Shown here: positions 1-30,310 of the stretch, piece after piece
Layout: each line of letters opens with the position of its first letter
Position numbering within the stretch: position 1 is the stretch's first letter
Program-made: the position numbers and the translations under genes
The notes under the pieces: model-generated
What the model saw: only the letters and a program-made list of their open reading frames with translations
Database searches by the model: none
Told to the model about the DNA's origin: nothing
Source: a virus
Taxonomy: Duplodnaviria > Caudoviricetes
DNA: 30,310 nt
Strand: one strand, 5' to 3'
Virus record (IMG/VR): IMGVR_UViG_3300037705_000202
Coordinates: 1 to 30,310 of that record

Positions 1-1
1 T

Positions 2-67
2 AATTCCGTGGCCTTTGGCGGTGCCCTGGCTTTGGTGCTGGTTCTGTATGTCTGGCTGGCTGGTTGA
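2..67 (+). CDS. 3' end of a small membrane protein (partial)
   Basis: Frame 2 is open from the window edge: NSVAFGGALALVLVLYVWLAG*, hydrophobic; TGA at 65-67 just before the ATG at 70. Confidence 0.4.
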   Translation, partial: NSVAFGGALALVLVLYVWLAG

Positions 68-69
68 GC

Positions 70-408
70 ATGGCCGCCGATGGTCTTTTTGATTTCGAGG
101 GGGAACAGTTGACTGTGTTGGAGCTCGCCAAGAGAGTGTTGCCTGGTGGTGTACCGGCGGTGCCGGTTGTTGCGAGGCCGGTGGCCGACCAGGCACCCAC
201 GCCACGCCGGGTGGGACGGCCGCGCAAGAACAGCGCCTCAATTCAAGTCGCAAAACAAAAAAACGGCGGGCGGCTGCTGAGGTTATGGGATCAGGCCATA
301 CGCCCTCGGCCTGGCCCGTTGTATCTCCAAGAAATTCAAACCATCAACCAACAAACACTGTCGATACTGCCACAATTACGCCTGCGGTCTTCGCGGCTCA
401 AGAATTAA
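70..408 (+). CDS. Hypothetical phage protein (112 aa) with AT-hook-like GRPRK motif
   Basis: ATG at 70 immediately after the upstream stop; contains RRVGRPRK. Confidence 0.5.
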   Translation: MAADGLFDFEGEQLTVLELAKRVLPGGVPAVPVVARPVADQAPTPRRVGRPRKNSASIQVAKQKNGGRLLRLWDQAIRPRPGPLYLQEIQTINQQTLSILPQLRLRSSRLKN

Positions 409-433
409 AGCATAACAATCTCTGGGGGGATTT

Positions 434-748
434 ATGGAAGCCATTGCCAAGGCCGATCTGCACCCGGCCGCCATGCGCGAAACCAGGGCGGCCATGCGCC
501 ATCTCTTGGGCGCCCAATACCTGGAGCGGGTGGCGGTCTACCAGAAGCTGATCCGCAACATCATGTCAGAACACGACCTCACCCCGGAGATGGCCCTGGA
601 GCAAATCATCAATATCCTGGACGCCACTGCCGCCGAGGTCAACCATGTGACTCTCGGGCTGTTGGTGTCTGCCGCGGTCGAGATCAACGAGATCGGCTCC
701 GCTGAGGCAGTGGCCGGTCCCTGCTCCGGAGGGCTGCTCTATGCCTGA
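434..748 (+). CDS. Hypothetical phage protein (104 aa)
   Basis: GGGGGA RBS before the ATG; helical composition; overlaps the next gene. Confidence 0.7.
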   Translation: MEAIAKADLHPAAMRETRAAMRHLLGAQYLERVAVYQKLIRNIMSEHDLTPEMALEQIINILDATAAEVNHVTLGLLVSAAVEINEIGSAEAVAGPCSGGLLYA

Positions 749-914
749 GTCTAAAATCCGGATCGATCACCGTAGCGCCTTGGTTCGACTGCTGCGTCAT
801 TGTTCAGTCGACCAGGACAGCTTCGAGTCTGCAATGTTTCACTTCGATCAGGCCGTTGAACAGGCACAGGGTGAAGATGGCGATGAAGACCACGGCGAGG
901 AAACGCGGTCATGA
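741..914 (+). CDS. Small acidic hypothetical protein (57 aa, below ORF-track cut-off)
   Basis: GGAGGG RBS at 728-733, ATG 741, MPESKIRIDHRS...DHGEETRS*; ATGA overlap with the gene at 911. Confidence 0.6.
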   Translation: MPESKIRIDHRSALVRLLRHCSVDQDSFESAMFHFDQAVEQAQGEDGDEDHGEETRS

Positions 915-1129
915 TAGTCGTCACCAGATGGACGCTGGTTACCCTGGGCATTGCCGGCGCAATCTTGAACGCCCGAGGGATGCGTGCGAGCTTCATCGTA
1001 TGGGTCGTGGCCAACGCAGGGATGCTGTCATTAAACGTGGCCACTCACCGTTATCCTGAGGCCATCCTGTTCGGAGTCTACCTGCTAACAGCTGTCTACG
1101 GCTGGTTGCATTGGGGAAGGAAGCCATGA
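911..1129 (+). CDS. Small 3-TM membrane protein, PnuC (nicotinamide riboside transporter)-like half domain
   Basis: Three hydrophobic segments; W..AN and 'AVYGWLHW' C-terminus resemble PnuC-family repeats. Confidence 0.55.
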   Translation: MIVVTRWTLVTLGIAGAILNARGMRASFIVWVVANAGMLSLNVATHRYPEAILFGVYLLTAVYGWLHWGRKP

Positions 1130-1355
1130 TGGTTTTTATCCCTGGTCTGCATCTAACCGTGGGCCATCCCCTAGGGATACTCCGAGAGGGAGCCGGAGCC
1201 CCGGTCAGTATCGCGGCACGAAAGGGACGAGTTGCCGGGATGGCCGTACCTTCTTCCCTCCCCTTCGCTGTTTCCCCCCCTCCCCCTTCTACCAGAAGGT
1301 CAAGCCAAAGGTCGAATACTGTCACCAGCTGTAGCCAAGCCCGCCGGAACATCGC

Positions 1356-1398
1356 GGGTCCTTCGCCGAGACAGAGGTACGCAAGGGTACGCAGACCC
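1356..1398 (+). other. Candidate lambda-type cos site (cosQ-like GGGTCCT plus dyad cosN-like GGGTACGCAGACCC)
   Basis: GGGTCCT at 1356-1362 is identical to lambda cosQ; 22 nt later GGGT-N6-ACCC dyad at 1385-1398; followed by GGAATTTT repeats; genome has GpA terminase and lambda-type portal. Confidence 0.45.
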
Positions 1399-1526
1399 CG
1401 GTGGTCGTGCACACTCGAAATCGGAAATTGTTTGGAATTTTGGAATTTTTGCAAAGTGGATGACGTTCTGTGCCCGCTTGTCTGTCTCAGCACACCTGGC
1501 CATCACCCTTTAACGGTGCAACCGGC

Positions 1527-1823
1527 ATGACAAAAGAACTGCAATCCTGCCCCCATTGCCGCCGCCGTGTCCCTCCGGCCTGCCCGCATTGCGGGAGTTT
1601 CCGAGTTCAATTCAATGGCCGGCGCGGCATTCATCAACGATGTGTCTGCCGTGGGTGCGGCAGACTTTTCACGATCGGCTCCCGGGGACGGATCAGCGCG
1701 GCAACCTGGTCAATAGTGGATGAACTATTGCGGGCCGGGGTCGAGGTTAAGGTGATCAGCCAGGCGGTGAATATCTCCCGGCGGCATGTCTATAACCGGC
1801 AGAAGTCTTTGGAGTTCAACTGA
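1527..1823 (+). CDS. Zn-ribbon + HTH DNA-binding protein (InsA-like architecture), 98 aa
   Basis: CPHC..CPHC..CRGC motifs then 'GVEVKVISQAVNISRRHVYN' HTH; TGATG coupling to the helicase gene. Confidence 0.65.
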   Translation: MTKELQSCPHCRRRVPPACPHCGSFRVQFNGRRGIHQRCVCRGCGRLFTIGSRGRISAATWSIVDELLRAGVEVKVISQAVNISRRHVYNRQKSLEFN

Positions 1824-3403
1824 TGACCGACCAGGGGGAAAAGACCATCGCCGAAGAAGTCGAGGCCCGGCGCCAGGCCGAAGCGGCCGAAGACGCCGCC
1901 GTCGAAGAGCAGGAGATTAGCTCGGATTTCGTCTGGGAGTGCTTCCGCGCCAACGAAATCGGCGATTCGATCCTTTTCACCGCCAAGCATAAAAGGCGCT
2001 TCATCCATAACGCCGACACCAAGAGCGAATGGCTCATGTTCGAAGGTCATTCCTACAAGGTCGATCGCACCGGCCGGGCGCTGGCCGCGGTCGAGGATGT
2101 CGCCCTGCTCTACCTTGATGAGACTGAAAAACTCAAGGCCCAAATCTCCGAGGCGGCGGCAGCCGAAGACAACAACCAGGTCAAGAACCTTCGCGGCCAG
2201 GTCGAAGCCCTGAAGAAACGGGCCAACCGCCTGCGCTCGGTACCCGGCCGCAAGAATTGCCTGGAATGCGCCGCCACGAATCAGGATCCCATCGTCACCA
2301 CCTACGATGAGCTGGACCAGGATCCCTGGTTGCTCGGGGTGGCCAACGGCGTGATCGATCTCCGCACCGGCAAGCTACGCCCGGGCCGGCCGGAAGATCT
2401 AATCACCAAGGCCAGCCCGATCGAGTTCAAGGGTATCGAGGTGCCGTGCGACCGGTGGAAGCAGTACCTCAAGGAATGCCTCGATGACGACGAGACCATC
2501 CAATATCTGCAGAAGGTCCTGGGCTATACCATCACCGGGCTGCGCATCCTCAGGATTTTCCTGGTTTTCTTCGGCGAACGTGCCCAGAACGGCAAAGGCA
2601 CTCTGATGGACATCATGTTCCACATCCTGGGTCCATTGGCGGGGCCGATCCAAAGCGAAATGCTTACCGCCCAGCGCAACGTCAAAAGTTCATCCGGACC
2701 CAGCCCGGACGTAATGGACCTCAAGGGGAAACGATTGGTCTGGGCCTCGGAACCCGAGGAAGGCCAGCGATTTGCCGTCGGCAAAGTTAAACTCTACTCC
2801 GGCGGAGATCCCCTGGTCGGTCGCTTCCCCAACGATCGAAACCAAACCACTTTTTTCCCGACCCACACCTTGTTCATGCTAACCAACCACAAACTGCACG
2901 CCCCGGCCGACGACAACGGCTTCTGGATTCGCCAAAAGCTCATAGATTTCCCTTACACCTACGTCGAAGATCCCAAGGAACCCTGGGAAAGGAAAGCTGT
3001 TGGAGATCTCTTCGACCAACTCAAAAAAGAGGCTTCCGGGATTCTCGGCTGGCTGGTGGCCGGGTGCCTGCTCTGGCAAAAGGAAGGCATGAAGACCCCG
3101 GAGAAGATCCGCAAGGCCACCGCCCAGTATCGCCGGGCCGAAGATCAGATCGCCGACTACATCGATCAATGCTGCAAGATCAACCCCAACTCACGCTCCG
3201 GTGCCACCGATCTATACAAGGTCTTCAAGTTCTGGTGGGTGGCCAACGTCAACAACAAGCCATTGTCACAGCGCAAATTCGGCGACCTGATGACCTTGCG
3301 CTTCGACAAGGAACAGCCCACCGGCAGGGTGGAATACCTGGGGGTCGAAATTGACATTCAGGGAGATTACTACGCCCGGGCCATGAGGTCGAAAGATGAC
3401 TAG
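1823..3403 (+). CDS. Phage/plasmid primase P4-family protein (D5-N-like + SF3 helicase)
   Basis: 'LLGVANGVIDLRTG' D5-N motif, Walker A GERAQNGKGT, Walker B region 'LVWASE', motif C 'MLTNH', C-terminal winged helix. Confidence 0.9.
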   Translation: MTDQGEKTIAEEVEARRQAEAAEDAAVEEQEISSDFVWECFRANEIGDSILFTAKHKRRFIHNADTKSEWLMFEGHSYKVDRTGRALAAVEDVALLYLDETEKLKAQISEAAAAEDNNQVKNLRGQVEALKKRANRLRSVPGRKNCLECAATNQDPIVTTYDELDQDPWLLGVANGVIDLRTGKLRPGRPEDLITKASPIEFKGIEVPCDRWKQYLKECLDDDETIQYLQKVLGYTITGLRILRIFLVFFGERAQNGKGTLMDIMFHILGPLAGPIQSEMLTAQRNVKSSSGPSPDVMDLKGKRLVWASEPEEGQRFAVGKVKLYSGGDPLVGRFPNDRNQTTFFPTHTLFMLTNHKLHAPADDNGFWIRQKLIDFPYTYVEDPKEPWERKAVGDLFDQLKKEASGILGWLVAGCLLWQKEGMKTPEKIRKATAQYRRAEDQIADYIDQCCKINPNSRSGATDLYKVFKFWWVANVNNKPLSQRKFGDLMTLRFDKEQPTGRVEYLGVEIDIQGDYYARAMRSKDD

Positions 3404-3478
3404 GACCGGACCATTTAGAGGATCAGACATTCTCCCTATGGTTTATGAGGATTTTTGCGTTTATGTTTTTTTGCAAAG

Positions 3479-3552
3479 AACCCTGTATAAACCCTCTAAC
3501 CCTCTAAACCCTTTCCAGAAAAGAAAAAGAAGGAAGGAGGTTTAGAGGGTTA
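3479..3552. repeat. AACCCTCTAA iteron-like repeats and 14-bp inverted repeat; candidate replication origin/regulatory element
   Basis: AACCCTCTAA at 3490-3499 and 3498-3507; TAACCCTCTAAACC (3497-3510) is the perfect reverse complement of 3539-3552; AT-rich intergenic context. Confidence 0.6.
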
Positions 3553-4976
3553 TGGAAACGGTACTCGATCTAGTCCAAGGCTGCGGGGTCAATCCCGGGC
3601 GGCCGATCGGCCGCAAGCGCGAACATCACTGCGCCTGCCCGGGCTGCGGCGGCAGCAAGCGCTTTCGGATCTGGCCGGAAGACAACAACGGCGCCGGCTC
3701 CTATGACTGCCGGGATTGCGGCAAACGCGGCGACAATATCCAGTTCTGTCGCGACTTCCTCGGGCTCGACTTCCGGGCCGCGGCCGAGCGCTGCGGCCGG
3801 CATGACCTCCTGGATGAACTTGCCGGCAGGAAGCCGAAACCACGCCAAGCCAAATCTCCCAGCCTGCCGGCAGCCCCCCGGCCCATCGACTGGAACCCGC
3901 CATCGTATAACTGCCCGCCGGAGGCCTGGGTAGCTCAGGCCAACGAATTCGCCCACCAGTGCCACCTGGCCCTGATCGCCAACAAGAAGCTGATGGACTG
4001 GCTGGCCGGTCGCGGCATCACCGCCGAGGCCGTGGCCCGCTACTCCCTGGGCTGGAACCTCGGCAACGGCGGCAAGCCGCTGTTCAAGTCTCGCAAAACC
4101 TGGGGGTTGCCCCTGGAGGCCAACGAGCAGGGCAGGAACAAGCCGCTCTGGATCCCGGTCGGCCTGGTCATTCCCTATCTGCTCGACAACCAGGTGGTCA
4201 GGCTGCGGATCCGGCGGCCGAAAGCCGAGCGCGATAAGTTCCTGCCGGAGGTGAAATACTACGTGGTCCCGGGATCATTCATGGGCACCATGGTTTTGGA
4301 GCCGCACCGCCGGGCCTTCGTGGTCATCGAGGCCGAGCTCGACGCCATGGCCTGCGCCGTGGCCACCGAGCTTTGCGGCGCCGTCTCGGTCCAGACCCTG
4401 GAGGGCAAGCCGGACAGCTTCGCCCACCAGGTCCTGAGCAGCAGCCTGCAGATCCTCGAGGCCCTGGACGTTGGCGACCTGGGCGCCGCCTCCATCGTCG
4501 GCAAGCGGGCCCGGGCCTGGTGGCGCGCCACTTACCCGGATATCTGCGAACGCTGGCCGGTACCGCGCGGCAAGGATCCGGGCGAAGCCTTCGCGGCCGG
4601 GGTCGACCTGGGCGAATGGCTCACCGCCGGCCTGCCCCCGATACTCACCGTCACCGCCTCGGCCCCGGTCCCAGAAAAACCGGTGGAAGTCATCCCCGAG
4701 GTTTCCGGACAGTCAGCCGTTTCTTCTGGCCTGCGGAAGGAAGGGGGCAACTTTACCAGCCCCGTGGCGGAGTTGCGCGAATTGCTGCGGGAAACCGGCC
4801 TGGTGGTGGTCAAGCGGGAGCGCGGCGCCGAGCTGGGGATCGCCGGCGGGCGGCCGGGGCTGTCGTTCGATCTCAAGCGAAAAGTCGGCCGGCTGATCTT
4901 CCAGGATCCGGAAGTCGGCGCATACATCGATCAATTGCCGGACGGATTGCTTCGCCCGGCGGATCTTGGGCAATAG
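3552..4976 (+). CDS. DNA primase with N-terminal P4-alpha-like Zn ribbon and Toprim-like domain
   Basis: CPGCGGSKRF...CRDCGKRGD Zn ribbon; 'VIEAELDA' and 'GKDPGE' Toprim-type motifs. Confidence 0.8.
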   Translation: METVLDLVQGCGVNPGRPIGRKREHHCACPGCGGSKRFRIWPEDNNGAGSYDCRDCGKRGDNIQFCRDFLGLDFRAAAERCGRHDLLDELAGRKPKPRQAKSPSLPAAPRPIDWNPPSYNCPPEAWVAQANEFAHQCHLALIANKKLMDWLAGRGITAEAVARYSLGWNLGNGGKPLFKSRKTWGLPLEANEQGRNKPLWIPVGLVIPYLLDNQVVRLRIRRPKAERDKFLPEVKYYVVPGSFMGTMVLEPHRRAFVVIEAELDAMACAVATELCGAVSVQTLEGKPDSFAHQVLSSSLQILEALDVGDLGAASIVGKRARAWWRATYPDICERWPVPRGKDPGEAFAAGVDLGEWLTAGLPPILTVTASAPVPEKPVEVIPEVSGQSAVSSGLRKEGGNFTSPVAELRELLRETGLVVVKRERGAELGIAGGRPGLSFDLKRKVGRLIFQDPEVGAYIDQLPDGLLRPADLGQ

Positions 4977-5016
4977 GGCCTTTCGAGCCCGGCAAACCAT
5001 GAACAGGAGCGTGTAA

Positions 5017-5886
5017 ATGAAGATCATCGGCATATCGGGGAAAATAGGTTGCGGAAAGACGGTGCTCGGCCGGCGGTTGGTCGAGTTGCTCGGCAACGGC
5101 TGGGTAAAAGTGTCCTTTGCCGACGTACTCAAGCGTGAGGTTGCCGGGCTGTTCAGCATCCCGCTGGATTGGTGCTACAACGCCAAGGATCGGCTGGTAG
5201 ATGTCATCCACCAGTTGGCTCCGGCTCCGAAAATGACGGTACGCGAGATCCTGCAGTGGTGGGGTACCGACGTGCGCCGGAAAGAAGGTACGGAATATTG
5301 GAACAAGCAGCTGCTGGTGGTGCTGCTTGTTCTTGCCGTCAAAGGAGCCAAGGGCGCGGTGATCGACGATGTCCGTTTGCCGAACGAGGCGACTTTGGTC
5401 CGGACACTGCAAGGCGCTTTGGTCCGCCTCGATATGTATCCTGGCTACCATCAGGCCGCTGCCGGCGCCGAACATATCACGGAGACAGCCCTGGATGACT
5501 GGACGGACTGGGATTACCGCAACGCCCCGGAATTCGGCCAGCTCGATGCCGAGGCCATGCGGATCATCGAGCAGTTTTCCGTGGGCGGATTTTTCACCAA
5601 AACGAACCAGCCGGCCAACGGCGGGCTTTCCCCGGAAGAGCTGGCCGCGGCCCATAAGAAAGGCCATATTGTTTACCGGCCTAAAGTCAAGATAGAAAAC
5701 GGCAAGCCGGTTATCCGCACCCACGACGCCAAAGGCTATGTGGTCGAAAACGAAACCGGCGCCATTCGCCGTTTCAAGAAGCGCTATCGGGTATCGAAAA
5801 AGCAGCGGCGCAAACTGAAGGCCGCCGTCAAAGCCGAAGGCCGCCAGGTGGTTCCGCACCGGTCCGGCGGAGGCGCGCCGGTATGA
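5017..5886 (+). CDS. Deoxynucleoside monophosphate kinase with basic C-terminal extension
   Basis: IIGISGKIGCGKT P-loop, SFADVLK, REILQWWGTD, IDDVRLPNE motifs of phage dNMP kinases. Confidence 0.85.
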   Translation: MKIIGISGKIGCGKTVLGRRLVELLGNGWVKVSFADVLKREVAGLFSIPLDWCYNAKDRLVDVIHQLAPAPKMTVREILQWWGTDVRRKEGTEYWNKQLLVVLLVLAVKGAKGAVIDDVRLPNEATLVRTLQGALVRLDMYPGYHQAAAGAEHITETALDDWTDWDYRNAPEFGQLDAEAMRIIEQFSVGGFFTKTNQPANGGLSPEELAAAHKKGHIVYRPKVKIENGKPVIRTHDAKGYVVENETGAIRRFKKRYRVSKKQRRKLKAAVKAEGRQVVPHRSGGGAPV

Positions 5887-6677
5887 GCACCAAAATCGAA
5901 TGGGCCGAGGAAACCTGGAATCCGGTCACCGGCTGCACGCCGATCAGCCCCGGTTGCGTCAATTGCTACGCCAAGCGGATGGCCAAGCGGCTGGCCGGCC
6001 GTTGCGGCTACCCGGGTGAAAACCCTTTTGCGGTCACCCTGCATCCCGGCCGCCTGGAACAGCCCATGACCTGGAGCAAGCCCCGCCGGGTCTTCGTTTG
6101 CTCGATGAGCGACCTGTTCCACGAGGCGGTCACGGACGGCTTCCTGGTCCAGGTCTTCTCGGCCATGCGCCGGGGCATGACGGAACGCGGCCACACCTTC
6201 ATGGTGCTGACCAAGCGTCCGGCCAGGATGCGCGAGTTCCTCTCCCGGCTGCGTTGGAACGGCGGGGTCCTGGCCCTGGATGCCGTTGGCGGCCGTTTTG
6301 CCCCCATGGCCGGCGTCCAGTTGTTGCTCGGGGTAACCGTCGAAAACAGCGATCAACGCCGGAGAATCCCGGAGCTGCTCAACACCCCGGGAATTCGCCG
6401 CTTCGTCTCGGTGGAGCCGATGCTGGAGCCGATAGATCTCACCCCCTGGCTGCCCTGGCTGGACTGGGTGATCTGCGGCGGCGAGACCGGCCCGGGCCAT
6501 CGCCCCATGTCCGGCCTTTGGGCCATGGATCTGCTGGAACAGTGCCGGGCCTACGGGGTGCCGTTTTTCTTCAAGCAGATGGCCGGCAAGTCCACCCCCC
6601 TGCCCAAATCGCTCCAGGTCCGGGAATTCCCGGCCGGGATGCTAGATGCCGCCCCGGAGAAGCAAAACCATGTGTGA
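5883..6677 (+). CDS. Phage Gp37/Gp68 family protein (DUF5131)
   Basis: TKIEW..TWNPVTGCTPISPGCVNCYA, FVCSMSDLFH, LTKRP, SVEPML, WVICGGETG, PFFFKQ. Confidence 0.92.
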   Translation: MSTKIEWAEETWNPVTGCTPISPGCVNCYAKRMAKRLAGRCGYPGENPFAVTLHPGRLEQPMTWSKPRRVFVCSMSDLFHEAVTDGFLVQVFSAMRRGMTERGHTFMVLTKRPARMREFLSRLRWNGGVLALDAVGGRFAPMAGVQLLLGVTVENSDQRRRIPELLNTPGIRRFVSVEPMLEPIDLTPWLPWLDWVICGGETGPGHRPMSGLWAMDLLEQCRAYGVPFFFKQMAGKSTPLPKSLQVREFPAGMLDAAPEKQNHV

Positions 6678-7071
6678 CAAAATCGAAAAATGCGCCCGCT
6701 ATGCCAGGCTGGTCTGCGAAGAGCTGGATGGCGGCGACGGCTGTTTTCTCCAGCGCGATGAAAGCAGAGGCAGCCAAATATTGACAACCATGTCAGGAGC
6801 CCCCATGGAAAATCAGGAATTACTTGAAGCCAACGAGTCGCTGAAAAAGACCAGCCGGATCCTCTTCGGCGAAGCGGCGGAGCTCCGGCTGGTCGATCCG
6901 CGTGTCGGAGGATCTCGACAGGATCCTGGAGCAATCCAGCAAGACCGACCTCACCGTGCTGATCTCCGCCAAGGAGGAAGCCAAGCGGAAAGTCCTGGCG
7001 GAGGCCACCCCGTCCAACCTAGCCGCCCTGGACAAGGCCACCAGAATGCTGGAGGCCAATCGCATGAGTAA
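6670..7071 (+). CDS. Hypothetical protein (3' part overlaps TerS and is doubtful)
   Basis: ATG at 6670 overlaps the DUF5131 stop; overlaps the next ORF by 170 nt. Confidence 0.35.
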   Translation: MCDKIEKCARYARLVCEELDGGDGCFLQRDESRGSQILTTMSGAPMENQELLEANESLKKTSRILFGEAAELRLVDPRVGGSRQDPGAIQQDRPHRADLRQGGSQAESPGGGHPVQPSRPGQGHQNAGGQSHE

Positions 7072-7648
7072 GGCGATCAAGGAGAAAGCGGCCAAGGACA
7101 AGGCTGAGAAATGGAAAACCAAGGCCGATGTGCTCGAATACCTGAAGAAGAAATGGGCGGTTGAGAAATCGACTTTTTACAACCACTCTAATCCGGCGCA
7201 CCGAGATGGCGGAAAGCTCAACAAGGTCAAGGGCTGGTACCTGAAAACCCATGTCGACGCCTATGCCGAGAAGTACCTGGTGCCGCTCGATGGAGCCACG
7301 GACGACGAGCAAAGCGGTTTGCAGCGGGACAAGCTCCAGGGCGAGATCCGCTACCAAACGGTCCGGTCCGAAAAGGCCGAGTTGGAGCTGGACATCCTCA
7401 AAGGGAAATACCTGCCCCGCGACCAGTTCGACCTGGAGATGGCCGGCCGGGCCGGGGTGCTTGACAACTCGTTCAACCACCTGATCGAGTCGAGGGCACA
7501 GGAGATCATCGCCCTGGTCGGCGGCGATCAGAAAAAGGCCCCGGAGTTTATCCACTTCATGAAGGTTGCAAAAGACCAGATGTTGTCGGAGTTCGCCACC
7601 ACTAAGGAATTTCAGGTAATCGTCAAGCCGGGCAAAACCGGCGAATAA
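6902..7648 (+). CDS. Putative terminase small subunit (Nu1-like; HTH + coiled coil)
   Basis: HTH-like '[22 protein letters not shown]'; Nu1-like '[16 protein letters not shown]'; upstream of GpA; start codon uncertain. Confidence 0.65.
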
Positions 7649-7657
7649 GGAGAAACC

Positions 7658-7903
7658 ATGGAACTGAACCCGAATCACCAGGTGACAAGAACGGTCAGCG
7701 AGCACTGGCACAAGGTAGCCGCCTTGCTGATGAAAAAGGCCGGGATGGAGCATGTCGTCATCACCGAGGCCGATATTGCGGCGCTGGAAAATTTAAACCA
7801 GGCGATAGTCATCGATGCCCGGGCGGATGGCCTCCACGTCAGCCTGGTCGATATGGCCACCGCCGAGAAGCTGGCCCGGCAAGAAGGAGGGTTGCCGACA
7901 TGA
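7658..7903 (+). CDS. Hypothetical phage protein (81 aa)
   Basis: AAGGAG RBS; ATGA overlap with the next gene. Confidence 0.75.
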
Positions 7904-8136
7904 AAAACAAGCTGATCGATCTGAACAACCATCTATTCGCGCAACTGGAACGGCTGTCCGACGAAGAGACCACCGGAGAGAAACTGAAAGAGGAAATTGA
8001 GCGCTCCCGGGCTGTCGGGACCATTGCCCGCAACATCATCGACAATGCGGCTCTCGCTCTGGCCGCCAGAAAGGCTTTGTACGACAAGGTGCCAAATCTG
8101 CCAAAGATGCTCGATGAAGGCAATGAAGAAAAGTAA
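7900..8136 (+). CDS. Small phage protein of a type often found just upstream of HNH genes (78 aa)
   Basis: [22 protein letters not shown]...EIERSRAV motif; GGAGG RBS. Confidence 0.75.
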
Positions 8137-8755
8137 ACCGCATCGTTATACTCCCGGGCAGATCAGTTTCCTGCAGGAGAAGTACCAGGAATATTCCCTG
8201 CCGATCCTGGTGTGGGCCTTTAACCAGACGTTCGGAACCTCCCTGGCCGAGAGCCGGATCCGTTCGGCGCTGCGCAATCACCACATCCGGTCCGGGCGCA
8301 CCGGCTGGTTCAGACAGGGGGGCATCTCGTGGAATCTCGGCAAAAAGGGGTATATGGGCGCCAATGCCACCAGTTTCCGGCCTGGCAACTTGCCGCACAA
8401 CCATAAACCGCTTTGGAGCGAGAGGGTGGGGAAGGATGGCTATATTGAGATGTCCGTCCCCGAGCGCAACCCTTACACCGGCTTTCCGACCCGTTACAAA
8501 CACAAGCACGTCTGGCTCTGGGAACAGGCCAACGGCCGGAAGCCGAAGGGGACGGCGGTGATTTTCAAGGACGGCGATATTCGCAACTTCGAGCCTGATA
8601 ACCTGGTGCTGGTTACCCGAACCGAGTTGCTGGCCATGAATCTGCACGGTTACAAGGACCAGCCCGCGGAGCTAAAACCTTCGATCCTGGCTCTGGCGAA
8701 AGTTGAGGCCAAGGCAGGAATAAGGACGCGTCCCGCTCGCGGACGAAATAGGTAA
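8123..8755 (+). CDS. HNH-family endonuclease (210 aa)
   Basis: '[33 protein letters not shown]' HNH_3-type motif; F.PGN.PHN repeat; stop codon lies inside the attC core at 8750-8756. Confidence 0.8.
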
Positions 8756-8839
8756 CGATTGAAGCCAGGCGACCGCGCCTGGGAAACTTGCCCGCAAGGC
8801 CGTCCGCTCCCCGCGGTCGGCTGGGCTGACTGGTTGTAC
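8750..8839 (-). other. attC: attC site (90 bp), distal
   Basis: Minus strand: R'' GTACAAC, 5-nt CAGTC, L'' AGCCCAGC ... L' CCTGGCT, 6-nt TCAATC, R' GTTACCT; extra C in L'' (extrahelical G on bottom strand); stem continues CGACCGCG/CGCGGTCG. Confidence 0.85.
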
Positions 8840-8861
8840 TTCAAAGCCGAGGAGGAACGAT

Positions 8862-9065
8862 ATGCCGAAAGCAGCAATTGCCATAGACGATTGGAAGTTG
8901 CCTATTTTTGAGCGCCATTTGGCCGGTGCTGGGTATGAGTTTGGACAACACCCCGGCCTGACCGGAAACACTTTGACGCTTACCGTGACCACACCATGCT
9001 TAAACGCTTTGGCGGTGGTGGTGCGGGAAGCAAATACCGAAGCTGCAAAAAGGAGAATGCAATGA
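8862..9065 (+). CDS. Cassette 3 ORF a, hypothetical protein (67 aa)
   Basis: GAGGAGG RBS; ATGA coupling to the next ORF; inside cassette 8756-9389. Confidence 0.75.
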   Translation: MPKAAIAIDDWKLPIFERHLAGAGYEFGQHPGLTGNTLTLTVTTPCLNALAVVVREANTEAAKRRMQ

Positions 9066-9382
9066 GCGAACAACCGAAAACCTGCATGATCGACGGCGAA
9101 GCCGTGGATCCCAACCACCGAGATATTAACCCGGCCACTGGGATGCAAAAGGGCTACGTCGTTCTGTGTCCTGAAGAGAGAGCCAAGGGGTTTGTCCGGC
9201 CGGTGCGCCGGAGCTACAGACACACCAAATGCGGCACGGTGACGACGATGGGCCAAGCCCTGGCCGAGACATACGCCCGTGACCCGAAGTTTTACAGCGG
9301 CACATTCTGTTGTGGTTGTGGCACCCATTTTCCGGTTGCGGGTTTCACATGGGAGCCGGATGGCTCCGTAGTGGGTTCTTGA
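9062..9382 (+). CDS. Cassette 3 ORF b, putative Zn-binding phage protein (106 aa)
   Basis: AGGAG RBS; HTKC...CCGC metal-binding pattern; stop 1 nt before the attC core at 9384. Confidence 0.75.
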   Translation: MSEQPKTCMIDGEAVDPNHRDINPATGMQKGYVVLCPEERAKGFVRPVRRSYRHTKCGTVTTMGQALAETYARDPKFYSGTFCCGCGTHFPVAGFTWEPDGSVVGS

Positions 9383-9383
9383 A

Positions 9384-9472
9384 GTACAACGCCGAACTAA
9401 CCAGACCGGGGCTGGTGGCCGGAGATAGTTCACGCCGGATTTGCCCCGGTCTGGTTTAGAGATTTGTTAAAC
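9384..9472 (-). other. attC: attC site (89 bp), middle
   Basis: Minus strand: GTTTAAC-AAATC-TCTAAACCAGACCGGGGC ... GCCCCGGTCTGGTTAGT-TCGGC-GTTGTAC; 16-bp stem with one unpaired base on the R''/L'' arm. Confidence 0.88.
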
Positions 9473-9491
9473 CTTTTTATGGCTAGACAAT

Positions 9492-9701
9492 ATGCTGAAA
9501 CGATTGATTTGCAGGACGCTCGGGCATCGCTGGCGGCGTGAAACCATTACCCTGGAGGGCAACCAAGGGCTGGTTTACCATCGCCATGAGTGCCTTCGGT
9601 GCGGGAGAATATACAATGGTCATTTCTTCCATCCGCTGTGCATTTGCCCCGAAACGATGATTGATAGCCATTGCCCTGTCTGTTATGGGCATGAGGTTTA
9701 A
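9492..9701 (+). CDS. Cassette 2 ORF, Cys/His-rich prophage protein (DUF1660-like N-terminus, 69 aa)
   Basis: KRLICRTLGHRW...HECLRCG plus C.C...HCPVC; TAA lies inside core GTTTAAC (9696-9702); RBS weak. Confidence 0.6.
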   Translation: MLKRLICRTLGHRWRRETITLEGNQGLVYHRHECLRCGRIYNGHFFHPLCICPETMIDSHCPVCYGHEV

Positions 9702-9784
9702 CGGCTTTAATCACTGGAGCCGCCGCCGAGATTGACCGAAGGCCACCGGGCTTTCTCGGCTTCCAGTGCATTAATTTGTTGGCC
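9696..9784 (-). other. attC: attC site (89 bp), proximal
   Basis: Minus strand: R'' GGCCAAC, AAATT, L'' AATGCACT, GGAAGCCG ... CGGCTCC, L' AGTGATT, AAAGCC, R' GTTAAAC; two unpaired bases on the R'' arm (C and T on bottom strand). Confidence 0.9.
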
Positions 9785-9800
9785 ATTTATAGGTGCGGGG

Positions 9801-10001
9801 ATGGCGGTACAGATAGATATTTTGAGCACTAAGAAAAAACGAGGTTGCCCTACTTGCGGGGGCGTTGACGCCAAATCGTGTATGCGCTGCTACGGGAAAA
9901 CCAGAATGTGTGATTGGTTTAATACGTACTCGGGATGGTCACACTACGGCGAATTGAGCGTAGAAGAACGCAACGAAGCCGGCGCGAAGTATAATTTATA
10001 A
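9801..10001 (+). CDS. Cassette 1 ORF, small CxxC-CxxC Zn-finger protein (66 aa)
   Basis: CPTCGG...CMRCYG; fills cassette 9702-10011 between the attC and attI cores. Confidence 0.65.
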   Translation: MAVQIDILSTKKKRGCPTCGGVDAKSCMRCYGKTRMCDWFNTYSGWSHYGELSVEERNEAGAKYNL

Positions 10002-10005
10002 TTCA

Positions 10006-10030
10006 GGCCAACCACCGTTATAAAGCCCAC
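10006..10030 (-). other. attI: Candidate attI site
   Basis: Minus strand TTATAAC-GGTG-GTTGGCC; core is complementary to cassette 1's R'' (9778-9784); no attC-length hairpin or partner core here; 87 nt upstream of the intI ATG. Confidence 0.6.
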
Positions 10031-10099
10031 CCGGCGGCCTAATCCATTTACCAGCCGGGGAAGTCACGCGCCGCAAACCTTGAATTGGAGGGAAAAGCT

Positions 10100-11098
10100 A
10101 TGAATCAAGCAGCATTGCAAAGGCCGCCGGCAGCGGGGGTTGGTAATCAACCTCGGCTCAAGGAGTTGGTTCATGGCGTTTGCCGGCGCCGGCATCTGGC
10201 TATTCGCACCGAGGCGGCTTACTGGCACTGGATTGTTGACTTTTGCCGCCACTATCAAAACCAAATTCATCCCCGCGAGATGGGCGACCAGGAGGTAACT
10301 GGCTACCTCACCCATTTGGCGGTTAAGCGCGGGGTGGCGGCGGCTACGCAGAATCAGGCCTTTAATGCCCTGCTGTTTCTTTATCGCGATGTGCTGTCCA
10401 AGCCCCTCGGCAATATCGACGCCATGCGGGCCAAGCGCACCCGGCGGCTGCCGGTGGTTCTTTCCCGGGAAGAGGTAAAGCGGCTGCTGGGCAGGATGAC
10501 CGGCCAGCACTGGCTGATTGCTTCGCTGCTGTACGGCTCCGGACTGCGGCTAATGGAGGCCATGCGTTTGCGGGTGCAGGATGTGGATTTTGAGCGCAGG
10601 CAGATCACCGTGCGCCTGGGCAAGGGCAATAAGGACCGGGTTGTGCCCATGCCCGGCGCCATCGTTGGCGAGCTGCAGCGCCACCTGGCCGCGGCGGAGC
10701 GCTTGCACCAGCAGGACCGGGCCGGCAAAATCCCCACTTCGATGGAGCCCTCCCTGGCCCGCAAGTTCCAGTTGGCGCCCTTCACCTGGGGCTGGTTTTA
10801 CGTATTTCCGGCCCGGCAGCGTGCTATTGATCCGCTCTCCGGCAAGCTCAAGCGCCATCACCTGCACGAAAGCGCCATCCAGAAAGCCGTTCACCAGGCG
10901 GCTCGAACGGCCAAGATTACCAAGCGCTGCGGCTGCCATACCCTGCGCCACTCTTTCGCCACCCACCTGCTGGAGGCCGGGCGGGATATCCGCACCATCC
11001 AGGAGCTGCTTGGACATAAAGACCTGAGCACTACCATGATCTACACCCATGTGATGAAGAAGGATTCCATACTCAGCCCCATGGACATGGACGATTAA
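10100..11098 (+). CDS. intI: Integron integrase (tyrosine recombinase, IntI family), 332 aa
   Basis: N-terminal 'RTEAAYWHW..F...HP..MG..EV..YLTHLA...VAAATQNQAFNALLFLYR'; catalytic R (GLRLME), K (GKGNKDR), HTLRH, LLGH, Y (TTMIYTH); integron-specific insert 'SLARKFQLAPFTWGWFYVFPA...DPLSGKLKRHH'; GGAGGG RBS. Confidence 0.95.
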   Translation: MNQAALQRPPAAGVGNQPRLKELVHGVCRRRHLAIRTEAAYWHWIVDFCRHYQNQIHPREMGDQEVTGYLTHLAVKRGVAAATQNQAFNALLFLYRDVLSKPLGNIDAMRAKRTRRLPVVLSREEVKRLLGRMTGQHWLIASLLYGSGLRLMEAMRLRVQDVDFERRQITVRLGKGNKDRVVPMPGAIVGELQRHLAAAERLHQQDRAGKIPTSMEPSLARKFQLAPFTWGWFYVFPARQRAIDPLSGKLKRHHLHESAIQKAVHQAARTAKITKRCGCHTLRHSFATHLLEAGRDIRTIQELLGHKDLSTTMIYTHVMKKDSILSPMDMDD

Positions 11099-11100
11099 CG

Positions 11101-13035
11101 GTGGAGTCAGTGCAAAACCACATCCCCGGCCTCACCTCAGCCGTGATCATCCGCTCCGATGCCCCCTGGCTGCCGGAGTCGCTGCGCGATCGGCCCGACG
11201 ATGTCGAGATCCGCTTCCGGTTTTCAGAAGGTGAGCGGCGGATCTATAAGCGCAAGCGTTTCAAGGGTAAGCCGAGCGAGTGGGTTGAAAAAAATGTGGT
11301 TGTTACCTATGGGCCATATGACGGCGGCAAGTTCGATTTTTCCGTCAGCCCTTATACTCCCGGCGTTCTTGATGCCTGCTTTTTCCGGTCGGTCCAGGAG
11401 ATCTCAGTCTGTTCCGCCCCGCAGGTTTTGAAGACTACCCTTGCCCTCCTCTTCCTGGCATACGCTGCCGCGGTTGACCCCGGCCCGGCCCTGGTGGTTT
11501 ATCCGGACAAGATCACCGCCGGCGACAACAACCGGGACCGCATACAGCCGATGTTTACCAGGTCCCCAGCCTTAAAGCCCTTGCTCACCGGGTACGACGA
11601 CGATATGTCGTCAATCAGGGTCAAGCTGGTATCGATGATCATCTATATGGCCTGGGCCGGATCGAAGATAGCCACCGCCAACAAATCGATTCGGTACCTA
11701 ATCAACGACGAAAAAGACCTGTCCCGAGTCGGCTCGGCAGATGAAGCCGACGATCGGACCAACTCGTATCGATACAACAAAAAGATCCTCAACCTATCCA
11801 CAACTGAATATGAAGCCGGGCCGATCTGGCAGGACCTCACCGTTCGGGCCGAAGTGATTTTCGAATTCTGGGTGCGTTGCCCCAAGTGCCTCACTTTGCA
11901 GGTAATGCATTTCGGAACAAAGGATTCCCCATCCGGAATCAAGTGGCCCGAGGATGAGCGGGATCCGGAGCGGATCAAGAACCATGACCTAGCCTGGTAT
12001 CAATGTGGTTGCGGCGCCAAGTGGGACAGCCACATGCGTGACAAGGCCGTGCAGATGGGAGAATGGCGGGCCAAGGAAGACGGCCGGGAACTCTTTGCCT
12101 ACCTCGAGGCGTACCGGCCGGTGCATATCGGCTTCCACCTGCCGAGCTGGGTTTCGAGTTTCATCACCCTGGGCAAGGTAGCCGCCGCATTCCTGGCCGG
12201 AGCCAAGGACAAGCTGCAGCTAAAGCACTTCACCAACAAGCACGCCGCCGAACCATGGCTCGAATACCACCAGGAGACCAAAGTCGACCGAATCATGGCC
12301 CTGAAGGATGACCGCCCTTGGGGCCGGGTCCCCGGGAACAACCAGGTGGCCACCTTGGTCTACGGAGCCGACAGCCAGGATGACGGCTTTTACTATACGA
12401 TCATGGCCGTGGGCTGGGGGCAGATCCAACCACTCTGGAAGGTTCGGAGTGGATTTGTCACCAGCAAGGAGGCTTTGGCCCGGGTGTTATGGGAAGACCA
12501 GTATCTTGATGCCGCCGGAACTCCCTATCTGGTTCAATTCGGCTTGATTGACTCCCAGGGTCATCGGACCAAGGAGGTCTACGACTTCTGCCTGGACCAT
12601 CGCGGTCAGATTCTGCCGGCCAATGGCCAACAGCGCATGCGGCAGCCGTACACTTACACCAACTTGGAATTTTACCCCGGGAAAAAGGGCGCCATCCCTG
12701 GCGGTCTGCAACTGGTCAATGTCAACACCACCCATTTCAAAAACGATCTCGACCGTCGTCTTGATGTGGCGCCGGCCGATCCTGGTGCCATCCTCCTGGA
12801 CGCCGACACCGACCAAGACTATGCGCTGCAGTTGGACGCCGAATATCGCGATGAAAATGGGATTTGGCAACAGAAAGGAAGTCGGGCAAACCACCAATGG
12901 GATTGTTTAAACCTCTGCCTGGTGGCCATTGAAATATTGGCCGTCAAGGTCTGGCCCATCCCCGGGCAAGCGCCGGTTGAGCAGCAGCGGGAGAAAAAAC
13001 AGTCACAGGGTTCACAATCAAGGAGGAGATGGTAA
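11101..13035 (+). CDS. Terminase large subunit, lambda GpA family
   Basis: Walker A-like SAPQVLKTT, Walker B INDE, 'LSTT', CPKC...CGCG Zn motif, GADSQ nuclease motif, C-terminal 'NHQWDC'. Confidence 0.92.
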   Translation: MESVQNHIPGLTSAVIIRSDAPWLPESLRDRPDDVEIRFRFSEGERRIYKRKRFKGKPSEWVEKNVVVTYGPYDGGKFDFSVSPYTPGVLDACFFRSVQEISVCSAPQVLKTTLALLFLAYAAAVDPGPALVVYPDKITAGDNNRDRIQPMFTRSPALKPLLTGYDDDMSSIRVKLVSMIIYMAWAGSKIATANKSIRYLINDEKDLSRVGSADEADDRTNSYRYNKKILNLSTTEYEAGPIWQDLTVRAEVIFEFWVRCPKCLTLQVMHFGTKDSPSGIKWPEDERDPERIKNHDLAWYQCGCGAKWDSHMRDKAVQMGEWRAKEDGRELFAYLEAYRPVHIGFHLPSWVSSFITLGKVAAAFLAGAKDKLQLKHFTNKHAAEPWLEYHQETKVDRIMALKDDRPWGRVPGNNQVATLVYGADSQDDGFYYTIMAVGWGQIQPLWKVRSGFVTSKEALARVLWEDQYLDAAGTPYLVQFGLIDSQGHRTKEVYDFCLDHRGQILPANGQQRMRQPYTYTNLEFYPGKKGAIPGGLQLVNVNTTHFKNDLDRRLDVAPADPGAILLDADTDQDYALQLDAEYRDENGIWQQKGSRANHQWDCLNLCLVAIEILAVKVWPIPGQAPVEQQREKKQSQGSQSRRRW

Positions 13036-13236
13036 ATGGGGGCACTCGTGGGAATGAAAGAAATTTGTAACCATGCCAAGCGAAGCGAGGCGACGGTGTT
13101 GGACCTGATCCGCAACGAGGATTTCCCGGCGGTAAAAATCAAGGGGGTTTGGGAGTCCGACACCGAGGAAATCGCCTCCTGGCGCAAGGGAAAAATCAAC
13201 GGCGGCAAGGTCAAGGCCAGGAGAAAAACGTCATGA
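13036..13236 (+). CDS. Small HTH DNA-binding protein (excisionase/AlpA-like)
   Basis: 'LVGMKEICNHAKRSEATVLDLIRNEDFPAVKIKGVW'. Confidence 0.75.
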   Translation: MGALVGMKEICNHAKRSEATVLDLIRNEDFPAVKIKGVWESDTEEIASWRKGKINGGKVKARRKTS

Positions 13237-13490
13237 ACGGCCCGGCAGAGAAGTGGCGGCGGCTGAACAGCCCGCAATGCCATGATGATTATGGTCTGTC
13301 TCTGAGCGAGGCTGAGCTGCGCACCTTCCCGGCTGGCCGGGCGATTCTGGCCGAGGTTTTGCGGCTTCGGCGGCAGAGTAAGCAGATGTCCCTGGTGGCA
13401 ACCAGATTAGGGGCGGCGGCCGGGAAAACGATGGAAGAGATTCTTGTAAAGGTGCTCAAGGCGCACCCTGAAAAACCCTGTCAACCATAA
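13233..13490 (+). CDS. Hypothetical protein (85 aa)
   Basis: AGGAG RBS; ATGA overlap. Confidence 0.55.
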   Translation: MNGPAEKWRRLNSPQCHDDYGLSLSEAELRTFPAGRAILAEVLRLRRQSKQMSLVATRLGAAAGKTMEEILVKVLKAHPEKPCQP

Positions 13491-13494
13491 AGTT

Positions 13495-13543
13495 GCCCGG
13501 TTTACCCGCATACACCCGCATACAAGCCCGGTTTACCCGCATA
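13495..13543 (+). repeat. Direct repeats upstream of the head operon (candidate late-activator sites)
   Basis: GCCCGGTTTACCCGCATA at 13495-13512 and 13526-13543; core ACCCGCATA at 13504, 13514 and 13535. Confidence 0.7.
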
Positions 13544-13561
13544 TACCAAATTAGCCAAAAC

Positions 13562-13607
13562 CACCGGATATAGTCGGATCTGAACTTTCAGACCCCTATA
13601 TCTGGTG
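13562..13607 (+). promoter_or_regulatory. Long stem-loop immediately 5' of the gpW start codon
   Basis: CACCGGATATAG (13562-13573) pairs with CTATATCTGGTG (13596-13607) including one G-U; inner TCTGAA/TTCAGA stem. Confidence 0.5.
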
Positions 13608-13611
13608 TTGG

Positions 13612-13827
13612 ATGGCGATCAAAACCACCGAAGCGCAACTCGAGGAAGTCCAGGCCGCAATCACCAAGGTGATGGCTGGCCAGTCGGTGACCATCGATGG
13701 CGAGAGCATTACCCGGGCCGACCTTTCGGCCCTGCAGGACCGCGAAGAGCGGCTGCTGCTCCGCTACCGCCAGGAGATCGGCACCGTCGCCACCCGGGTT
13801 TACGCCCGCAACGGAGGCCGGACCTGA
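13612..13827 (+). CDS. gpW-like head completion protein
   Basis: 'GQSVTIDGESITRADLSALQ' motif; lies between TerL and portal. Confidence 0.75.
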   Translation: MAIKTTEAQLEEVQAAITKVMAGQSVTIDGESITRADLSALQDREERLLLRYRQEIGTVATRVYARNGGRT

Positions 13828-15320
13828 TGGCCGACCCCCTGCGCCGCGTCGGCAACCTGGTCGACTCCCTGGTCGGGGTTTTCGCCCCCGGCGCCCAATT
13901 GCGGCGGCGGGCCCTGCGCACCGCCCTCTACGCCGCCGCCCAGACCAGCGACAGCCACTATGGCTGGAATCCGGTCAATTCCAGCGTCAACGATATCATC
14001 CGCGGCTCCTCCTCCACCGTTCGCGCCCGCGTCCGGCAACTGGTCCGCGACTTTCCCTATCTGGCCCGGGCGGTAAACGCCATGGTCGACTACACGGTCG
14101 GCGACGGCATCACTTTCCAGGCCCGGATTCAGACCAACAAGGGGTTGCTCGACAAGCGGCGCAACCAGGAAGTGGAAGACGCCTTCCGCTTCTGGGCCGA
14201 CCAGGCCGACGCCGCCGGCAAGCTCCACTATCACGAGCTGATGCAGCTGGCCCGGCGCCAGGACGTGGAGTGCGGCGAGTTCCTCCTGGTCCAAAAGTAC
14301 CTCACCGATCCCCGCCGCTACCTGCCTTTGGCCCTGCAGCTTTACGAGCCGGACTGGCTTACCGATTACGCGGTCAAGCCGGAGGCCGGCAACAAGGTGG
14401 ACCAGGGCGTCGAGTTCGAGCCGGCCACCGGCCGGGTGGTCGCCTATCACTTCACCGATCCGGACGGCTGGGGCAAGTCGCAGCGGATCACCGCCGAGTA
14501 CGTCACCCACGGTTTCAGCACCCTGCGGCCCGGCCAGCTGCGCGGCATCACCGTCCTGGCCCCGTCCGTGCTCCTGGCCCGCGACCTGGATGACATGATG
14601 GGCGCCGAGCTGGACGGGGCCAAGCTGGCCGCCAAGTGGCTGGCCCTGGTCAAGACCGCCGATCCCCTGGGCCGCCAGATCGGCAACGCTCTGCAGACCG
14701 CCGACGCCAGCGGCAAGAAGATCGAGTCCCTGGAAAACGGCATCATCGAGTACCTGCGCCCCGGCGAGGAAGTGGAGCTGCAGGCCAACCCCCGTCCCGG
14801 CGCCAACTTCCCGCCCTATGTCCGGCTGCTGCTGACCATGGTCTCGGTGGTTTCCGGGGTGCCCTACGAGATTTTAAGCGGCGACTACCAGGGGTTGAAC
14901 TATTCGACCAGCAAGATGATCCGCTCCGATTTCGCCCACCAGCTCCGGCCCATCGTCAAGCGCCACGTCCGGCAGTTCTGCGAGCCGACCCGGCTGGCCT
15001 TCATGGACGCGGCGGTCCTGGCCGGCAAGCTCTCCCTGCCCGGCTATTACCTGGCCCCGCAGCCCTGGCAGCGCGGGCAATGGCAGCCGCCGGGGATGGA
15101 GCCGGTGGACCCGGCCCGCGAGACCAAGTCCACCATCGACCAGATCAAGAACGCCCTGCGCTCGCCGCAGGAGGTTTGCCAGGCCCGGGGCCGCGACTTC
15201 GAGGAAGTGGTCCAGGAGTGCGCCGCCGCCCGGCAGATCCTTAAGGACAATGGCCTGGAGATCACCGAAGTCAGCACGGCCCTGGCCAACAACCCGGCCG
15301 CCGTCGACCAACAAAAGTGA
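13827..15320 (+). CDS. Portal protein, lambda family (497 aa)
   Basis: RARVRQLVRD, RPGQLRGI, GVPYEILSGDYQGLNYS, VDPARE motifs; TGATG coupling. Confidence 0.95.
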   Translation: MADPLRRVGNLVDSLVGVFAPGAQLRRRALRTALYAAAQTSDSHYGWNPVNSSVNDIIRGSSSTVRARVRQLVRDFPYLARAVNAMVDYTVGDGITFQARIQTNKGLLDKRRNQEVEDAFRFWADQADAAGKLHYHELMQLARRQDVECGEFLLVQKYLTDPRRYLPLALQLYEPDWLTDYAVKPEAGNKVDQGVEFEPATGRVVAYHFTDPDGWGKSQRITAEYVTHGFSTLRPGQLRGITVLAPSVLLARDLDDMMGAELDGAKLAAKWLALVKTADPLGRQIGNALQTADASGKKIESLENGIIEYLRPGEEVELQANPRPGANFPPYVRLLLTMVSVVSGVPYEILSGDYQGLNYSTSKMIRSDFAHQLRPIVKRHVRQFCEPTRLAFMDAAVLAGKLSLPGYYLAPQPWQRGQWQPPGMEPVDPARETKSTIDQIKNALRSPQEVCQARGRDFEEVVQECAAARQILKDNGLEITEVSTALANNPAAVDQQK

Positions 15321-15327
15321 GGATGAG

Positions 15328-17448
15328 ATGAGCAAGAGAAACCGAACCCCCCGCCTCTCCCAACGCAGCGCCCCGGTCGCCCCGGCCCCTAACCAGGTGC
15401 CGGCCGGCCTGGATCGGGCCTGCGGCTATCGCTCGATGTCCCTGCGCCTGTCGTCCGACGGCACCCCGGCCAGCCTGGATGAGAAAAACCGCTCGGTCGA
15501 AGTGGTGGCCGCCACCGAGACCCCGGTCCAGGTTTTCGACTGGGAGCGCTGGGAAGTGGTGCATGAAGTGCTGTTGATGTCCGGCCTGGAGATGCCGCCA
15601 TCCCGGCAGGTGGTGCTGCTCGATTCGCATTACCGGGGCGGGGCCGAGTCGGTGATCGGTTCGGCCCGCGAGCTGCAGGTGGCCGGCGCCGATCTGCAGG
15701 CCCGGGCCCACTTCACCAGCCAGCCCGAGGGCGAAGGCCCCTACAGCAAACTGCGCGAGGGGCACCTCACCGACTTTTCGGTGGGCTACCGGATCGACAA
15801 GGCGGAATGGGTGCCGGAAGGTGAAACCGCCACCATCGCCGGCCGCAAGTTCAGCGGCCCGGTCAAGGTGGTGACCGCCTGGAAAATCAGGGAATTAAGC
15901 GTCTGCCCGATCGGGGCCGACGAATTGGCCAAGGCAAGGGCAGAAAACCCCGCGCCGCAAACTCATAAGGAGAACGACATGGATAAAGCCATGCGGGCGT
16001 TCCTCGAACGGCAGGGACTGTCCAAAGACGCAACCGATGAAGAAGCCAAGCGCTTCCTGGATGAACTCAACACCAGGGGCGCGGTAATCACGCCGCCCGC
16101 CACTCCGGCGGCCACCCCCACCGCCGAAGAGCTGGAGAAGATTCGCTCCGAGGCGGTCGGCAAGGAGCGCGGCCGGATCGGCGAGATTGACGCCATGTGC
16201 CGCAAGTACGGCTGCGAGGAGCTGGCCGGGCCGATGATCGTCGCCGGCGACAGCGTCGACGCCGCCCGGGTCAAGGTCCTGGAGCAGGTGGCCACCCGTC
16301 GGCAGGAGCCCAACAACCTGGGCTTCCGGGTCGAGGTCGGGGCCGAGGCCCGGGAGAAGTTCCAGGCCGCCGCCAGCGACGGCCTGATGCTGCGGGCCGG
16401 GATCGCCGCCCCCCAGGGCCGGCAGATGGCCCCGGGCGCCGACGAGCTGGCCGGCTTCACCCTGCGCGAACTGGCCCGCCATGCCTTGGTGGTGGCCGGC
16501 GAGCGGGTGCCCTCCAACCCGATGGAGATGATCGGCCGGGCCCTGACCAGCGCCGACCTGCCGGTGATCCTCGGCAACACCGCCAACCTCTCGCTGCAGT
16601 CCGGCTTCGACGCCGCCGACGAGACCTATGCCCAGTGGTGCGGCGAGGGCTCGGTCTCCGACTTCAAGACCCACACCGCCGCCCGGGCCAGTGAGTCCGA
16701 CGACCTGGCCGAAGTGCCGGACGGCGGCCAGTACAAATACGGCGACCGCGAAGAGCAGTCGGAGCAGTACTCCATCGCCACCTACGGGCGGATCTTCCCG
16801 ATCACCCGGCAGTCGATCATCAACGACGAGCTGGGCGCCCTGACCACCGTGCCCTTCGAGCACGGCGAGGCCGCCAACCGCAAGATCGGTGACGTGGCCT
16901 ACGCGGTGCTCACCGCCAACGCCAATATGGGCGACGGGGCCGCCCTGTTCGTGGCCGCGCACGGCAACCTGGCCGCCGGCGGCAATGTCGGCGCGGTGGC
17001 CATCGCCACCATGGCCGAGGCCATCCGGGCCATGAAGACCCAAAAGGACATCAAGGGCAAGCGCCGCCTCAACATCCGGCCGATGTTCTACCTGGCCCCG
17101 GTCACCGCCGAAGGGGCGGCCGAGGTCTTCTTCCGCTCCGAGCGCTTCACCGACTCCGACACCGTCGCCACCGACAGCTCGCTGGCCGGCAGCCGGGTCA
17201 ACCCCTACTCCGGCAACTACATCACCCGGGTCTACGATTCCCGCCTGGATGACGACTCCACCACCGCCTGGTACCTGTCGGCCAAGAAGGGCCAGTTCGT
17301 CAAGCTCTTCTTCCTGAACGGCGTCAAGCGCCCCTACCTGGAAGTCCAGCGAGGCTGGACCGTGGACGGGGTCGAGAACAAGGTCCGGATCGACGTGGGC
17401 GCCAAGGCCATGAACTGGAAGGGCGGCTACAAGAACCCCGGCGCGTGA
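15328..17448 (+). CDS. Prohead protease (HK97-type) - scaffold - major capsid protein fusion (706 aa)
   Basis: Protease motifs LLDSH, FSVGY, ELSVCPIGAD; capsid motifs 'SVSDFK', 'TYGRIFPITRQSIINDELG', 'KVRIDVG...WKG.YKNPG'. Confidence 0.9.
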   Translation: MSKRNRTPRLSQRSAPVAPAPNQVPAGLDRACGYRSMSLRLSSDGTPASLDEKNRSVEVVAATETPVQVFDWERWEVVHEVLLMSGLEMPPSRQVVLLDSHYRGGAESVIGSARELQVAGADLQARAHFTSQPEGEGPYSKLREGHLTDFSVGYRIDKAEWVPEGETATIAGRKFSGPVKVVTAWKIRELSVCPIGADELAKARAENPAPQTHKENDMDKAMRAFLERQGLSKDATDEEAKRFLDELNTRGAVITPPATPAATPTAEELEKIRSEAVGKERGRIGEIDAMCRKYGCEELAGPMIVAGDSVDAARVKVLEQVATRRQEPNNLGFRVEVGAEAREKFQAAASDGLMLRAGIAAPQGRQMAPGADELAGFTLRELARHALVVAGERVPSNPMEMIGRALTSADLPVILGNTANLSLQSGFDAADETYAQWCGEGSVSDFKTHTAARASESDDLAEVPDGGQYKYGDREEQSEQYSIATYGRIFPITRQSIINDELGALTTVPFEHGEAANRKIGDVAYAVLTANANMGDGAALFVAAHGNLAAGGNVGAVAIATMAEAIRAMKTQKDIKGKRRLNIRPMFYLAPVTAEGAAEVFFRSERFTDSDTVATDSSLAGSRVNPYSGNYITRVYDSRLDDDSTTAWYLSAKKGQFVKLFFLNGVKRPYLEVQRGWTVDGVENKVRIDVGAKAMNWKGGYKNPGA

Positions 17449-17480
17449 TCGGCCGGTTGAGCCGTAACGGTTAAACCATC

Positions 17481-17502
17481 GGGGCCGGGATCTCCCGGCC
17501 CC
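17481..17502 (+). other. GC-rich hairpin after the capsid gene (mRNA-stabilising or weak terminator)
   Basis: GGGGCCGGGA-TC-TCCCGGCCCC; no U-tract. Confidence 0.5.
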
Positions 17503-17528
17503 TCACCAAAATTTGCAAGGAGAACACC

Positions 17529-17924
17529 ATGGGTACCGGAGCACTCGATAACAAACTGCAAGTCGCTTACTTCGAATACGATTTCGCCAGAGACGGCGGA
17601 GCGATCGGCGACATCACCCTGCGCGGCAACTCTTTGCCCGCCTACGCCATCGTGATCGGCGGCATGATCGACGTTGAAGTCGCGGTCACTTCCGCCGACG
17701 CCGCCACCATTGCCCTGAACCTGGAAGCGGCCGCCGACGTGCTGGCCATTACCGGCAAGGCATCGTTCAGCCTGGCGGCCCTGCTCGACGTGGTGCCGGT
17801 CAACACCGCCGCCACTGCCGTCCGGCTGACCGCCATCAGAAAACTGGTGGCGACGGTGGCCGACTTTGCCCTCACCGCCGGCAAGTTCACCGTGGCGCTG
17901 ACCTACATCCTGCCCCGCGACTGA
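17529..17924 (+). CDS. Virion structural protein (possible head decoration)
   Basis: AAGGAG RBS; beta-rich, Ala/Val/Thr-rich; directly follows the capsid gene. Confidence 0.6.
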   Translation: MGTGALDNKLQVAYFEYDFARDGGAIGDITLRGNSLPAYAIVIGGMIDVEVAVTSADAATIALNLEAAADVLAITGKASFSLAALLDVVPVNTAATAVRLTAIRKLVATVADFALTAGKFTVALTYILPRD

Positions 17925-17939
17925 CAGAGGTAATTCGTT

Positions 17940-18260
17940 GTGGGTTTAAGAGAAGTATTCGCCCAGGCCGTCGCCGATCTGTATTCCGATCCGGATATGG
18001 GTTCGGTGGCGGTCTTTACTCCGTTAGCCGGGGATCCGGTTCCGGAGTGCCATGTGGTCGTGCGTTTCAACCAGCAGCTGGCCACTTCCGGCTTGGATTC
18101 GCAAGTCTTCACTCTGGGGACAACCTTGCGTTATCTGCAGGCCGAAATCGGGCGCCAGGTAAAGGTTGGAGAAATATTCACCGACTCGTCAGGTATTTAC
18201 ACGGTCGAAAAGCTGCTCTCCAACGACGGCATCTCCGGGATGGTGGTGGTCAAATGCTGA
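17940..18260 (+). CDS. Head-tail joining protein (gpFII-like)
   Basis: Size, position, 'GEIFT...YTVE..LSNDG' pattern. Confidence 0.6.
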   Translation: MGLREVFAQAVADLYSDPDMGSVAVFTPLAGDPVPECHVVVRFNQQLATSGLDSQVFTLGTTLRYLQAEIGRQVKVGEIFTDSSGIYTVEKLLSNDGISGMVVVKC

Positions 18261-18892
18261 AAGTGCGGATCAATCAGGCCGATCTGTTCAAGGTTGGGCT
18301 GCTCCTGGGCGGCATCGAAAAGGGTTCGGCCACCGCCATTTCCCGGGCGGTCAACAAGGGGTTGGACGGGGTCAGCCCGGAGGTCAAAAGCGTGGTGGGC
18401 TCGGAGATCAACGCCAAGGCCAAGGCGGTAACCAGCCAGGTCAAAGTGATTAAGACCTGGCCTGGAAACCTTAACGGCAAGGCGGTGATCGGCGAAGGCG
18501 CATATGGACGCGGCAAGGGGACGGCGCTGATCGATTACCGCAACAGCCGGCAGACCAAAAAAGGGGTGACGGTGGTGCTCAAGTCCGGCCGTTCCCGCAC
18601 TTTGATTCCCGGCGCCTTTATCGCCACCATGAGGTCCGGCCATCGCGGCGTTTTCCGCCGGGCCGGCTATACCAACCTGTACGAACCCCGAGGTACCAAG
18701 GGGATTTTTATCGAAGGCGGCAAGGTAATTACCCCAAAAAGCCCCGGCCAGCGGAGAGAGGCAATCAAGGAACTGTTTTCTACTTCGGTGGTCGACGCCA
18801 TGGGCGACAATCTGCCCCTCGTCGTTTACCGGGTCCAGGCCCGAATCGATAAAGAGCTTTCCCGGCAGGTCGACCTGCTGTTGAGCAAATGA
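18254..18892 (+). CDS. Tail completion protein (lambda gpZ-like, 212 aa)
   Basis: Basic; 'AISRAVNK', 'GAFIATMRSGHRGVFRR'; synteny. Confidence 0.7.
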   Translation: MLKVRINQADLFKVGLLLGGIEKGSATAISRAVNKGLDGVSPEVKSVVGSEINAKAKAVTSQVKVIKTWPGNLNGKAVIGEGAYGRGKGTALIDYRNSRQTKKGVTVVLKSGRSRTLIPGAFIATMRSGHRGVFRRAGYTNLYEPRGTKGIFIEGGKVITPKSPGQRREAIKELFSTSVVDAMGDNLPLVVYRVQARIDKELSRQVDLLLSK

Positions 18893-19365
18893 CCATGGCC
18901 GACACCATCCGCGAACAGATCATCCAGGCCATTGCCGCCAAGCTGGCCCTGGTCCGCACCGCTTCCGGTTACGCCACCGACTGCGGCGCCCTGGTACTGC
19001 GTGAACGGAGCCGGCTCGATCCCGAGGCCGCTGAGATCCCGGCCTTTGTGATCTGGCCCGGGCCGGAAACCGTGGTGCAGCAGTACGGCAAAAATCTTTG
19101 CGCCATGACCGTCAATGTCGACGCCCATGTCAGCCTGGCCGGCTCCGAGGCCTCGGTGCTCAAGGAGCGGATGCTGGGCGACCTGATCAAGAGCATGACC
19201 AACCCGGCGCTTACTCCGGACACCACCGGCGGCCTGGCCAACCAGGTGCTTTACACCGGCGGCGGCGGCGGAGCGACGGCCGAGGCTGGCGATGAGACTA
19301 TCGGCATCACCACCGCCTTTTCCATCAAGTACCAGACCAAAATCGGCGACCCCTATAACCAATAA
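18889..19365 (+). CDS. Tail terminator protein (gpU-like)
   Basis: 'REQIIQAI..KL', 'TGGLA', '.Y.T..GDPY'; precedes the tail tube gene. Confidence 0.65.
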   Translation: MTMADTIREQIIQAIAAKLALVRTASGYATDCGALVLRERSRLDPEAAEIPAFVIWPGPETVVQQYGKNLCAMTVNVDAHVSLAGSEASVLKERMLGDLIKSMTNPALTPDTTGGLANQVLYTGGGGGATAEAGDETIGITTAFSIKYQTKIGDPYNQ

Positions 19366-19376
19366 GGAGACAGACC

Positions 19377-20384
19377 ATGGGCAATGCAGCCAACGCGGCC
19401 ATCCATTACGAGTCCGGCCAAACCCCCACCAACATGACCGCCCTGACCGATACCGGCGATCATAAAACTTTCAACTCCGCGGCCGAGGTTTTCAGCCGCA
19501 AGTCCGGCTTTCGGGCCAACATCAAGCCGAACGGCCTGGCCACCGGCGGAGCGGTTACCCCGGCCGCCTCCGGCACCAACGACCTGGTGGATGGCGCCGC
19601 CCTCACCTGCTATCTGGCCGGGGTGCTGACCGAGGTCGCTGCCGACACCGATCTGGCCTGCACCAGGGGCGCCGATACCGATACCCACATCATCAACTCG
19701 ATTACCGTCACCGACGCCGGGGCCTATGCCGTGGTAGCCGGGACCGACGGCGCCGCTTTCTCCGAAACCCGGGACGCCGAAGGCGGGCCGCCGCTGATCC
19801 CGGTCGGCTCCATCGAGATCGCCCAGGTCCGCCTGTCCAGCATCGCCGCGGCCGCCATCACCGCCGCCGAGATTTACGCCATTGTCGGCACCCACGTCGA
19901 GCGCTTTGACTATCCGCCGTTCTCCGAGGCCTCGGTCCGGGTCGAAAACCGGATCATGGGTTTTGCCGGGGTGGATTTTGCCACGGCCCTGCCGCTGATC
20001 CATACCGGCCCCGCCGCCAAGAAGGTTTACGCCAGCTATTACGAGCCGGAGTTTATCAAGGTGCCGGTTTCCGCCGATTTCGTCCCGGCCGAGACCACCC
20101 ATTCGACCAACTCCAAACAATATTACGAGACCACCAAGGGTTCGGTGTCCAGCTCCATCGGCCAATCCAGCTTTACCGCGGTGCTGGAAGACGGCATTTC
20201 CGACAGCTTCCTGGAAATGAAGAACCAGACCATCTGGTTCAAGTTTTTCAAGGATAAGCTGGACGATAAGTACGTGCTGACCAACGGCAAACTCGGCATC
20301 AGCCGGCAATTCCCGGCCGGCGACGACATCACCGCCGCCTGCACGGTCAGCGCCGAGGATGCCAGCGTCGAGGTAATCGGCTGA
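19377..20384 (+). CDS. Major tail tube protein (putative)
   Basis: AAGGAG RBS; Thr/Ala/Gly-rich; between terminator and tail chaperone. Confidence 0.65.
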   Translation: MGNAANAAIHYESGQTPTNMTALTDTGDHKTFNSAAEVFSRKSGFRANIKPNGLATGGAVTPAASGTNDLVDGAALTCYLAGVLTEVAADTDLACTRGADTDTHIINSITVTDAGAYAVVAGTDGAAFSETRDAEGGPPLIPVGSIEIAQVRLSSIAAAAITAAEIYAIVGTHVERFDYPPFSEASVRVENRIMGFAGVDFATALPLIHTGPAAKKVYASYYEPEFIKVPVSADFVPAETTHSTNSKQYYETTKGSVSSSIGQSSFTAVLEDGISDSFLEMKNQTIWFKFFKDKLDDKYVLTNGKLGISRQFPAGDDITAACTVSAEDASVEVIG

Positions 20385-20872
20385 TGGCCACAAATACCAA
20401 GCCCAAGTTCGACCTGAAGCGCTTTAAGCAGGCCAAATGGCGACCCCGGACCGAGGATGTGCCGGTACCTGACCTGCGCGATTTTTTCAACGGTCTTCCT
20501 GAAGGTGAGACCCCGGTCTGGAAAGTCCGGGGTCTCACCGGCAAGGAACTTGCCCTGGCAAACGAAGCGGCGAACAGGAACAAGGACTTGGTCGCCCTGG
20601 TCGGGAAAATGGCCGGCGGCACCAGTAAGGAGAAAGCGGCGGCGGTTGCCGAGGCCTACGGTTTAGACGCGGATACAACTCCGGATCTGGCCAAACGCAT
20701 CTATATGTTGGAGGTCGGTTCGGAAGAGCCACAAATCGATCTGGAATTGGCGAAGATTTTCTGCAAAGCGTTCCCGGTCGAATTCTACGAGATCACAAAC
20801 AAAATTTCGAGATTGACCGGCGAGGGGCATATCCCGGGAAAGCCTCAAGCCTCTGGAAAAGAGGCGACGTAA
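20384..20872 (+). CDS. Tail assembly chaperone (gpG-like)
   Basis: Position before tape measure; ends ...PGK with slippery GGGAAAG. Confidence 0.8.
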   Translation: MATNTKPKFDLKRFKQAKWRPRTEDVPVPDLRDFFNGLPEGETPVWKVRGLTGKELALANEAANRNKDLVALVGKMAGGTSKEKAAAVAEAYGLDADTTPDLAKRIYMLEVGSEEPQIDLELAKIFCKAFPVEFYEITNKISRLTGEGHIPGKPQASGKEAT

Positions 20873-21009
20873 AAGCTGCCTTGGCCTTGGGGCACAAATG
20901 GGGCAAGCCCTTGTTCGAATTACGCCCCGACCTGTTCCCGGAAGGATTTTTAACCGATGCCGAAACAGAGCTTTGGGGGCTCTACCTCGACTCGATAAAG
21001 AAAAAGTGA
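20836..21009 (+). CDS. -1 frameshift extension (gpT-like) giving a ~208 aa gpGT product
   Basis: G GGA AAG at 20836-20842 in the correct frame; -1 frame reads GKASSLWKRGDVKAALAL...TELWGLYLDSIKKK* to TGA 21007-21009, 4 nt before the TMP start. Confidence 0.8.
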   Translation, partial: GKASSLWKRGDVKAALALGHKWGKPLFELRPDLFPEGFLTDAETELWGLYLDSIKKK

Positions 21010-21013
21010 TGCC

Positions 21014-23695
21014 ATGGCCGACCAGAAACGCACGGTTGAAATCATTTTTGAAGGTGTTGACAACACCGCCAAAATCACCAAAGGCATCACTTCGACGCTG
21101 GATAAGCTGGCCGGCGGGGTCGGAGATATCACCGCCCCGCTGGCCGCCGCCGGCGAAGGGCTCTTGAAGCTTGAGGGTTCGATTATCGCGGTTGGTGCCG
21201 CCTATGCGGTATATGCCTTCGAATCTTCCAAGAAGTTTGAATCGGCCCAGCTCGATTTGCAAAAAGTCCTCAGCGATAGCGACGGGGATGTTTCGCAATA
21301 TTCAGACCAGGTTTTCGAGCTGTCCAATAAATACGGGATGGCGTCGGCCGATATTTTGCAGTCCGCCGCTAATTTCCGGCAATCAGGCTTCGATACCAAG
21401 GAAGCCTTCGACCTGGTCAAGGTTTCCCTCGATCAGGCGATTGCCGGTGAAATCGGCGCGGCGGAGTCGAGCGATTTACTGGTTGCCGCCCTGAAGGGCT
21501 TCAAAGCCCCGGCTGATGAAGCCGCCCGCCTGGTCGACGTTCTCAATGAGACCTCGAATAATTACGCCACCGATTTGAAGCAGTTGGCCATCGGCATGGC
21601 GGACTTCTCGCCGATTGCCAAGCAGATGGGTTTCTCTTTTGAGGAGACCGCCGGTCTGCTAACCCCGGTGATCGAGGTTTTCCGGGACGGTAGCGAGGCC
21701 TCGACCGCGCTCAAAACCGGCCTGCTCAAGTTGATCGATGATAGTGCCCCGGTGCAAAAGGCGCTGGCCTCAATCGGGGTATCGCAGACCGACGCCAATG
21801 GGGCGCTGCGTTCCGGCAAAGATATCCTGCTCGATGTTTCGGCGGCCTTCCAGGCCCTGGACGAAAACCAGAAGCTTTACATCACCCAGCAGCTTACCGG
21901 GATTCATCAGGCCGCCAAGATGGTCGAGGTATTTAATGGCTTGGCCAAGTCGCAGGAGATCACCGCCACCGCCATGCAGGCCGCCGGGTCGGCGGCCAAG
22001 GAAGTGGAGATCCGCCTAGCCGGGGCTAAAGCCGCCGCCGATAGAGTGAAGGTCGGTTTTGAGAACCTGGGCATTGTTATTGGCCTGAATTTTAAGAACG
22101 AAATCAAAGAGGTTCTCGACGGGGTTTCTCTGCTGGAAATTGCCATGCAGAAAGTGGTTACCAGCGGCGGCCTGAAGCCGTTGTTTGAAGCCCTTAATCC
22201 GCTCATCACCAAAATCAGCGATCTCCTCAAAGCCGTGGCCAAAAATCTTCCGGCCGCCTTCAATGGGATTGATTTCGGCCGGCTGGTGGCCTCGTTTGAA
22301 GGGCTGGGCGGGTCGATTGGCCAGGCCCTGGAGGCCTTCTTCGGGCCGATGGATTTGACCACCGTCGAGGGTTTGCGGGATTTAATTCAAAAGCTGGTGG
22401 ACGGCCTGGCCGTCCTCACTGAGACCACCAGTGGGATGGTGCAAGGTTTCAAACCTTTTCTGGAGCAGTTGGCCAAGATCAAGGATGCATTTTTTTCCCT
22501 TGATAGTAGTGGCACCAATTCCTTGGGAACGATGCTGGGCATGGCCACAGCCATTAACGGACTGCTTGGTCCGCTCCAAAGTGCCCTTGGTTCAGTTAAG
22601 GGAATTGCAATTGCTTTTGAGACTCTTTCAGGGGTTCAGATTCTGAAATTAATTGGATCTATTACAGGTCCAAGTGGACTTACAACAGCATTGACTGGGC
22701 CAAGCATTGGAGCTGTAGCTGGATTTACAGTTGCCGCTACTGCTGGATATGCTTTTGGAAATATGCTGCGGGATATGTTTCCGCAAATCGATATCTGGGC
22801 AAACAAAATAGCCAACGGTATCGGTTGGTTGCTCTTGCAGGGAGATCAACAGAAGGAGATCAACCGGCTGACCCAGGGCGGCACCAAACTGACCGAGGAG
22901 CAGATCGAGGTCGAGAGAAAACGCCTGGAGCAGCTCAAGGAAATCCCGGAGATAATCGAAACCGAGGTAACCACCAAGTTCGACGCCGCCGCCTTTGCCG
23001 AGCATCTTGATTATCTCGATGCGATGAAGGAACTGACGATCACTCCAAAGGTCGACAAGCCGGCGGCTGCAACCGCAAAAACGGAACTGCTTTCGTACTT
23101 CGTCAACGGCGAGCAGCGCTGGATGGAAGTCGAAGTTGCTCCGGTAGTGACACCCGGAAAGCTCGAAGAAGTTTCAAAATCAGTTGAGGCCGAATTGGGC
23201 CTGAAACGATACGAGATCGAAATCGAGGCCAATAGCGAAAACCTCAAAACACAGGCGGCCCTGATTGAGAAATCTCTTGAGTTCAAGGCCCAGGTCGATA
23301 TCGCCGAGTTTGAGGCCGCCGCCAAAACCGTGGAGGCCCTGAGCAGTTCGATCAGCGCTGCTCTCAGCAGTTCGGCCGAGGTGGCCGGGTCGCTGCTGTC
23401 CAGCCTGGGCGAAGTCTCCTCCGGCAGCAGCCGGAGCTATTATCTCCAGAGCCTGCTGGACGATGAGATGCGCCTGCGCCAGGAGGCCCTGGACCTGCAG
23501 CGCGACCTTAATCAGGCCCAAATCGACTACATGAACGCCAAGACCAGGGCAATCAACCAGGGTGACGCGCAGATCAAGATCACCGCCGACGGTATGGAGC
23601 CGGAGATCGAAGCCTTCATGTGGCGCATCCTGGACAAGATCCAGCTCCGGGCCGCCGCCGAACAGGCCGAATTCCTGCTGGGACTGCCGGCATGA
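21014..23695 (+). CDS. Tail tape measure protein (TP901-like core)
   Basis: 893 aa, helical, Ala-rich; 'FESAQLDLQKV', 'GSEASTALKT' core; follows the chaperone. Confidence 0.92.
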   Translation: MADQKRTVEIIFEGVDNTAKITKGITSTLDKLAGGVGDITAPLAAAGEGLLKLEGSIIAVGAAYAVYAFESSKKFESAQLDLQKVLSDSDGDVSQYSDQVFELSNKYGMASADILQSAANFRQSGFDTKEAFDLVKVSLDQAIAGEIGAAESSDLLVAALKGFKAPADEAARLVDVLNETSNNYATDLKQLAIGMADFSPIAKQMGFSFEETAGLLTPVIEVFRDGSEASTALKTGLLKLIDDSAPVQKALASIGVSQTDANGALRSGKDILLDVSAAFQALDENQKLYITQQLTGIHQAAKMVEVFNGLAKSQEITATAMQAAGSAAKEVEIRLAGAKAAADRVKVGFENLGIVIGLNFKNEIKEVLDGVSLLEIAMQKVVTSGGLKPLFEALNPLITKISDLLKAVAKNLPAAFNGIDFGRLVASFEGLGGSIGQALEAFFGPMDLTTVEGLRDLIQKLVDGLAVLTETTSGMVQGFKPFLEQLAKIKDAFFSLDSSGTNSLGTMLGMATAINGLLGPLQSALGSVKGIAIAFETLSGVQILKLIGSITGPSGLTTALTGPSIGAVAGFTVAATAGYAFGNMLRDMFPQIDIWANKIANGIGWLLLQGDQQKEINRLTQGGTKLTEEQIEVERKRLEQLKEIPEIIETEVTTKFDAAAFAEHLDYLDAMKELTITPKVDKPAAATAKTELLSYFVNGEQRWMEVEVAPVVTPGKLEEVSKSVEAELGLKRYEIEIEANSENLKTQAALIEKSLEFKAQVDIAEFEAAAKTVEALSSSISAALSSSAEVAGSLLSSLGEVSSGSSRSYYLQSLLDDEMRLRQEALDLQRDLNQAQIDYMNAKTRAINQGDAQIKITADGMEPEIEAFMWRILDKIQLRAAAEQAEFLLGLPA

Positions 23696-24045
23696 TCGCG
23701 GTCTTGAGCGCCATCGCCGCCGATCCGCTCGGGGTGGTCGAGTTGGAGATCGATTTCTCCGGCAGCGATTTCAATTCCCTGAGCCGGCGAATCAGCCGCA
23801 CCGCCACCCTGGACGGCGGGGTGGTGCTCACCGACCTCGGCTACAGCGACGGCGACCGCACGGTGCTGCTGGCCACCCCGCCGGACGCCGAGGCCCTGGC
23901 CGGCTTGCAGTACCTGCTCCGCAATTATGGCCTGGTCAACGTCGCCCTGCCCGACGGCTTTTACCAGACCGGCCTCGCCAACCTGCAGGCCAACGGCGAG
24001 AACCTGGCCGTGTCCCTGCTGCTCAAACAACGACTTTCCGCCTAG
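23692..24045 (+). CDS. Distal tail-like protein (117 aa)
   Basis: ATGA overlap; 'RRISRTATLDGG...D.GYSDGDRT'; follows TMP. Confidence 0.6.
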   Translation: MIAVLSAIAADPLGVVELEIDFSGSDFNSLSRRISRTATLDGGVVLTDLGYSDGDRTVLLATPPDAEALAGLQYLLRNYGLVNVALPDGFYQTGLANLQANGENLAVSLLLKQRLSA

Positions 24046-24058
24046 AGGAGGCACCGCC

Positions 24059-24490
24059 ATGGCCGTAACCGCCACATTAAGCAACCACTACAAGGCCCAG
24101 CTCAAAAAAGGGGCCATCGATGAGGTCAACGACGTCTTCAAGCTGATCCTGATGAACACCACTTTCGCCTTCGACAAGGACGCTCATGCCACCCTGGCCG
24201 ATGTGACCGCCGATCAGTTGGCCACCGGCAACGGCTACACTCAGGACAACAAGGAGCTGGCCAACCAGGCGGTGGACGAAGACGACACCAACGACCGGGC
24301 CCGCTTCTCCGCCGACCCGGCCACCTTTACCGCCGCCGGCGGCGCCATCGGCCCCACCGGCGCGGCGATCATCTACGACGATACCACCGCCGACGATACC
24401 GTGGTCGGCTGCATCGATTTCGGCGGCGACATCACCGTGCCCGAAGGCTTTTCGTTCCAGATCTCCGGGCTGACCAACGACCTGACATGA
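24059..24490 (+). CDS. Tail-associated structural protein (143 aa)
   Basis: GAGGAGG RBS; 'FKLILM...GNGYT...IIYDDT...IDFG' pattern typical of phage virion proteins. Confidence 0.65.
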   Translation: MAVTATLSNHYKAQLKKGAIDEVNDVFKLILMNTTFAFDKDAHATLADVTADQLATGNGYTQDNKELANQAVDEDDTNDRARFSADPATFTAAGGAIGPTGAAIIYDDTTADDTVVGCIDFGGDITVPEGFSFQISGLTNDLT

Positions 24491-25992
24491 TCCCCACCAG
24501 TCCGGACACCACCAAGCTGCTGGTCCACGCCGCCGAAGCGGCCGGCTCGACCACCCCGGCGGACTCCTCCCCCTCGGCCCATACCCTGGCGGCGGCCGGC
24601 AATGCCCAGGTCTCGGACGACCATGCCTGCCTGGGCAACAACATGCTCAAGTTCGACGGCGCGGGCGATTATTTTGCCCTGCCCTACTCCAGCGATTTCG
24701 ATTTCGGCTCGGGCGCCTTTACGGTGGATTTTTGGCTTTGGCTGCCTTCGGCCGGGTTTACCGGCGGCCTGATCGCCGCTCGCAGCAGTTCTTCCTCCTA
24801 TTGCCCGCTGGCCTTGTCTATATCGACCGGCAAGATCTGGCTGCTGATGTCCAGCGGTAACTCCAGTTGGCAGGTCAATACATATGGGCCGACCACCGTG
24901 CCGGTGGGTGAGCTGGTCCATGTGGCTTTGGTGCGAAACGCCGCGGGCCAGACCAGGGTGTACCTGAACGGGGTGGTCGAGTTGACCACTACCGCGGTTC
25001 TAACTTTTTCCGTGCTTGGCCAGCCCTGGACCATCGGCGCCCAGGCTACCGACATCCAATATCTAAACGGCTATCTCGGCGAGCTGCGGATTCTGAAAGG
25101 CGAGGCGGCCTGGACCGAGCCTTTTACCCCGCCGGCCGAAGCCTACACGGTCGTCGGCGACGAAACGGTGGTTTGCCCCGGCTTTGCCGGCGCCGCCAGT
25201 CTGGCGGCAAGCCCCGGCCTGCAGGTGGTCTGCCCCGGCTTTAGTGTCGAGGCCAGCCTGACGGCCACGCTTTTCGAGGGGGTGGTCATCGAGGCGCCCG
25301 GCTTTACCGGCACGGCCGGGCTGAGCGGGGCGGCGGCGCAACTGCTGGCCGGCTGTCAATTTACCGCCGTCGCGGCCCTGGCTGCCGACCTCGAGGCCCT
25401 GGCGGTTTTGGTGACCTGTCCCGGTTTTGCGGCGGAGCTTACCCTGGCGGCCGCGGCGGCGCTGCTCGACTACGCGAATCCGGCCCTGCGCTACTATTGC
25501 ACCCTGACCGGCGCCGCCGACGGCCAGTCGGATCTGCTGCTGCCGATCAGTTCTTTTCAGGCCCAGCACCGGCGGGCCGCCGCCAGCTATCTGTCGGTGG
25601 TGGTGCCGGGCAACGCCAACGACGCGGAGATCGCCGCCCGGCCAAATGGTGCGCTGGTGCTGCGCATGGCCAAGGTTTTCGCCGGAGCGGTCTTTCACTC
25701 CGAGGAGATTCTCCGGGTACCCCTGGAACAAATCCGCACCGACGACGGCGGCCGCAACCGGTCGGCCACTTTGTCAGGCTACGCCACGCTTGTTTACGCG
25801 GCCAAAGAGGTCACCCTGCAGGGGGTGGTCTATCGGGCGGTGCATGAGGGAAAAACCCGCTTGCGGCTGGCCTTTCCGGATATCTTTCTCCGCCCCGGCG
25901 ATACCGCCGTGCATGGCGACGACTCCTTTACGGTGGAGTCGATCAGCTACTCGGTCGGCACTCGGGGCACTACTTGCGAGGTTAGCGCCTGA
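24487..25992 (+). CDS. Tail protein with N-terminal LamG/concanavalin-like domain and internal repeats
   Basis: 'FDGAGDY', 'FTVDFW', 'HVALVR...VYLNG', 'NGYLGELRI' LamG motifs; five 'PGF...A.L.A'-type repeats. Confidence 0.8.
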   Translation: MIPTSPDTTKLLVHAAEAAGSTTPADSSPSAHTLAAAGNAQVSDDHACLGNNMLKFDGAGDYFALPYSSDFDFGSGAFTVDFWLWLPSAGFTGGLIAARSSSSSYCPLALSISTGKIWLLMSSGNSSWQVNTYGPTTVPVGELVHVALVRNAAGQTRVYLNGVVELTTTAVLTFSVLGQPWTIGAQATDIQYLNGYLGELRILKGEAAWTEPFTPPAEAYTVVGDETVVCPGFAGAASLAASPGLQVVCPGFSVEASLTATLFEGVVIEAPGFTGTAGLSGAAAQLLAGCQFTAVAALAADLEALAVLVTCPGFAAELTLAAAAALLDYANPALRYYCTLTGAADGQSDLLLPISSFQAQHRRAAASYLSVVVPGNANDAEIAARPNGALVLRMAKVFAGAVFHSEEILRVPLEQIRTDDGGRNRSATLSGYATLVYAAKEVTLQGVVYRAVHEGKTRLRLAFPDIFLRPGDTAVHGDDSFTVESISYSVGTRGTTCEVSA

Positions 25993-28253
25993 TGGGCAAG
26001 GGCACCATCATCAGCGGCGGGGCCGCCGGGCTCTACCAGGTCCAGGTCAATTTCGACCGCGCCCGGATCGAGGCGGAGCTGGCCCGGTTGGCTACGGCCA
26101 TCGCCGAGCAAGGTACGGCCATCGACAACCTGGCCGCCGAAATCACCGCCGCCGAGGCCGATCCAGCCTTGGCCGGCCAGCTCGGCGAGCTGCGCTCGAG
26201 ATACGGCCGGGCCAAGCTGGTCCGGGCCGGGATGGAGAGGCGCCAGGCTTATCTGAATTCGCTGCACCTGTCAGATCCCACGCTTGAGGCCTGGTGCGCC
26301 GACCTGACCGAGGATCTGGCCGGCGAAGTGGCCACCATCGAGGTTAACGGCGAACGGGAGCGCGGCCTGTTGATCGCCCCGGGCTATGCCGACGGCGCCC
26401 ACTACAATTCAGCCGAGCACGGCCGGCTGCAGCCGGTGGCGGCATCGACCCCGGCCGGAGTGTTCAGCAACCTGGCCCTGATGCCGGGCTGGCAGAAATG
26501 GCGGCCAACCTACCGCCTGGGCGAGATCACCGCCAAGGCGGGGGATCTATGCGACGTGGCCTTGGACCAGGCCGCTTTTTCGGACCGGGGCTCAGGGCTG
26601 TCCGCCAACCTCAACATCAACCAGAATACGGTGGGCGGCCAGGTTACCCTGGAGGTGGTGCCGATCAACTACATGAATTGCGACGGCGCGGCCTTTCAGG
26701 TCGGCGACCGGGTGGTGGTGCATTTTATCGACCAGGACTGGAACGATCCGCAGGTGATCGGCTTCGAGAGCAACCCGCGCCACTGTCTGTTCTATGTCCT
26801 GCGGATCAAGCTGCAACTGCAGCGGGCGATCGACGCCGGCGGGGATATCTGGCAGGATACCGGCGACTATATGGCGCTGTTTTGGGACCTGGACAACAAC
26901 CAGCCGCTGCCGGTGCAAAAAGAGGATGAAACCCTCTGGGATTACCCTCTAAGCCAGACCGACGCCGAAGGCGATTTCTGGGATGATCTGCTGAACCAGT
27001 ACGGCGCCGGCGTATCTCTGACCCCGCCTGCTCCGCTGCTGAACATGGTAGGACTGGAGGATTCGCCGATCCAGTACGATGGTAATTATCTGGATTTCGG
27101 CGCCGGCCGCACCTTCCTGACAACAGCCAGTCCCATGAGTTTACTGGGCCTGGGCCAGACCCTGTTATTTATCAACTGGGATTTCGATGAAAATGGCGAT
27201 TATAGCGAGGCCGATGCCGCCAACTACAGCAACGCCCAGGAAAACAGCTACGGCGAGCTCGATAGCTTCGCCTGTGATTATGCATGGTCCATCATTATCC
27301 CTGAGCCGGTCCAGACCGGGGAAGTGGGGGTTGACTGGACCACCACGGCAAATGGCTCCTGGGCGGATGACTGGAGCGACACGGCCGAGCTGCCGTCCGG
27401 CGGTTTCCTGCCGCCATATACCGTCTATGGCATCGGCTTTCAGGGCAGTACACTTTTCCCGGCCTTCAATTTCAGCGACTTCCGGATCCGGACTCTGAAC
27501 AGCAGCGGTGCCGCCGAGCTGTCCTGGGCGCTCAGCGTCGAATGGGCCGGCTCCGGCAGCCAGACCAAGTCGTTTTCTCGCAGCGACCATTCCGTCAGAG
27601 TGGCAGTGGACCCCGACGAATATTCTTCCAACGGCGGCGGCTCGGTCTACAACAGTTCGGATTATTCCGGCGCCGGCCTGGCCACCTCACCCGACGGCGA
27701 GATCTACGATATCGGCCTGGCCCAACTGGTCGGTCAGTCGTGCCATGTTTCTTGGTCGGACGGCGGCGTCTCCCCCTCCCTGTCCGGCGAGTTCTCCCGG
27801 TCGGTTGATTACCTCTTCCGGGCCGTGGCCCTGGCCTCGGACTATTCCACCAGCGCCAACTACCAGGCCCTGATCCTCGGCGAAGCGGTCTCCACCGGAA
27901 ATAAGGCGCTGACCGGGGCCGTCACCGGCGAGCCGGAGCCGGCCTGGAATCCGTTGTCGCAACAATGGTCCTGGTCGTGGCTAAACAATCTCGAAGAAGA
28001 CGCGATCCAGTACAGCGGCCACGCGGTCAACTATACCATTTCGGCCCGGGCGGCCCTCTGTGCCGACGCCGATACCCAGAACCCCTGGGAGCTGCCGGCC
28101 AATGAAGACCTGGAAGCCCAGCTTAACTTGATGCTCTCCGAATTACTGGCCCTGTACCCGGATCCCAACACCGCCGATCCCGGCCTGATCATGGGCGAGG
28201 ATTTGAATTTCTGGCGGCTCGATTTCGATATCGCCCCATTGGTCAGACCATAG
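25992..28253 (+). CDS. Tail tip/baseplate hub-like protein
   Basis: TGATG coupling; N-terminal coiled coil, 'GWQKWRPTYRLG', 'YMNCDG.AFQVGDRVVV'; acidic, aromatic C-terminal region. Confidence 0.65.
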   Translation: MGKGTIISGGAAGLYQVQVNFDRARIEAELARLATAIAEQGTAIDNLAAEITAAEADPALAGQLGELRSRYGRAKLVRAGMERRQAYLNSLHLSDPTLEAWCADLTEDLAGEVATIEVNGERERGLLIAPGYADGAHYNSAEHGRLQPVAASTPAGVFSNLALMPGWQKWRPTYRLGEITAKAGDLCDVALDQAAFSDRGSGLSANLNINQNTVGGQVTLEVVPINYMNCDGAAFQVGDRVVVHFIDQDWNDPQVIGFESNPRHCLFYVLRIKLQLQRAIDAGGDIWQDTGDYMALFWDLDNNQPLPVQKEDETLWDYPLSQTDAEGDFWDDLLNQYGAGVSLTPPAPLLNMVGLEDSPIQYDGNYLDFGAGRTFLTTASPMSLLGLGQTLLFINWDFDENGDYSEADAANYSNAQENSYGELDSFACDYAWSIIIPEPVQTGEVGVDWTTTANGSWADDWSDTAELPSGGFLPPYTVYGIGFQGSTLFPAFNFSDFRIRTLNSSGAAELSWALSVEWAGSGSQTKSFSRSDHSVRVAVDPDEYSSNGGGSVYNSSDYSGAGLATSPDGEIYDIGLAQLVGQSCHVSWSDGGVSPSLSGEFSRSVDYLFRAVALASDYSTSANYQALILGEAVSTGNKALTGAVTGEPEPAWNPLSQQWSWSWLNNLEEDAIQYSGHAVNYTISARAALCADADTQNPWELPANEDLEAQLNLMLSELLALYPDPNTADPGLIMGEDLNFWRLDFDIAPLVRP

Positions 28254-28266
28254 CGAGGAGAAGGAC

Positions 28267-30078
28267 ATGAAACGAATCCAGATTGATCTGGAAATCATCG
28301 AAGGCGGCCGGTTCCGGCAGCCCTTCATCTGGGAGAGCGGTCCCACCGAAGCCACGGCCGTGCCGGTCGACCTTACCGGCAACAGCGCCCTGATGTCAGT
28401 GCGGAAAAAGCTGACGGACCAAGTGCCGCTGCTCGACTACAGCACCGCGGGCGGCATCCTGGAGATCGCCGATCAGGTAACCAATAAGGGCCAAATCAAC
28501 CTCGATGACCTGGGCCTCACCACTCCGGGGATCTGCGCCGATCACAAAGACTTCACCGGGGTGTACGACCTGTTCATCTACGCCGCCGACGGCACCCCCA
28601 GGGTCTGCTTCTACGGCCCGGTAAAAACCTGGGCGGCGGCCCCCGCCCCTGGGAAGAGGAGGCCTAAGATGAGCACCGACGTGATCAAGGTCGTCACCAC
28701 CGAGGTCCAAGTTGTCAAAGTAATCACCGAAGGCCCGTCAGGCCCGGCAGGCCCGCAAGGCGACCCCGGCCCCGGCTACAATCTCGGCCTGGAGCAATTC
28801 TACCAGGCTGTGGCGGCCGGCACCTGCACCGTCTGCGCGGTTGGGACGTCTTTAACCGAAGCGGTAGAAATACAGCTTGAACGGCAGAACTCCTACATCT
28901 TTCAGATTATGAGGGGGTTGCGATCGCGTTTCCCAAACTGCGAATTTACCCTGATCAACTTGAGCCTGGGAGCGCGGGGCTTGGATGACTACGTTGACCC
29001 TGATTACATCGCCGTGACTTTTCCGGATGACCCAACCTCTAATTTTTACCGTGGCGCTGGTGATCCTGACGTGTGGCCGGGGGGGGCTGAACTCGGAAAA
29101 TCCTGGCGCGACCACGCCCGAGACGCAAATGCCGATTTGTTCATTATAGACCACGGCCTCAACGACCTTCAATTTTGCGCCCAGTTCTGGGCCAGCCTGG
29201 TCTCGGCCATTGCCTACGCCAACACTTGGCCAAAGGTTCCGTCTATCCTCCTCAGCACCAACATCCTTGCAACTACGGCGGCAGCGCCTTACGACGCACT
29301 ACAGCCGATCTATGAGGCCAGGGCCAGGCTGACTCGGTTGGCGGCTGAGACCTACGGTTGCGGACTGATCGATCCTAATCGGTACTGGCGGTTAGCCCGG
29401 GATGGAAAGGACGAATTGCGGCCGATCTTGGAGCCGGTCTCCGACCTGGCGACCTGGGAATTAGATAGCGGCAGCGCGCCCTCGGTTCAAACGGCTAACG
29501 CAATTACAGCGGCGGCTGTATGCATTTTGAAATCGACAGCAGTCCAACACTATAACGCCGAAATAGACCTGGACTATACGCCCTCTAATTCAACCACTCA
29601 GGTGAAATTTGGAGTTCGCCGGCAACCGGCTGACGCATGGACCAAAGGGCTATACGTCAGCCGATCAGGGTCGGTGTTGGAAGTTTACGAGTACGAAAAT
29701 GTAGTGCAGTCATGGACCGTGGCAACGGCCGCAGTCGGGGTTAAAGAAGATCTCCGGATCAGGTACGAAAACCATCGAGTCATGATCTGGCGCAATGGAA
29801 CTCTTATGGGAGTAGTGCCGACAACCACTTTGTGGCGCGGTTCCATGTTCATTAATGTCCGCCACGCCGCTCTGACAAATATCAGCCTTGACTCTGGGGA
29901 TTTCTTCGGTGCCCAAGCTGCGACCCACACTAATGCAGAGCTTATCGGAACCAAAACAGTTGAGGACTGGGACGCCGGAGATCATTCAATCGGCGGAAAC
30001 TCCGTTAAACATCCGACCCGAATCGGAACACTGCACGTATTTGGGCAAGCTGTCGTCGAGTTTGTGGCGAAGTTGTGA
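28267..30078 (+). CDS. Receptor-binding/tail-fibre-like protein: adaptor domain + collagen linker + SGNH hydrolase with inserted beta-sandwich
   Basis: 'PVDLTG..ALMSVR...GVYDL' adaptor; GPSGPAGPQGDPGPG; SGNH blocks VGTSLT, NLSLG, DHGLND, KHP. Confidence 0.7.
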   Translation: MKRIQIDLEIIEGGRFRQPFIWESGPTEATAVPVDLTGNSALMSVRKKLTDQVPLLDYSTAGGILEIADQVTNKGQINLDDLGLTTPGICADHKDFTGVYDLFIYAADGTPRVCFYGPVKTWAAAPAPGKRRPKMSTDVIKVVTTEVQVVKVITEGPSGPAGPQGDPGPGYNLGLEQFYQAVAAGTCTVCAVGTSLTEAVEIQLERQNSYIFQIMRGLRSRFPNCEFTLINLSLGARGLDDYVDPDYIAVTFPDDPTSNFYRGAGDPDVWPGGAELGKSWRDHARDANADLFIIDHGLNDLQFCAQFWASLVSAIAYANTWPKVPSILLSTNILATTAAAPYDALQPIYEARARLTRLAAETYGCGLIDPNRYWRLARDGKDELRPILEPVSDLATWELDSGSAPSVQTANAITAAAVCILKSTAVQHYNAEIDLDYTPSNSTTQVKFGVRRQPADAWTKGLYVSRSGSVLEVYEYENVVQSWTVATAAVGVKEDLRIRYENHRVMIWRNGTLMGVVPTTTLWRGSMFINVRHAALTNISLDSGDFFGAQAATHTNAELIGTKTVEDWDAGDHSIGGNSVKHPTRIGTLHVFGQAVVEFVAKL

Positions 30079-30103
30079 ACAAGGCTAAAAAAAGGGGGGA
30101 AGC

Positions 30104-30310
30104 ATGCCGACTTTGTCAACTGCCGATCATGAGGCCATCGCCGGGAAAGTGGCGGAGCAGATTTTTTTACGGGATCAGCTCCACCACCCCCACTGCAATT
30201 GCCCGGTCGGTAACGAGCGCCACGACAAGCATCATCAACTGATCGATGAGCTGATCGACTTTTTCGACCGCTTCAAATCCCTGCGCTGGGGCGTGGCCCG
30301 GGCGGTGCTC
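30104..30310 (+). CDS. Hypothetical protein, 5' part (possibly start of the lysis module)
   Basis: AAGGGGGG RBS, ATG 30104, MPTLSTADHEAIAG... open to the window end. Confidence 0.5.
   Translation, partial: MPTLSTADHEAIAGKVAEQIFLRDQLHHPHCNCPVGNERHDKHHQLIDELIDFFDRFKSLRWGVARAVL

Follow-up and report, generated by a model that had tools for sequence, protein, structure and literature searches.

Gene content and boundaries of the locus

The DNA analyzed (the window, 30,310 nucleotides making up virus record IMGVR_UViG_3300037705_000202) encodes on its plus strand a likely terminase small subunit (terS, 6902..7648; phrog_57, E 2.3e-5), homologues of which are found just ahead of terL in many related loci, and a terminase large subunit of the lambda gpA type (terL, 11101..13035; PF05876, PF20454 and phrog_15). 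Gene calls and profile searches place three resident phage genes on the plus strand at 7658..8755, encoding an 81-aa protein, a 78-aa protein and an HNH protein; the 78-aa/HNH gene pair recurs in other phages. These are followed by three gene cassettes with their attC sites, a candidate attI, and the integrase gene intI. The initial annotation had put an integron between terS and terL. The latter does adjoin it; however, three ordinary phage genes separate it from terS, and the terS assignment is weak, though consistent with its position.

The junctions with phage genes are as seamless as first described. The HNH stop codon (TAG, 8753-8755) overlaps the terminal R' core of the array, and terL starts 2 nt past the intI stop. 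Contigs from other sequencing runs span both the HNH-attC3-cassette 3 boundary and the intI-terL boundary, and therefore the arrangement is not a chimera. Of 75 viral loci, 42 have a start codon at the intI stop, as do 7 of 48 bacterial loci. At the intI stop (11096-11104) the window also has nine bases that copy the attI flank in inverted orientation. We considered self-insertion of intI-attI as a circle at the GTT before terL, and dropped it as a general mechanism because relatives lack such a copy.

The integrase

The intI gene (10100..11098, plus strand) encodes an intact integron integrase of 332 aa. In profile searches the protein scores 399 bits against TIGR02249 (cut-off 265), and about 155 bits against the XerC and XerD models, below their cut-offs of about 330. 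The closest solved structure is Vibrio IntI4 (2a3v, E 5e-83), with an alignment that runs through the integron insertion. Residues R150, K175, H280, R283, H306 and Y315, which we take to be catalytic from the numbering of IntI1, are invariant across 15 relatives. The identification of an intact tyrosine recombinase with the integron-specific insertion is thus well founded. In a phylogenetic tree, built with FastTree only and with a single long outgroup row, IntI places in a virus/prophage clade. The model scores, the tree and the insertion together rule out a XerC/D protein or a phage lysogeny integrase, the grouping that would have spoken against the initial annotation; a second tyrosine recombinase is encoded elsewhere in the genomes of relatives.

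Judging from its substitution pattern, intI is under strong purifying selection, because pairs whose proteins are 84-96% identical have differences at 31-44% of their fourfold sites. The locus is not a class 1 integron: IntI has 43% identity to IntI1 and, in agreement with the earlier remark that no transposon or resistance genes flank the integron, none of the 30 ORFs put through profile searches matched a transposase or resistance family. Nor is it a CALIN, as the intact intI lies 316 nt from attC1.

The attC sites and the candidate attI

Three sites on the minus strand, attC3 (8750..8839, 90 bp), attC2 (9384..9472, 89 bp) and attC1 (9696..9784, 89 bp), have the geometry R''-5-L''(8)..L'(7)-5/6-R' with the minus strand taken as top. 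A scanner for this geometry returned five matches in 30 kb, of which attC1-3 are the top scores. Shuffled sequence gave a mean of 1.6 matches, and three on the same strand within 1.1 kb occurred in 0 of 200 shuffles. A covariance model, which we trained on 40 attC sites from bacterial integron loci, identifies exactly these three sites in the window at E<=10 with filters off: attC1 at 40.8 bits, attC2 at 32.0 bits (fold z -4.4) and attC3 at 17.3 bits (E 0.044). The three 89-90 bp hairpins previously proposed hold up by all of these measures, with the minus strand as top throughout. Of the three sites, attC3 alone carries the usual extrahelical G, on what is here the bottom (plus) strand; in the other two the base is non-standard. 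The minimum-energy fold of attC3 within the array differs from the attC fold; the re-formed circular attC sites all fold fully. A near-identical copy of attC2 occurs with other genes around it in a separate run (X2), and a site 89% identical to attC1 lies ahead of a different gene in another phage locus (L156). No attC-to-attC direct repeats were seen among the 20 largest families of a repeat finder, and Rfam gave two weak chance matches, both outside the integron region.

The candidate attI (10006..10022, minus strand) consists of an R core at 10006-10012 and adjoining L-box-like bases, and is proposed on core complementarity and conservation. Its core complements the R'' of cassette 1 at 7/7 positions and it is conserved in six aligned loci. 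Similarity to relatives begins at 10008-10010, and one contig (L012) starts at the AAC of the candidate site. These features support the candidate attI of the initial annotation; the site adjoins the start of intI, with a predicted crossover between 10011 and 10012. The R'' core of each cassette in the window complements the preceding R' or attI core (3/3), including that of attC3 with the R' of attC2 (7/7). Across five related arrays such core matches are perfect in 13 of 15 cases, with one mismatch in the other two; matches to a site's own R' reach only 3-5 of 7. The polarity of attC relative to intI is canonical: intI is on the plus strand, the attC top strand is minus, and the array lies upstream of intI. 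A conserved attI-intI hairpin spotted by eye was rejected, as its consensus fold shows compensatory change in 0 of 12 pairs.

Cassette genes run opposite to attC

Numbered from attI, the cassettes on the minus strand are cassette 1 (9702..10011, 310 bp), cassette 2 (9390..9701, 312 bp) and cassette 3 (8756..9389, 634 bp). Their genes are all on the plus strand: 9801-10001 in cassette 1 (66 aa, with two CxxC motifs), 9492-9701 in cassette 2 (69 aa, with its stop within the R' core), and the overlapping 8862-9065 (67 aa) and 9062-9382 (106 aa, Cys-rich) in cassette 3. The cassette genes are thus opposite to the attC polarity, a layout that the initial annotation missed. The genes are of phage type and run with the phage operon, inverted compared with those of bacterial cassettes; the canonical bacterial layout, with top-strand genes facing away from intI, is not found here.

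The cassette 1 protein has homologues in 10/10 candidate proteins (71-88% identity). The cassette 3 gene unit is present in another phage locus (L274) with 85% nucleotide identity and a different attC body, relatives of its 106-aa protein are encoded in 189 viral stretches, and its Atlas clusters are 83-91% viral. The plus-strand frame of cassette 2 has one viral homologue, and a minus-strand frame of the same length (9692-9483) has no database match. Searches for the function of the four cassette genes in NCBIfam, Pfam, PHROGs and PADLOC were empty, and Atlas gave unnamed viral clusters only. In relatives the cargo includes DNA methyltransferases and a Lar-like protein, all oriented for expression.

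Gene orientation was compared between viral and bacterial arrays. A count of the longest ORFs (19 inverted and 26 canonical at viral sites, 6 and 27 at bacterial sites) was replaced by a test of stop positions because it was too noisy in GC-rich DNA. In this test, for which the sites are non-independent and two detectors were in use, genes end at R' (inverted) versus R'' (canonical) in 41 versus 23 of 111 viral sites, with 47 ambiguous, and in 1 versus 28 of 59 bacterial sites. PHROGs matches in or beside the arrays, for 63 of the 102 listed frames plus four window frames, were found for 14 of 36 plus-strand frames and 0 of 31 minus-strand frames.

Because the genes run in the opposite direction, a classical Pc cannot drive expression of the cassettes. 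A crude scan of 6500-11300 found no sigma-70-like match on the minus strand. The promoter scan gave one sigma-70-like match versus 2.1 expected, which is chance level, and the terminator scan was at chance level or empty. Three LexA box motifs, which may not be those of the host, are absent before intI in four loci.

Cassette movement and the shared module

Contigs from two sediment runs (56 nt in X1; 342 nt in X4, equal to 312 plus a 30-nt overlap) contain a self-junction of cassette 2 at the crossover (9699|9388). The joint has only four bases in common, exactly at the crossover position, in both runs, and is likely a duplication. No contigs lacking cassette 2 were seen; contigs drop rare forms, which bears on telling a free circle from a tandem copy. 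In a related locus (L092) one cassette is present twice with 305/305 bases identical, and this locus has a cassette with the same attC in common with a second one (L157). With the self-junction, these cases document cassette mobility at the G|TT crossover. Distant phages also have entire cassettes in common, and in two cases the attC body differs. The cassette 3 gene pair lacks attC in most relatives, and in three phages it is found with an attC body that differs from one phage to the next. A PAPS-reductase gene likewise has two distinct attC bodies, each preceded by an identical R'' core.

Similarity of the window to relatives is confined to 10008-11091. The sole part common to seven relatives is a 1.08-kb attI-intI module with ~80% nucleotide identity, and the flanking proteins are 22-49% identical. 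In 7 of 8 distinct clade loci, the window included, terL directly follows intI. Four relatives with upstream DNA have different cassettes at the same locus and no cassette is common to any of the five arrays, so the gene set between terS and terL is not a fixed one. Among terL-related loci with enough upstream DNA, however, only 3 of 69 have intI, and therefore it is dispensable. Even in tight IntI clades the module also lies ahead of unrelated genes, including those for terS-like, HNH, excisionase, Mor-type activator and primase proteins. In one locus (L003) attI and the front part of intI have been lost, and the array connects to an AAC inside intI. Phage arrays without intI also exist (e.g. 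L355, 97% complete). Two clade members come from bacterial genome bins, both in phage context. The host of one relative has a separate canonical integron whose IntI is 48% identical, and one of its attC sites belongs to the attC3 family (59/94 aligned columns). From relatives only, we judge a temperate lifestyle likely for the phage and a Desulfobulbales-type sediment bacterium likely as its host.

Proposed role and alternative explanations

We consider it quite probable that a complete integron is resident in this lambda-like phage, with inverted cassettes, likely shuffling by IntI and likely transcription in one run with the phage genes. Its likely use to the virus is the capture and rearrangement of accessory genes. 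IntI would likely insert, duplicate and excise cassettes at the candidate attI. The cassettes, intI and terL are likely transcribed together with the phage genes. Each cassette has a putative ribosome-binding site just after R'' and its gene ends at or near the R' core, which would fit an operon without Pc. We infer that IntI may be made alongside terminase in lytic growth, and that replication would then expose single strands where attC folds. Contrary to the order in bacterial integrons, the newest cassette would lie at the greatest distance from the upstream promoter, and the attI-intI module may be reassorted among phages at gene boundaries. Several observations weigh against parts of this explanation. 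Host IntI could have made the cassette 2 junction, given the attC3-family site in a relative's host and the existence of arrays without intI. The rarity of intI beside terL and the loss in L003 also count against it, as do the equally long canonical-strand frame of cassette 2, the viral sites that look canonical or are ambiguous, the non-standard extrahelical bases, the empty function searches for the cassette genes and, for the one-transcript model, the chance-level promoter scan.

The integron could instead be real and attI-intI a hitchhiking module at gene starts, with near-neutral passenger cassettes and with host IntI doing part or most of the shuffling. Its sharp edges, its position before unrelated genes, its absence from most terL relatives, the arrays without intI, and an attC family common to host and phage all agree with this. 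We nonetheless judge it unlikely, as intI is under strong purifying selection, the cargo of relatives is oriented for expression, and so consistent a one-way orientation is not expected of passengers. A piece of a host chromosomal integron, caught by faulty excision or transduction and carried passively, has published precedents in the captures from Vibrio and Shewanella described by Qi 2023 (PMC9892861), and the likeness of attC3 to an attC of a relative's host and the two clade members from bacterial bins could be read in the same way. Both bin members sit in phage context, however, and transduced host DNA is unlikely in view of the virus/prophage clade of IntI, the inverted phage-type cargo and the distinct canonical integron of the relative's host. 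No host genes flank the integron and its position is identical in seven divergent phages, so this explanation is largely refuted and very improbable. We give still less credence to the hairpins being terminator-like spacers or dead relics in a static array, with the junction an artefact of assembly or slippage. The weak score and alternative in-array fold of attC3 fit such relics, and the junction is known from contigs only, with X1 possibly the source sample; the core matching, the whole cassettes common to several phages, the exact joint in two runs and the L092 duplicate are all contrary to it. The phage-resident platform of the initial annotation, rather than transduced host DNA, is therefore supported by the variable cassettes, the phage-type inverted cargo and the virus/prophage clade, and none of the three refuting conditions set in that annotation spoke against it.

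Beyond the resident integron itself, we tentatively suggest, at somewhat less than even odds, that temperate phages own a mirror-image integron system, with several virus-specific IntI lineages and a phage-wide pool of inverted cassettes formed from ordinary phage genes by attC bodies joined at R''. In such a system attI-intI modules would have been inserted at gene starts in phage operons, repeatedly before terL. If this is true, gene-attC joining at R'' would expose the process that creates cassettes. Natural before-and-after pairs, in which one gene occurs without attC or with differing attC bodies, bear on that process.

Comparison with known integrons

Integrons are seen as bacterial adaptation devices and, lately, as stores of anti-phage defences. 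Here the integron machinery appears to be kept under selection on the phage side, and expression of the cargo would come from phage transcription, not Pc. If true, some of the mosaicism of phages would arise by a site-specific route, and counter-defence genes such as those for the methyltransferases and Lar-like protein of relatives would be among the genes concerned. Our literature search found no published example of a resident inverted phage integron.

The initial view that integrons are normally chromosomal or borne by plasmids and transposons needs amending, as integrons and CALINs in phage genomes are already published (Qi 2023, PMC9892861), although as captured host or class 1 pieces. 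Of the three complete ones, the first is a subset of a Vibrio chromosomal integron, the second consists of class 1 mosaics in a P1 phage-plasmid, and the third is a Shewanella-type integron in a cryptic prophage, with IntI 95% identical to that of its host. They resemble the present case in that a complete integron occurs in a temperate phage, phage attC sites were recombined by IntI1, and some cassettes encode methyltransferases. However, a virus-linked IntI clade, placement in the packaging operon and genes inverted relative to attC are not described in the available text of that paper.

Canonical integrons (IntI1/attI1; Vibrio IntI4, 2a3v) have in common with this locus the integron insertion, the attC geometry, an intI divergent from the attC polarity, an attI adjoining the start of intI, and core matching; replicative cassette duplication is also described for them (PMC3458562). 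They differ in that the cassette genes here are on the bottom strand, stopping at R' and with the ribosome-binding site after R'', in that our scans found no Pc or LexA-type box, and in that intI abuts an essential phage gene. In the Treponema-type inverted-integrase group intI and the cassette genes also point the same way (PMC4889954). However, that group as described has ordinary cassettes and an intI reversed with respect to attC, whereas here intI and attC are in the normal relation and the genes are flipped inside the cassettes; with intI on plus, the attC top strand on minus and the array upstream of intI, this locus falls outside that class. Finally, the array at the internal AAC of intI in L003 resembles attG insertion, in which IntI uses non-att genomic sites (10.1101/2022.09.11.507474). 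That work, in the text available, concerns cassettes entering bacterial chromosomes, whereas the platform described here is that of a phage.

Integrase, attC sites and attI

The integron in the window is genuine. Its intI gene (10100-11098) encodes a 332-aa protein that scores 399 bits with TIGR02249 (cut-off 265), compared with only about 155 bits for the XerC/XerD models, and its alignment with Vibrio IntI4 (2a3v) spans the integron insertion. In a 143-row FastTree phylogeny, whose deep branches are open, whose bacterial sample comes from pattern matches and in which 14 rows are without known context, the protein falls within the IntI proteins. It sits in a well-supported 14-row group where all members of known context are phage or prophage, and several further groups contain viral contigs only. 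Score, insertion and tree position thus bear out the initial annotation of the protein as IntI rather than a XerC/D-type recombinase. Six positions, which we take to be the catalytic residues, are invariant in 15 relatives.

A geometry scanner returned five candidate attC sites in 30 kb, and a comparable three-site cluster appeared in none of 200 shuffles. The best three, with the minus strand as top, are the sites originally proposed: attC1 (9696-9784), attC2 (9384-9472) and attC3 (8750-8839). They are also the only matches in the window to a covariance model built from 40 sites of bacterial integron loci; these were chosen by the same scanner, and the model is therefore independent of the window, not of the attC definition used. 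The usual extrahelical G is present at just one of the three sites, attC3. Bouvier 2009 (PMC2727003) links strand choice to an extrahelical base, which puts the strand preference of attC1 and attC2 in question.

The strongest test of the array is core matching. On insertion by IntI, a cassette retains an R'' core that pairs with the R' core of its neighbour on the attI side. The R'' core matches the preceding R' or attI core at 7/7 positions in all three window cassettes, and the match is complete for 13 of the 15 cassettes in five arrays, where the control comparison with the site's own R' core gives only 3-5 of 7. Core matching places the candidate attI core at 10006-10012. DNA similarity to relatives starts at this core, its flank is kept in six aligned loci, and the related contig L012 begins at its AAC.

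Two further features were observed. The 9 bases at 11096-11104 (+ strand), where intI stops, repeat the attI flank (10020-10012, - strand) in inverted form; the window holds just these two copies, and the motif is absent from relatives. In the related locus L011, a 190-bp attC-like site (9251-9440) carries a ribosome-binding site and start codon within its loop.

Inverted cassette genes

The polarity of the integron is normal and the cassette genes are reversed, a flip overlooked in the initial annotation. Read along the + strand, every attC leads into a leader and then a gene whose stop falls within or close to the next R' core. The + frame of cassette 1 is backed by 10 homologues; that of cassette 3 has relatives in 189 viral stretches, and its Atlas clusters are viral. 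Judged by homology, these + frames are the true genes of cassettes 1 and 3. Support is weaker for cassette 2: the putative + gene has one viral homologue, and the equally long opposite frame has no match. Across related arrays and their flanks, PHROGs matches were obtained for 14 of 36 plus frames and for none of 31 minus frames, 63 of the 102 listed frames having been submitted. Among the matches are three methyltransferases, a Lar-like protein, an FtsK-gamma protein and PAPS reductases.

For a wider comparison of where genes end, hits on the plus strand, downstream of intI, at contig edges (two) or below 20 bits were dropped from a set of 139 model hits. At 111 viral or prophage sites (41 loci), a gene ends at R' in 41, at R'' in 23, at both in 17 and at neither in 30; the corresponding numbers for 59 bacterial sites (18 loci) are 1, 28, 5 and 25. 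The site-based p-value (1e-8) overstates this contrast because sites are not independent. Of the 23 viral sites with the canonical arrangement, ten belong to one locus, L149, whose IntI clusters with bacterial rows.

A second layout, in which a viral IntI has + strand attC sites downstream, is seen in L136, L137, L142, L148, L151, L153 and L170; the IntI of GenBank virus Rctr41k (L251), annotated as xerD, groups with some of these. The leader of one cassette in the related locus L091 (1531-2080) is long and AT-rich, and this cassette may have its own promoter; it holds two small genes, of which the second encodes an XRE-type helix-turn-helix protein.

A probably mobile module before terL

IntI proteins of at least 82% identity occur at eight distinct loci (the window, L091, L003, L011, L012, L092, L093 and L171). 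The intI-terL adjacency that the initial annotation proposed to seek in viral relatives is found in seven of the eight, counting the window, with terL starting at the intI stop or at most 2 nt from it; in L093 this position is taken by an HNH gene, which precedes a TerL of unrelated type. DNA-level similarity among these loci is confined to 10008-11091 (78-83%), and the TerS, TerL, portal and primases of the relatives are only 22-49% identical to those of the window. Cassette content varies: no cassette occurs in more than one of the five arrays with upstream DNA, the window's included. Fourfold-site differences of intI are 0.31-0.44 at 84-96% protein identity and smaller than those of terL in 15/15 pairs, the gap being only slight in two pairs with a common TerL type. 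Differences of this size, below those of terL, show at the sequence level strong purifying selection on intI, and suggest that the attI-intI module has been reassorted between phages.

The integron is not essential to terL-related phages, since intI adjoins terL in only 3 of 69 such loci with at least 600 nt upstream (11 shorter loci, one with a partial intI, were left out). A scan of 61 downstream frames from the best 80 viral IntI loci identified 10 as TerL; other downstream genes encode excisionases, Mor-type activators, HNH proteins, primases and ParB. A start codon is found where intI stops in 42/75 viral versus 7/48 bacterial loci.

Very similar IntI proteins precede terL or a terS-like gene, depending on the phage, in L117, L118, L119, L122 and L127. 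The terL-related phage L257 has its integron downstream of terL (5522-7512), and a gene homologous to the 67-aa cassette gene of the window stops there at the terminal site. A Desulfatitalea prophage (L254) has a single strong attC (4484-4550) roughly 1.45 kb upstream of terL.

The resident genes, cassettes, intI and terL would most likely be read together by phage transcription running rightward. IntI would then appear alongside terminase while replication provides single strands, and new cassettes would enter at attI. The inverted cassettes carry their own translation signals, so no Pc would be needed. A promoter scan for this one-transcript model found none, and a search for runs containing the locus listed no RNA run.

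Probable cassette exchange and rearrangement

Phage L274, whose TerL is 48% identical, carries the gene portion of cassette 3 (8833-9390) at 85% identity, but there the adjoining attC body is a different, 57-bp site; L339 has a third body beside genes of this type. The 106-aa gene of cassette 3 is mostly an ordinary phage gene, because among 80 viral loci carrying it the model gave any hit in four and a hit flanking the gene or gene pair in three. L092 and L157 share a PAPS-reductase cassette together with its attC, and in L156 this cassette has the short attC; attC1 is 89% identical to an L156 site that precedes another gene. The differing attC bodies beside the same genes probably reflect either exchange at R'' or cassettes that formed more than once. 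A DUF5131 gene is resident in the window (5883-6677) and lies between attC sites in L157 (5997-6716).

Contigs from several sediment runs support the window assembly, and attC2 is traversed without a break in runs X3 and X5. Position 9699 is joined to 9388, the exact product expected from a crossover between the attC1 and attC2 R' cores, in a 56-nt contig (X1) and a 342-nt contig (X4), the latter equal to the 312-bp cassette 2 plus a 30-base overlap; judging by one of its halves, a 55-nt X2 contig may show the same junction. X1 may be the window's source sample, and the runs possibly belong to one campaign. The initial annotation proposed to look in reads for excised-cassette junctions; the contigs show a self-junction of cassette 2. 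No contig without cassette 2 was seen among the sediment-run contigs, so this self-junction is likelier to stem from some phages carrying the cassette in tandem than from a free circle. In L092 one cassette occupies the first and third positions (305/305 bases identical); a duplicated cassette is predicted by the replicative model (PMC3458562). In L003 the array is fused to an internal AAC of intI (6099-6110), with attI and the first quarter of intI gone, apparently a self-inactivation through a secondary site.

Phage genome and host

The window is a complete virus record of 30,310 bases and represents a partial genome of a lambda-like phage. Its genes, all read on the + strand, encode a P4-type primase, DnaG-like primase, nucleotide kinase, DUF5131 protein, likely TerS and HNH protein, followed by gpA-type TerL, lambda portal, protease-capsid fusion and tail proteins. 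No lysogeny integrase was found within the 30,310-base window. Relatives suggest that the phage would be temperate: L012 continues into host genes (glutamate kinase, aldehyde dehydrogenase, Obg, RNase E/G), and a second tyrosine recombinase is present in L011 and in the L092 record (96% complete).

The prohead protease-major capsid fusion lies at 15250-17448, and a late gene (28267-30078) has a weak GDSL/SGNH hydrolase match. A 78-aa gene (7900-8136) matches phrog_2044, labelled RNA polymerase beta subunit, a label that is probably wrong; this gene and the HNH gene occur together in several phages.

The Desulfurivibrionaceae bin from which L012 derives encodes, besides the L012 IntI, a chromosomal one that shares 48% identity with the window's IntI and has canonical cassettes. 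This separate host integron would count against simple capture from the host. A chromosomal attC from the bin resembles attC3 (59/94 columns), so that host and phage share an attC family, and the host IntI could act on phage arrays.

Comparison with known integrons

A literature search on integrons in phages returned a single paper, Qi 2023 (PMC9892861), in which 10,705 genomes yielded 3 complete integrons, each derived from a host integron or from class 1. Our search of 50,697 phage records found an IntI-like match in 9, those cases included. No paper on resident inverted phage integrons was found in this search, which covered mainly literature outside subscription journals. The inversion described in Cury 2016 (PMC4889954) concerns intI, unlike the gene flip described here. 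To these systems the locus adds terL coupling across divergent phages, a sharp-edged attI-intI module, a natural cassette junction, and pairs of the same gene with different attC sites.

Follow-up and report, generated by a model that had tools for sequence, protein, structure and literature searches.

A complete phage integron with cassette genes inverted relative to their attC sites, probably read as part of the phage transcript

The window, by which we mean the whole 30.3-kb stretch of DNA analysed here (30,310 nucleotides), is a phage contig that encodes primases, terminase subunits, portal, capsid and tail proteins, and every one of these genes lies on the plus strand. The sequencing runs that contain DNA of the window derive from sediment metagenomes. 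An integron sits between two packaging genes, terS and terL. Three small backbone-like genes separate terS from the cassette array (8756-10011), which is followed by the gene of an integron integrase. The features are listed below in window coordinates; other loci compared in this study carry L numbers.

6902 to 7648, plus strand: terS, terminase small subunit, upstream backbone (phrog_57, E 2e-5)
8114 to 8755, plus strand: HNH endonuclease gene (PF13392, phrog_1891)
8750 to 8839, top strand on minus: attC1, found by structural rule, weight matrix and covariance model; predicted crossover 8755/8756
8756 to 9389: cassette C1, with two plus-strand genes (8862-9065 and 9062-9382)
8862 to 9065, plus strand: first gene of C1, 67 aa, strong RBS; same gene pair in L084 and L085; synonymous bias
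9062 to 9382, plus strand: second gene of C1, a 106-aa Cys-rich viral protein of no named family; 6217 homologues
9384 to 9472, top strand on minus: attC2, found by the same three methods; predicted crossover 9389/9390; joint in three runs
9492 to 9701, plus strand: gene of cassette C2 (9390-9701), 69 aa, Cys-rich, moderately supported; stop in the TAAC of the attC3 R' box
9696 to 9784, top strand on minus: attC3, found by the same three methods; predicted crossover 9701/9702
9801 to 10001, plus strand: gene of cassette C3 (9702-10011), 66 aa, zinc-finger-like; relatives in 10 viral loci; weak NF041910 match
10006 to 10030, minus strand: predicted attI; R box 10006-10012, crossover 10011/10012, complementary to attC3 R''
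10100 to 11098, plus strand: intI, intact integron integrase of 332 aa (TIGR02249, 399 bits against a cut-off of 265)
11101 to 13035, plus strand: terL, terminase large subunit, starting 2 nt past the intI stop (PF05876, PF20454, phrog_15)

The HNH endonuclease gene lies outside the array. Its own TAA forms the TAAC of the attC1 R' box, and no attC of its own was detected by weight-matrix or covariance-model scans. Two further observations concern the backbone. The position of the DUF5131 gene varies: in the window (5883-6677) it belongs to the backbone, in L084 its end coincides with the first attC, and in L230 it forms an internal cassette. Before the likely start of the portal gene at 13827, an extra 71-aa gene was called in frame at 13612-13827.

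According to the original prediction, the minus strand is the attC top strand at all three sites, which gives the usual layout divergent from intI, and three methods bear this out. The structural rule (on the top strand AAC, a 5-nt spacer, a 7-nt L'' with one extra base, L', 5-6 nt and GTT) places all three sites on the minus strand, and its sole plus-strand match is weaker and falls within terS. A weight matrix trained on 108 chromosomal attC sites from 29 cellular loci gave minus/plus scores of 34.0/18.6, 37.2/-10.1 and 32.0/-7.2 for attC1 to attC3, and ten shuffled windows yielded no match of at least 18. Covariance scoring of both strands, which had been proposed as a check, used a model built from 41 of the 108 sites; the minus strand matched at 24.6-27.9 bits (E 0.0002-0.001), and the plus strand gave no match at the three places up to E 10. 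The training sites were chosen with our own structural rule, and their orientation is consistent with the genes of the cellular arrays (108 canonical vs 19 inverted segments). The two strand marks named in the prediction hold in part: the extra base stands, but the 5-nt spacer of the right-hand arm does not distinguish the arms of attC2, where both have 5 nt and the extra base alone marks the strand. The attC3 body is 89% identical to that of one attC in L229, which carries a different gene. Far from the array, at 29550-29620, a weak solitary attC-like match on the minus strand (E 0.018) lies inside a tail-region gene and is probably a chance match.

The match of IntI to TIGR02249 spans profile positions 5-313 of 315. 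The residues R150, H280, R283, H306 and Y315, which we take to be the catalytic residues, are invariant across 15 relatives. An attI site adjoining intI is predicted from its core and its conservation pattern: L001 and L165 preserve the sequence on the intI (right-hand) side, and that on the cassette side is variable. The distance between attI and intI is 88 nt, and because intI is intact, the array is not a CALIN. Fourteen IntI clusters at 61-100% identity stand apart from the remainder at 58% or less. Two close clusters contain sequences that bear the labels Thermodesulfobacteriota and Desulfurivibrionaceae, so the phage host probably falls within this group.

Four open reading frames (8862, 9062, 9492 and 9801) had been proposed as the cassette genes, all on the plus strand. 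For three of them this assignment appears well supported by homologues or synonymous bias, and for 9492-9701, the weakest of the four, it appears moderately supported. An 85% identical copy of the two-gene module at 8833-9390, with the same ends, is present in L084. Between the two copies, the synonymous and non-synonymous codon changes number 20/14 in 8862-9065 and 32/8 in 9062-9382, compared with 25/52, 30/45 and 7/69 in three minus-strand frames, which show no synonymous bias. Relatives of 9062-9382 occur in 80 viral loci, and its Atlas clusters are 83-91% viral; minus-strand attC sites lie on either side of the relatives of 9801-10001 in three of their 10 viral loci. None of the six minus-strand ORFs matched Pfam or PHROG at E 0.01, and one of 253 aa extends across attC1 into the HNH gene. 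For 9492-9701 we found one full-length homologue (37%, E 2.5e-5) and one partial viral match. Its family matches are sub-threshold, its Atlas leads are all under 0.9, a word-index protein search was empty, no clear RBS was found, and the codon model at this locus favoured a 49-aa minus-strand ORF (2.7 vs -3.4). No family above cut-off was found for any of the four genes in the Pfam, PHROG, other profile or Atlas comparisons. The claim that their stops fall in or next to the AAC of the neighbouring R' core needs a small correction: of the four, only 9492-9701 stops within TAAC, 9062-9382 and 9801-10001 end 5 nt before the AAC and 8 nt before the attI AAC, respectively, and the stop of 8862-9065 lies within the two-gene cassette C1 and overlaps the start of 9062. 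Two findings had been named that would speak against the prediction, attC sites scoring better on the plus strand and minus-strand ORFs being the genes. Both were examined by sequence, and neither was found.

The cassettes move as whole units, and the cut falls at the R' AAC. A head-to-tail joint of cassette C2, present in runs X1, X2 and X4, connects window position 9699 to 9388, such that the end of the C2 gene continues into attC2 again, and this is the product expected if the moving unit is attC2 together with its right-hand gene. The two sites share four letters, and the cut is located within these and not to a single base. Across the joint, the sequence scores as a complete attC (38.6). 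Its depth is 4.4 against 11.8-12.3 on the flanks in X1 and 2.1 against 5.5-6.2 in X2, approximately a third of the flank depth in both. In X4, the joint takes the form of a self-closing 342-nt record, a length that matches the 312-nt cassette plus a 30-nt overlap. These three runs share one year and habitat and may be a single campaign, and the window itself may originate from X1. The joint may represent either a free circle or a tandem copy; the tandem copy is favoured because the C2-deleted form is absent from the records listed for four runs (X1, X2, X4 and X6, the last of which spans only 8742-8892). Run X2 also holds a near-copy of attC2 that is followed on the plus strand by a different RBS and start codon.

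The same cut is seen between L238 and L239, where IntI is identical and the arrays differ by whole blocks that break at the left-hand (R') AAC and at attI; the distal cassettes are common to both loci and the attI-proximal ones are different. Because of the C2 joint and these breakpoints, we consider the crossover to be the ordinary one and the genes to be truly inverted within their cassettes, the cassette unit being an attC plus the gene on its right. The cassette ends are fully complementary in 60 of 78 inverted segments; we dropped this complementarity as a test of orientation because it is symmetric.

Single backwards genes with their own promoters occur in bacterial cassettes. A canonical array has genes co-oriented with the attC top strand and an attC at the 3′ end of each gene, and the array of the window has neither property. 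According to the available parts of PMC4889954 and PMC5027507, the window shares with canonical integrons the IntI family, an attI by the 5′ end of intI, an attC top strand divergent from intI, a crossover in the R' AAC and complementary cassette ends. Unlike them, it carries its genes on the attC bottom strand, reading towards attI, with each attC preceding its gene; little space is left upstream of intI, intI is coupled to a phage gene, and the cargo consists of phage accessory genes. The reverse (inverted-integrase) integrons of Treponema, as defined in the available parts of PMC4889954 and PMC4909258, are similar in that intI points in the same direction as the cassette genes. However, the relation of intI to attC is the usual one here (intI on plus, attC top strand on minus), and it is the genes that are flipped. 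Backwards cassettes produced by top-strand recombination also have genes that face the place of Pc, but such an event flips gene and attC together, according to the portion of PMC5027507 available, which states that no natural array has ever been seen to contain these cassettes; the attC sites of the window are not flipped.

Integrons of phages have been described in PMC9892861, and the part available reports, as here, integron parts in phage genomes, functional attC sites and DNA methyltransferase cargo. Among its complete integrons, a Vibrio one is described as a subset of the host chromosomal integron and that of P1 as class 1. In our comparison, the Shewanella M16-3 integron is canonical and has an annotated LexA site, and the attC cluster of the cultured phage TJE1 is canonical as well. 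In the cultured Pseudoalteromonas phage H101 (L337, NC_029094, 490-2558), scoring places four attC sites in the orientation opposite to that of the annotated genes, and the covariance model recovers one of the four. PMC9892861 demonstrates recombination at two attC sites of H101 and calls its array typical; the available part of its text contains no remark on inversion of genes relative to attC. The available parts of PMC8876359, PMC13108822 and 10.64898/2026.09.14.751636 contain nothing on gene inversion, and in the openly available literature on integrons we found no description of an inverted cassette layout. We conclude that the integron of the window appears to be a real, active-looking and widespread variant that is built from known parts.

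How widespread the layout is was assessed by the survey of ORF against attC orientation that had been proposed along with the prediction. IntI relatives were sampled from viral sequences (3 loci plus the best 80 of approximately 780 stretches), metagenomes (80) and cellular genomes (80), and an upstream attC was present in 43 viral (duplicate L001 excluded), 18 metagenome and 36 cellular loci. Coverage by ORFs judged on length alone was too noisy and miscalled the window itself; it was replaced by a codon model and a PHROG check. According to the codon model, the inverted, canonical, mixed and uncalled segments numbered 103, 9, 3 and 10 in the viral loci, 3, 37, 1 and 2 in the metagenome loci and 19, 108, 6 and 22 in the cellular loci. 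Among the 43 viral loci with an upstream attC, which come from those 3 loci and the best 80 of approximately 780 stretches, 38 are wholly inverted. The majority calls per locus (inverted:canonical) were 38:2 in viral and 2:32 in cellular loci (Fisher p 3e-16), although related phages in the survey are not independent; after thinning at 70% IntI identity, the counts were 24:2 and 0:27. The inverted layout is thus the rule in the phage integrons sampled and the exception in the cellular ones.

The PHROG check, which takes the longest ORF per strand per segment and is free of the codon model, gave matches for 44/125 plus-strand and 2/122 minus-strand ORFs over all checked loci (41/114 and 2/111 in viral loci alone); this check excluded the canonical L222 and the duplicate L001 and included four non-viral loci on account of their inverted call. 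Both minus-strand matches are the canonical duplicated cassettes of the viral locus L201. The covariance model, run over 52 chosen loci, placed 135 of 140 matches on the minus strand, and the five on the plus strand comprise three of the canonical TJE1 and two weaker doubles. Two inverted cellular loci, which hold 8 of the 19 inverted cellular segments, group with viral IntIs at 100% support and are probably phage DNA in bins. A quick IntI tree of 89 rows requires 8 changes for the inverted label, and a single clade is not rejected (AU p 0.29). In the phage genomes, arrays lie before terL in 8 loci, beside an integrase-family gene in 14, before a late activator in 2, before ParB in 2 and before a primase in 1 (76 of 109 flank genes scanned).

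Several minor observations were made in the surveyed loci. Duplicated cassettes occur as canonical twins in L201 (5699-6967), as repeats with no called gene in L204 (204-989) and as a 61-aa gene present twice in L165 (6037-6902). A fragment of the reverse-transcriptase family (phrog_1423) lies directly to the left of the inverted array in L175 (4675-5073). The virus Rctr41k has an IntI-like gene and no attC in the 10.6 kb scanned, and P12002L has no attC in 48,000 of 48,689 bases scanned.

We think it probable that the window holds a complete phage integron, rearranged at the usual crossover and with its genes on the opposite strand, which is likely expressed by read-through from the terS-terL transcript and not from a Pc. 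A Pc on the intI/attI side could not transcribe the plus-strand cassette genes in the sense direction. Expression of the cassettes as part of the phage transcript is consistent with their co-orientation to the flanking genes, the short leaders, the short attI-intI gap and the 2 nt that separate intI from terL. The start codons of the cassettes lie 16-22 nt past the attC in the window and mostly 10-50 nt past it across the inverted loci. The median attI-intI gap is 62 nt in inverted (n=34) and 160 nt in canonical loci (n=30), and the gene following intI is co-oriented and no more than 40 nt away in 26/43 inverted and 4/44 canonical loci. Between 6600 and 11300, a consensus scan, which misses many promoters, found no sigma-70-like site on the minus strand and one on the plus strand, where 2.1 were expected, and the promoter and terminator counts were at chance level. 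A LexA pattern, rare even in canonical loci, was found in 0/43 inverted and 3/45 canonical loci. In contrast, the leaders of some relatives' cassettes, such as the first cassette of L001, are long enough for a promoter of their own, which counts against read-through.

Under the read-through explanation, the whole array, intI included, would be transcribed from the phage terS-terL transcript, and IntI would act on the bottom (plus) attC strand, as in known integrons. Because intI is co-oriented with the operon and the att geometry is fixed relative to intI, only genes on the attC bottom strand would be read in sense. IntI preferentially inserts cassettes at attI. Because of this preference, new cassettes would be last in the transcript, at the promoter-distal end, which fits the shared distal and different attI-proximal cassettes of L238 and L239. 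Because terL or another phage gene sits downstream, selection would keep only short, co-oriented and non-polar cassettes, and the position of a cassette would no longer set its expression through its distance from Pc. Most phage integrons sampled would then keep the recombination chemistry and alter the expression logic. The array may serve as a swap-shop of phage accessory genes, many of them DNA-modifying, in which distal cassettes could become fixed by loss of attC or intI. The named cargo of the inverted arrays includes DNA methyltransferases and PAPS reductase-like, radical SAM and Mom-like genes. A counter-defence role of this cargo is plausible, and the phage-type cassette pool points to a site-specific mechanism that would reshuffle counter-defence genes. 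The cultured phage H101, whose attC sites have already been shown to recombine according to the available part of PMC9892861, represents a ready test system.

Alternatively, the orientation could be set by DNA mechanics: attC would have to be placed so that its bottom strand is exposed, either in phage replication or by being the non-template strand; the genes would simply follow the phage coding strand, some with promoters of their own. Recombination of attC requires a folded single strand (PMC5027507, available part), the plus strand folds slightly more stably than the minus strand at attC1, attC2 and attC3, and attC clusters lacking intI are inverted too (L084, L089, L105, L329-L331 and H101). 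However, such mechanics explain neither the short attI-intI gap nor why intI is coupled so tightly to the gene that follows, and TJE1 is canonical. We regard this explanation as improbable, and it is partly compatible with read-through. It is still less credible that the array is a relic, that is, a captured host integron filled with phage genes by mosaic recombination, in which attC and IntI no longer act. The loss of intI in L084, its truncation in L003, the 75 of 80 loci in which the 9062 gene has no attC nearby and the unlike attC bodies around the same module in 7 of 13 shared-module pairs agree with decay, but IntI is intact in the window, the C2 joint occurs in three runs, the L238/L239 breakpoints fall at the R' AAC and the cassette ends are complementary. 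An equally slight chance is left to a phage integrase that reads the opposite attC strand, which would make the genes functionally canonical, or to minus-strand ORFs that are real genes under Pc: top-strand recombination occurs at low frequency (PMC5027507, available part), attC bodies and genes reassort at the R'' side and minus-strand ORFs exist, but the joints and indel breakpoints lie at the left-hand AAC (R') with attI at the right end, the minus frames lack synonymous bias and family matches, the 253-aa ORF crosses attC1 into the HNH gene, and the L238/L239 breakpoints, the synonymous bias and the C2 joint already largely refute both versions.

Several observations bear on how cassettes of this type arise and what becomes of them. 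In the inverted arrays, the stop codon lies within the crossover TAAC at 25 of 79 internal sites. Where genes of the inverted viral loci L164-L242 run through the crossover, the AAC is in frame in 42/42 cases, compared with 13/17 in canonical arrays, and the final residues and stop of these genes are supplied by the next cassette. Leftmost genes that end at the first attC (-6 to +11 nt) without an attC of their own number 23/43, a count that is inflated because the covariance model found more distal attC sites in L165, L170, L177, L207 and L236. Where gene modules are shared, the attC bodies are near-identical in 6 of 13 pairs and unlike in 7, and near-identical attC bodies accompany unrelated modules in 28 pairs. 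Among the 80 viral loci with the 9062 gene family, an attC lies within 1.5 kb in 5. L084 has no intI; a short degenerate attC-like hairpin (4323-4380) follows the shared module, and terL is one gene further on. In L003 (6094-6846), intI is truncated at its 5′ end and attI is apparently deleted, while the attC alongside is intact. L084, L089 and L105 have attC clusters and no intI in the stretch fetched. As judged from these sequence comparisons, such patterns support traffic between the cassette and backbone states.

A tentative model, which we consider possible but doubtful, is that phages maintain a mirror-image cassette pool and produce its new members from genes of their own operons. A gene that ends in TAA-C would offer IntI a ready crossover target on the correct strand, IntI-driven insertion of attC-bearing DNA at such gene ends would turn operon genes into cassettes, and when attC or intI is subsequently lost they would return to being backbone genes, with a core scar left past the stop codon. 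The available part of 10.1101/2022.09.11.507474 describes domestication through attC loss as well as insertion at short genomic sites. A simple origin by capture at the stop codon is weakened because canonical cassettes also often stop in TAAC (52 of 192) and because complementary ends need a further step. If the model were true, insertion at gene ends would provide a visible and testable way for cassettes to arise and would drive mosaicism among phage accessory genes in general. The same gene families occur with attC sites, without them and with different ones, which may make the long-open question of cassette origin approachable. Among 72 distinct tails of the 9062 family, 10 carry an AAC at the distance seen in the cassette (eight bases past the first stop-codon base), and every other position has at most 3. 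In L085 (4319-4330), L091, L110 and L148, a core-like AAC stands at a fixed distance behind the stop of this family with no attC body, and it is possibly the scar of a former cassette state.
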